A DNA stretch of 63,536 nt, the filler included, from Cladosporium halotolerans (taxonomy: Eukaryota): the NCBI RefSeq assembly GCF_011745625.1. It is 16 parts of 16 records of this genome, joined end to end, with 100 filler letters (N's around TTAATTAATTAA, not from the genome) between each part and the next. Parts side by side here need not be neighbours in the genome. Positions count along the whole stretch, not along the records: positions 37,122 to 41,039 come from NW_027191708.1; 15 more parts are not named here. The stretch is one strand, 5' to 3'. Under the pieces are notes generated by a model, which had not been told where the DNA came from, did no database searches, and worked only from the letters and a program-made list of their open reading frames with translations. A program made the translations under genes and the position numbers. This document shows positions 1 to 63,536 of the stretch, one piece after another (position 1 is the stretch's first letter; each line of letters begins with the position of its first letter).

Positions 1-1686
1 ACAATTTCTCCGATTCCCATGCACGATCTAGATGTGCGGGTCCATCATCAGCTTGGCGCGGGACTCCCGTGGCTGTAGACAAACGCCGCCCCAAAACTCA
101 ACGCGACCGAGTTGTCGAGCACGAAGTATTGATTGGGAGAGGCGACGAAGTCATGAGCTTGGTCTTTAGCCGGCTCGTGGTGTCCGCCAGGGGCGATCGA
201 TACGCTTCACATGACCCCGTTGAAAGGGGGCATATCGCACATCTCGGGACCCGATCACGATCTTCGCTTTGATGGTTCAGTCTGTACTGTGCTATACAGC
301 TTCCGAAAAGTATCGTCCATGGCTTCTATATTCATCGTGAGTAGGCTGTGCCGCTCTTGCCTGACAGATCCCCTAGGTTGGCGGGTCTGTCTTGCGCTGA
401 AAGTCGTCATGAAGAGGAGCAGGGAGAGCGAATCCACCGAACAAGGCTGTCGCTGAACAGAAAGCCTCCGGGCAGGGGCGCATTTCGTCGTTGATTGCGA
501 GGAGAGTGATGATCAAGCTCATTGCCACACACTTCTTTTTGCCAGGAGCGATTGAAAGACCAAAGGAATCATTTTACGTATCAGAAGCAGCTGGCAGTTG
601 TTCCAGAACATGGCTTGATCGAGATTTAGACATGATTCAACAGTCTTGCCGCGCTGGCGTCACAGTGAAGTCAAGCTAGGAATTTCAGGTACAGGTCCCA
701 GATGCGCACAAGACGAAAGCAACCTCTGTTGCGGCATTTGTGAATCATAGAAGCTGAGGCTTGGCGCAGCGCTGTCGCGCTATCTGTGCGCCAGCAACCT
801 GTGGACGTGCCCCCAGGTCCGGGACGTGGAGGGTTGCGAAAGCTTTGGAGGCCGCAAGTTGCGGAAGGGGGCCGTCGTCCAGTCTCTCACAAGGCGAGAC
901 GCAACCTCAAAGATGAACGAATCGGAGCCGACACACCCGAAATTGGCGCGCCTCAGCGTTGACCAATGCCGGCCCTGCGCAGGCTCCACACCATCATTGT
1001 CTGTCGACTGGACGCGACTGCGCCTCTGTCAGACTACATTACACCACCCTGCTAGATCAGCTCGAGTTTATGATGGCTTCATTATGGGCTTCACCACTGA
1101 CGCGGGGGACAGGGATGCTTTGGCAACGTGCGTGCATGGAGCGACAAGTGCTCCAGACTCGATCGTGGCGTGACAGAAATCGATCGAGGACATGCCATCA
1201 TAATCATTCCGCTTGAGCACCTTAGATCTCCGCCAAGGTGAGCTCGAGTCAGACGAGCGGACGGCGGCTGGAGAAGCCGCCGGGGAACGACCGTCCGACC
1301 GGCGCGCTGTGGTCAACGCGTGCCCTGGCGTGCCCGGGCGGGTCCTAGGACCCCAGGCGAGCAGCCTGGACCCTACAGTACAGACCTGTCTTCTGCTTCT
1401 CGACCATGTCATAGTGCTTGCAACGAGCACGGTGTCGCTGCAGTACTTGGTGCTGCCGATAAGATGGCAACTCGGCCAGTCTTCAAGGCTTGGCTGGTTG
1501 CACGTATTTCGCTAGATGCTGAAATATCTACTTGTCACCCTCGTCCGAATGGTCTATATGCGTTCGGAAGCAAGTCCTCTGTTTCGGCCCTTCCGAAACA
1601 CATCGGCTTAAGACTTGTTCTACACATGAGAAAGAGACGCGTCAATGGCCCCATTTTCGCTTCACCTCCTTGACACGACGAGTTCT

Positions 1687-2396
1687 ATGAAGCCACTGAC
1701 CGACTCCTCGTCATGTCAGCCTGGGACAACGTCTTTCATCGTCGACACTGTTCTCGCCAGCTTGCACGGCCTAGCTGTGGCAATCTATTCCTGCGTCGCG
1801 CTGCTCGTGTGGTACACGTGCAGGCTGCGAGGTTTTGAACACAACGGATTGTGAGTTGGCACTGTACGCTGGCCGCAACATCTCGTTCGTCCTGTCAGGG
1901 AAGCTTACGACAGTTTCGCAGCACAAGAACGGCGTTCTACGCTTCACTTCCTGCGGGTCTGCCCATACTTCTGGACTTTTACCTTTTTGGTGAGAATGCT
2001 CGAATGTGCTTGCATATTATATGGCTGCTGGTGCAGTTGACGGCTGGATGCTGCTCTGTGGTTCTGCTCTGGCGGAGTCTCGGCGAACAAAAGGAACTCG
2101 CAGCGATCAGATGGTGAGTGTACGCTCGTGGAGAAACCTTTGAGCGCAATACCAAACACTGCTGACATGGTGCACAAAGCTTGTTCACATTATTGGCCTT
2201 CTTGAAGATTGCGTGCATCGCCATCTTGCGCTCTGGCGTCGGAGCTCGCGCTTGGGCGACCTACATTGACCCTCTTGCAGTCTTCTTCATATGCCTGACA
2301 TTCTCCCCCGATGTCGTCTGCATGTTGTCGCGTTATCTCACATTGTGTCCGAGTACTAGCACGCTCGAAAAACGTATCTCCAATACCAGTTCATAG
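1687..2396 (+). CDS. Possible multi-exon membrane protein (boundaries uncertain, may be degenerate)
   Basis: Successive hydrophobic segments (LAVAIYSCVALLVWY; LHIIWLLVQLTAGCCSVVLLW; LLAFLKIACIAIL; LAVFFICLTF) with GTGAGT donors at ~1851 and ~2114. Confidence 0.3.
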
Positions 2397-3465
2397 CGCA
2401 GACGGGTTGGTCGAAAGACATGCAACCTGCCGAGCGGTCTGCGATCCGCTGCTTGTCAACGCAGCGTCTTCTTCCAGCATCCGGGCGCCCCGGACGCCAG
2501 AGATTCACCGTCTTCTCTCCAAGACACACTCTGCGCGTCCCATCTCTCAAGAGCTGCACGGCACGAAATTCCTGTGCCACTGCATGGTAGCAGGCAGACT
2601 TCACCGGCAGTCTCGCGAATCGCCCCCAAATCGACATTGCGGAAGAGCGAGAGCCAGGCAAGAGAGAATATGCACATGGTCGTGAGAGAAGGTGGATCAC
2701 TATCAATACACGTCAGTACTGTACCAGCGCGCGATGGGCTCGACCGTCTAGAAGGCGGCCTTGGCCCTTGCGCTTTCCATCCTACGCGGCCACCAGAACA
2801 CGGTTGTCTGTCGTTAATCCGGCTCGATTGCAGAAATTAAAGAGTTTGATCACCTGACTCAACGTGCATATCCTTCCGTGGAGATCCCACGAAATTGGCA
2901 AGATGGTGTTGCGCAGCAAGGGGTGTCCCACTCTCAGGCACGGCAGCAGTTGGGTGGATGGTAACAGCCCCTTTCCTGTGCTGTGGCTGAGTTACATCAG
3001 TCAGGTTGCCTAGACACTCACAGCTGAACACAAAGTGTGAAGACTACGCCAAGTCACGAAAAGCACACTTGGACGCCGCTCCGCGCCAAGAAGGTCACGG
3101 TCTGCCATGAGCTGCACACCATGACCCCACGTAAGCATGCGAATGGTTACATGTCTGCCGAGCGCCTACTGGCAGGAATTTTCTTGCCTTCTCTGCCCGA
3201 TTAAGGGATTGCCAGTGATGTCCAATTCCCTATCCCAGCATAGATGTATAACTATATCTCGGCAGCCCCAGTCATACCGAACCGCAAGATCTCCCGCTGC
3301 AACTGGTTCCTAGACCGCGCAGTGTTGCCTTTGATTCTATTTTCCCACAGCTGACACCATACCCTCACCACATCGAGCCGAGCTGAATGCGCCCACTCGG
3401 CCATCGCACGATATGGTGTCTAAAGGGTTTCGATTCTGTTTTGATTCGCCGCAAGGCTTGCAGCC

Positions 3466-4200
3466 GTGTCTGATGCAAGCGGTGACGGCGTACCTCAGAA
3501 GTACTTTCACGAGTCGCCCGCCCGCAGTTATTCCGACGCTCGTTTCGACAGAGGCCCATTGTCCAACGGTGAACGGCGCTCGCGTCTCTCTTGTCTGATT
3601 ACCTTCTTTCTATCCATAATGAACGATATCGGCGCCGAAACATGGCTCATGCACGGCTATTTGCTCGGGTGGTACTGGAACCGCAAGATCTTACCTTGGG
3701 ACCTGGATCTGGACGTTCAAATTACGGAGAAATGCATGCAGCACCTATCCAGCTATTAAAACATGACAGTGCACCGTTTCGAACTCCCCGGATCTGGTGT
3801 TGCTCGCGACCATCTGCTTGAGATCAACCCAAACTGGGCCAATACCAGCTTTGATGATGTTGATAACAAGATCGATGCTCGTTGGTTGGATATGTCGTCG
3901 GGGCTCTACGTCGACATCACCACACTGCGCTACAATGACCATGCTGAAACAGAGAAGGACGCAAAGGCAGTGGTGATGTGCAAGGACAGGCATCGATATT
4001 CGACGAGCGACATATTCCCCCTCGCAGACACCACATTTGAAGGTGTTGCAGCGAAAGTCCCCTCCGCCTTTGCGACTGTGCTGGCGCAGGAGTACGGCGT
4101 TTCAGCACTAGAAACGGCCGTCTTTGCGGGTCATCGATTCGACGTGGTCAGGCAAGAGTGGATGCCTCTCCTGGCCTCGGAGCGAGATGTCCGTGATTGA
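3466..4200 (+). pseudogene. LicD-family (MNN4-like) phosphotransferase, disrupted
   Basis: ETWLMHGYLLGWYWNRKILPWDLDLDVQ and NKIDARWLDMSSGLYVDIT motifs; in-frame TAA at 3757-3759 between two same-frame ORFs; upstream ATG at 3387 is out of frame. Confidence 0.88.
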
Positions 4201-4214
4201 TTGTTGACTTGCTG

Positions 4215-4314
4215 NNNNNNNNNNNNNNNNNNNNNNNNNNNNNNNNNNNNNNNNNNNNTTAATTAATTAANNNNNNNNNNNNNNNNNNNNNNNNNNNNNN
4301 NNNNNNNNNNNNNN
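4215..4314. other. Artificial contig spacer (N44-TTAATTAATTAA-N44); 15 identical spacers start at 4215, 8376, 12536, 16679, 20769, 24846, 28916, 32983, 37022, 41040, 44887, 48727, 52538, 56241, 59897
   Basis: Identical 100-nt linkers with stops in all six frames; contig lengths fall monotonically from 4214 to 3540 bp. Confidence 0.99.
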
Positions 4315-4990
4315 GGAGAGGGATGATGTCTTGAAGAAGGCGATGAGCGCATACCTCGACATCGGATCAAAGCTGGCAGTATCGTAAGGCGCACGTGACG
4401 TATTGAATTCAGGCGCGCGCCGCGCACATAAATTCAGGTTGAGACAGCTGCAGCTCAAGTTCCCTAACGCTCGAATTCAGCATCAACGGCGTGGGTGTTC
4501 GAAAATTCCGGCCGTGCTATACTTGCCATGGCTCGAAATGGACACTTCAGAGCAATGTGCCTTCCGTAGAGACGTCAGCGTGGTTAGAGTATTGCAGAGT
4601 TCTCCCGAATATATGCATGGTCAGAGATTTGAAGAGGCCCAACTGGGTGGAAAAAGGTGAGAAGTGGCGTGCTTGCCTAATCAACGTGACTCTAAATTTA
4701 GTGTTGCTTCTTCCTACTGCTCTCTTTTCTGGGACACGGGTTGTACGTGAATTGATTCAAATGAGCGGTGCGAGAAGTATGGACGGCCGGCCTCGTGAGC
4801 GACAGCAGTTCACCCTACGTGACGATGACTCCACGAAGCTCGAGCTGCTGGTCATGTACTGACTTTGCTCTATCTGCCACACCATACAGAATCGTACCGG
4901 TGTCTACCCTTCTGGCTTGCTCTAAAGCTTGAATCGGTACTGACCCTGACCTTCGATCTTCGATTTTCAATCTCTAATGACGCTCAAGCA

Positions 4991-6307
4991 TCACACGTAC
5001 GGGTACTCCCACGAGTCGCTCCAGTTGAAGTCCAGCTCGAGGAAGCTCCAACTGGTCCTTCGACGTTCGATCGCGCGCAGGCAAAATGACAACAAACGTC
5101 CGAGGATGGCATCGCCGCCGAGAAATGTGTGCGCTTGACAAGATCGTCCCAAAACGAAGCGACAGCGCGAACACTGCAATCTTGCCATCATGGCGTCGAA
5201 CCCAGGCACACTCAACAAATGACCTCTCCGCAAAAGCGCCCTATCTGCCCAGTCATCCTCCAGATCGAGGCTCCAGAAACTACCGCTCGATTGTCTTACG
5301 GCCTCCAACCCGGCAACGTCCTCCCACCAAGTGAGCTTGCGCAAAATATCGAAATCTGCCGTCACCCTTTGCCGCCTCTTCTCCCCAGTGTACGGTGCGA
5401 AGGAGACGCAGAGGGTACCATCGTCCCCCATCCTTCGAAGCCTCGGCTCTGGGATCCGACACGGGTTCAACGCCGCTCGTTTCGGCTGGTGAACGTAGTC
5501 TATGCCTCCCCGTGCGTACTTGTCGGCCTCGCGTTGGGCCTTCTCGCGGGGAGCGCTGTCGTGGCAGGTCCCGACCTTCCAAATGTAGGATTGCCCGGCT
5601 GCGGTCCGTTGTGCGTACAGGCACGCCGCCCCGAAACCGGTGATGAAGCACTGCGCGATTGAGGAATGCAGCTTCAGCACTTCTTGGATACTGCTCTGTT
5701 GCGACGGGTGTTCGGGGTGCGCTGCCAGCTCCACCTCGTGGCGTCGACCTCTGTGCAGCAAAGTGCCGCGCAGGACCCTCCGCGTCGAGGACGCCCGCCG
5801 CCCCTCGCCACGAAAGCCGTGGTTCTGGCGTTCCGGCACCTGATCTTCCGGATCGCGCGGCACATCCCATTTCACCCCAATCGAGAGTAGGTACGCAGCG
5901 AATTTGAGCCAATGCGACACGTGAGGGTGCGTGATGAACCTCCAATCTGCGTCCACCTGACTCGCTGCCGGCCAAAAATATCCGACCGCGCGCGACCCGA
6001 CGAGCACGACGTCGCAATCGTGCATCATGCTGCACAAGCCTTCCGGGTCTTGCACAAGCTTTGCCAGCAGTGGAATAGGATTGCATCTGCGTTTGATCAG
6101 GCAGTCGATCTCGGCCTGGTTGAAACCGAGGACTCTTGCCAGGGCTCTCATGGTGCCGGGCTTCAGGCCGGACCAGGAGAAAATGGCATCCAAGCAATCG
6201 AAATTCAACCTTACACGTGGTGTCGAGGCCGCCTCCCGCTCTGCATCGCTGGCAGCTGCGGGCGACAACGAGATGCGTCCGGTCTTCGACGCCAGGGCCT
6301 GGACCAT
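4991..6307 (-). CDS. Uncharacterised protein with Pol-beta-like nucleotidyltransferase signature
   Basis: ~438-aa intronless ORF; VLVGSRAVGYFWPAASQVDADWRF resembles hG[GS]x9-13Dh[DE]h; downstream LHSSIAQCFITGFGAACLY. Confidence 0.55.
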   Translation of the reverse strand: MVQALASKTGRISLSPAAASDAEREAASTPRVRLNFDCLDAIFSWSGLKPGTMRALARVLGFNQAEIDCLIKRRCNPIPLLAKLVQDPEGLCSMMHDCDVVLVGSRAVGYFWPAASQVDADWRFITHPHVSHWLKFAAYLLSIGVKWDVPRDPEDQVPERQNHGFRGEGRRASSTRRVLRGTLLHRGRRHEVELAAHPEHPSQQSSIQEVLKLHSSIAQCFITGFGAACLYAQRTAAGQSYIWKVGTCHDSAPREKAQREADKYARGGIDYVHQPKRAALNPCRIPEPRLRRMGDDGTLCVSFAPYTGEKRRQRVTADFDILRKLTWWEDVAGLEAVRQSSGSFWSLDLEDDWADRALLRRGHLLSVPGFDAMMARLQCSRCRFVLGRSCQAHTFLGGDAILGRLLSFCLRAIERRRTSWSFLELDFNWSDSWEYPYV

Positions 6308-6619
6308 GATGATGATGAATTTATTCCGCCCGGCGCTAAGCACCTAAAGGGCACTGCACTATTTACGTCACAAAGTATATACCTGCATTCCGGCGGGGTT
6401 GAACATAACGAAGCTCCATGCTCATTGTTCCTCGACACTGGCGGCTCTCCAAACAGTTTGTAATGTCTCTAGTCTCCATGTGCTCGTGCTTGGCGGTCGG
6501 CGGGCGCTCTTGAAGCTGTGTTTCCAAGTGTTCATCGTCCTATCTCCAGCGGATGAAGCGGGGACCTGCCGTGTGTACGAGGGTGTGGGGCGTTGCGGCG
6601 TTGCGGCGTTGCGGCGTTC

Positions 6620-8375
6620 AGGGTTAGTAGGGTACGGCTTTCTTGTCGACGTCCACGGTCTGAATTATCGTGTCACTCGGACTCGCTCGTTGCTGTCATG
6701 TTCGAATCGTTTGGTGGCTAGTGTGAAGTGAATCACAGCTCGCACGGCATCCATGTCCGGTGTCCAGTCGTCAGTGTCCATTGCGGATTTGCCTCCGAGC
6801 AAACGCGAGAAATCGTCCTCGTCTGTGTACACACCCAAGATCTTCCGCTGCTCAGTCCACCTGGCACAGTGAAAGACAAAATGTTCTCTTGACTCAACTG
6901 CTTCGCCACACCCGCAGAGGTTCGTCTCTAATGCTTTGATATTGTGCAGATACCCATTCAGTGGAGTCATGCCGGTGCGGAGCTGCGCGAGAATGCTCGC
7001 CTGTCTCTTGCTGAGGTCATCATACATGTGCCGAGTGTGACTTCCAGGCCAGGCAGTGTCGATTCTGCGTACTGATCCTCCGACAGTCGCCGGCACCTGC
7101 TCAGTCGCTCGCCTCAGGCGTTCCTGTGTCCTTTGAACCATACTTCTGGTCAGTCTGGGTCGATCTCTGACCACTCGTTCCTCGTCCGTGGATCGTTGCG
7201 CTAGCTGCTTTGCCTTTTGGCCCAACTCGAAGATCGGGCTCACCGGGGCCCACGTGAAGACCACGCGGTTGTGTAATTCTTTCAGACGTCTCACATGTTT
7301 TAGAATGCCGCTAATGATCCACTGTCCGGACCTTCGGGTGCCATTCCGCAACGTAACCAGAACGGTGCGGTTGTTGGTGAACACGTGCGTGACCTGGCCT
7401 CGCACGCGCGCCGACAGTGTATTGTCGTACACCGCACTGACGACCAAACCAAGTCCCACTTCGATCGAAGCCAGTGCGGCTGTGTAGGCATCGCTCTGCG
7501 CATTAGTGCCTACCGTCTTGTCGTACTCGCATCGCTCAGGGTTGTTGCGTATCCAGTCAATGCCATCGATGGCGCCGCCGATGCCAACCAGCCGATTTCT
7601 GGCCGACGCGCTGGTGGCGACACGGATGCCCGGAATGCCTTGGGCGCACCCGGCTGCCTGCTCACCGTCGTCTACACTGTCGGCTATGTCGAGTCGCGCG
7701 TCCCACGGGGCCGAGATGTAGGGCTGGGTCGCCTCCAGGTCATCCATCGGTGCTCCGCATGCGGACTCTGCGATCTTTTGCAAGGGTGACGTGTACCTCT
7801 TGCACGCCCGACGCCTGATCATCTGCGCAAGAGGGTGTGTGCTGGGAATGCTGTGCAGGTCGACCCACATCCTCAGGGCTTTTCGCGAGTGTCGTTCTTC
7901 TATCGTGGGTAGGCTGGCTTCTGCCTCTACCACCGCCGTGCCGACCGTCTGGAAGCACCCGACCACTGCCTGTCCACCGACCCTCTGCACTCGCTTGAGC
8001 ACCCTCTCTGCGCTGGCCGTTCTGGCGTGCGTCCATACGGACGATGCGTAGTCGACCACTGGTGCCACCGTCGCGTTAAACAGCTTGCGTGTCACCGACG
8101 GCGAGAGTCCTCGCAGCCGCTTCAGCGCCATGGCCGCCTGCAGCCCCTTCGTTGCAGCACGCGCGGTGTGCTCTTGATAGCGCAGTCGCGAATCCATGAT
8201 CAGCCCCAGGATCTTGACGCTGGCTGTGGGCAGCACCTCCTCGCCTTTGACGCTGATCGGCTCGTCCGCGGATTGACGGTTGTTCCTTGTGAAGTGGATG
8301 AAAGCAGTCTTGTCCCCCTCGAAAGAGGCACCGCTCCTGCTCTCCCACGCGGTCGCTCGTTGCACGATAGCGTCG
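6620..8375 (-). mobile_element. Tad1-like non-LTR retrotransposon, 3' part of ORF2 (RT C-terminus, RNase H-like domain, CCHC finger) plus 3' UTR
   Basis: ORF 6665-8365: VKILGLIMDSRL and VAPVVDYASSVW (RT end), FTWAPV, LAQLRTGMTPLNGYLH, CGCGEAVESREHFVFHC; runs off contig edge. Confidence 0.95.
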
Positions 8376-8475
8376 NNNNNNNNNNNNNNNNNNNNNNNNN
8401 NNNNNNNNNNNNNNNNNNNTTAATTAATTAANNNNNNNNNNNNNNNNNNNNNNNNNNNNNNNNNNNNNNNNNNNN

Positions 8476-9844
8476 CAAGTATGCGGTGACCACGACGAAA
8501 GTCGATGACACAGCAGCCTTCGTCTTCTCAAACTACACCGTGGCCGCGTCGAACGACCAGAGCCATCCCCTCAAAGCGGTGACGGGAGGTATCAGTGACT
8601 CTAAACGCCAGTCTCGATTTCCTCAGTCGACGTATCACCGGCACACAAGCAGTCGCGCGAACGAAAGTCCATTCCTGTGGGAAGTGTGAGTAGTAGCCAG
8701 ACGCTCCCACCAACGGGCCCCACGCTAACGGCGAATGTCCAGAGCGAGAGCAACGTCCGCAGCTCCACCGTGCGTCGTACAGTATCCGCCACCGCGGGAG
8801 GCCCCCTGAGTCATCATGGCTGACCAACTTGTCTGTAGCTTCTTCGAACCAGTCGCGATAGGTGACGACGGAGTGCACCGGGACGGTGGGTTCCGCAATC
8901 CCAACAACACAGACATCGCCATGGCAGAGAGCTTGATACTATGGCCAGAAACATCGCCCTCTGTCATCCTTTCTCTAGGTACCGGGCAGACTCGTCGGTC
9001 GCAGGTCCACACTCAAACACCCTTTCGGGGAAAGATCCAGAACGGCACGCTGGCCAGGCTTCTGCGATGGTCCCGAGCGAGGTTGCTGGAGGCCATAGAT
9101 GGCGAAGAGGTCCACGAGCGAGTGCGCGCCTCCTTGGACGACACCAGGCGTATGACATACTTCAGAATGAACCCCGAATTTCCAGACGACCTTCCGCGTC
9201 TGGATGATGTTGAACAGATGCAGCACATCCGCGAACATGTCAAGTCCTACCCATCCAAAGAAACGCGGACTGAATTCAAGATCGCACTAATCGCCTCGTC
9301 CTTTTTCTTCGAACTCTGCCGCAGTCCAAAGCACGGTCGGGCCGCCACGTATCTCTGCGAAGGAACCATCCGCATCAGAGGTGATCCCGGTCTCGTCCTT
9401 GACTTGCTTCTTTCCTTGAACTATCCGTCTGTAGAGTTTGTGAGCGAAGAGGACGAATTGGGCGAGGTGTGCTTGGCAGACGCGATCTGTCCAAGTTGCA
9501 GGATGTTCGCTCAGCATGTCCAGTTCCACGTCCGTGACCGAGACAACCCCCACGCCATCTACATCAAGCTCGATAAAGACGTGAAATACCCAATATCGGG
9601 CTTTCCTCAGACAATGTCGTGGTTCTGCAAGCAACAGGGCCTGTTCGACGCGTTCTCCGCCGGCCCCTCAGAACGTGAGCGGTGTGTCTGCGATCGTTTG
9701 CCAGAGCTCCCCAAATTGGATGACCGAAAGCGGAAAGCTTCATCTCAACAGCTTCCGACACGAGCCTCCAATCACCGCAAAGCGAGAAAGCTAACGCACG
9801 ATGAGTTCAGTCCTACTCCCGATGTGGACTGCAGCGGGCGGTGA
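8476..9844 (+). CDS. Patatin-like phospholipase, C-terminal part (5' truncated, 2 introns)
   Basis: FVFSNY...FLWEV / ARATSAAP / FFEP...DGGFRNPNN...ILSLGTG motifs across GT-AG introns; C-terminal IASSFFFEL...CPSC extension. Confidence 0.88.
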
Positions 9845-10267
9845 GCAGGTCACGAGACATGACGACCTCCAAAGCAATGTTGTTGGTACCGCCAGGTCGT
9901 GCCATGAGAAGGCATCAACAAGAACTTTCGTCGTGGGAATCCAGGAGTTCTTCGAGAGATGGATTTGGGTATTACTTGTGCTCAGGACTGTTATCCTGCC
10001 ACAAACAAATCTTTGCGCAACCCTTTTGCAGGCCCTTGTCGCTGCCGAAGACAGTGCTTTGACGACAGGCAGTCCCACCTTTTCCCGGGATTTGCTCACC
10101 AAGCTCCACCCTGGAAGCCCGTATCTCGATTTGCATAGTGCTGTAATATTACGTAGCTCCGCTAGATACGTTCGAACCATTCCCAAGAAGACCCTTATAA
10201 CGTATGTTCTATCCGCGCAACGTCTGATCTGGTCATTCTTTGCTCAAGTTACACCACCGCGCCAACA

Positions 10268-11716
10268 ATGGAGACCGTCCGGATGTTGCGCACCATCTCC
10301 CCAGAGTCTTTTGCAACCAATCGAGACCGGGTCGAAGCCCTGAATGCGTGTCAAGCGCTGCTGACCAGGCTGCAAGATCCTTTCGAGCGCGTCTGGGAAG
10401 TCGTAATCGATGTTCCCGCCCTCACGGCTTCCGTCAAGTTGTGTCTGGACATTGGGCTCTTCCATTCCTGGAAGGAGTTTGGCGATACGCAACAGAGCTG
10501 CCGCGACCTAGCGAAGATGATCGGCTTCAAGCAAGTCGACGTGCTCAGTGAGTTATATCAACCGACAGACTTATTGGCGGCGCGCAACGGTTGACCTTTG
10601 CCATCCCAGGCCGGATCCTGAAGCATCTTGCCGCACACGCCGTTGTCGAAGAGGTCACCACCGACACCTACAAACAGACTCGTTTCTCCGACGCCTTGCT
10701 GACATCTGCCGGCGCAGGCATCGACTACTTGTAAGCCTGATCGGACCGACCAGTATCCTCACCGGAAGAGGTCAGCGGGATAACCTCAGCCTAGTTACGA
10801 TATCTCGGCGAAGCTGTACCTCAACCTCCCAGAGTACTTCCGCAGTCACTCCTATAACCCTCCTTCCAGCCCTCGCGACGGGCTTTTCCAACGCACCTTC
10901 GCTTGCAAAGGACAGACCGCCTTTGAGTTTTACGGGGCGCCTGAGCAGCAGGAGATGTCGAACACCTTCAACCACTGGCTGAAAGCCTATCGTCTCCATC
11001 GCGATCCGTGGATTGACCTGTACCCTCTGGAAAACATCCTCACCGGGTACAGTCAGGGACCGCTCATTGTTGATGTCGGCGGCAACCTTGGAGAAGACTT
11101 GGAGCTGTTTCGACGGAAGTATCCCGCACACGGTCAGCAACTGATCCTGCAAGACCTTCCTGACAAAGTGGCACGCGCAACTTGTTCAGCAGAGGTCCAG
11201 CGTATGGCGCACAACTTCTTCACAGCGCAGCCCAAGTTGGCGCTGGGTGCCCGTGTGTACCATCTACACAGCATCATCCACGACTGGGACGATTTGGACG
11301 CGGGGCGGATCTTGGGCCACATCAGGGATGCAATGATCCCCGGGTACAGCAAGCTGCTGATCAACGACGTCATTATCCCGGTACGCCAGCCATCCCGCCG
11401 CGACACGTCCGTGGATGTGCACATGATGGTGAAGCTGGGTGGCAGGGAGAGGACGGAGGAAATGCTGCGTGGCCTAGTCGAGAAGCTTGGGCTGAAGGTT
11501 TGTGGTGTCTGGGGATCTGGTTCTTCGGAGACGAGCATCATGGAAGTCGAGCTGCCCTTTCCAAAGTGTGAAGCACAAGCTGCACCTGCAGTCGGCGTCG
11601 AAGTGGCGGGTGTCAAGCAAGGACACTCGGTAGTAGAGCGGCAGGGCACAGCGTGGAGGGTCGGGAGCGGTTCGGGCTTGCTTGAAATTCGCGAGCTTAG
11701 CGTCTCCCTCACTTGA
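10268..11716 (+). CDS. SAM-dependent O-methyltransferase (OmtB/sterigmatocystin-OMT-like family); exons 10268-10547, 10610-10730, 10795-11716
   Basis: LIVDVGGNLGEDL, LILQDLP, HNFFTAQP, YHLHSIIHDWDD, GGRERTE; splices restore one open frame. Confidence 0.92.
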
Positions 11717-11955
11717 GCCTGTGGTCTTCGCATCTCACGTCGGGGGGGTAACCAGGGTTAGGGTTGGGGTTATGTCGTTCCTGGTCTCTCGAATAGAAAT
11801 ATGGTCCACATGAGTTTTCTCATCATGTCTGTTACAGAACTCGGCTGAAAGAGCTTGCACGTGATATCTTGCTGTAAATTTGGTACAGTAAATTAGATTT
11901 AATACAGTCTGTCTGTAAACAACCACGGCCCAAGATGGAAAAAGATAAAAAACCG

Positions 11956-12000
11956 CACGACATCGTGCTACACGACACCGCGCCACACGACATCGCGCCA
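11956..12000 (+). repeat. 15-bp tandem repeat x3 (CACGACAYCGYGCYA)
   Basis: cacgacatcgtgcta cacgacaccgcgcca cacgacatcgcgcca. Confidence 0.85.
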
Positions 12001-12025
12001 CAACTTTCCAGAAGCCTGACAACGC

Positions 12026-12535
12026 TTAGCGATCCGAGTCGTAGGGCCCATTTCCTTCCCGACGTCTGCCGACCAAAGCAAACAACGACTGGAGACGCGT
12101 CTCTTGGTCGGGAGGGCAGCTCTCTATTGACACTCCGCCTTCTTCGTCTAACCAAGCGCCCTCATCGCTGACATTGGTGTGGCTCACCTTGCCCGTCGCA
12201 TCTCGGATCTCATCTTTGCTGAAACCCAACGGATCGCATGGAATCCACACGATCGGTTCGCTATTGCAGCCGCACGACTGCATTGTGTCGCTGATGCTCT
12301 CTTCAACCCTCGTGGTAGACGGACCGCCTCGGGTGCTGCCATCGTCATTGTCCTGTTCGTGCTCAAACACCGGCAGGTAACTGATGAGCGAATGGAACGA
12401 ACGGTTGACGAACAGCTGATACGCCACCGTCAAACCCAGTACTGCGGTCATGGTGATGCCGTGAGGCACACACGCGGCTCTTCCGTCGGCACCAGTCGCC
12501 ATGAAAAAGTGACCGATCAGGCACAGTTGCATGAC
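12026..12535 (-). CDS. OSCA/CSC1 (RSN1/PHM7, TMEM63-like) channel, C-terminal fragment
   Basis: MQLCLIGHFF last TM helices, then PIVWIPCDPLGFSKDEI...SDEGAWLDEEG...PPD (PHM7 extracellular tail motif); runs off contig edge. Confidence 0.85.
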   Translation of the reverse strand, partial: VMQLCLIGHFFMATGADGRAACVPHGITMTAVLGLTVAYQLFVNRSFHSLISYLPVFEHEQDNDDGSTRGGPSTTRVEESISDTMQSCGCNSEPIVWIPCDPLGFSKDEIRDATGKVSHTNVSDEGAWLDEEGGVSIESCPPDQETRLQSLFALVGRRREGNGPYDSDR

Positions 12536-12635
12536 NNNNNNNNNNNNNNNNNNNNNNNNNNNNNNNNNNNNNNNNNNNNTTAATTAATTAANNNNNNNNN
12601 NNNNNNNNNNNNNNNNNNNNNNNNNNNNNNNNNNN

Positions 12636-13190
12636 CGGCATATTTGACATCAGACTTAGAGACCGACTTCGACGAGTTTTGCGAAGGTAATGCAAGCAAG
12701 CGGCAAGAAACCGTGATCACCCAAGACTTGGCACGACAGTTGGGTCGGGCTTGCTGCTGTGAGTAGAATGCCAGAGGAGCTTGTCACGGGAAGTATGCCG
12801 CAGAGGGTATGCGGCGAGGAGCGCTCCGAGTAGGATTTCCCTCCCTGGCGGCTGGCCTGAGTCCATCCAGAGCCGGCGTAGGAAATGGTTGGTCTCTTGG
12901 CCAGGACAAAACGATTACTGCGGACACCCGCAATTTGTGGAACAATAGAAGAGCTGTTCCCGGCTGGTGTACAGTACTGTACCTACGCGAAGTTTGCGAA
13001 AATGACGCATTCGAGCTTCATGGCAAGAGACGCAAAGGAGATGGCATTGTACGGTACAGTAGCACTTTGCGAGATGTAGCCTCTCAGCTTTTGGTGAGGA
13101 CCTCAACGTGTGATCGACATGACCAAAATGACAACCATCATATGCAAGGCGGTGTGCAATGCTCTACTTACAGGATCTGTTGGACTTCCA
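12636..13190 (+). repeat. Dispersed repeat, copy A (diverged copy B at 55658-56240)
   Basis: Colinear shared blocks CGGCATATTTGACATCAG, AATGCAAGCAAGCGGCAA, TCCATCCAGAGCCGG, TCATGGCAAGARACGCAAAGG, GTGATCGACATGA. Confidence 0.9.
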
Positions 13191-13336
13191 CCGCCAGACG
13201 CCCATACGCATCTCGACGCCGTGTGTAGGTTCTGCTGATTGCAGCCTGCTCGTCCACCCATGTGGACAATTGATGGCCTTGCAAAAGTGACGGTCCTGTG
13301 GTCAAGATGTGGAAGGGACCGTTAAAGGCTCCTTGT

Positions 13337-13415
13337 TGCCCTGAGGCTTCAGCATGCCCTGAGGCTTCGGCATGCCCTGAGGCCTCGGCATGCCCTGAGG
13401 CTTCAGCATGCCCTG
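13337..13415 (+). repeat. 18-bp tandem repeat x4.4 (TGCCCTGAGGCYTCRGCA)
   Basis: Copies at 13337, 13355, 13373, 13391 and a partial copy at 13409. Confidence 0.95.
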
Positions 13416-13468
13416 TACCGCAATTGGTGCTTCATGCTCCAGGGCATGCTGTTGCCTCAGAGCACAGG

Positions 13469-14020
13469 AGCCTCAGGGCATGCCGCCAGCCTGAGAGCCT
13501 GTCACGCTCTTCGCACCATTCGTTGCTTCCTGTCGACGGCATCTTTCCCCCGTCGATGGTTCCTCCCTGTCGACGATTCTTTCCTGTCAACGACATCTTC
13601 CTGTCGACGGTTCCTTCCTGTCAACGGCATCTTCCTGTCGACGGTTCCTTCATGTCGACAGCATCTCCCCGTCGACGGTTCCTCCCTGTCGACGGTTCCT
13701 TCCGGTCGACGGCATCTTCTCGTCGACGGTTCCTCCCTGTCGACGGTTCCTTCCTGTCGACGGCATCTCCCCGTCGACGGTTCCTCCCTGTCGACGGTTC
13801 CTTCCGGTCGACGGCATCTTCTCGTCGACGGTTCCTCCCTGTCGACGGTTCCTTCCGGTCGACGGCATCTCCCCGTCGACGGTTCCTCCCTGTCGACGGT
13901 TCCTTCCGGTCGACGGCATCTCCCCGTCGACGGCTCCTCCCTGTCGACGGGGAGATGCCGTCGATAGGGAGGAACGAATGGCGTGACAGGCTCTTAGGGC
14001 TGGCGGCATGCGCTGAGGCT
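13469..14020. repeat. Foldback-like structure: 17-bp GTCGAC-core array (51-bp higher-order unit) between ~80-bp inverted repeats
   Basis: ~22 GTCGAC sites at 17-bp spacing (13532-13948); 13469-13555 is approximately the reverse complement of 13944-14020. Confidence 0.92.
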
Positions 14021-15841
14021 TCAGCATGCCATTGGTGATTCATGCCCCAGGGCATGCTGTTGCCTCAAGGGCAAACAGGAGCCTTCGACGGTCCTTTCCA
14101 CATCTTCACCATATGACCGTCACTTTTGCAAGGCCATCATACTCCAGGGCATGGTTTTGCCTCAGGGCATGCCGAAGCCTCGCATTCAACGGTTCCTTCC
14201 ACTTTGCCCGCTTGCATGGATTCGCCACCCTTGAGCTTCCGAGTCCGATTCACCGTAATCCGGCCTCCCTACCAAGGTGGTGTTGAGGAAGCTTTCTCAC
14301 CGTGGATCATTGCTTCGTCAAGTTTGGGCCAGTCGTCGGCACCAGACTCTCCCTGATGGACAATGGACCGACGGGTCTGCTCACCCATCACGCCTACACT
14401 CTCTAGCAGCATCTAAAAGTCCAGCACTCACCCTCTTCTTGCACTGGTGGTGCGCCAGCCGCCGTTCACTTTCATCTGGGCAAATTGTCTGACCAAGCTG
14501 TGCGGAGGGAATTTTGCGCCGCCTTCGACGAGTGGGGGAGTTGCTCGGCTTGTTGCCCGCAGCGCCCGTCGACGCTACCACCCTAGATCGCCATCTGATC
14601 GCTCTGATTCAATCGATCTGTCGGATGTGCCTGGGTCAGAGAAGATCTTCCGCGGGGCCTACAGTACCGGGAGCAGGAAGGACGTTCTTGCCAGTCAACA
14701 AGACCCCACGGTCAGCATCTTGCTTTGCAAGTCCGCCGCGGCGGAGTCCCGAGACGACGGCGACATCTTGACCTTGAAACGCGGACATTCAAAGGGGCTT
14801 TCGGCGCTGCAGAAGATAGCTGGCTCGCTGGCAGATCAGTGGACAACGCAAAGATTTGTCCTTGGGCACAGCGCAGATATCTGGCATTTGGGACAGAGAA
14901 AAAGTCTTGTCCATGGGGACAGAGCTGGACAGCAGCAGTAGAAGAGCTTGAAGCCCGTACAGTAACGTTATCTGGTATCACGAGAGCTACAGTTGACGTG
15001 CGAGAGGGTGCCGACTTCGCAGCATTAGCCAGATGTATCGCTAACGCATGTCAAGACCAGTTGCTATTGTAATATCCCTGCGACTCGCCTGCGCTCCGCA
15101 GGTCATGCGCACATGGCCGCCAAGCACCGTGCTTGCTGTTGTGAAAGAGGGTCCTGCCCCTAAACACTGCAGCTGTTATCAGCTTATCTCGCGCTAATGT
15201 TTCAGGTTGGCTACATATATACAGTCCTTACCTCCGATATGTAGAGAATGTATGGGAATGAACATGCGCACGATGCTATTGATCAGAAAATGACCAACAC
15301 TTGCACCACTTGCTCAATCAAGTGCATGTGGCGGTTGCCGTGAGCGTAACATGCGTACCGCATGCGCTCGAAGCGCGAGGAGCATATTGGTGAAAGCAGC
15401 TCTCTTTCTGGCTGATCCTCACGCGGCAGATGCCGCTCGCCGAGCCCTAAGCCAGATCGAGTTTGAGCTTATCTGCATGCGGCTTAGAGCCAATGTGCGG
15501 AAGCTGCCGCGCGGAGAGCTTATAACAATAACATCGCAATTCTAGACACCGGTTCCGCAATCGACTATAAATTTACAGCACAAAGGTCTCGGTTTTCATA
15601 CATTGCTGCACAGTGAGTCTGAGTCACATAATGTGACTGTAGTCCCGTTCCAGCGTGGGCTCGCCTCAGTCCCGGCATACTTGACCCCACGTTCGTCATG
15701 TGCTCTAAACTTGCGACCAAGACCTGTCGGTAAACGATGTTCCTACGCTATGCGGACGAAACATGCGGACGAAGTATGCCCCGCCGAGACACCGAATCCC
15801 TTTGTTGCTGTCTGAGGGCCTAGCAACATGCCTCTCGGTGT

Positions 15842-16678
15842 TCAAGCGGCATGAAATTGGTCGAGCGTCTGGCAGACGGCATCACGAAGATTCTGAGGAA
15901 GCTCGGGGTTCAAACCTCTGCAGCCACACCCGTGTATCGATGAAGGTGTGTCCAGATTCTCCAGGACCTCCAGAAGGCCGCTCAAGGTGTAATTTTGAAC
16001 TGCCCATTCCATTGGCCACAACCCGCGACGCTCAAATTCCGCCTTCCAAAGCCCCAGGTGACCTTCACTACACTCGGGAGAAATGTAATACCCATCTAGG
16101 GAGTAATTTCGGAGGGCTGCAACAGCTTTGAGCATGGCTTGTGTTTTCTGCAATTGGAAGCCACCTGCATGGGAACGTCAGTCTTAGACAACGAGTATGT
16201 AAAGTAGAGACCACTCAATGATCGTTCACACCCACCTACAGTCTCCTCCGTTCTCCCAGCAGTTCCTTGAGGAGGCCAACAGGCATGTCGACCGAGAGCC
16301 GACGAGACACCAAGATCGAGGGCAATGGCAGCTACGGCGTACGATTGATCTCCACGTGCATTGCAAAGCGCACGATCCAGCCACTTCTCAATCCACGCGG
16401 AGAGGACTCCTGTCAACTGATGCCTGTTGCAGGACTGAGCGATCTCTTTCAGTACGTTTAGGGTCAAAGCATGAGGCACCCTTTCGTGGTGTCCATGTAA
16501 AATGTTGCAGATTGCCAACAACGCCTCGCGGTCGTCTGGAACGCTCAGCTCGTTGGTAAAAGAAAACTCGATCGGAGTCCGACCACGTCTTCTTGTTTGT
16601 AGCAGCTTGGAGAAGCTCTCGGATGCTTCAACGAGGGTACGGGAAGAAACAAGCAGCAGCCCTTCACGGCCTTTTCCA
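15842..16678 (-). pseudogene. BTB/POZ-like fungal protein, 5' truncated and probably frameshifted
   Basis: LLVSSRTLVEASESF...DDREALLAICNILHG...VP...LKEIAQ...LSAWIEKWL pattern split over several frames; C-terminal RRGLWP. Confidence 0.6.
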
Positions 16679-16967
16679 NNNNNNNNNNNNNNNNNNNNNN
16701 NNNNNNNNNNNNNNNNNNNNNNTTAATTAATTAANNNNNNNNNNNNNNNNNNNNNNNNNNNNNNNNNNNNNNNNNNNNCGCGAAGCTCGCGAGCGGCCCA
16801 GACGTGTCACCCCCGGCGACGCGCTGTCGTCAGGTTGCGGCAACGGGCGCGCAGCGGCGGCCATTGATGGATATGCCAACTAGGCACAATAATTACTTAA
16901 AAAGCGTCTTTTCTCTCAATAATAAAAACAAGTCCCGCTCCCCTCTCTTTCGTAGCTCTTCGAGCTA

Positions 16968-19086
16968 GAAGTCTGCCCCACCGTGCGCACAGACCCACCG
17001 CGCGCTCACATTTCCAATTGCATGCTGGACGTGTTATTTAACGGATTCCTTAACCACATCAATCACAATCACTAAGAAATTGATACACGGTATTTGAGAG
17101 TGTACAGACGACATAACGTATAAGTATCAAGTCAATAACCAAGCTGGTGTCTGAATGGTTCTCCCTGATCTTGACCTCGGCTGTGTTGGAGCCTCCTGAG
17201 CTTTCGGGGTGTTCTTGTTGGAAGGAGGCTTTGGAGGCACCTTTTTCTTCTTCAGAATCCTCCTTTGACCTTTATTTGAGGCTTTGGCTACGAGTTCGGC
17301 CTGCTTTTGAGCTCCTTTTGCTTCTTTATCCGCAATCCTCTGAGCCTTCCTCAAAGTCTCGGCTGCATTACGAGCATTTCGAGCTATAGCTTTCTCCTCG
17401 CGCCTTCTCTGGACCGCTTGCTGCTTCTGAACCTTCGCCAACGCTCTTTCTTGAACCCTAGTTTCCTTATCCGCTTTCTCTTGTACCTTCTCTTGCTCCC
17501 TCTGTGCTTGAAGTTCGAGAGCCGCTCTCACCTTCTTAGGACTGAACAGGATCGCCCCGGAGCCTTCTTCGGCCCTGAATTGCTCCATCAACTTTCTGCC
17601 ACGCTTGCGCTTCTTCTTCTCGTGCCTGAGAGCCTCGATTGCCTTCTGTCTTCCAAGTCTTTCGAGGGTAGCCTCCGCCCTGCTTGTCTGGAGGTCATCG
17701 CTAAGCCTTTTCATCATTTTCTTGGTCTTCTGGTCTATCGTCTTGTCGATGATGCCTCTAAGCTTCCTCAGACCCGAAGGCGAGTCCCAGCAAGTAGAAG
17801 AACTGCTCGATGAGCCTCTGGGTGTCGATTCCTTCTGGCTCCGTGGCCGAAGCTTATTGAGCACTAAACCAGGATTGAAAGGAATTAGACCAGTCTTACA
17901 CCAGCTTGAGCTCACAGTCTTCGCAGTGAACGCTTCTTGCCACGCTGGATAGAAGCATCTGAAGAAATCTCTCTTCGTCATTCGCGTCTGGCCTTCCGAG
18001 AGCCTGGTCTGTCGGTCTAGAAGCTGGCTATAATATGTGGCGAGAGGAGCAAAGCAGCCGACATCTAGAGGCTGCAATCTATGTGTGGAGTGAGGAGGAT
18101 ATACAGCTACCAGTATCTTGTGTGCCTGGGCCCATTCAAGGAACTTAAGCGTGACGTGAGAGCCGTGGCCGTCGACGAATAAGAGCCTCCATTGCCTTCT
18201 GGCTTTCTCCCGAGTCTTTTTGTCGAAGAACTCTTCTAGCCACTTGAAACCAATCTCATCAGATGTCCAGCCACTAGCAGATGATGTGAACCAAGCGTCG
18301 TGTTCGTTGGAATCGAAGTCTTGGACCCAAGAGTCTTGAATGGAGCCAGAGGTACTGTCGTAGATCAGAAGAGGAGGTAAAGCTGTACCATCGCCACAGA
18401 TCGTCGCCACTACCGTGATCCACTCTCTAGATCCATCTTGGCCAGCTGCAAGAAGCTTTCCAGAGGCTTTGAGATCCTTTGAAAAGACTCGTTTGGCTTT
18501 AGTAATCCTTCCGAGAAGAAAGCCCTTCTCGTCCATGTTGTAAGTGTTCTCCGGCAGTATGTTATATTCTTCCACCTTCTTACCTACGACGGAAAAGTAT
18601 CTCTCGAAAGATGCCACAGAGTCAGCCTCGTGCCTGTTCAGGTCCAGACTGTCGAGATATCTCGAGTCCAGCTCCGTCTTGTGTCGCTGCACAAATCTCG
18701 AGCACCAGTTATGTCCAGGAGCCTTTCCTCCGAGCTGAGCGGCGATATCAGCCATGATCGCTGGTGTGGGAGGAAGGCACCTGTCACAGAGTTGTTTGAT
18801 ATGCGACAATAGTTGCTGCTCTTGCTGGCTATTGAGGAATCGCGAGTCTTCAATAGCTTGGTCTCTACTGCTGGCCATGCCTTTCCAGCGTCTTCTGAGC
18901 GTTGACGTTACGATTCCGTACTTTCTGGCCACCGCTGCCACACAAGGCGTATTTGACGATCTCAATCCTGTAATAGCTGCATCCATAGCTACTCGGGTGA
19001 CGGAGATATACGATGATGAAGCCATCTGTTGACCACCGCGTCGCGTGAGCGCGCGGTGGGTCTGTGCGCACGGTGGGGCAGACTTC
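16968..19086 (-). mobile_element. Complete Fot1/pogo-family DNA transposon (2119 bp)
   Basis: Perfect 42-bp TIRs at 16968-17009 and 19045-19086 (GAAGTCTGCCCCACCGTGCGCACAGACCCACCGCGCGCTCAC); TA on both flanks (16966-67, 19087-88). Confidence 0.97.
17127..19025 (-). CDS. pogo/Fot1 transposase (HTH-psq, CENP-B HTH, DD35D), 632 aa
   Basis: YNMDEKGF, LFVDGHGSH, PPHSTHRLQPLDVG; 35 residues between 2nd and 3rd Asp; uninterrupted ORF. Confidence 0.97.
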   Translation of the reverse strand: MASSSYISVTRVAMDAAITGLRSSNTPCVAAVARKYGIVTSTLRRRWKGMASSRDQAIEDSRFLNSQQEQQLLSHIKQLCDRCLPPTPAIMADIAAQLGGKAPGHNWCSRFVQRHKTELDSRYLDSLDLNRHEADSVASFERYFSVVGKKVEEYNILPENTYNMDEKGFLLGRITKAKRVFSKDLKASGKLLAAGQDGSREWITVVATICGDGTALPPLLIYDSTSGSIQDSWVQDFDSNEHDAWFTSSASGWTSDEIGFKWLEEFFDKKTREKARRQWRLLFVDGHGSHVTLKFLEWAQAHKILVAVYPPHSTHRLQPLDVGCFAPLATYYSQLLDRQTRLSEGQTRMTKRDFFRCFYPAWQEAFTAKTVSSSWCKTGLIPFNPGLVLNKLRPRSQKESTPRGSSSSSSTCWDSPSGLRKLRGIIDKTIDQKTKKMMKRLSDDLQTSRAEATLERLGRQKAIEALRHEKKKRKRGRKLMEQFRAEEGSGAILFSPKKVRAALELQAQREQEKVQEKADKETRVQERALAKVQKQQAVQRRREEKAIARNARNAAETLRKAQRIADKEAKGAQKQAELVAKASNKGQRRILKKKKVPPKPPSNKNTPKAQEAPTQPRSRSGRTIQTPAWLLT

Positions 19087-19192
19087 TACGTCCTAGTCAT
19101 TCTGTAGGTCGACTGTAGACGAGGGTTGTTGAATTTATTGAAGAAAAAGCTATTCATCACGTAGATATTGTGTCTTCTAGGCGCACCTGTCA

Positions 19193-20668
19193 ATGGCTGC
19201 CGTTGTGCGCCCGCCGTCGCAGCCGGACGAGGGCGCGTCGCCCGCATTGACGCGTCCAAGCCGACAACGCGTCTCACGCACCGAGGTCGACTATCGGAAA
19301 CTGCACCGAGGAATATTGGCAAAGGAGACAGCTCTGTCTAAAGCATCAGGGAAGAGCAGCGAAACTTCGGAGTCTCGGCTGGACACTGTTTTGAAGGCCA
19401 TTGCCGGCGTGCGCGAATCTGTTGACGAGCGCTTCGCCCTCGTTCAGGAGGCCATCGAACAAGTACCGGACATCGGGCAAGTGAAAGAGACCGTATCGGA
19501 ACAAGTAAGGGACATTGTTCAAGAGCAATTGAAGGCCACCGGACAACGCGAGATTGTAGAGGCTATTAGGGACGAGGTCAAGAGCGCCGTGCAACAGCAG
19601 GTGAGTGGGGTAGTTCGTCGGGAGGTCAGGGAGGTGGTGCAGCAAGAGGTCAAAAGTATCGTGCAGCGAGAGGTCATGAACATTGTTACGGATAAGGTCA
19701 CTGCGATCGTTCAACAGCAGGTTACTACCATAGTCCAGCAGCAGGTCACATCTATCGTCCAGGAGCAGGTCACAGCCATCGTCGAAAAGCAGCTATCTAG
19801 CATTGAACCGTCGAGCAATCAAGCATCTAGCCCGAATCCGTCGTACGCCGACGTCGCGCGCACCCCACCGGGCAGTCACCCCAGTAACCTGAGGACGCTC
19901 TCCAATCAGACAACCCCATCAACTTTGACTGACACGCTGTACTGCACGGTGGATGTGTCCAACGTTGAAGAGAAGGAGAGGGGGAGGGCGAATGCTAGCA
20001 AGATCAGACAGGAGGTCGAGGAAGGCATGAGGAAGGGTGACGGGGGAAGCGGGTGGCGATGTGTGGCGGTGACGAGGGACCCTCGCAATTCCGGCCGCAT
20101 TCGCATCACCTGCCGGGATGAAGAGGAGTTGGCTCGGGTCAAGTCTGTGGCCGAGAGGGCGAAGGCGAGCGGAGCGCGCGTGCTGCGCGATCAATGGTAC
20201 CCCGTCAAGGTGGATAACACGTGCAGGACGGCGGTGCTGGATGAGAATGGAGAGCTGCGGGTAGGTGCGACGGAATTGATGGAGAAAGAGAACGAGGTGA
20301 AAATTGCCAAACTGTCGTGGCTCAGCCGGAAGGATTCGCCGAAGGCGTACGGGTCTATGGTCGTGTATGTGACGAAGCGCGCCGATGCAGCGAGGCTCCT
20401 AGACGGCCAGTACTTCAACGTGGACGGGGAATCAGCTTTCACCCGGGTATTCGAGCCCAGACGCGGACCGATGCAGTGCTTCAAGTGCCTGGGGCTTGGC
20501 CACAGGGCGTTTTCGTGTACCAAACCCCAGGTGTGCAGCAGGTGCGCTCAACCAGGCCACCGTCACAGCGAATGCCAGGCGGACAGTCCAAAGTGTGCGG
20601 TGTGCGGCGGACCACACGAATCGTCTAGCCGCCAATGTCGGATCCTTTATCCAGCGGCTAATGTCTAG
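19193..20668 (+). CDS. Tad1-like LINE ORF1 (gag-like)
   Basis: Coiled-coil region, SYADVA, YPVKVDN, three Cys/His knuckles (CFKCLGLGHRAFSC, CSRCAQPGHRHSEC, CAVCGGPHESSSRQC). Confidence 0.93.
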   Translation: MAAVVRPPSQPDEGASPALTRPSRQRVSRTEVDYRKLHRGILAKETALSKASGKSSETSESRLDTVLKAIAGVRESVDERFALVQEAIEQVPDIGQVKETVSEQVRDIVQEQLKATGQREIVEAIRDEVKSAVQQQVSGVVRREVREVVQQEVKSIVQREVMNIVTDKVTAIVQQQVTTIVQQQVTSIVQEQVTAIVEKQLSSIEPSSNQASSPNPSYADVARTPPGSHPSNLRTLSNQTTPSTLTDTLYCTVDVSNVEEKERGRANASKIRQEVEEGMRKGDGGSGWRCVAVTRDPRNSGRIRITCRDEEELARVKSVAERAKASGARVLRDQWYPVKVDNTCRTAVLDENGELRVGATELMEKENEVKIAKLSWLSRKDSPKAYGSMVVYVTKRADAARLLDGQYFNVDGESAFTRVFEPRRGPMQCFKCLGLGHRAFSCTKPQVCSRCAQPGHRHSECQADSPKCAVCGGPHESSSRQCRILYPAANV

Positions 20669-20768
20669 ATTGATGAGGTTCTTGCAACTGAATGTGCAGA
20701 AGCAGCGCAACGTGCAGCACAGCATGATGAACGATGTTAGTTTGAAAGAGTACGCAGCTTTGATGGTT
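20661..20768 (+). CDS. Tad1-like LINE ORF2 start (APE endonuclease), truncated by contig end
   Basis: MSRLMRFLQLNVQK (hhQhN APE motif I); ATG overlaps the last 8 nt of ORF1. Confidence 0.88.
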
Positions 20769-21361
20769 NNNNNNNNNNNNNNNNNNNNNNNNNNNNNNNN
20801 NNNNNNNNNNNNTTAATTAATTAANNNNNNNNNNNNNNNNNNNNNNNNNNNNNNNNNNNNNNNNNNNNAGTTGCGGTCGTTGAGAAATCACGTAGAGAAG
20901 AGGACGCGTTGGTGCCGCGTCAAGCGTGCCTGAGGTGTGGACGTGCTTGAGGTGGGGAAAGCTTCTATCAGCTCCAGGCTCCGAGCTAAAAGCGGAACGT
21001 CCCCGCGAGCTCGCTCTTCGGTGGTGTTAAATTGAGACAGGTTTCGCTCTTTTCGTCTCATCCCTTGTTCGTTTTGTAGGACAATGTGGAAATCATGCTA
21101 TCGACACTTCCCGCGGATCCCTTACGCGGCGCAGTCGTCGAGCTTTCTTCAGCCAGTTATTGATCTGTTTTCTCTGTCTTGCATCCTCAGCTTCTTGCCT
21201 TGCGTCATCACATTTGTCATACGCAGCTTTCTGAACTGACACGCATTTCATGTATCTGTGATCAAGTCTAGGGGAGACGATAAGTTCGAATTGGAGAATA
21301 ACCCTATGCCTCAAAATGCCACTCTCAGAACACAGAAATCTCTCAACAGATCTCTTCAAGC

Positions 21362-22080
21362 CTACTCAACGTAGGCTGTGTACATCGCTAATCCATTTGT
21401 GCTTTCCACAACAACTTCAGTACCATGAGCAACAAAGAAGACATTCCATTCGCTGATCTCCCAAGTCCTGCCTTCGGCCTTGAGCTGCGCAGCACCTCTC
21501 GTTACCAGTATAACGCTTGGCCCTTCTACCGCGACTAGTGTTTCCTTCTCCCTGGGACCCAGCTTCGTGACAAGCATGTTAAACTCGCTCATAGGTGGCT
21601 TGTAGATCCGCGTTTTGTCGTGACCGCCCCCTTTGTATAACTCGCTTTGGAGAATGCATTCTTGAGCGCTGTGGGGAGTGAACGTGAGGCTCGAGCAGAA
21701 GAGCTCGGCCGAGGCACGCTCGGCCTTTGGACAAAATCCGGTGTTGAGGACATTGTTGCTGCGCGCCATGCACTCTATAATGTCGCCAGCGAGATAGGCG
21801 TGGATGCCATCAGCGGGAATAGAGAGTCCTTCTCCGGGGTCAAGGATCAGGTAGTTCATAGTGACAAGCGCCACTAGGAGGCCGGAATCGGTCTTATCGA
21901 ATTCGTCAGCAAGTCGGGGGATCAGCTCAGGAATATAAGAGTCATTGCCAAAGGACAACTTGTCGAGACTACGCAATTCTTCGCATGTCGAGCGGATTGC
22001 ATCGTCGTCAGCTGTTAGCAATTTCCTGACTACGCCTTGCAGTGTTCGATTATCAAATTTCGAATCTTCGAACTCGGGGA
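21362..22080 (-). pseudogene. Mannose-6-phosphate isomerase (type I PMI) paralogue lacking its N-terminal part
   Basis: MNYLILDPGEGLSIPADGIHAYLAGDIIECMARSNNVLNTGF and YKPPMSEF; upstream frame is closed by stops and no YxWG/N-terminal domain is visible. Confidence 0.85.
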
Positions 22081-22394
22081 GGAACTTCTAGAGAGGACGA
22101 AGCCGCATAAGTTCGAAGGGTGCTCATGTTTATCTAGTCAGGGATGCAAACCTATACTACCGGAGCTGACATTGTTGTTGGCGGTGTACACAAACGTTGT
22201 TAGAAGGCATGTCGATGATAAGGCATGGAAAGGATACCGACGCCAACCTCCGAAAGGGTGATTGCCAATCTGCACGATTTTTCCCACGTCTGCTAACCGT
22301 TATCGCATTTCCAAAAATGGCGACCTCAGCCATACGGACGGCGAAAAGCATTATAGTGCCAAACGTTGCCTACAGTGGTTACCGTACTGCACGC

Positions 22395-23987
22395 CTAAGC
22401 TGGCCGCCATTCGTAATGGTGTGATCCCTTCTTCGCCTTGCCCGGGTCTTCACCGGGAACTCCGGGTCGGTCAAAGTTGTGTGCGCCGAAGAAGCTGTTT
22501 ATACTCAGTCAGCTATTGGGCCTCGACTAGATCACGTTCAACTTACTCCATTTCTGCCTCCATGAATTGCGTAGCCAACATCGTCCCACCAGTATACTTG
22601 ATATACTCCAGCGATGCTGACAGTGATGGGACGTAAGCATGCCATTCGACTCCGCGGAGCACGATTTCTTGCAAAGCTTGGTAGTGCTTGTGCAGCTCGG
22701 CGGACACTTCATCAATGAGCTTCATGTTCGTAATTGGCTCCGTCGTGGAAGTGAAGATCGGCTGAAGCATATCCACGATGTACTCCTCCTTGATGATGCA
22801 GCCGGCGCGCCATATTCTGACCACCGTTCCCAGGTTAACATCCCAACCCTCGTCCTTGGAGGCGCGAGCGATGAGCTCCAGACCTTGACAATAAGCGCAA
22901 AGGAACGAAGCAAACACGGCCCGGCGTAGATTCTCGATGAAGGTGTCCTTGTGCTGGATCTGGGCTTTCGCAGGCTGGGGTATCTGCATCTTGTGAGCTG
23001 CGCGCAGCCTCTGATCGCGATCACCGCTCGCAACACGGAAAAACTGTCCTGCGGCGTTGGTCGGGAAAGACACATGGCGATCTGCAGCCTCTGCGATCGA
23101 CCAGAAGAGCGTTCCCTCACTGTCATCATCGTCTTGGACCACCTTGTCCAGAACGTCATCTAGCACGTAGCCGCCTTGTCCCCGGCCTTCGTGGTTCGCG
23201 TCGCCCTCTGGCGTCTTTTTGCGCTGGCAAATTTCAGAGCCAATCTGCACGAGATAAGTGTCTTTCAGCTCCCCTTCGCTGTTCCAGCGCTCAAAAATCT
23301 TGCCAACCTCGTCGTTTGATAGGTCGAGCGACTTGCGCAAAATGGACCAGGCTTCACACAGCGTGGACAGAAAGCCGTTTTCGATGCCGTTGTGGACCAT
23401 TTTTACATAGTGGCCGGACCCTTTGGGCCCGATGTAGCCCACACACGGATTCCCGTTCGAGTCCTTTGCTGCGTACCTTTCCAGCAGCGGAAGTACTTCC
23501 TCAACCGCCTTCCTCTCGCCACCAGGGGTCATACTCGGTCCACGGCGAGCAGCCTGGTAACCCTTACTCATGCCGGTGCCTACCCAATGCACGCCTTTCT
23601 TCTGGAGCTCACGCTGCCTCCGTTCAGTATTGCGATAAAGTGCTCATTGCCACCGTCAATGATAATGTCGCCTTCCGCCAGGTCGTCTTTGATTTTCTCC
23701 AAGACGCTGTCAGCTGGCGACCCGTGAGTGATGGAAAACATGAACAGTTTGCGGGGCGCGCTTTCAAGTGACTTTACGAAGTCATGGACGTCGTGAAAGC
23801 CTTCCCAGTTGCGCTTTTTGTGAATGCTTTTGCTCATCTCGATGGCTTCGTCGACGTTACGAGAGTTGACATCCCAAAGTGACACATCGAGCCCCATCTC
23901 GCTGAACGCCATCGCCATCTCGGTGCCCATATTACCGGCGCCCACGATGCCAATGCGCCTAAACTTCTGGATAGCATCCTCGGACAT
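22395..23987 (-). pseudogene. 6-phosphogluconate dehydrogenase (decarboxylating) paralogue with one frameshift
   Basis: IGIVGAGNMG, IIDGGNE, GSGHYVKMVHNGIE, IWRAGCII; 3' intron (~22496-22547) gives DFFGAHNFD...HYEWRPA*; frameshift in T-run at 23637-23639. Confidence 0.92.
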
Positions 23988-24217
23988 AGCTGCAATGACG
24001 GATCTGGTATTTTGACGGTTCGTATTCAAGAGGTGCGGACTCTCACGAGAATAAAACACCGGAACTCTTAAGAAATACAAGACTGCGTCCCCGCGAGCCG
24101 TGATCCCCCTGCATTTAATGATGCATAGTTGACGCACTTGAGGAGTAAGCGGCCCACCTGCTCAGCGGACTCAGTGGATTCGTACTCTACGTAATTAGAT
24201 GAGCGAAGAGAACGAGG

Positions 24218-24545
24218 ATGAGGGTCATACCAAGTGCGGTGGAGGGTGGCGAGGTCTCGCAGCAGGCTACGCCCGGGTTTGAGGCCGCGTCGACTGCGGC
24301 GCGTAAGAGAAAGGCCGAGGAAAGCGTCAACGACAAGCTTGCAGCGATGGCAGAGACCATCGCACAGCTGGTGGCGGCTCAAAGGGAAACGGCGGAGAGC
24401 CAGAAGGCGTTTCTTGACAGCAACAAGGCGCTGCTGGAAAGCAATCATGCGATGATGGAGACAATCAAGGCACAAGGTGAGGAGATCAGGGCACAAGGCG
24501 AGGAGATCAAGGCATTGAAGGCACTGCTGCAAGGAAGTCCCAACT
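24218..24545 (+). mobile_element. Probable truncated LINE ORF1 (gag) N-terminal coiled-coil fragment
   Basis: Heptad repeats ETIKAQGEEIRAQGEEIKALKALLQ; coding character lost after ~24540. Confidence 0.4.
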
Positions 24546-25425
24546 TCTTTTCGACTTTGTCACAGACAGGGTCATTGTTGGCATCATATTGTAGCGCAAA
24601 ACGAGCTGAGTAAAAGCACTTACTTATCAACACCGGCGCCTCGCTGGCGGCTATGCCACCACGCCGAAGGCATGTCGCAGACCCCGCAGAAGGTGATGTC
24701 TTCTCGACCAGGAACAGCGCGGACACCACCGAGCCAGTCGGAAGCGCTGCCGAATACCACCTGTCCCCAATCGGGGGGCGAGACAGACAGAACGACAAAG
24801 CAACCGGGATAGAGAAGCACACGGTAACACTGCGCCCGCTGCACCNNNNNNNNNNNNNNNNNNNNNNNNNNNNNNNNNNNNNNNNNNNNTTAATTAATTA
24901 ANNNNNNNNNNNNNNNNNNNNNNNNNNNNNNNNNNNNNNNNNNNNGAGAACGGGATCTCATCCGGCCCAGGAGCCTTGTTGGGGTTCGGTCGTGTTATTG
25001 CCCTCTCGATCTCTTCATCTGTCACTGCCGGCAGTGGTCCGACAATTGAGGGTGGGAGGAGAAAATCTGGCTTCCAATTGGCTCGGAGGCTTCCCCGCGC
25101 GTCCCAGACCCTCGAACGTCACCCGAGGTTGGACCTCCGCCACCTTTACTGCGGGCTGACATGCCCGCCAGTAAGGCGCGTGAGATTTCGATCGTGTGCA
25201 CCTAATCAGCTCGCTCAGCGCTCTTGAATGATGCAAAAATGACCCTGTCTTTGGCAAAGTCGAAAAGGGGGCCCTTTCGAGATCACTACACTCAATTTTT
25301 CCGGAGACCTCCAAAGCCATCCTTCTATGCATTCTTTTAGCTACGACAATTACATGTGACATCCGCTCGGTTCTGATAACAACTGAGCACAGCTCTGCAG
25401 ACAATTCACAGAACAAATCGCCTAC

Positions 25426-26320
25426 TTGATGGAAAGGGCGTCAATCACTTTGAAGAGCCTTATTGGTGCCTACAACAAGCAAATCCAGATACAGCTGGAT
25501 TCTGTGGTTCGCGAATTCAATGGTCTCTCTCAGAAGATCCTCAACACCGTTCGACTACATCACGAAGCGGCTTTCCATGACTTTGAGTGCCGCAAAAACA
25601 CAGGGGCAATTCCTGCCGATCCAACAAACTTCTAGGCATGTCTAGCAGGGTCGCTTCTCATGTGTGACTCTACTCAAATAGATCATGCAGGTGCTCGTCA
25701 GATCGAAGCAGAAATGGTACGTTCGATAAGAGTTTTTCAAAAGGTCTAGTAGCGCATGGATCCAGGCTGACCATATCAGCGTCAAATACTCACTCTTTTA
25801 CGAATTATACATGGATGTACCGCTCAGAACAGAAGACTAGGGCATCAGATTGTGGCCGTAGCCAAAGATATCCTTCAGAACCGGGAAAACCGGCTCCTGG
25901 AAAAAGGAGAGCCTTCAACGGAAACCTTGCTATGGGGTGAATGCGGCTTTGATACCGATACGAGTTCCCTGGCCATTGAATCGTTTTTATTTGGTAATCG
26001 CCTGTGCTCAGCTGACCTCGGAACCTGCATAAGCTGCATAGCCCATCTGAACCGAGTGATCGATCAGTTCGGATTACAAGGGCTGGATGTGAGAGGCCCG
26101 CCAATCCTCACTTCACCGGCGGATGATCGCTTGGAAAAATGTTGTCACAAAACTCCTCTCTCCGAGAATTTCAATTTTACACGGCTTGAAGCATGACATT
26201 ATCACCACTGTACGGCACGTTGGCAAGAAGAGATCGAAGGCTCATTAGCAGGCCCTCACAAAGATTTACGAAGATTAATTTTTGGCGAAGATACTAGCCA
26301 TCTCGCACGTCTTTAGCCAT
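25426..26320 (+). CDS. Hypothetical multi-exon protein (uncertain, possibly degenerate)
   Basis: Protein-like frames 25426-25635 and 25852-26088 ending at a GTGAG donor; no family recognised. Confidence 0.25.
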
Positions 26321-26569
26321 TACGTCTTGCATTCTTTGAGCACAGCTCCATTCGACACCGTAAGCTCAGCCATAGTAAAGATGCTCTAGAAGGAACAGGT
26401 CCTCCGAATGACAGCACAAAGATGTATCGCATCTTTAAGTATCGAAATGCTCGACGCTATAAGGGTGTCCAGTATCAGTGCACGAGATCAACTAGCCGAA
26501 GTCTAGTTAGTTGCCTTAATTCTAAGCCTGTCGCGATACGTGAGCGCGGTGTGATCTTACCTTCCCTTT

Positions 26570-27020
26570 CCCCTTCCACTCAACGACATCGCGATCATGG
26601 TAGACATTCGCGCCAAGATAAGGCGATCAAGCAGCATTTGCTGCACGCCTCGTGAGGAACAAGCCATTGTAGACTTTCTCCTCCGAGCGGACTGCGATGG
26701 GGTACCCTGCAAGAGTGAAGGATATGCGGGTCATGCAGCCATCCTTCTCCGAAGGCGTGCTCGGCAACGTGGACAGGGGCATCCTTCTGACGTAAGTTAC
26801 CTACATGTGACCTGAGTTCAGGCAAGGACTGGCTGCAAGCATTCTGTAGGCGTCACCATGAACTCGAGGTCGCACGTTTCAATCCGTTAGAATGGAGGAG
26901 ACTTGAGAAGAGACATGAGAAGAAAAACATCTATGCGAAAATTGTAGACTGATTTGATCTCCTGCGCGTACAACTAGAAGAAGCAAATGTCGTGCAGGAG
27001 AACATAAGTTACATCATGTG
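26570..27020 (+). mobile_element. Degenerate pogo/Fot1 transposase relic (CENP-B HTH region)
   Basis: Multi-frame reading HGRHSRQDKAIKQ..PREEQAIVDFL..GKDWLQAFCRRH..NIYAKIVD*FD..VVQEN, with frameshifts and a stop. Confidence 0.75.
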
Positions 27021-27193
27021 ACGCATAGCGTCGTGGACTCATGTCTATACGTGAACAAGCATGTCACTAATCGGAAAGCATGTCACTACCTCCTGGCATG
27101 TTTGTACAACGACATTTCCATGATCACTTTATAATAGCCCGCTTGGATCACCGAGCCAGTCTCGAGGCTATAGTGGCGTAGGCTTCTACGACC

Positions 27194-28033
27194 ATGCCAT
27201 CCACATTCGAACACGAGGAACTCGACGCTATGCCACCGGATGGCGGCTATGGATGGATATGCGTTTTCGCGTTATTTTTTGTCAATTTCTCAACTTGGGG
27301 CGCAGTAGCCGTGAGTAGGAGCATCGCGGATCGGAAGCCTAAAATGTCACTGACGCCTGAGCGTTTCGAAGTCGTTTGGTTTGTATCTGTCATACTACTT
27401 GGACACACAACGCTACCCAGACGCCTCGGAACTGGAGTTCGCCCTTGTCGGCGGTTTCAACTTCGCTTTTGCAATGATTGCAGCTTCCTTCGTCACAGCG
27501 CTTACGCACCGATTTGGCAGGACTTGGACCATGCCTACTGGGATAATACTGCAGACTAGCGGCTACATCGCTGCTGGCTTCACAGTCCGCATCTGGCAAC
27601 TAACGATCATCCACGGTGCTCTTGTCGGCCTTGGGATTGGTTTCATTTATGTCCCTAGCCTGCCTATTCTTTCCCAGTGGTTTCAAGCTCGGCGTAGCCT
27701 AGCAAATGGACTCGCAAGCGCAGGCTCTGGATTCGGAGCTATTCTATTCGTCTGGTCCACTAAGGCTGTCATCGACGCACTCGGTCTACGCTGGGCTCTA
27801 TGTATTACGGGCATTATCACTTTTGCCTTGTCCACTATCGGAACGGGCCTACTCCGCGATCGCAATAAAGACATATAGCCGCCAGAATCGGCTTTTGATA
27901 CTTCACTCCTCGCAAAGTACGAAGTGATCCTGCTTCTCGCCTGGTCTTTCATCAGTATGCTAGGCTATATCACGTTGCTCTTTTCGCTTTCAGACTTTGC
28001 GCTATCGATTGGTCTTTCGTCACAGCAGGCTTA
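27194..28033 (+). pseudogene. MFS monocarboxylate-transporter-like gene, N-terminal half
   Basis: PPDGGYGWICV, intron 27311-27371, LSQWFQARRSLANGLASAGSGFG; in-frame TAG at 27876-78; cut off by LINE sequence at ~28035. Confidence 0.9.
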
Positions 28034-28035
28034 AT

Positions 28036-28915
28036 TTGGTCTGTGGCACGTGCTTCAGGTCAAGTGAAGCCTGGTACAACTTCAGAACCGCACTGCCCAG
28101 CACCGGCCAGAGTTCCTCGAAATGTGATCTCGTCCAGAACAGGTGCTTTGTCGGACTTGGACTGTATAACCGCAGCTTCGACTTCTTCAAGAGTCAACTT
28201 TGGCAATTTGATCCTCAGAGGCACCTTTCTGCCCGCGTACTCGTGCGGTCTGTTGCCATTTCTCGTCACCAGCCTCGGCCTGACCGAAGTACTGTTTCGG
28301 TCCGCTGGTTGTGGAGGCATGGGAAAGAAAGATTCAAGGAGAAAGCTGGCCTTCTCCCTGTCCTCCGTCACTTCTGTTTCTCCTGCTTTTAAAACAGGTA
28401 TACCGTGGCTTGCGCGGCTGACCTTCGTGTACGCATAGGCTTTCCAAATGTTATCGCGATTGTTCAGGAACTCCGTCCAGTGCTGCCTTTTACATTGATC
28501 GATCTTGTCCATGTACAGACGTCGCACCAGCTTGACGCTCGCGGCGGCTTCCGCGACATCTTCACCCCTACGCCTGACCGCAGTTAAGTGGTTCCGTGTT
28601 GCGCTCAACGACAGTCGCAGCGCCTTCAGCTCGTCGGTCCACCATCGCTTGGCGTACGGCGACGGTCGCGCCCTTGCGACATGCTTTTCGAGAACCTCGT
28701 TGACCAACGCCTCAAGTCTGTCCACGGCCACCTCCAATCCATCCTTAGCGGATAATGCGTCAAAACTGGCGTCGTCTGCGAATCTTGCCGATACTTCCTC
28801 GCGTATCTTCTTCCAATCAGCTTTTTCATACATCCGTTTCCGTCGCTTCTCCTGACGCTCTGTCGTGTCCATCGCGAAATGAGCTCGAATAGCTTTGTGG
28901 TCGGAACCGTGATCG
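28036..28915 (-). mobile_element. Tad1-like LINE ORF2 fragment (APE end to RT start)
   Basis: DHGSDHKAI, PSPYAKRWWT, KRQHWTEFL, KAPVLDEIT, then frameshifted LYQASLDLKHVPQ. Confidence 0.92.
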
Positions 28916-29435
28916 NNNNNNNNNNNNNNNNNNNNNNNNNNNNNNNNNNNNNNNNNNNNTTAATTAATTAANNNNNNNNNNNNNNNNNNNNNNNNNNNNN
29001 NNNNNNNNNNNNNNNCAAAGCTCCGACTTTGAGTATACGCAGAGGTGTAGCGCGTGAGGAACAAGCTCGGCTCATCTTCGTCTCGTCCTGCGGCTGGCGT
29101 ATTTCCGGGAGGTGCCGGCCCGAACCCTGACCAAAGCGGCCGCGCACCGAGCTTGATCCATGATGCTCGAGCCTGCCACGGCTAAGCGTCGCATCATCGA
29201 CGGCAACGCGAGCGTCAATTCACTTCCCACTGCGCAATACCGTGACACTCATTCATGCACAGGCGTGCCGCACTCCCGATAGCTTCCCAGCTCTACACCT
29301 TGCAAGTGCAGTACAAGCGTGATACTCTTCCCTTTGCTTGGCAGTGCGACGTTTGAGAGCGTCCTTCACGTCCATCACGTCCATCACGTCCATCGATTGC
29401 CGCTGCGGCGCTGTGCTGCGACAGGCTCGCGACCC

Positions 29436-31950
29436 TCACCTCAGCTTAACCAGCGCAACCTCCCACAGCCGTACCATGGGCGCCTGGCGCCTACGCGAGA
29501 GATCGTCGTCCAAAAGGAGGACGGACAACCTAACGATGCAATTGTGCGGTTTTCGACTCCGGCATTGACAGCTAGGGAAAGGCACCAACATGTTGAAGTG
29601 CCGCACCAAGAGATGGGACATCACTCTCGTGGCAGGAATTGAGTAGGGACAAGGTTCCAAGAAGCTGCTGAAGCGCCACGGCCCAATCAAGACGTCCAGA
29701 GAGTATCGGTCTGCCTCTTCTTCCAGCAATTAAGCGGACGGTTCGCGTCATGCTGTCCAGAACGTGCCGTCGGCCGAGGACAATGCTGGCCGCATCGTCG
29801 CTATCGTGGGTCGCTGGCGTCTCGTGTTCTCGGCTGAGGCACCAGTCGTGGCTGTTCGCCATGGCTGAAGAATCGACTGGCTCACGCTCGACGAGGCTGC
29901 ACGTCGAAAATCCGCCGTGTGTTTTCGTTTGTAGAGCCGAGGCATCAGTGTCGTGAAGGCTCCATCTGTATGCGGCAAGAGCGGCTGAGATCTGCAAGGG
30001 AGCGGGGCCCAGGGTACGCTTTGAGCCGGGCGGTCTGGCGGTGGTGGGCGTCGCTTCGACCGCCCTGGCTTGACCCAAAGGCGGCCAAGCCAGCGCGACT
30101 TCTCACTACAATGCCGCAGGATGTCTGATGCTCCTGTGTACGATGAGTGAGCTGGCCTGAGTATGAACAATACATCCGAGCAGTCGGGACGTATTTCATT
30201 CGCGCCTCGATATCCCGAAGGCGCGTCGAGAAGATATTGGACCGCCGCTGCGGAAGACGAGATACCGGGAACATGTGGACGGGGCCGCCGCACATTTCAG
30301 TACTGTAAGAAACCGAGTTGCCTCGAGTTGGTGATACACGTTCACGGATGTCGGCCTGCCTCTCTCTCCAGCACCCCGAGCAAGAGGACCTTCGCGATCA
30401 GCACGGCGGACAACAAGTGCATTCGACGTCGTCATGGGCACAGGTCTCCAGTCGTACCACACGGTCAGCCACGTCACTCGGATCCGCGGCTGGACCTCGC
30501 GTTTTTCAAGCGGATGAGCACAATGTGCACTGCCTCACCTCACTTGAGTGATCCGCGCGGACGGTGCACAAACCATCAATCCAGCTTGATGGTCCGTGCA
30601 TGACTCTCCATTGCTCACGCCTCGTAAGAGCCTCGCTCGGCCGCCAGCAAGCCACGCTGTCCCGCATGTGCTCCCTTGAATCCATGTCGGGTCACTCGCG
30701 CCGTCGCTCTGCTAAGATGCGCTGCCGCCACCCGTCCAGCACCATTACAGTATCCACACGAACGTCAACACCAACATGCTCTTCCTCTGCTCGGACCTGA
30801 CCGAAATGTCGCATGTGGATTTCACCGAGCCTGATTTCATCCTGGTAGCTCCTGCTGGCAATGTTGATCAGCCACGATGCGTAAGACAGCCAAGTTTGCC
30901 ACTTCAAGATGTCTTGTCCAAGTTGGGGACACGACGGCGGGCGGTGAGGGCTGCACCGTGGCTGGGGCTGGGACTTGCACCCGTGCCACAGTGTACCAGG
31001 GCAAAAGCCTCTCGCGGACCCAGGCACGCGAGAATTTGGAATCTGGAGGCCTGTCAGTAGTCGTTCACGTGAATTTGTGGTGGATCACCAACGCCCACGT
31101 CAGAACTTCTGCGTATTGGGCCATGGCGCCAGTTTTGGTGATCGGCCACTCGCCGAGGCCGTGTTGATGGATGTAGACGTATACGTCTGCGAACAAGCAC
31201 CCCCGTGCCCCAATCCGATACTCTGTCAAATCGTGGTGCGATTGGGGCACGGCTTCCGTGTCCACCTCCAACGTAATATCGACTGTCGAGTCACTTTCGT
31301 GCTCGGCTTGAGGTTGAGTGCGTTTCGCGGCCCGATCAGCCGGAGCCAGATTGTGGCTGTCCCGATGACCTCGACAGAGAGCACGAGGATCCTGTCCACT
31401 TCCGTGGTCCAGACTGCACGTCCAATGTCATCCCACAGCGGGGCGAAGATGAAAGCGCTGGGTCCTGTGGCCCCGTGCAATCCGGTCGTCGTCGAGTGTC
31501 GGTCGCTTTCTGCATGGTGGCTTCTCGGGTCTGTTAGGTAACTTCTCATCTTGATTCGAGATGTCGATACCTAGCCGCATTTGCTGGAAGCTTGAGGCTG
31601 AGCGCACACGATGTGGTGTGGGTTGGAGAAAGGGTAGCAGTTGTTTTGGGGAAACGCGTGAATAGCCCCCCTTTACCAAGGCAGACCTGAGGACTCGACA
31701 ACAGACATCCGAAGCACTGGCTGCAATTTCGGTTGCAACCCCTGAGATGACTTGCCAATCGTCGAAAGTGGCGCGACACGCTGCCTGGGCAAAGAATGAC
31801 CCGTGGCAGTGAGCTGACTGCCACGGTGGATTAGTTCTTCGTCAGAAGGAAGCACGCTAGCTGCGAGATATCGTATCCTTCGCGTATGTTGAGGCAAGGC
31901 AGGAATTAGGGCGCAGGCGCGTCCGAAGCGTCCCATGCATGAGGGATGAG
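29436..31950 (-). pseudogene. Possible large decayed gene of unknown family
   Basis: Chain of protein-like minus-strand frames broken by stops and frameshifts; no motif recognised. Confidence 0.25.
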
Positions 31951-33082
31951 GAAGTTCAGGCAGCAACAGTCGCTAGGCTCGGGGAGGGCTTACAAAAAGC
32001 ACGACGGTCTACACGGTCGGCTTCCAAAGACGCAAATTTGCATACTGTACATCATATCTGCACCTATTCCATCCACGTCTGCGCTTCTCGAGTATGCACT
32101 TCTTTGAACATTCTCGACCTTGGCCCAGCCGGAGCACGATCCGCAGGGGAATGCTGAGTTCTCCGTTGAAGTTTTTGTTGATGATGCAGTCACAATCCGC
32201 GCCGCAGCATGTCCGAGCGCCTGCTTCAACAGACGGCCTGTGAAAGTAAAAATGGAATGCCCCGTCTGGGAAGTCTACAGAACTTCGGCAGACCTGGCGC
32301 CTATACCATACAACGCGCGAGCTCGAGTCTCGCAGAGCCCTGGTGCCAGCAAAAGTTCACCTCCCGCTCAGGCATGCTCCGCCCCAGCAAAGTGTCCCGA
32401 TCAGCGTGATGGCACTACAGAAGCTTTCGAGACGTTCCCAACAGGCAAAACCCAGTTTCCGGAAGGTTCTGCATGGTGCCCCGATGGCCGTGCCGTCGTG
32501 CGTCAAGGAAGTCAAACACCATCAACTATACCCGACTCTTTCTGCTCTCAAGTTCCTCAGAAACGAAGGCGTTCCGGGCGCCAGAGCGCTGATCAGCATA
32601 CGAGCGAGTGCAGACCTGCGCGCAAGTCCCCACGCGTCAGCCAAAGGCAGAAGACGGCAAGAGCCATGCACGAAAAGAGTCCTTAGGTTTGCAGCGCGCC
32701 TCGGTGCGCAGTTGCCAGAGGTAACGCAGTGGGTGCTCGTCCTCTTTCTTTGCAGTGGCGACACTTCTGATCAAAGGGCCGCACGTTCGCGCACATAGCA
32801 TGAGCCTCAATACTTGCAGAGAGCACCCGATAGTGTTTCAGCCATGGCGCACTTGAGTCCATACTCTTTCCTTCAATTGTCCGAGTACGACAAGGTCCGA
32901 TCGATCGATACGGTCAGGGGGCTGTTCAAGAAAGAATTTGATCAAGACATCAAGCGCCTTTCCTGCCTCCAAGCTTGTGGGANNNNNNNNNNNNNNNNNN
33001 NNNNNNNNNNNNNNNNNNNNNNNNNNTTAATTAATTAANNNNNNNNNNNNNNNNNNNNNNNNNNNNNNNNNNNNNNNNNNNN

Positions 33083-33870
33083 TTCCTTGCGAAAATCGCG
33101 AAGCACTCGTCTTCCGATTCGGTCCAGGCCTTCTCCTCAAAGTGCTGCCTGTTGGCATCAAGGGAATTTTTCGCAGGTTCCTGCCTGCGTCGATTGGATG
33201 AACGTCCTGCTGTGCTCCTTTCGGCTGCGCCGTGTGACTGATCGTAAGCCACACTGCCGCTTCCTCGCGGTTCGAGTCGCGAGATAGATGCCGGTCTGTG
33301 GCCAAGATTAGCAAGAAGAGATTGTCAAGGTCGTCTCGCGACTCACTGCCTGTTGACGTTGCGGTCGAGTTGTTGGCTGTGGGCGCCCGAGGAGGCCGAT
33401 GGCGTCGACCAGCTCGGACCAGGGTAGTACATGACATGCTGTCTTCCAGCGGCGGCCATCCACCCAGGCGAGACGTCTTGATGTGTCTGGTCGAAATGGT
33501 GGCCAAAGTCCTGACTCCCAGAAGGACGAAGCGGAAGCCCTGGCACGGAAGGGCCAAAAGCGTTGGCTGTGGAACAACCAGGCGCAAGGTTGGGCACTTC
33601 ATGGCTGAGTCGCTGTTCATGTTGATGTGGTTGCTGCTGGTAATCTGTGTACCCTTGCAGATGAAACTGACCTTCAGCAGCAGGTTGCAAATCCCACCCG
33701 TGCGTGGAGTCGTCAAAGGCTGAGCCAGACTCCGAGCCATTGACGGTGCCAGGCTCTACGCTACTGCCACCGGAGCCGTAGGTAAGGTTGGTCGAAGCAA
33801 CTGACGACTCCGTGCTCGTGGCGGTGAGGAGGCGAGGATCCACGTGGGACATGTCCATGCTGTCCGACAT
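33083..33870 (-). CDS. Putative Myb/SANT-type regulator, 5' part
   Basis: Low-complexity Q/S/H-rich exon, GTGAGT..CTAAT..CAG intron (~33296-33346), then KAWTESED at the contig edge; a 1-nt shift would continue VLRDFRKE. Confidence 0.45.
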
Positions 33871-36800
33871 GGTTTTGTTTCAAGAGATTCGTGTGAAAAG
33901 GTGGGTGAGAGACCGTGAACAATCGGAAGAGGCGGCAGGCTTCGCCCGTGACAACGTCTTTATACAGTCTTCCTGAGCGGGAGACCTGCGATCACGTACC
34001 AGACCGGTGTTCTTCCAAACCTATCATATGAGACCCGCAAGTGCGAGCCTGGATGATACGGCAACCATTCCGTAACTGTCGACGCATGTCGTTTGCGGCG
34101 TGATTGTGCTAGGAAGCGGAACATCTCTTACGCGAGGTGCTAATGTGCTGAAGGGTACCATCGTGACGGTACGCCTGCCTCGCAGGCGATGATGAGCGCC
34201 CAACGAAAAGCGTCTGTCTTTGGTGAAGCTGCGTGCGTCAGGCCGCTGGTGTTCCAGTTAATAGAGTGCAGAACTCGCCCGGAGGACTCAATGCGCGTGG
34301 TGTGCGTACCCTTGACCCGGTCGACGTCCAAATCATAGTGACAATGCGATCTTCGTTTCTTTGTCGACACTTACAGATCACAGTGCCGCACTACCAGTGA
34401 GCAGAAGTGATGTTGGAACTTGCCCGGACGCTAAGCACGAGAAGCAGGGTTCCTGCATGGCCGGCTTCAGAGCTACCTCGTCCCCTCACGCTAAGGGCTG
34501 GGAGGTTGGAGAGCATGCTAGCGCTCGGCATGTGGGTACCGACATGGGAAGTCGAGTCAGTGAAAGCGTAGATAATCTCCCGTCAGCAAACCTTTTCATT
34601 CTGTTGAGAAGACATATTTATCATTGGCCAGATCGGGGTGTTGCCTTCTTCTGCGCATGACTCGCTTATCACGCAAGTTGCCCTGAAGATGCGAAACGGG
34701 CGGACGCCGGGCTTCGCCCACCGAACGGTGGAGTGCAGCGTATCGGTCTGTGGCGGAGCGCTTTCAAGGAGTATCTCATGCGGCCATTTCACGAGCGTTG
34801 GACCTCAGAGGACCCATGCGGCACGTGAAGGCAGTCCGGTCGCAGCCTCTCAAATTATCCCTGCCGGGGTCTCGTGCGGTCGGAGGGCGAGACAAGGAAG
34901 TACAGAGCGTTGTGGATCATTGGGGTCCAGCGAACTTTCCCCAGCCTGCCATCCTGTGTCGCGTTGATCAGCATGCTAGAACGAGAGTTTGATTGCAGCA
35001 AATGTGCAGCCCAGCTTGGCCCATATTCACACCGCAAGGACAAGCACTAGAAACCCGGAGTCTGACGGCGATGCACAATCCTTCGAAGCGCATGGTGCTA
35101 CTGATTACATCCAGCTTTCGAGCGGTTCCATGGTGTCGAACGACCACCGGGAACACGACGCCGCCGTCGACCACTTGCGCTCTTGGATGAGCACGGATGG
35201 TATGGAAGCTGGCGGAACGGGCAAAGCAGGGGCCTCCGACCAGGTCTTGGCGTTCACGTCAGCCGACATCGACATCGACATCGACTCGACTCGACTCGCG
35301 TGGTCGGAAGCGTTCTTCCACCAACCACTGTAGACAATCGACGGGTCTGCGATTCTAGCAGGGGTGTTTGGCGCAACCAGCGCAACAAACTTTCAACGGC
35401 TGCTTGCGCCGGATGCTAAGCGCCGGAGACTCCGTTCCGCGATGGAATTTGCCGCAGATTGGCACCAACAACGAGAGACCGTGCGGGCGATGGAAGGTCG
35501 GTCCCCCGGCAGCCAAGCGTCTGCGCGAGACTGATCCGCGAAGATCGCAAGGATGCGATGGCCAGACTTCTAGCGGCTGCCTTCATACCGTAGCCCAGAT
35601 CAAGCCAATGGCTGGATTCCCGCAGATGTCTAGAGCTTTGTTCAGAATCAATGAGCAAGGACTGGCCATTTTCATTTGGCCGCAAAAACATGGTTCAGAA
35701 TGAAGATTGGCTCACACAGTCCTCGCGTCAATCATGCAATCCTTCTGATAGACTCCCGTCAATGCAAGCCGCGTTGATCATTTGCCAGGGCATCAACGCA
35801 GAGATCGTCACTTTTGCGATAAGCGGTGGATTCGCGGTCGGTTAGCAGTATCTGAGATGAATCACGCACAAAAGGTGGCGCCAGCAGGCGCGAATCACTC
35901 AAAAACTCAGAGTCGCAGAACGCTTTGAACTACAGTACTACTGCCGGGGCATTTGGATCTCCGCATCATCCCAATGAGACGTGAGCGCCTAGGCACGCCC
36001 TTCGACGGCATAGCGATGAGCCGGTGACGCACAGCAGCAACATCCGCGTGTGGGCGAAGGAGCCTTGATCTCTTGAAGCCCTGAAGTGCCATTACATCAG
36101 TCGACGGCGCTACAGTATCCGAGATGCTCGACATGCCGGGGCTTTATCCCTTCGAGGCAGGCCCAGATCGCAAGTCGCTGTCACGTCAGGGTCGCGTAGG
36201 CCGCCAAACCCCGCGATTCTGGATCTCCGCCATTGGCCACAACACTCTTTTAGGCCGTTACGACAGCCGTTGGCCTAGATTAATTTACACACCCTGCCGT
36301 CAATTCGCGCCAACTTTAGAGGCGCGTGGGGCAGGCAGGCACGCTCCACCGGCGCCTGTCGCCAATTTGTCCCGCCTTCGCACGTCGAATACCTTTTCGT
36401 CTGCACTGCCAATCAGCGACTTGTGAGGAAGATCGCGCCGACACTTAGTTAGCTGCGCGACATCCCTGTTCTTCAAGGGCTATGGTGATCGAGCCCCCGG
36501 TCGTTGAGCCGTCCGGATCGTAATTCTGGGCCCTCAGTTGCTCGGCAGCAGTATCGCCGAGATTCAACTCGCCAGAATGATCCCTGTCCTTCACGAGCAG
36601 TGCAATGCTGCAAGCGCGGAAAGGCCTCGCCTCGCCGCATGACGGCGATGATCATGTGACACTCCCTGCGCCATTGCAGCACAGCGCCGCTTTTCGGCCG
36701 AGTCGGTCTTGTGTCCGGCCTGATGCGTACATGCTGATGCCGCCTCGCCGTACTTGCCTCAATCTTGCTTGCCGTCCGCACTGGGTCGCCGGGCGTACGA

Positions 36801-37121
36801 CTGCTCTGTCCCGTGCGCACTTAGATGGGCTGTTGCCCATGGCCACGACAACAGGCTGATGGCTTTCCGTGGTGCAATTCAGTGCTAATGCATGCTGTTT
36901 TGCACCAGCTGTCACCTCCAGTATGTACAGCGCGGCGGGTCCACAAGCGTCACAAACTTGATCGCAGCATATAATGTCTTTGTCTCTCCGTTCCAGCCGT
37001 GTCGTTCTGCGATGCTCCATTNNNNNNNNNNNNNNNNNNNNNNNNNNNNNNNNNNNNNNNNNNNNTTAATTAATTAANNNNNNNNNNNNNNNNNNNNNNN
37101 NNNNNNNNNNNNNNNNNNNNN

Positions 37122-37283
37122 AGGCGCGAAAACGTCTTGTGGAATACGGAGTTGAAGCGCGTCCTTATCATTGACTTTCACAAATCCGAGTTGATCAACA
37201 AGCAGACCACAATGCTCAAACGAAAGGGCGCCACGGTTGGCAGCGCCCATGTAAGACGACCGCGACCGCGTTTGGGCGTCTGA
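37122..37283 (+). CDS. Protein-kinase-like fold, C-terminal fragment
   Basis: RRENVLWNTELKRVLIIDFH resembles the catalytic-loop end plus DF motif; begins at contig edge. Confidence 0.6.
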   Translation, partial: RRENVLWNTELKRVLIIDFHKSELINKQTTMLKRKGATVGSAHVRRPRPRLGV

Positions 37284-38102
37284 AAACGAAAAGGTCAACC
37301 ACAGTTACAGCAAATTCTTTGGATTAGCTTTGCTGTCTTTGGATGGCCATCTAGCAGACGAAATGCCAGATTTCCGACCGGATGTTGTTACTAATCGTCA
37401 ATATGGGTCTATCGCCTGGTTTCGCCAACGCTTGCACGATGCGTGTAGCTTCCCTGGCAATTTCCGTATACGACAGAAAGATCTGCAAATTAATGATGAA
37501 AGGAGAGCGGGGAAACTGAATGATGAAAAAGCAAAGGGTTATCTTACTATACCTTTGTGAAGACCGCGCCTGCACAGACACTTCACCATTTAGTCATGCT
37601 TAAGGCCAGTGCCAACTATCTGTACCACGTGCACGGCGTCCTACGCAATTTCTTCTCGCCGGATTGGGCAGACCATGAAAGTCGACGAGCTTTCAAGGAT
37701 CTTCACTTTCCCGCGGAGGTGTTCATCGGTAGCCACGGTACTCGCAGGGCCCTCAGTATTCTGTCCAAGGTTGGTCTCGCGCGTCATGCTGTAAGATCGC
37801 AATAGCGGCGGTGTGACCGTTTTCAACTCCGAACAAGTGACAATCTGCATGATGAGAAGCAAATCGTCCCTAACGTAAAAAGCTTTGCGCACGAGATGGC
37901 ACAGATGAGACACGAAATTAGTTGCTTGTGACACATTGCAGTAATCAGCATTCGGGTGTCGAATAGGGACTGCGACTTGCTATTGAGACACAAACCCGTT
38001 TACATCACAAGGATGGTCCACATCATGTTCTTGAGAAGACTGCATGCTCAGCGAGAAGGGTGGAACATCGTTCACAGGTGGGATCCGACAAGACAAGACA
38101 GC

Positions 38103-38857
38103 TCAAGTCTTGCGAAAGTCAGACAGCACCGGGTATATGAGCTCGAAAGCCTGGTACAGCTCTTCCCGTACCTTGGCGCCGGTCAAGACAAGTTTTCCAG
38201 AAACGAAGATCAGCAAAACGACTTTTGGCTCCATCATGCGATATATCAGACCCGGGAAGAGCTCGGGTTTGTAGGAGCTGAACATGTGATGCCGGTTGGC
38301 CAGGCCCTCGAGCCGGACCGGGAGTTTGATGTCCCAAGAAGCAACGATGTTTTGTATCTTAAACTCTGTAAACTTCGTATTGAAGCCCAGCTTTTGAAGC
38401 ACACGCGTGGACTTGCGACTCGCAAGCTTAACGTCATCTTCAGACTTCGCACCCGTGACGACCATCTTGCCAGATGCGAAGATGAGGGCAGTCGTCTTGG
38501 GCTCACGTATGCGCATAAACGCGGCTGCGAAACGCTTAGAGAACAGTCAGAAAGAGCCTACACTACCATGAGAACGCCCTTACCTTGGGATTGTATTCTG
38601 CATTACGGGCGTGCAACGCGATGGTCTTAAGGTCGAGGCGACAGCCGAGGTTTACCGTAGCAACGACATTTCTTCACAGTGGTGTCATTATGCTGACCAG
38701 GTCGCATGGTTTTAGTGGGGACCTTGCGCAGTGCTTACTGTAGCGTGGGGATTACTCCACTAACACCTAACGAGGTGCCAGACGTGGGAGCTGTACACTG
38801 CTTGTCGAGTACGAGTGCCTCTGGAGGCGGACTACGGGTGGTGCTGACGTCGTTCAT
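38103..38857 (-). CDS. TBP: TATA-binding protein (SPT15-like), divergent paralogue; exons 38857-38739, 38671-38584, 38534-38103 (212 aa from first in-frame ATG)
   Basis: [56 protein letters not shown]...[11 protein letters not shown]...[15 protein letters not shown]; two GT-AG introns restore the frame; start codon uncertain. Confidence 0.95.
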
Positions 38858-39583
38858 CACGCCCTGCGATGGGTCATTTGTTTGGACAACGCGTTGACTT
38901 GGGTGCTGTTGAGTTCCTACAAGAGAAGAAACTTGAGGGGCACAAGTCGTTCGCAAGCACTTCTGTGATCTTAACGTGGATGGCTTAGACTGCCATCAGC
39001 ACAAGCGCCAGTAATCTCGGTTAATTGCATCGCCGATAGGAAGGGCGGTTAGACAGCCGCGGCGCGTCCCGCAGTCCAGCTCTGGAGCGGCTGAGCACAG
39101 GCCTGGTTGCTCCTGGAGCAGGATGGTCCAAGCGTTATCGTGAAGTTGTCAGTTGACTGCTGTGAAAATTGTTATGTGAAATATTTCTTCCTTCCTTCAA
39201 ATTGTATGGTCATATTCGTCGACCGGCTCGGAGGTCTGATTTGATGCACGTCGTCGTTGCGTTTGTCTTGTTGTAGCCTGCGACACCGCGTCCTGTCGCC
39301 GCTGAAGTACCAAGCCTGACAGGCTTGCATAATTTACTTCATCGTTCACCGTGCCGAATGCCTTGGAGACGCATCCCCCAGCCAGCACATTCCTGCCGAA
39401 GGTTGAAGGAGGGCGGTCGTGAACAAGGGAAGCCGTAGGGAGAGAGAAAGTTCATATGCTCAATCTGCAGCTCGTCAGGTCGCGCCTTGACTGTACCTTG
39501 ACCCTTTGGCTACGCAATCAGGCATCGAAAGACCAATTCGGCCCAACGCGCGCGCGAACGCGCAAAACTTGATTCTTCCCGGT

Positions 39584-40465
39584 ATGCCAGGTCGCACATC
39601 GTCTCGGAGCGTTTCATCTACACGCAGGAAGAGAAGAAAAGGATACGGGTGGACTAAGCGCCGGCTTCTCGACACCTGGCCAGCAAGGGCAATTCTTGAG
39701 GAAAATTCTCGAGAAAATCACATACTTTGGGAACCGGTATCCGGCGAGTCCGAATATGAGCAAACATGGGAGCCGAAACATTAGCCGAATGATTCTCTTG
39801 TCGCAGATTGGAAGCAGCATCAGCGCGCCATCGTGGAAATGCACACCGACAGTGACAAGAACGTAGAAGATCTTCAGCCGGCAGACCAGGGAAAAACTGA
39901 ATATCATGGCAAAGTGGAGTTTGGAGGCTCCTCACCAAAGACTCTCCCAGTCATTCAGTCGACCGAACGGCACAGTGCCAGCGATGGGAATATTCGTGGG
40001 TTCTGCGCCCATCTGCATCAACAGAACACGTCTGACGAAGTCTTGTCATGTCCCTCAAGGCAAGCAGCTTCAACTGTGAATTCTGATCAGGCCTCATGGG
40101 ATCATTCAGGCACCGATCTGCCGCATTCGAATCATGACCCAGTGTGTGATTCAAGTGAAGATAAAGGTCACGGGGGACACGATCCACGTCCCGGTACAAG
40201 AATATGCACGTTGCTACTGCCAGACCCGCCTGTTCTAGCGGAATATGTCACGCATGAAAGAATGAATTCGATCCCAAATGATGGCGAATCACCACAGACC
40301 GCGAGCGCTGCTAAAGTGTTGGGTGATGATAAACACTCGTCTTCCGGGAAGCTAGCAAATGCACGACAGCAGCTGCGAGATCTGCTCTACAGACGCAAGA
40401 ACCACCGACCGGGCCGCGGAAGATTTAAAGCCCCCATGTCGCCTCCAAGCTCTGAATATTGCTAA
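39584..40465 (+). pseudogene. Chromo-like domain protein with internal stop
   Basis: WPARAILEE...HILWEP...YEQTWEPKH*PNDSLVADWK; TAG at 39782-84 separates two same-frame ORFs. Confidence 0.65.
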
Positions 40466-40711
40466 CTGGGCAGCGAAGAGGACTCGCAGGGAGGTGGATT
40501 CAAAAGAGGAACAGGGGGTAGGCGCCTCTGACTCTAGTCGACGGGGGGGTTCCGCTTTGACCGCTGCGCGTTTATAGAGTCGCACGTGGTACTTGGCGCA
40601 AGACACAAAACAACAACGCAGCAAAGACGCAACGCGTATCTTCGATCTCATCACTTACTCACTTTCGACTTCCGGACTTCTGACATCACAGGTCACTAGG
40701 TGCGGTAGTAA

Positions 40712-41039
40712 ATGGCGTCCGCTCGTCTGCGAGTTCCGCCCAAGGAGCCAGAGGCGCGCAAAGGGCGGCGACTAGAAGACGAAGCCTCCGGATCCGGGTC
40801 GGCAGAGCCAAGGAGTCCAGCGCTTCTCTCGTTTGATGAGATGCCGCAATGGTTTCAAGACGACAATAATGAATGGGTTCGTCACGGTTACCGACCCATA
40901 TCACACTCGGTTCGCACCTCGCTCCGCAGTTGGTGGAGAGTCCACAACGAGACGGTCAACATCTATTCCCACCTCATCCCGGCCGTTGCATTCCTCCTTG
41001 GCGAGTGGTATATTCTACAGTACCTTAATCGCGACGATT
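40712..41039 (+). CDS. PAQR/haemolysin-III (IZH-like) membrane protein, 5' part
   Basis: EMPQWFQDDNNEWVRHGYRP...SWWRVHNETVNIYSHL; runs off contig edge. Confidence 0.92.
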
Positions 41040-41139
41040 NNNNNNNNNNNNNNNNNNNNNNNNNNNNNNNNNNNNNNNNNNNNTTAATTAATTAANNNNN
41101 NNNNNNNNNNNNNNNNNNNNNNNNNNNNNNNNNNNNNNN

Positions 41140-41230
41140 TGATTGCTGATTGATTTCTGATTGAGCGCCCACCTGACTGATTTGATTCCTGATTGAGCTT
41201 CACCTGATTCTGAATATTCAAGATTCAAGA
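41140..41230. repeat. TGATT-rich short-motif cluster at contig edge
   Basis: Multiple (C)TGATT units plus ATTCAAG x2 within 90 bp. Confidence 0.6.
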
Positions 41231-42320
41231 TCTATGTCTGTGGCACGCATCCAGCACCGGCTTGCACGATTTGGTCAGCATACTAATTTTGAACGGAGCA
41301 GAAGTCGATGCAAAAGACCGCGAAGGTTCGACACCATTGATGGCCGCAATAGATGGCCCTCGTGATAAATCTATCGAGACAATGCAGATTTTGCTGCGTG
41401 AGGGTGCCGACATCAATATTCGGGACAACGAGCGAGAAACTGCTCTTCACAGAGCGGTATCTAGTGGTCACGAAGAAGCGGTCCGTCTGCTGCTCAAACA
41501 TTACCACAAGCGCTACTCGCTGTACGATGAGTTGCAGGTTCTGCGTGAGTTTCTAGGGTACTTCGCTTTCTTGCCGTCCATAAAATCATTGTGGGCGCAC
41601 ACGCCTCACGGCCCTAGATCTCCACCCCGCCGGTTATCAAATCGGGAGGATAGCGAATTCGCAGTCCACAAACGTTGCGACTTAGAGGTAGACGCAAGCA
41701 ACTCCCACAAACAGACGGCATTACACATGGCCGCGAGGCTTGGAGATCAAACTGTCGCCAGACGTTTGCTTGACGGCGGAGCCAATATTGAGGCTCATGA
41801 CTATGCCGGAGACACGCCGCTGCACGTAGCAGTCCAAATTGATCGCGAAGACATGGTGCAGCTACTTTTGGAAAAGGGGGCTTCGGCAAGTGCAGCTAAC
41901 ATTGAGAAACAAACTCCACTGCACCTAGCGGTCGGCAGAGGGCGCGTGAAGATACTCTCGGCCCTGATCTCTGGAACGAAGACAATCAATGCTTGCGACG
42001 GTCGTGGCAGAACAGCTCTTCATTATTTAGCGGAACAGACTCTCGAACGATCCATGGGAGAGTCCTGGGGCCTAGCGCAGTGGGAGAGAAACGATGTTTC
42101 CATGAACGGTAGACATGCAGTGACCCTTGTTACTGGACTTTTCCTCAGGCATCGCGCGGAGTTCGCCTTGAAAGATTCAGAGGGCGAGACTGCGCTTGAA
42201 AAAGCTGAGAGAAAAGGGAATGGCTGGATGCTTGACGGGATCGCAGACTTTCGCCGACACATTCAGTCGAACATAGAGGACGGTGGAAATCCTGGCCAAG
42301 CTGGAGATCAAAAAAACTAG
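41229..42320 (+). CDS. Ankyrin-repeat protein, apparently lacking its N-terminus
   Basis: About 7 repeats (GSTPLMAA, ETALHRAV, QTALHMAA, DTPLHVAV, QTPLHLAV, RTALHYLA, ETALEKA); no ATG before the first repeat. Confidence 0.9.
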   Translation, partial: DLCLWHASSTGLHDLVSILILNGAEVDAKDREGSTPLMAAIDGPRDKSIETMQILLREGADINIRDNERETALHRAVSSGHEEAVRLLLKHYHKRYSLYDELQVLREFLGYFAFLPSIKSLWAHTPHGPRSPPRRLSNREDSEFAVHKRCDLEVDASNSHKQTALHMAARLGDQTVARRLLDGGANIEAHDYAGDTPLHVAVQIDREDMVQLLLEKGASASAANIEKQTPLHLAVGRGRVKILSALISGTKTINACDGRGRTALHYLAEQTLERSMGESWGLAQWERNDVSMNGRHAVTLVTGLFLRHRAEFALKDSEGETALEKAERKGNGWMLDGIADFRRHIQSNIEDGGNPGQAGDQKN

Positions 42321-42519
42321 ACTGCCGCTTGCGATTCATCGACCTAGGAATTTTTGACCCCTTCAGGTGACGGATCTCCTGATGTCTTCCAGCCAGCAAA
42401 ATCGCTGGGAAACAGGTTTCCATGCTCTAATCAGCGGGACTGGTAGGTGAGAGCCCTAACCGAATGCATCGACTTGGCATCAATGCGTATCTTCGTTGCT
42501 GAGCTGCATACCTAGTCGC

Positions 42520-44049
42520 TTAATCCATCTCATCCACCGCAAGACGCTGCGGTTCCTCCTCGGGGGCCACCGCACGTGCCTTACCCTGTCTCTCCAGCTC
42601 CTCGACCGCTTTCTGCCCTTCCTCAGTCGTCGCATCAATGACACCCTCCTCGAGACTCAGCATACCGCCATTACCCAGCTGCTCAACAATCTGCTCCGCC
42701 TCATCCACGCTCATCTTCCCAAGAACCTCGTTGACCTTGTCCAGGCTCTCACTCTCCAGGGCCCGCTGCAAGCCCGGTGGGAAAGAGTCGAAGATCGCGC
42801 GGGCGGTTCGTTCATCATCGGTCGTGCACTTGTTCGCGGCCGGGGGCGTGACGATGTTGATCTGTGTGTTCGGATCGACGGCGTGCAGCTGGATCTGCTC
42901 TTTGTCGGAGGATCCGGCACTCTCGCGTGCGAGCTCGGCTGTGCGTGTGCGAATCCGTGCGTAAGTGCTATTGACGTCGTCGAGGAAGAGCTTGCGTGCT
43001 TGGTGACCGGGCGTTTGGATTCTCTTAAAGAAGAGGCCGACGCCGTCCTTTCCTAGCTGTCGACAGTATTGGAGGAGGAGAGCTTGATGGACGCACTGCC
43101 GGGCGTAGTCCTCTTCACTCTTGCTTTGGGCATTGCTTTGAGAGTTGAAAGCCTCAACGAGCAGGCCATCGGTTTCCTTCTCGACCAGGATTCCGGGATT
43201 CTTCCCAATGAACTCGAGTGATCCGGCGTAGTCGCCGAAAGCGAATTTGGCGAATCGCTTTGCTGTAGGAGAAGCCTCCATGTCGTCTTCGTCGGCCTCG
43301 CCGGGCGCTGTGCTTACTGCGCCGTCTTCGATGTCGGCTTCCGCGCCGGATGTCAGTCCACCATCTTGCTTGGACGGGCGGTTAGGATTGAGCAGCTCAG
43401 GCTGTACTGAAGATGCAGGCGCCGTGGGCGTCGGCTTTGCGACGTAGGAGCTATTGAAGCCTTCGTGTAATGACTCCGAAGTTATCTTGCCAGCCTCTAC
43501 TTTCTCCAGCTTGGTGAGCTCTGTGTTGAGATCTCGCTGCAAACCGTTGACCTTGTCCTGGTGTGCGGTGACCTCTTTCACATATTCTTCGTAGCGCTCC
43601 GCACCCTCAGACTTGTTCTTGTCAATCTCCGTCTTCACCTGGTCCACCAGCGCGCCCATCATCTTGCTGAAACTCGCCAACTCCTCGTTTGTGTGCACGC
43701 CCTCGGGAGGCTGCGGCGGATTGTCGCTACCTAGGCTTCCATCACTGCTCACTTCCATCAAGGCGTCGAAGACCACCTCGTCCACCTGGCTCACTTCCTT
43801 CTTGCCCTCAGCCTCCGCCTTGTGTGTGTCCAGACTCTTCAGCAGGGCATCTATGCGGGCGAGCAGGCCATCATTGATGACGCGCTCATATTTCAGGGTC
43901 GTGATGCGGTGTCTCCTCGCAAGGCGTTCCTGGTGGATTTGATTCTGCTTTGCGCGGATGAAGGAGCGCTTGTCGACGTTCGGATGGACTTCGATGTCAG
44001 AGTCGTCGGACAGCTCAAGGGCGTCCCATTTGCTGTAGTCAAGAGGCAT
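42520..44049 (-). CDS. CDC37: Hsp90 co-chaperone Cdc37, 509 aa, intronless
   Basis: MPLDYSKWDALELSDDSDIEVHPNVDKRSFIRAKQ, CVHQALLLQYC, FDSFPPGLQRALES. Confidence 0.97.
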   Translation of the reverse strand: MPLDYSKWDALELSDDSDIEVHPNVDKRSFIRAKQNQIHQERLARRHRITTLKYERVINDGLLARIDALLKSLDTHKAEAEGKKEVSQVDEVVFDALMEVSSDGSLGSDNPPQPPEGVHTNEELASFSKMMGALVDQVKTEIDKNKSEGAERYEEYVKEVTAHQDKVNGLQRDLNTELTKLEKVEAGKITSESLHEGFNSSYVAKPTPTAPASSVQPELLNPNRPSKQDGGLTSGAEADIEDGAVSTAPGEADEDDMEASPTAKRFAKFAFGDYAGSLEFIGKNPGILVEKETDGLLVEAFNSQSNAQSKSEEDYARQCVHQALLLQYCRQLGKDGVGLFFKRIQTPGHQARKLFLDDVNSTYARIRTRTAELARESAGSSDKEQIQLHAVDPNTQINIVTPPAANKCTTDDERTARAIFDSFPPGLQRALESESLDKVNEVLGKMSVDEAEQIVEQLGNGGMLSLEEGVIDATTEEGQKAVEELERQGKARAVAPEEEPQRLAVDEMD

Positions 44050-44788
44050 GGTGGAAAGGAGCGGTAGCTGGTGTGAGTGCGGACGAGAGACTCACAAGGC
44101 GATGAGGCAGTATCTCATGCGACGTTGTAGCAAAATTGCAGGTGACGTTGGATGCTTCTCGAAGGTGCGTGGGAACCACGCGACGAAGGCAAGCCCCACC
44201 AAGCAGTTGCGCGCGAGTCAAGCCAGTCGGCCAGGGCGCGCAACGCTTTCGCTTGGCCGAGTCATAGCAGATGTCACCCTCCAAGTGTGAGACGGTACAT
44301 TTCAGGAAAGGAAAGAAAATCTTTGGTCCTTTCTCGCAAGCCAGCTGACAATTTCTTGACAGCCACTCAAAAGTGGTATCGCCTTGTCGGAAAATTGCTG
44401 CACGATTTCATTATGCCCGCGAAGAAGCTCTAGATGACGGCGGACACTTCACTTCGCCCGAGCATCTCGTTCGACCTGGGAGTGTTTCGGTACGTGTCGA
44501 ATTCTACGAAGTTCAGATCGACGCGTTTGATACATCTCTGGTTTGGCTGGTTGATGATCGGTGGTTACTTTATCTCATGTCTATCCAGAGAACTCGGGAC
44601 GACGCTATTGGAAGTAGACATAATGGCAATCCAGATCAGTTCTCGCCTATGTCCACTGGCAAGGGATCTCAGATCGCGGACGTAGATTCAAAGGGCGAAG
44701 CGGCAAGACGGCTGTAACGTCGCGTGCATGCAAGTGGCAAATCTGCCTTCCGAAGGCGATAAGCCGTCTCGGCCGTGCGTGTGCGACA

Positions 44789-44861
44789 CCTCGCCAAAAG
44801 GCAACGGAGGAGAACACTGATCTCCTCGCCAAAAGGCAACGGAGGAGAACACTGATCTCCT
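44789..44861 (+). repeat. 35-bp perfect tandem duplication
   Basis: CCTCGCCAAAAGGCAACGGAGGAGAACACTGATCT at 44789 and 44824. Confidence 0.95.
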
Positions 44862-46390
44862 ACTAACCCTAAGGCGGCGCTAACCGNNNNNNNNNNNNNN
44901 NNNNNNNNNNNNNNNNNNNNNNNNNNNNNNTTAATTAATTAANNNNNNNNNNNNNNNNNNNNNNNNNNNNNNNNNNNNNNNNNNNNCACATCCATCGGAC
45001 CATGCACGTTGTCTGCGGGATTTGTCGCAGCGGGCTCACGCTGCATGAACGGCGACGCACTGTGCGATACCCTCGGCATACCGCACGCGACCAGCATTCA
45101 TTACGCCACATTTCGCGGTTGCTGCTGGCTCGCGTCCGCCTTGTGTTTTCTGCAACGCAGATCATGCACCACGGACAGCTTGCTCATCAGCGTAAGGTAA
45201 CCTTCCCGCAACAGCAAAGCCATGGCTGACAAGTTCTATCAGGTGTCGCGCAAGACCCTTAACGGTATTTTTGATGGGTCGGAGTCTTCCCGTACGGACG
45301 GACGGCCATTTGTGTTACGGTACTTGCCGACGTACTCTGGGCCTAAAATGGTCGGCGTGAAGAGTGACGCCGCTTTACGTCTCACGATCAATATTGAGCT
45401 CGTCTTTCGGGCCGTATTTGCGCTTTACTGCAGTTTTTATTTTTTGCTTGTTTTGTCAGCGGGCGCAGCTTTGTCTCACTGCGTGAGGAGTCTTGTTGCT
45501 GTTTACAAATAGTAGGGCAAGCGAGCGATCGTGCGCTTCGCAAAGTGCGAGTTTCCAACACTCTTGTAATGCTCGTGGTCGTAGGGAATCAGATGCAAAG
45601 ATATTCGGACCTCTGGTCGATTTTCGAATCCTGTCGAATGCAGAGCCTCCTTACTGCAGTGGTAGCGAGCCTTTGGTACATCGCTAGGTGTCGCAACGAG
45701 GATCTATCGTGTATACAGATCAATTGTGCGCAGAATGCTCGCTCCTGTTGACCATGAAAAGGTTGAAATTAGATGCTGTCGGCCCTTACAAGCGTACTTC
45801 GATGATGAAGTAAGTTCTCGCCCGTGGGTATCAATCGATCGTATTACGCCACGAGCGATCAGGACTTCGCTCTTACACTCTTACATTATTCGCCCTCGCG
45901 TCATTACCTGATGTTTGTAGGGTACGGCTCTCAAGCTCTATGTTCGTCCATCGTTAAGACCTCGCAGCACGAATTGCTGCGTAATCCTATACTCAACTGG
46001 CTGGCACCAATCCAGAAAGGTGGTCTTCGGTGCCTTTGACTTGTGTAATTGGATCGTCAGGAGCTCTGAAAAGTCATCACTTATGCCCGAAGAAACTTGA
46101 AGCAAGTGTTACTGTAAGCGATGTAACGATTACATTTGCAAGATTGAACGGAAACAGGTCTTTTTCGTGACGTCGTATCGGTAGTTGCTGGTGGTGTGGG
46201 CCGCTGGTACAGTAGTTGAGTTGTGGGACCGGACACCATTCCATCGGCAGGTGAGCTCAATCCCACGCTCACACAGTATGGCCGGCTTTTCGCCAGGATC
46301 TTTTCCGTGTTTCTCGTATAAATTGCTTCAGTACTGTACCGTATCCTACAGAGAATATTTTTGCTCCATTGACCTAATTGTGCACGAGAC

Positions 46391-47610
46391 ATGGCTGACT
46401 CACGCGAGATAACTGTGAAATTCCCCAACCTCTTCGTTGGCTTCCTCGCCCCAGAGCCGACCCTAAACGCCAACTATCCTGCTGTTCGCGAAGCCTCTGA
46501 GGATTCAATACTCAGGTGTGACCATCCCTGAGACGAGAACAGCAGTAACCTTACCTAACATCTGGGCTAGATCATGCAACTTGACCGCCCGTCAGACTCA
46601 AGCAATCATCGAATGCAACTTCCCCTATTTTGCGGCCGTGATGGTCCCCTCTGCCAACGCTAAGCTCCTACGCATAATTTGTGATTGGGGGAATTGGATC
46701 TTTCCCTTTGACGATTTGTTTGACAATGGCGACGTCCGCAACGATGTCGCTCGAGCTATGAAGGTGATGGATGCTCTGGAAGCAACCTTTACTGAAGGTA
46801 GCAAGAGCGTGCGGAGTCAACAAGAGGACTGTAAACACATCAAGCCACTACTCGATATCGCACACATGCACGAAAGCATTTTCTCGGCCATCAGAGCGCA
46901 TGCTTCGGCTGGTGAGTAGATTCACTCCCTGAGTAGAGATGTCGGCAGTCACGGAAGCGCAGATCTCGAGCATGCAGCACGTACACGCCAGAAAGCATAC
47001 TAACGTACGGTAACAGGCATTTGTCACCGCTATTTCTTCAATGGTTGACTTCTGCGATGGCACGATGGCACAAGTGCAACAGGTGCAGACGGCGCACGGA
47101 ACAAGTTTTGAGTGCATCCTTGGGCAAAGAAGGCAATCCGTTTGCGTCGCACCCCTTTTTGCCCTGGTCGAACTCGGGCATCACATCCGCCTTCCAGATT
47201 CAGCCTTCAATGACCACAGACTTCAGAGCGTTCAGAGGCTCGGCATCGATATTACGCTACTCCACAATGACCTGCTCTCGTACCGCAAAGAGGAGAAAGA
47301 AGGAGTCCCGCACAATGTCGTCACGGCCTGCAGGAGGCAAGGTATGAGTGCACAAGCAGCCATGGATTTCGTTGGCTCGAAAGTCTCGGATCGCATCGCG
47401 GAGTTTGAGTGTATCGCGGACGAGCTCGAGAGGTCCGGAAGCGAATGGTCAGACGAACTCATGCGCTACATCCAGGGAATTAGAGATGTGATCAAGGCAA
47501 ACCTGCATTGGAGCTTTCACTCAGAGAGGTTTCTCTCGTCCGAGGAAAAGTCTACGCTGTTGGCCGAAGGCACTTTGCAAGTTTCCAGCGAATGCGTGGC
47601 GCTGCAATAG
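46391..47610 (+). pseudogene. Class I terpene (likely sesquiterpene) synthase; exons 46391-46515, 46571-46911, 47017-47610; apparent frameshift at ~47035
   Basis: WIFPFDDLFDNG (DDxxD), HNDLLSYRKE (NSE/DTE), WSFHSERF; phase-1 splice gives GICHRYFFNG* out of frame with MVDFC. Confidence 0.9.
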
Positions 47611-48289
47611 TATCGGAAGTAGTTGTTGTCATTGATGCAAGCTTGTCCGATACCCACGGTGGCCGACCTGAATCTACTCCGGCCATGACACAATGGGCTT
47701 GCACCGCCGAGACCTGTTTTTGATCATCCCGCGTGAGCCTGTCCACGTGTCTGTAAGAATCGGCACGTCGTCCGAAGCGAGGCATGTTTACCAACCACGT
47801 CAAAGGCCGAGGAGAGGTCAAGGGCTGACAGTCCCACCTGCCTAACAGTAACGAGGGCAAGGAATAAGTCACGAGCATGTGCTGGTCGATGACCTAGATG
47901 ATGCAATAGCGATTAGCGGACGCGAGTGTCCTCCGCCGCTGCGATGCCGCATTAATTGGGAAAAGCATGCGGCTTAGAAAGGCAAGTCAGTTGCACTAAT
48001 TTACGTGCCGTCTGGACACCAGAAACCCTGGTCTGCGGCGCGGGTAATCGATCGCGGTCCAGTATATGTACGACTCTGCACCATGATACACATGAGGGTA
48101 AACGTCTTGGGACCCGCCACGCAAGCCGCACCTTCAAACCACCACTGGAGAAAGTCAATGCGAGGATCCCTTCTCACATGTTTCAACAACAACATCATCA
48201 CTCGTTTCACTCTTCAATTGCTCTTCGCAACCCGTAGCGTCCAGGGCTATGATGTTCAACAGGTATCTTACTTTGGGAGTGATGGTAAC

Positions 48290-48726
48290 TTATGTTCTGC
48301 GGATCTTGTAGTGCTCTGCGGTGTCATCCATCAGGTTCTGGAAGTACATGATCACGCCTTTCGTCTCCTTTATGATAGGGTCCGTATCTGCCAGGCCTTG
48401 TTGAGATTCTGCACAACCGGTGGGTTTTGCAATCTTTGCAGAGAGAATTTCTAAGGCGTCGTTGAGTGCCGGCAGCATCTGACGTTGGATGACGGGTAGT
48501 AGTCTTGCCGCTGATCCATGTTGTCCGTACACTTCGGCTCTGAGTATTCTCATAGCACACGTCACCTGCGTCGCAACGCAATCTTCCTCGTCGCTGTCGT
48601 TCTTCCACAAGCGCTCCTGGGACTTCCCAATCTCAATCTCGCATTGCTCTATGATCACATCTGGAAGCACGTCCAATGGGCCAGCCACGATGCCCGTGCG
48701 CTGCAATATCGTGTCGTTGGAAATGT
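48290..48726 (-). CDS. Hypothetical protein, C-terminal fragment
   Basis: Frame open from the contig edge for ~145 codons with helical, protein-like composition. Confidence 0.45.
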
Positions 48727-48826
48727 NNNNNNNNNNNNNNNNNNNNNNNNNNNNNNNNNNNNNNNNNNNNTTAATTAATTAANNNNNNNNNNNNNNNNNN
48801 NNNNNNNNNNNNNNNNNNNNNNNNNN

Positions 48827-51800
48827 GCCGCAAGGGTACGGCAGTATCCAGTGGTACTTAAAAAGCCATCGCCAATACCGTCGAGTGAATTTATGCACGA
48901 GGTCTTCGCCCTGCATCCTCAGCCCTATCTTTGCCCGCTGGTACAGCTTGCGGAATGGCTTATCTTCCCAGTGCAGTCGAGCCAGACCGTCCCCATCGTT
49001 GAGCAAAAAGGCTGCGAGGTCGGACGGTACTTTGAAGTCGCAGCGATTGCCAGACAACAAGTAGCAACCGTCCACCATTATATCGTCGAAGTAGCTGTAG
49101 CAAAACGGTTGCTCTCCTTGCATCGCCTCCTCGCGCTTCTCCTCTTTGATCTCGGTCTTCACGGCGTTCAGTACGTCGAGACGGAGCTGCTTCAAGCACA
49201 CGTGTACCATCCATGACAAAACCTCCTCTCGGATGATCTCGTGCTCTCCGTTCCTCTCGATCCACGTCAATCCTCTCTCGAGTGCTACGGCCGTGTCAAA
49301 GAATGCTGCCAGTCGTTCGCCTCGTCGTATTATCTGCCCTCGTAGCACTCCGTTACCGAACAACATGCTGTTCGTGATATCTGGCTTGAAACATAAACGC
49401 TGCCAATCGATCCGTGGCTCCAGCCAACAGTATTTGTATCGGGGCAGTGTATTGCAGAATCCCAATCCGTACCACTTCCGCTGTTGGGGCGCTTCTCCCA
49501 AGATTCGCTTGCTGGCCCACATGGCGGATTCTGGCTCCAACTGATGGCCACCGATGACGAAGCGCAAGCAACGGAGGAAGGCGAACATCATCTTTGTTTG
49601 CTCCCACGTCACCATCGTTGTCCTGGATTGGGCGTGGATTATCTCGAACGCTGTCGCGTATTTGTCCACGCTCCGCCACAGAAAGTCGAGGTAATTCTTA
49701 GTCTGTACTGGCCATGCATATTGGGGGCAGTCTAGCATTGTCACTTGGAGTGATGTGCGATCTTCGGCTTCCAGGAGTGCTTTGAGCCGCTGGAACAAGC
49801 CCCATGTGACTCGGTGTTCTTCCCTTATACCGAAAGACCGCGTCCTCGAATCCAGAATGGCAGCTCGGGCGCGGCGTTTGCTCGCTCTGTACGCAAGCTC
49901 CACAATCTTCGCATCACGTCTGTGGCCACCTGAAAGGTTTCGGAAACCGCGCCGCAACTGGGGATCGAGTGCCATCTCCTCTAAAGCGTCGTTGTCGAAC
50001 GGCTTACACCTTGCAGCATCCGTCATCTCCTTCACCGAGCCGTAGAACTGGCTGTAGATCAGACCCCCTTGGCGCAGTACTGATTGCTTCGGAGTCACAC
50101 TCGTGAGGCTACTTGCCTCGTATAACATATTTTGGTGATAGTATCGCTGTCCTTGGGCGCGTGGCGATGGTGGCTTTCCATCGTACATCCACTGCATGTA
50201 TTCTTCGAGGCAACACCGCTTCCATGAGTACACTTGGGCTTGCTGTCCTATGTGTCGATCTTCACCTGGGAGTAGACTGACACTTGGGCATATTTCCTTG
50301 CCAATGTCGACGTAGAAACGCTCTTGATCCACAAAACTCATGTCGAGGATCGGTTGCAGATAAGACTCGTAATGTTCCATGACATCGAGTAGCGTGGGCC
50401 GGGACGACGGGCCCTGGAAGTAAAGCTTCGTTCCTTTTGCTGTGCAGAGCAGCTGAGGCTCCCGGAAATCTGCTAAGCCAGGTGTATCGCTCACTGTGTC
50501 CAACACGATATCCCAGACTTCGCGGAGATACTCCGGCTGAAGATGGTACGCAATCCCTTGCTGAGCTTGGTAGCTGCTCGTCTCGATCTTACGGGCCTCG
50601 GTCTGATTTGCCTTTGAGTTCGCTAGTGCCACTCGATAGGTCGAGGGCAGGTGCTGAGTATAGTGCGCCGGAAAGACTTTCCACAGAGCGGGGTGAAAGA
50701 CACGATCCGTCCAACGTGATAGTTGCTCCTCAGTCATGGACTTGAACTTATCGCGTCCGGCTACGAGTTGTAGGTGGGGAAACAGTACGTGGACTGTGAT
50801 ATTGTGCGCGCCACACAACCTACCGAGGAGGAAATGTGGCACATCCCGGAGCATCTTCCTGCAGGAGCGAAGGGTCTCATCGTCGTCGGAGACGTTCTCA
50901 AAGGCGTCCATTTCTAGGTGTACGTCTGTCTGGATATTCTGCTGCGCTTGAGCTGCAGGTTGATACGACAGACCTTGTTTTGCAGCAGCCAGTGATGAAC
51001 AGAATCCCAACATGCTGTCGATGTCAAAAGCTACCAAAGGCTCGATCGCTTGTGTTTGTTCTTCGTGCAGACAAATATTCATAGGCAGCCGTTGCTGTCC
51101 TCTTGCTGGGATGCCACAGAAGGCTTCTTCCCATTGCGCTGCGGTGGGCAGCTGCACCTGCTGAAGTCGGGCGGGAGACATCAGATCATCGTATGGGAGT
51201 ACTGATGGGAAGTGACGGGACTTGAAGACGTCGTCTAGTCCGTGGTGGTTGTTAGTCTCCGCTTCCATGTGCTCGCGGAGTTTCTCCTCGTGTTGCTCCA
51301 CGGAGCAGCCGTGGTGGCCGCCTTGTAGTTGCTGGAACAGCTTTTCGGCCGTGCTCTCACTCGCCACTTCACCTTCTTCGTCAACTTCGCGCGCTGAAGC
51401 GAAGCTGATTTCTGACTCTTCATCCTCGGACCGGACGCTAAGTTGTTCCCAGCCAAGCAAGTCTTCAGTTCCTAGATGTAGCTCTTGGCCGTCCTCCCGT
51501 ATTGCGACACCGCTAAGTCTGCGTTCAATGTCCGCCACCTGAGTCTCGGCTTCTAATTGTTCTTCTTGAATTCCGATCGCGTCATCTGTCACAAGTTGGG
51601 GGTCATCATCACGTGGGGCTGGTATTGGGGATATTGTGTCTCCATTTCCAGAAAGGACGTGCAGGTGGTCGGGGCTACTGACATTCGAGCGCAATTGTGA
51701 GTCTCCAGACTGAGTTCTGGTAGTCGACGGCTCGTCGTTGCCAGCTCTGGTCGTAGTTGGTGTATGCGCCCTCGGTCTTGCAAACTTTCGAAAGAATCCT

Positions 51801-52180
51801 TTCATGACTGTACGCATTTCACCCGAACTCTCGTTTGTGTCTCGCTGCCTTTCCTGGTAAAGGGAGTTATGCTCGTCTACATCTTCTGCGCTCTGTTGTA
51901 GTTGTGCGTCTAGTGCGTCGTGCGGTATGTCGAGGTCGGGCGGCTTTCGCATGCCGAGGGACACTAGCGTTGCGGCGGCTTCTTCTTCCTCCACCGTTGT
52001 AAGATTGACAATGTGGTCGCCTTGCTCTTGCTGCGCGACAGACGGTTGTGTGTCTATCAATTGTGTTTCTCTTTGTCGGAGGCGATGCTGTCGTACACGT
52101 TCCCGCACTTGTTCGCGGCGACGGTTCACCGCTGCGCTGTCGCTTTCGCCAGATAGGGGACGACCCCTTTTCACTGGCAT
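48827..52180 (-). CDS. Large uncharacterised protein (>1117 aa, 3' truncated) with N-terminal AT-hook/basic helix
   Basis: 3.35-kb intronless ORF; KRGRP and RRREQVRERVRQHRLRQ, acidic linker, then a long globular region (FDIDS, YSQFYGSVKE, SFGIREEHR). Confidence 0.85.
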
Positions 52181-52301
52181 GTTGATGTTCCCTGCGAGCG
52201 GTGTGTACAAGTTAAGCTATGAGTATATATCAAAAAGAATCCCATACACGGCTGTGGCTCTGCTGAAAAAGGCTCTTTGTTGGCGTATGTAGTGTTGTTG
52301 G

Positions 52302-52358
52302 CGGAATTGTAACGCTCAAGACCGGAATTGTAACGCTTGGGGTGGGATTTGTAACGCT
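52302..52358. promoter_or_regulatory. Three direct repeats GGAWTTGTAACGCT at 21-bp period
   Basis: Copies at 52302, 52323, 52344, about 120-180 bp upstream of the large ORF; regulatory role is inferred. Confidence 0.6.
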
Positions 52359-52768
52359 CTTGGCATTGACTCCTGGCAACGACGACTTCAACAACGAATA
52401 ACATATGCTATACAACCCCTACGTACATTAGACAACTCGGAATAGATACTAGGAGCTATATACTATCGAATAAAGCTTTAAAATTAATAATAAAATAACT
52501 TTGTTTTTCTAAATCTATACCCATACTTCCTTATATANNNNNNNNNNNNNNNNNNNNNNNNNNNNNNNNNNNNNNNNNNNNTTAATTAATTAANNNNNNN
52601 NNNNNNNNNNNNNNNNNNNNNNNNNNNNNNNNNNNNNGGTGCAATGGTGGAGAGATGGAGAGATAGTGGGAGAAGAGGAACAGAAGCTCGAAGGTTGAGG
52701 CTTTGCCCTGAAACAAGCCAGGCTGCGTCTCCTCCGATTCTCCGAAAGTTTTCGAACTTTGCCAAGCC

Positions 52769-54295
52769 ATGGGACCACCCATCTCCGCAAGACGCATCTC
52801 AGACGTATTGAGAACGTTCAGCACATCACAGCATTGTGTCGGTGTACACACGATGGGCAGAGGCCCAGAGACGCCTATGTGGAAGCGCCATTGCGCGATT
52901 GCGTACGCTTTTGATTTAGCGATGCCGCAGACTGAGATTGCAGGAAGACTGGACTTGACAAGGCCGACTGTAAGCACTCTCATTCAAGCCGCGAGAGCGC
53001 GCAGTCTATCCTCAGAGCTGGCGGATTTGCAAGCGGCGGTCAGTGTACAACCACGCAGCGGAAGGCCGAAGAGAGCTGCTCCTGGTGACGAGGTATCCCT
53101 TACCGTCCGCAAAGGTGTCCGAGAACACCCATTTCATGCTATGAACGACGCAGCCAACCGCTATCTTAGGGAACGCCAGGTCCTCGGCGAGATCGATCAC
53201 AACATCCGACCACTAGGGGCGCAGCAGGTGTATAATGTCTTGCAAGACCCTGAACAGTGCGCTGCAGACGTAGACGACCAAAGAGCGTATACACGGCATC
53301 GTGTGTACAGACGTAACGAGCTCAGCGCTGCCAATATCTCAAAACGTCAGGCATATCTTTTCGAGGTTGAACAGCTAGACCAAGCCGAAGCAATCATCAT
53401 ATGCTGCGATGAGAAGGCCTACCACTTTGGCGGCACGCCTAATCAGCATGGATCATTGCCGATCAATACGAGCTCGTACCAAAGCTGTGCCCCGACCCGT
53501 TTCAAACTCGAGCAATGGGCTGCTGCTTGCGGCGATGACTGTAGCGCGACAAGACCCTGGACTGTTTGGGAGCTTGAAGACCAGACATCTGAGGAGCTGC
53601 AAAAGCAATTGAGTGAATGTAATGCACAGGCAGGGAAGATTACCGAAGAGCAACGTGCTAATGCCAGAATACATGGCACGTCTGAACACCAGTACCTCGT
53701 CTGGATGAACACGCAGGTCAAGATCAAACGTCTTTGGATGCGGGCCAATGCTAACGACAGTGGGGTCCCTAAGGATTGGACGCCAGAACGCCTCTTTCCC
53801 TACCAGCATCAGGACCCGAAAGACTGTGCCAAAAAGCTCAACTTTGTGTGGTACGCTTTCGAAGTGTATCGGAAGTTGCTTTTTCCCTATTACTGCGAAA
53901 TCTGTAGGCGCAACCCGGGTAGGAGAGTGGTCATCCAGGAGGACAATCATGGACCACATCTAAAGGCTCGCAAACTATTACAGCCCGAAATCCAACAACA
54001 TGGTATTGTTTTTGTGAACCATCCTGGTAACTCACCAGATCTCGCACCGATCGAGGGTCTTCAAGGTGAGCATGAGAGGAAACTAGCAAGCTTTGTGTAC
54101 GAAGTGAGGGATGCACAAGCCGCTACTGTGCAGAGGGCAAAAGATCTCCTCAAATACGCTTGGCAAAGTAAAGACTTTGACGAGACCGTGCAGGGTAAGG
54201 TTTGCAGGGCCGCTTATAAAGAGCTGGCGAAGAGATGCAAGATGGTGGGAGGCAGCAATCACTTTAAGGATGACGTATATGTCTATCCAGGCTGA
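52769..54295 (+). CDS. Tc1/IS630-like transposase (DD36E), 508 aa
   Basis: HTH QTEIAGRLDLTRPTVSTL, PRSGRP, CCDEK, QEDNHGPH, HPGNSPDLAPIE; 36 residues between D2 and E. Confidence 0.9.
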   Translation: MGPPISARRISDVLRTFSTSQHCVGVHTMGRGPETPMWKRHCAIAYAFDLAMPQTEIAGRLDLTRPTVSTLIQAARARSLSSELADLQAAVSVQPRSGRPKRAAPGDEVSLTVRKGVREHPFHAMNDAANRYLRERQVLGEIDHNIRPLGAQQVYNVLQDPEQCAADVDDQRAYTRHRVYRRNELSAANISKRQAYLFEVEQLDQAEAIIICCDEKAYHFGGTPNQHGSLPINTSSYQSCAPTRFKLEQWAAACGDDCSATRPWTVWELEDQTSEELQKQLSECNAQAGKITEEQRANARIHGTSEHQYLVWMNTQVKIKRLWMRANANDSGVPKDWTPERLFPYQHQDPKDCAKKLNFVWYAFEVYRKLLFPYYCEICRRNPGRRVVIQEDNHGPHLKARKLLQPEIQQHGIVFVNHPGNSPDLAPIEGLQGEHERKLASFVYEVRDAQAATVQRAKDLLKYAWQSKDFDETVQGKVCRAAYKELAKRCKMVGGSNHFKDDVYVYPG

Positions 54296-55657
54296 AAAGG
54301 CACACATGGTATTTCGAGTACCATCAAGTGTAAGATTCTTTGTACAGTGCAGTCAAAGATCTGAGCGGACGTCAAGTGACACCTGAGTGGGCTTTCCTGG
54401 TTCCCAATTGTCTCTCAAAAAACATGAGAGCCAAGCCAATCCGGGAAATTCGAAAACCTTCGGAAAAGCGGAGGCTTGACGAGTCTTGGCTCACTCTTGG
54501 CGCAAGACGGAATGAATTCGTTTCCCCAGCCCTGCCGCCCGGCCTTGCGGGCGCATAAATTCAGGAGGTCCTTCGGCATACGCAACGCTTCATCCTGCTG
54601 CCAGAGGTTGGCGACAGCCACACAGCCGTTCGCCCTGGGCACCAATCGTGTTGCACAAGACCCACCAAGCGCAGGCAAAAGGCGGGATCGGGTCGGGTCT
54701 TGCGACGTGCGACCCCCTCGACCGGCGTGGGAGAACTCCCTGTGCTGGCCTCCCTGTCGATCCAGTAGCACGTCCGTCGAAGCGCGTGTTTGTTGGTTCA
54801 GCCATTATGTTCTATGGCCTTCGAATGTTGTCACAAGTCGCTTCGGAAAACTGTAGCCCTGCGTTCTACTCTTTTTTTGTTGTCCCTCAAAGCTGCGCTG
54901 CGCACTCGCCACTCTCCCAATGATACTGTACTCGTCGCAAGCACCAACCCATTGACCAAGATCGAAACAATTTGTAACAATATTATGGATTTGCCTTGAG
55001 ACGCGCTCTTTGGATACTCGCATCACAACACTTTAACGTCAAAGCGTACTTCGATAGATGTAAAACTCACCATGTCATGAAAAGTCCAAAGTCCAAAGCA
55101 AGACTTCAAAGGATTCAAGAGGTGGTATGGAGGTGCCAGATTATTCGGCGCCACGTGCGGACAGATAGACCGAAAGTCGCAATGCCAAGCGTTTCACGCA
55201 AGGCTTCGTGATTACTGTATCTAATGGCATCACGTGCGCTTTATATAAGTTTTTGAGGTTGACTCTGTGGCCAGTGCCGGATTCATAAGCATGATCACGC
55301 TCAAGTAGACCTCGTCACTGGCCGAGACCCAGTGATGGAAGAACCCTGGATCATCTATGAGCTTCGCGATAGCTGGACTCCTTGGTATCACGTGCTAAGT
55401 TACCATCGTCTTTGGAAAGAAGTGCCAAGAGATAGAGTAATCAGGAGGGCCTTCGTGATTACTCTATCCCTTGGCATCACGTGCAGCGTCCGTCGTGAGA
55501 GAGAAGCGCTAAGAGATACAGTACGGAGGGCTGCCTCCACCGTCAGCCTGAATCGCTTGGCAGATTTTCTGGCGTCACGTACGGATGGAGACCGAGAGTC
55601 ACAGCGCCAAGCGATGGTGTTCTTTTTGGACAATAGGACAGTTGAATCTTGAATACT

Positions 55658-56240
55658 CGGCATATTTGACATCAGCCTTAGAATCCGACTTCAAACGACG
55701 AGTAATCCCTCCCTCGACGAGGTTTGCGAGGTTAATGCAAGCAAGCGGCAAAAAACCATGATCACCTAAGACTCTACACGCAACGAGGAGCGCTCGGATT
55801 TAAATCTACCAGTTGGTCGGATTTGCTGCTGTGAACAGAATGTCAGAAGGGCGCGTCACGGGGAGTATGCCGCAGAGGACACGCAGCGAGGAGCGCTCGG
55901 AGTTGAATTTACCTTCCTGGCGGCTGGCCGGACTCCATCCAGAGCCGGTAGGAAATGATTGGTCTCTTGGTCAGGACGGAACAACTATTGCGGATTCCCG
56001 CGATTTGTGGAAAAATACAAGGCCTGTCCCCGGCCAATGTTCCTGTGCCGACTTCGCCGACATGAAGCAATCGACCTTCATGGCAAGAAACGCAAAGGGA
56101 TGGCGTTGTTGAACTGTACTTCACGAGACGTGGCCCATCAGTTGTTGGGTAGATTCTCAAAAAGTGATCGACATGATTTGCATGGCAACATGTGCGAAGT
56201 GGTGTACGATGTTCCTTCTCACGGCACTTGTTGGGTCTTT
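55658..56240 (+). repeat. Dispersed repeat, copy B (homologous to 12636-13190)
   Basis: Colinear shared blocks; this copy has extra insertions including a duplicated CGAGGAGCGCTCGGA. Confidence 0.9.
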
Positions 56241-56349
56241 NNNNNNNNNNNNNNNNNNNNNNNNNNNNNNNNNNNNNNNNNNNNTTAATTAATTAANNNN
56301 NNNNNNNNNNNNNNNNNNNNNNNNNNNNNNNNNNNNNNNNTGTACTCAC

Positions 56350-57027
56350 CTCGCCGGCGCACATCCACTTCCCCGGCTTCACCGAGCCACACTCGATCAT
56401 CGCCACCAACGGCGCGCTGAGTGCCCAGATGCCCATCACACCGACACTGATCAAGCTCACCCGCCTCAGTTGAGTTGCCCCTATTATTTCAAAAGCGATG
56501 AACATGATGGTGGAGCATCTCGTCAGCTCCACGGAAAGCAGCAGTGGCGCCTGGCTGACGAAATATCGCTGTTGATCGTTAGTCGTTAGTCGGGTTTGTC
56601 CGTTTCATCAATGCAACACAGTCCACTCACAAGCGCCACGTCCTGGTCGGGAACGGTCGAGCTGGAGCTAGTGGCGAGACCGTCGGCCAAGCCTGTGAGC
56701 AGCAGCGAAAAGTGTGCCATGCCGACAACCTGATCGATCGTCAATGATCCGTCTCCGTCGATGCAGTCGCTGTGCTGCCCAGGCCACTCACGTATGCAAT
56801 CACTGGAAACTCGGTCAGCTGTTGACGGTCTTTCTTCAACGCCAGCGCATCTTACAAGAACACCAGTCGCTCCAGGTCCATTTCTGCCTCCGCGCGTACA
56901 CGCGGGCGATCATGGTCAGGCTCGACCATATGGAAAGGATCCAAGCAAACACGCACGGCCCTGCGCGAGCATCGTCTGCAGTCACGTAGTAAGCGCGGTT
57001 GCCTGGCTCGTAAGCTATGTTGGACAT
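56350..57027 (-). CDS. Pth11-like (fungal rhodopsin-domain) integral membrane protein, 5' part
   Basis: YVTADDARAG + TM + IARVY..SDW; later exons LADGLA, YFVSQ..L..ELTRCS, GIWALSA..IEC; GT-AG introns. Confidence 0.7.
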
Positions 57028-59032
57028 CTTGGGGAGATGAAAAAGATGAGGCGGTGAATGATGCGTGCTGTCAAGACGGCCCGCGGCGAGGGGTGTTCCT
57101 GATATCGCTTCTTCTCACGCGATACATTCAGTGCTCGCAAGTTCACCCTTTGCCCGTGATCCTGTTGGTATCGACCGCTGCGCTGCTGCAAGCCATGTCG
57201 AAGCGAGATTGCAACGCGTACGCTGTGTTTCTCTAGTGTGGTGACGATCTGTTCGAGAATGGCTTGGGGCTGTCGTCTGTGGTTATCGTCGAGGGCTATC
57301 CTCCGGGAAAGGCCTTCCCCGGGATGGATCACCTTCTCCAGATGTGCCCGGATACACTGCAGGCTAGGTCTGGTCCGCAAATGCTCAATCCGATCGGCCG
57401 AAAGACAGTCCCTCCAATGGAAGCCTCATCCTGAAATCGTCGGGTGTGATCAAATGTGAACTCGCATCCGATCAACCTCCCGTTCAGGCATCGGAGCCGT
57501 GGGATGGGATCAAAGACTGCGCAGCTCCTTGCCCTTGGCCCAACCACTGACGAGGGCTTTCACCGTCAGCCGAACTCTCTCCCCAGAACGGTGATGGAAG
57601 ACCGACGTTGAGGTCCTTGGGGAGGGAGTCGCAGCAAGCCACGTCGCTTCTGCAGGGCACGTCATATAGCTGAACCATCAACACAAACATCACAGGCAGG
57701 TCTGGAAGGCGGAGTTGTGGGGGTGGAGCCAGGGCTGAGCGCATTGTGTGGTTTACTTTCAATCTCGTCTGGACGATCTCAAACAAGGAGGTGCAGGGAG
57801 GTTCAATTGCATGACTTGGATGCATGTAGCCACCGGATTATCCAAGCGTCAATGTCAAGGTCTAGATGTATGAGTGCATGTATGAACCTCAGTCAAGCAA
57901 CACGCAGCAGTCGATGCAGGCCGTGGAAGCGAGTGTACAAAAGTGCATTCTCACATAAGCGGTGAAGGCAATGCTTGATGTTGAGGCAGTATAATCGTCA
58001 AGACTCGTAGTTACAGATGTGTCGGCCTGATGTGAGGGTCATAAGCTCAGAGGGCTCATAGTGCGACCCAGCGCCTCCTCGTCTGTCAACAGTGCGCAGC
58101 GTTGTGCATCGCGAGTAAGCTCCTCCGCGTCCGAGCCATCATGGAGGTGTTTTCCCTGGGGCAAGCTCAAAACGTTGCAGCAATCGCCCATCGCTGCTGC
58201 TAATCCCGTCACAAGAGATGCCAACATCGCCGTTGTCAGTGCTGACGGCGGATCCGTGAGGACGAGATGTAGCACCTGAGCCCCCAAAATCGCCAGATTC
58301 GATTTGTGCGGGAGCCGCGTGGCAAGAACCGAGACATACCTCCGATGGCATACGAGCGAACTTATGCCGAACAACATCCAGAAGCCGTAGTTGCAGGACC
58401 TTGTCCTCTTAGTGGTGAGCCACCTCCTGAGAGATCCCCAGCGACTGGTGGCAGAGCCAGAGGATGCTGGAGCCAAAGCCTCACATCTGCACCGATCAGC
58501 CAATCGCATCATTAGCTCGATTCGAGTCAGCATTCCCTTGTGCGTATCGATTTTGCCAGGCGCAGTGACCTTGCCGCTCGTTGCGGCGCTTGGGTGTCGG
58601 CCTTGGACGGTGTGTGCGGGGCGCGGGCCTGGCATGCCATGGAGTGGTCGCAATCGACGCACGGACTTTGGGCTTTGGGGTCCAAAGCCCAAGGACCGTG
58701 CTTGATCTGTGATTGATCTCTTGGAACTCCATTCCCCATTCCCCATTCCCGGGTGACAGGATGTCTCTCGAATCGGTCAACACGAATGTCCAACAGATCG
58801 TTCGACTGCTTTCTGGCCTTGACACTCGTCTCATACAAACACATCAGGTACAGATACGGCATTGACTTACTCTTGCGGGAATGTACTGAATGCAGCCTTA
58901 GGATCTCAAAGATGCAGTACTGGATTTAATAGAACGAAGTGGGACTGGGTTTCACGATGAGGTCGAAACACGATTGAAGGGCCGTTCAAGACCAAGGAAG
59001 AAAGCTCGCAAAAGCAAGGGCAGGGGTGATGA

Positions 59033-59896
59033 GATGTTGTTAGCTTTCGCCAGGTTCATGAAGGAGAAGGCGTACAGTGGACCTGTGAGCGGACAACGAA
59101 TGATGGCGTATGTCGAAAAGGCTCTGGGCGGTCTACAGTCAGGACTCGAAGTCTCCATTACAGTATTCCAGGAGGTCATCAACGGAAAGGTCGATATCCC
59201 GTGCTTAGGCACATCCTCCGAAAGCAGCATTGGATGCAGACAAAAGAGAGTCATGAGGCGGTACAGACAATGTGAGCAGAGTACGGAGGTCACGGAAGGA
59301 TTGAGGAGGCTCTGGGCACTGCAGGTGACGTACGAAGTCGATCGCTTGTTGGCGACCGTGGAAAGGGCTGAGGCGGACAAATCAGATCTTTCAGCTGCGG
59401 AACGCGAGTTTTCTCGACTGTCTGGAGAGCCTGTGGAGAGGGTCAGGAAAGTTCGCGACATCAGCCGCTCATATTTGGCGGTGGCCGATCGTGATGACGG
59501 GCTAGGAATTCTTCTCATGCTTGGATGCCAGACTAGAGATGTGTAAGTTTGCAGTTGGCAACTTTGCAATGCTAGTCGTGCTGACTATATCGCGCAAGAT
59601 GGGATTACAGGCTTACGGAAGAGGCCATTGATTGGATGTGGAAGTTTTTGGAGGCTCAGGAGCGCCTGATCACGGCGAAAGCCAAGGCATTGCAGCCCGT
59701 CGCTTGTGAGCTGATCTTCCAGGCCTTTGATCAGGAAGATGCTACAACTCTGGAACTTCGCGAAGAGGGTCACGTGTTCTCCAGGCATTTCAAGAATTAC
59801 TGTGTCAGCAGAAATCCAACAGTCGGACTTCAGGCATCAGTTGCAGCGGCAGACGTAGCTGCTTCGCAGCACTCGCACATCAGCTCCAACTATATT
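59033..59896 (+). CDS. Hypothetical protein (intron ~59543-59600), ends uncertain
   Basis: Helical ORF ending RSYLAVA..GLGILLMLG, GTAAGT donor and CTGAC branch point, then WDYRLTEEAIDWMWKFL. Confidence 0.55.
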
Positions 59897-59996
59897 NNNN
59901 NNNNNNNNNNNNNNNNNNNNNNNNNNNNNNNNNNNNNNNNTTAATTAATTAANNNNNNNNNNNNNNNNNNNNNNNNNNNNNNNNNNNNNNNNNNNN

Positions 59997-60714
59997 ACCC
60001 ACAGCGTACTCCTGTCCGTGCCAACCAAGTGTTACGCCCACATGAGCGGAATCTGATTGTTGACCACCCTGTCGCACTCGATATACCAGGCAACTTGGCC
60101 CCATACAATGGCATTCCGACAATTGTGATCAAGCCATTACTCCAGCAAGCACGAAGAATTCGATTTGCAAATCCAACAGTCGAAGGTCTCATTCGAATGA
60201 CGGGGACAACGTTGGATATACAGATCGTCAGCGCCATACTAGAAGGCGCCAAAAGACTTCTTCCACCAGACAACAGCCAAGAGGGACAGGACATCCGCAA
60301 GGTAGAGATGGCGATGAAAGCACGGCAAGCCCTTGAAGCCGAAACAGCTTTCATTGCGCAATTGCAAAGATTACAGCCTGGCTCTATGACTGAAGAGCAG
60401 CAGAACCAAAGAATTCGCCTCGGTATTGAAGCTGGATTAGCCAACGTCGTCAAAGCAACGCCGGATTTGTTGTTTCTGGAAACCACTTGGCTGTGTGGCT
60501 TCCGCACGAATTGGGTTGAATACAAGAACATGATCGGATTGAAGTCCAACCCTTACGTACATGCAAGATCAAGAAGCAGCTAAAACGGTGTCTCGCGACG
60601 TTTGGCAATGGCATGGTTGTCTTCAAGCTAGGGTACGAATCGGAGCACTTGAGCATTGACGGTTTGAAGGTCATGAGGGAAGCAGACGTGATTCAGTGGT
60701 TGGAATCGCAGTGA
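59997..60714 (+). pseudogene. CDIN1/C15orf41-like TPD-domain PD-(D/E)XK nuclease with a 1-nt frameshift
   Basis: TEEQQ..KATPDLLF...NWVEYKNMIG, then after a shift at ~60564 KIKKQLKRCLATFGNGMVVFKLGY; 5' end at contig edge. Confidence 0.75.
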
Positions 60715-61199
60715 GCTCAATGAGTTAGCAGAATATCTCATGATTCAACAGAAGATTGTGCCAAATTGGCACGCTGTCTCTTACCTCTTGAAACGGTACA
60801 GAGAAAACGAGCGCAGCGGCATTCACGCACGTTCATCACTCGCCGGCGTGACGCGGTCGGGCCGGTAGAAGTCGATCAGAGACTTTCCTCAACCAGCCGG
60901 GAAAGCACATTTTCGACATTCTCGAGAAGCTTGATGCAATGAGTATAGGTGGAAGTGAGGGTGTTTCAAGATATAAATGACGAGTTATTCTTCGATTCCC
61001 GTGACGAAGATCTGTTTCACGATGAGATCGTCGATTAAGTAGAAGGCATGTTTCAGATTGAATCCCAAGCAAGCCAACATCAATAAACCAAAAACTCAGT
61101 TTTGTAACGGCCCTTATCCCAGAGTTTGCTTTGGTACCCGTCCGTCTTGTCTGTGATGCTCTCACTGCGTTGCGCACACCAGCGTCTGGAGCACCAGCC

Positions 61200-62338
61200 A
61201 TGATTGCCAACTTCAAGCAAATTGCTAGTTACGATTGGATGGTTGCGCAAATACCGACCATAGGGATTCCCGGTATACTTTGGCTATGCACGTACGCCTG
61301 CAGTGACTGACTTAATCAGGTCACCCGCATAAGTTTAGGGTTCCGCAAATGCCGCTCGTCCTACAATCAGATGCAGTTGTGTCTAAACAACCGCCAGAGG
61401 ATGCGCATGGCCCGAAGCTGTATACGTTTCGCCTTGAAGCTCTAGCACAAGCGTGCTTGAGAACTAATTCTGCTTTCACCCTCCAAGGAGTCGACATACT
61501 CTGTGCCCTCAACAATCTAAGAAAGATTCTCGATTTTGCAAGCGGTAATCAAAAGGGATCTTTCAGGATAGATATCGAGCTTTGCAACGACACCGTATTG
61601 ATGACTCGGTGGGAGCCTTTGCAGAGGAGTATGAGTCAGACATCCCTGTGCCGTGGGTACGGGAAGGGCTTTGAGACTGCTTGCACTACACAGGAAGGAC
61701 GATCGTTCAAGTCTTCCAGCCATCACAGAATTGTCTCGTACTCCTTAGGAAGGTTGAACATACTGGTGCAATTCGAGGCAGATGCGTGTGACTGCCACTG
61801 TCAACTTCCCGAGACTGTAATCTTCCAGTCAACAGTGCCCTCGGGTAGTCAAGACTTGATCTCAGGGAGGGAACAAGCTTCCCCATGCGACCTCTCAAGC
61901 CGGTCTCCATCTCACCTCAACATAGTGGACGTTGGTAAGAGTCACGACTCAGATTGCTTGATTGAGATAAAATCTCGAGATCATAAGAATCTGAAATTGG
62001 ACGACATATTGGTCCAGATGTGGCTATCAGGGCAACGCAGACTTTACCTTGGTCGACATGTTCGAGGACGCTTCGACACAAATGCGGTGTATGAGGGCGA
62101 TATCGATGCTGATCTTAAAAAGTGGCGAAATCAGCACGAAGATACCATAGCCCGTTTCACCGGATTACTGGAACAAATTCGGCGAAAGGTCAAGGAATCG
62201 GCTTTTGACGAAGGGGGGGAGGGTAGATTTGCCTTGGTATGCGAACGGGACAGAACAGGAACGGCGCTCGCACTTTGGCGACGTGAGGGCGGTCAAGATT
62301 TCTTGCGGAGAGAAACCATAGCTAGGCTCCAGCGATAG
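61200..62338 (+). CDS. DXO/Rai1-like PD-(D/E)XK nuclease-fold protein; exons 61200-61272, 61320-62338
   Basis: ASYDW..PTIGIPG, NNLRKIL, GYGKGFE, HHRIVSY, FEADA, IEIKS, VQMWLSG, LGRH in Rai1 motif order; intron restores the frame. Confidence 0.7.
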
Positions 62339-63323
62339 GAAAAGTGGCAGAGTGAGTTTGTCACGAGAGTTGCATGTGACCCAGTGTTTCCAAAAACTAG
62401 TGAAATTGGGCGTGAATTTCAGGGTTGAATCTCGTAACGGCCGCTGAGGTCATCCAGTTCTTCCTAGCGCCAGCGGAGCTGAGGTGGCCTGGGTGCTCAT
62501 GTCCTGCAGTCCTCAACACACATTACGTGGCCTTGCATAGGCTCAATGCACGCTCCACCCGATCCTTAAAATGGTCGTAAGGACGACGAAGGAACGCGTT
62601 CTCTAGCGGACCTAGTCAAGAGAAGGTGGCCGCCTGTGATTGGCGCATCGATGTTGAATGTTCCCCATCACTAGACCCTCCAAAGTATGGTAAGGGCCGC
62701 GCTTCGACGACCGAGAGATTGCATTATCTGCAGGGCTAGCCCCTATCTGTGGGCGGGGTCTCTCAAGAAAGACGTCGCATGGCCGGATCGGAAGATACAA
62801 GGAGTCTTTCGCACGAGTTTTGTGAGCTTCTTTGAACCGTAAATGCTTGCAGACAATGGAAAGAATTGCATTCGCCGACGCCAGGTCTGGACCGCTTGCA
62901 AGCGGCAAACAAGCGCAGCTGAATGGTCGCTTTTCGTGCCAATGCAGGTCACGTACATCCGCACTTAGCGCGCGGCAACTCGAGAGACCCTCCAAAATCT
63001 TTCATATTACATCGCATATCACATCGCGTTGAAGCATCGTACGACTAGCTGAATTGCCGTTCGTCACAGCTTCATTCTCCGTTTGCCACTGATGGACCTA
63101 CCATATGCTCAGCAAATTAGAAATTCGACGTCGCAGAAAGCAGTCATTGTGCGATAAGGCGCGTCACCAAGAGAGACAAACGGAAATCCAGCGACAACAG
63201 GAGCAAAGTCAGAGAGACAAGCATCGATATCGTCTATCCGTCTCCCGTTCTCAGGACACAGATACGATGAGTCATAACGCAGGGATATTCCAACGGTCTT
63301 TAGTTATCAGCTCATCTGCTTCC

Positions 63324-63536
63324 ATGAAAGCGCAGCAGCAGGGCAGCGCACTCGCCTCCACACTTTCGAAGTATGTCGTCACAATTTAGCGATCTAGGAA
63401 TTTACTAAGATCTCCAGTTACTTTCTCAACGACCTTTATGCCGACGCTGAGATACAAGTCGGTAATACCACGGTTCCGATCCATCGTCTTGTGCTTTGCT
63501 CACAAAGCGAATATTTTGCAAACGCACTAGAAGGCA
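63324..63536 (+). CDS. BTB/POZ-domain protein, 5' part (intron 63371-63417; may start upstream at 63105)
   Basis: YADAEIQVGNTTVPIHRLVLCSQSEYFANALEG after a GTATGT..CTAAG..CAG intron. Confidence 0.85.

Follow-up and report, generated by a model that had tools for sequence, protein, structure and literature searches.

A divergent, intron-bearing TBP paralogue of Cladosporium halotolerans with a lysine at the TFIIB-contacting stirrup position

Described TBP paralogues and the Cladosporium locus

Few eukaryotic proteins are as conserved as TBP. Metazoa have a TBP-family paralogue alongside it, TBPL1 (TRF2/TLF), whose core is about 40% identical to that of TBP, and vertebrate TBPL2 (TRF3/TBP2) is described as a paralogue with a core near TBP, a differing N-terminal domain and a tissue-specific role. 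In the passages of Ravarani 2020 (PMC7221094) that deal with TBP surfaces, TBPL1 is characterized by a Trp where the N-terminal lobe otherwise has a DNA-contacting Phe that is universally conserved. The same passages place contacts of TFIIA, TAF1, Mot1 and Brf on a basic patch of the N-terminal lobe, and let the first Glu of the stirrup motif YEPE (position C.L3.2) contact a conserved Arg of TFIIB/TFB and of Brf1/Brf2, the two stirrup Glu together contacting conserved Arg and Thr of TFIIB/TFB (PMC7221094). The human mutants E284R and E286R are reported there to lose much transcription in vitro, a loss tied to TFIIB binding, and large DNA viruses to encode TBP-like proteins with a TFIIB-like partner of their own, in which the DNA-binding signature is kept and the adapter-binding signature diverged (PMC7221094). 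The DNA-kinking Phe pairs of TBP are named in a passage of PMC6672047. For Ascomycota, a transcription-factor survey gives TBP a family expansion index of 1 (PMC9934661), and our search of article texts brought up no account of a paralogous TBP in Cladosporium, Hortaea or any other ascomycete.

The TBP gene described here resembles each of these systems in part. With the canonical fungal TBP (S. cerevisiae Spt15; P0405 in C. halotolerans) its product shares the two PF00352 repeats, the saddle, the Phe pairs, both Asn, the lysines of helix H2 and the second stirrup Glu, and the gene has both of its introns at the positions found in the Cladosporium canonical gene. It is nevertheless not the main TBP, and it has 23 changes in 180 core positions, an N-terminus of 32 instead of 88 aa, a lower GC3 and a Lys at the Glu that contacts TFIIB/Brf. 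Unlike TBPL1, it retains all four Phe and about 87% identity to TBP. TBPL2 is closer in kind, but the clade of the window gene nests among Dothideomycete canonical TBPs and with Cladosporium DNA, as expected of an independent origin, and comprises several diverged versions. The human E284R and E286R proteins share the exchange of an acidic for a basic residue at C.L3.2, whereas the present case is a natural allele in which Lys replaces only the first Glu, alongside other substitutions. The combination of a kept DNA-binding and a diverged adapter-binding signature recalls the viral proteins, but the gene is cellular and recently derived from a host-type TBP, and most members of its family keep the adapter signature. 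An origin independent of metazoan TRF1, TBPL1 and TBPL2 is suggested by the nesting of the clade within fungal canonical TBPs, in trees built without metazoan rows.

Gene structure and substitutions

The window, that is the whole stretch of DNA analysed (63,536 nucleotides), consists of 16 unlinked small pieces of 4,214 to 3,540 bp, joined by 15 spacers (each N44 + TTAATTAATTAA + N44). The minus-strand gene at 38103-38857, as read from the sequence, has three exons with 639 nt in frame and encodes a TBP of 212 aa. Its parts are as follows.

37122..41039: contig of 3,918 bp that bears the gene and is the sole context linked to it; the rest of the window is unlinked
38739..38857, minus strand: exon 1, with the ATG start, an N-terminal tail of 32 aa and the beginning of the core; ends after PTLQ (split codon)
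38672..38738, minus strand: intron 1, 67 nt, GTAAGC...AAG (GT..AG)
38584..38671, minus strand: exon 2, strand S1 and helix H1 of the first repeat; ends at NPK; PF00352 E 3.6e-09
38535..38583, minus strand: intron 2, 49 nt, GTAAGG...CTGAC...TAAG, between NPK and RF
38103..38534, minus strand: exon 3, the remainder of repeat 1, the whole of repeat 2 and the TGA stop (38105-38103); PF00352 168.7 bits

The frame and both splice sites are intact. The spliced translation is identical to a database protein (P0121; NCBI: TATA-box-binding protein, Cladosporium halotolerans) that is recorded on a contig of likewise 3,918 bp, and PF00352 (TBP) matches the 212-aa protein in two stretches, its two tandem repeats, with 217.3 bits against a cut-off of 22.9 (E 1.6e-65). 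Exon 1 is also spanned by a contig from a public sequencing run (X1, record 3), which covers 38656-38865 with 6 differences and 0 gaps. The intact spliced TBP core proposed in the sequence-only reading was thus recovered, with its three exons, two GT..AG introns, open frame and two PF00352 repeats. A processed pseudogene or retrocopy was ruled out by the two GT..AG introns at parental positions and the open frame.

No further TBP was found in the window by tblastn, none of the other pieces resembled the 3,918-bp contig by blastn, and that contig has no terminal or direct repeats of 18 nt or more. Among the ORFs that flank the TBP gene, Pfam gave just a weak HlyIII start. The best full-length relatives of this HlyIII gene fragment are in Sordariomycetes (78%).

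In an alignment to the yeast TBP chain 1rm1_A, residue n of the window protein corresponds to yeast n+28. Four Phe (F71, F88, F162 and F179; yeast 99, 116, 190 and 207) and two Asn (N41 and N131; yeast 69 and 159) are kept, which by the residue numbers of the yeast protein correspond to the DNA-kinking Phe and the minor-groove Asn. Their retention had been noted in the sequence-only reading together with a set of unusual substitutions, and the alignment agrees on every one of them: SYEPE to SYKPE (K158; yeast E186), RKYAR to RKSTR (S111 and T112; yeast Y139 and A140), IVGSCD to IVASWD (A134 and W136; yeast G162 and C164) and FAAVIM to FAAAFM (A74 and F75; yeast V102 and I103). The N-terminal domain, described as atypical, has 32 aa as compared with 88 aa in the canonical C. 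halotolerans TBP. The contact of the first YEPE Glu with TFIIB, which had also been invoked, is likewise stated in the passages of PMC7221094 mentioned above.

For a measure of how unusual these residues are, we used 90 distinct canonical cores, drawn from 203 gap-free sequences among 249 candidates. Between the window core and the canonical Capnodiales core there are 23 differences in 180 positions, and 10 of them fall in columns that hold a single residue in all 90 cores, which exceeds chance. The following codons deserve attention.

38268..38270, minus strand: K158 (yeast E186, human E284), charge reversal at the TFIIB/Brf-contacting Glu; Glu in 90 of 90 canonical cores
38409..38411, minus strand: S111 (yeast Y139), helix H2; private to the window copy; Tyr in 90 of 90
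38334..38336, minus strand: W136 (yeast C164), strand S1'; private to the window copy; Cys in 86, Thr in 3 and Ser in 1 of 90
38322..38324, minus strand: L140 (yeast F168); private to the window copy, with Ile in two sister variants; Phe in 90 of 90
38229..38231, minus strand: E171 (yeast K199), charge reversal that is private to the window copy; Lys in 90 of 90
38517..38522, minus strand: A74 and F75 (yeast V102 and I103), strand S3; Val and Ile in 90 of 90 each; private or family-wide, as the sister ORFs start downstream of both

At the stirrup, the acidic pair is reduced to one residue, with Lys at C.L3.2 (K158) and Glu at C.L3.4 (E160); the family consensus (P0127, see below) has both Glu. 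The basic lysines of helix H2 are intact. Since these lysines, the Phe pairs and both Asn are kept, DNA binding is predicted, and the Lys at the TFIIB/Brf-contacting Glu together with the Ser at Tyr139 of helix H2 would weaken docking of TFIIB/Brf1 and of factors that use H2. The window protein may therefore be one that binds DNA, docks TFIIB/Brf and H2-binding factors poorly and is expressed at a low level.

The AlphaFold2 model computed from a 39-row alignment (mean pLDDT 79.4) shows the order S1-H1-S2-S5-H2 twice, and its residues 1-31 score below 50 and are disordered. Foldseek retrieved yeast TBP as the best match to this model (7o4i_O and 1ytb_A; TM 0.95 by target length, rmsd 1.0). A model from the single sequence had a pLDDT of 36.1 and was uninformative. 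The protein probably folds as a normal TBP saddle and should still be able to sit on TATA-like DNA.

A paralogue family and its origin

The window gene is an extra TBP, and the main TBP lies elsewhere in the assembly. The existence of a second TBP had been proposed from the sequence, and a canonical protein of 268 aa (P0405) is indeed encoded on a contig of 1,163,075 bp with the same accession series and taxon as the window gene, so the latter is not the only TBP of the genome. Over the last 143 aa, the two proteins are 87% identical. An orthologue of SPT15, that is a main and single TBP, was rejected for the window gene on account of this canonical gene and of the placement of the window gene in a separate clade (support 100/99, see below). 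The same accession series contains a second ORF of the paralogue type (P0126, 137 aa, on a 23,985-bp contig).

The closest proteins are 137-aa ORFs with 92-93% identity to the window protein. Together with it they form a lineage-restricted paralogue family, previously undescribed, of at least 21 variants (20 that cover the last 137 residues in full and one of 120 aa) that have 13 changes from the canonical sequence in common. These stem changes are mostly conservative (10 score positive in BLOSUM62, mean +1.31), and several of them cluster on helix H2. The phylogeny suggested along with the sequence-only reading was run as a maximum-likelihood tree of 43 protein rows, in which the 20 rows of paralogues group as a single clade (support 100/99, stem 0.095) beside the Capnodiales canonical sequence; two outgroup rows of this tree are mis-registered and very long, and the paralogue clade is unaffected by them. 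Proteins named Hortaea werneckii fall within the clade, which a purely Cladosporium origin does not account for, and H. werneckii has its own canonical TBP (P0283) beside the paralogue type. As C. halotolerans, C. inversicolor and H. werneckii do not differ at all in the 180-aa canonical core, all amino-acid change occurred on the paralogue side.

Within the clade, the window copy has the longest end branch (0.036). Relative to the consensus-like variant P0127 it carries six private changes in 137 aa, more than any other variant: Y36S, K41Q, C61W, F65L, E83K and K96E, corresponding to Y139S, K144Q, C164W, F168L, E186K and K199E in yeast numbering. K41Q is a return to the canonical residue. Y139, F168, E186 and K199 are the invariant positions of the 90 canonical cores listed above, and C164 is Cys in 86 of them. 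The charge reversal that the sequence-only reading had treated as a trait of the paralogue is present in the window copy, but it is rare, as the Glu at the TFIIB-contact site is kept by 18 of the 21 variants. E83K otherwise occurs only in variants P0001 and P0123, on a different background.

Across the family, the 32 distinct private changes (K41Q excluded) have a mean BLOSUM62 score of -0.22, and 20 score 0 or less. They are more radical than the stem changes (-0.22 versus +1.31), a sign of relaxed constraint in the family and the pattern expected of decay. Five of the 32 fall in the six stirrup positions among 137, against 1.4 expected (binomial P 0.012, for a region picked after the sequence-only reading had pointed to it), and the residues introduced there vary by copy (K, S, T, R and Q).

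At the DNA level, a scan of metagenome contigs with the canonical protein yielded 80 loci, 53 of them with an uninterrupted core and six Cladosporium-like by their N-terminal domain. The synonymous difference (pS) between the window gene and the six Cladosporium-like canonical cores is 0.61-0.67, as compared with 0.72-0.84 for eight other canonical cores and 0.01-0.34 among the six themselves; similarity in GC3 fails to account for this order. A DNA tree of 46 cores unites the window gene with the six Cladosporium-like canonical cDNAs in one clade (support 94/95, unstarred), with a very long window branch of 0.76.

The introns were compared as well. The position of intron 1 is common to canonical TBP genes generally: canonical ORFs end after PTLQ in Cladosporium (P0394-P0396 and P0402) and in Hortaea (P0412), and tblastn matches are interrupted at the site in three further loci (L067, L071 and L080). 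The Cladosporium canonical gene likewise has an intron at the site of intron 2 (the P0403 ORF reads on into it beyond NPK), and intron 2 is present in P0146 and P0008/P0009 and absent from L067 (Extremus), L071 and P0148. The DNA tree, the lowest synonymous distance and the common intron 2 together tie the origin of the window gene to the Cladosporium canonical gene. Contamination by Hortaea was set aside on the same three lines of evidence.

The position of the window gene next to the L001 group as its sister (support 96/85), which would put it within the Cladosporium crown, was not relied on, because the fixed differences do not agree with it. At the 25 sites fixed between two Cladosporium groups, the window gene matches one group at 8, the other at 10 and neither at 7, which places the duplication at or before the split of the two groups and not within the crown.

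Against the six Cladosporium genes, the window gene has a nonsynonymous difference (pN) of 0.063-0.074 and a dS of 1.2-1.7, for a pairwise dN/dS of about 0.05; if synonymous change is split evenly, the value for the paralogue side would be about 0.1. Sites that do not vary among the six canonical genes carry 73 changes in the window gene, 50 of them in third, 17 in first and 6 in second codon positions. This excess of third-position change and the dN/dS of about 0.05-0.1 argue for long purifying selection, and point to a family that was a working gene during most of its history. A decaying duplicate, which the sequence-only reading had considered, does not fit the family and is a live reading for the window copy only. 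GC3 is 0.64 in the window gene versus 0.74-0.79 in canonical genes, a drop as might be expected of a weakly expressed gene. RIP as the source of the high synonymous divergence was not supported: the 73 polarised changes are 43 transitions and 30 transversions, with 5 of 15 C>T changes preceding A and 1 of 13 G>A changes following T, and hence no C>T/G>A excess in CpA/TpG context.

Variation among copies and readings of the window gene

Public sequencing runs were used to look at alleles. At 38270, the letter that gives Glu makes up 472.9 of 495.9 depth in run X1, and all depth in X4, X5 and X21; the window's own letter has the other 23.0 of 495.9 in X1. At 38231, the letter that gives Lys has all depth in X4, X5 and X21. 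E186K of the window copy is thus a rare allele, and its private substitutions rest on the assembly and on the 23.0/495.9 depth in X1 at 38270. In X1, 115 contig pieces on the 3.9 kb fall in four identity classes (38, 37, 28 and 12), which indicates several diverged versions of the whole contig in this run, in one genome or several; summed X1 contig depths are not usable as copy numbers. In one X1 contig, a single nucleotide is inserted after 38231, within exon 3.

Two runs bear on splicing. A cDNA-like contig of X5, a run whose library kind is a guess ('DNA?'), has intron 1 removed and exon 2 joined to exon-1-like sequence (loose end at 38671), and at intron 2 it omits 59 nt by use of an AG 10 nt inside exon 3, which results in a frameshift. 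Record 20 of X4 spans 38183-38607 with intron 2 retained. In the marine metatranscriptome X21, records 11-13 cover 37986-38523, that is exon 3 and 117 nt past the stop, with 5-8 differences each (95-97% identical); these contigs have a depth of 3-5 and come from the copy of a relative, with DNA carry-over as a possible source. Contig cover has gaps in X21 over 38563-40265 (including exons 1 and 2) and in X5 over exon 1, which are gaps in contigs only. Runs X6-X20 and X22-X24 contain small shares (0.05-0.15) of the contig's words, uninformative as to habitat or host; the highest share in any public run is 0.49. A degenerate DNA pattern for a 10-residue paralogue motif had 0 matches in genome contigs and 0 in metagenome contigs, the latter being contigs of JGI metagenomes and metatranscriptomes that do contain Cladosporium canonical TBP cDNAs.

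The window gene is a member of an old and real paralogue family, and we consider it probable, with considerable room for doubt, that constraint is now relaxed and that its product binds DNA and docks TFIIB poorly. The Cladosporium-type canonical gene was duplicated at the DNA level, with both introns retained, no later than the radiation of the Cladosporium species sampled. The family then probably shed most of the N-terminal domain and its codon bias and fixed about a dozen mostly conservative changes, several on helix H2, under purifying selection. Later, the window copy would have acquired its six private changes, most of them at sites that never vary in canonical TBPs, to become at best a weak accessory TBP with low expression. 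Constraint on it would have been relaxed because its function is covered by the canonical gene and by sister copies. The window copy itself, intact in frame and splice sites, has rare and damaging-looking changes, and may be a weak accessory factor, a competitor or dead. A selected paralogue family beside a parent without any core change would amount to a natural experiment on the variable surfaces of TBP, and provides naturally occurring variants of helix H2 and of the TFIIB/Brf salt bridge.

That the window copy is already functionless, a redundant duplicate on its way to a pseudogene in which the frame is open only because too little time has passed, is rather unlikely on present evidence and remains the most serious competitor. 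It would explain why this copy has the most private changes and the longest end branch, why four of these changes hit columns invariant in the canonical cores, and why GC3 is down to 0.64; the changes include a Trp at Cys164, a residue buried in the TBP core, and a charge reversal at the TFIIB-contacting Glu. Its location on a 3.9-kb contig, and sister versions in which an insertion may disrupt the frame or splicing shifts it, fit as well. However, the frame and both splice sites are intact, and the same Glu-to-Lys change recurs in P0001 and P0123 on a different background. Exon 3 may also show signs of constraint: a rough count against the X21 contigs gave 15 differences in 367 nt, about 4 of them non-synonymous, and an omega of about 0.12 (P about 9e-5 under neutrality), on the assumption that X21 encodes the family consensus. 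If the window copy is merely decaying, the consequence would be a useful point of annotation, as the name 'TATA-box-binding protein' conceals a protein that is not the main TBP.

A specialised factor, be it the whole family or the sub-lineage with the Glu-to-Lys change, is improbable. Such a protein could act as a dominant negative that occupies TATA sites without recruiting TFIIB/Brf, or as one half of an orthogonal pair of TBP and a TFIIB-like protein, as proposed for viruses in the passages of PMC7221094 on their TBP-like proteins. The long purifying selection on the family, the retained DNA-contact residues, the accumulation of private changes in the TFIIB stirrup and the occurrence of E83K on two backgrounds are compatible with this, and so is the clustering of family-wide changes on helix H2, which by the yeast alignment carries the basic patch of the N-terminal lobe where those passages place the contacts of TAF1, Mot1 and Brf (PMC7221094). 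Yet Glu is retained in 18 of 21 variants, the stirrup changes differ among copies and do not converge, and the stirrup P value comes from a region chosen after the claim had been made. Put in its broadest form, Cladosporium-type moulds, and possibly Hortaea, would have an old and selected accessory-TBP family with a stirrup remodelled copy by copy, the copies with Lys being TATA occupants blind to TFIIB or paired with a co-evolved TFIIB-like partner. This is a long shot; if true, cells would possess an analogue of the orthogonal TBP-TFIIB systems that have been suggested for giant viruses, and this in a phylum for which TBP is reported to be strictly single-copy.

Foreign DNA in the assembly, from the TBP of a contaminant or from a contig of a co-cultured Hortaea-like fungus, is very improbable: the 3,918-bp contig does lie among other tiny contigs, has close protein relatives named H. 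werneckii, a top public-run share of its words of just 0.49 and an adjoining HlyIII fragment closest to Sordariomycetes (78%, full-length), but canonical cores are invariant across these orders, so the main TBP of a contaminant would differ from this one, H. werneckii carries a canonical TBP in addition to the paralogue type, Cladosporium is indicated by intron 2, by pS and by the DNA tree, and the accession series includes a second paralogue-type ORF, on a contig of 24 kb.

TBP paralogues recorded under Hortaea werneckii

Several NCBI records assign ORFs of the paralogue type, the family to which the TBP gene belongs, to Hortaea werneckii (P0125, P0012 and their cluster); the contigs that carry these ORFs reach 86,652 bp. 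DNA and intron evidence links the family to Cladosporium. The members named H. werneckii would be explained by any one of three events: an ancient duplication with losses, a transfer between the two halotolerant fungi, or cross-contamination.

A cDNA-like contig (record 26) from X5, a sequencing run whose library kind is guessed to be DNA, matches positions 37787-38671. Intron 1 is absent from it, and intron 2 is gone together with 10 further nucleotides, the acceptor being the AG at 38525-38526, so that the reading frame is shifted. This contig represents an unproductive splice form, or else a retrocopy belonging to a different organism.

Other features of the TBP contig

The contig also carries:

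37122-37283 (+), ORF fragment, left contig end
40712-41038 (+), HlyIII/PAQR (Izh-like) gene, start only

The sequence of the fragment at the left end looks like that around the catalytic loop of a kinase-like protein from fungi, but it found no match in the Pfam search. The HlyIII/PAQR fragment has its best full-length relatives, 73-78% identical, in records under the names Beauveria, Clonostachys and Microdochium, which are Sordariomycetes, while relatives from Elasticomyces reach only 57-60% identity, though they are taxonomically closer. Such a patchy distribution hints that this region of the contig has moved horizontally.

Make-up of the window and genes on the other contigs

The window consists of 16 small contigs in descending order of size, from 4,214 to 3,540 bp, joined by spacers (the first two at 4215-4314 and 8376-8475, the last at 59897-59996), each of the form N44 + TTAATTAATTAA + N44. 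Genes from separate pieces are not adjacent to one another. Features outside the TBP contig include:

6665-8419 (-), open frame of 584 aa
17127-19085 (-), uninterrupted pogo/Tc5-type transposase ORF of 652 aa (DDE_1, HTH_Tnp_Tc5)
19181-20668 (+), ORF of 495 aa with a weak zinc-knuckle match
22543-23643 (-), 6-phosphogluconate dehydrogenase fragment
42520-44091 (-), Cdc37 ORF, full length, with the N, M and C domains
48779-52216 (-), open frame of 1,145 aa
52712-54295 (+), open frame of 527 aa

The long open frames of 1,145, 584 and 527 aa were without a Pfam match at an E-value of 0.001. The Cdc37 ORF and the 6-phosphogluconate dehydrogenase fragment, which represent housekeeping genes, are located on tiny contigs other than that of the TBP gene. 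The 495-aa ORF lies next to the transposase ORF, and a single piece of 3,990 bp carries both.
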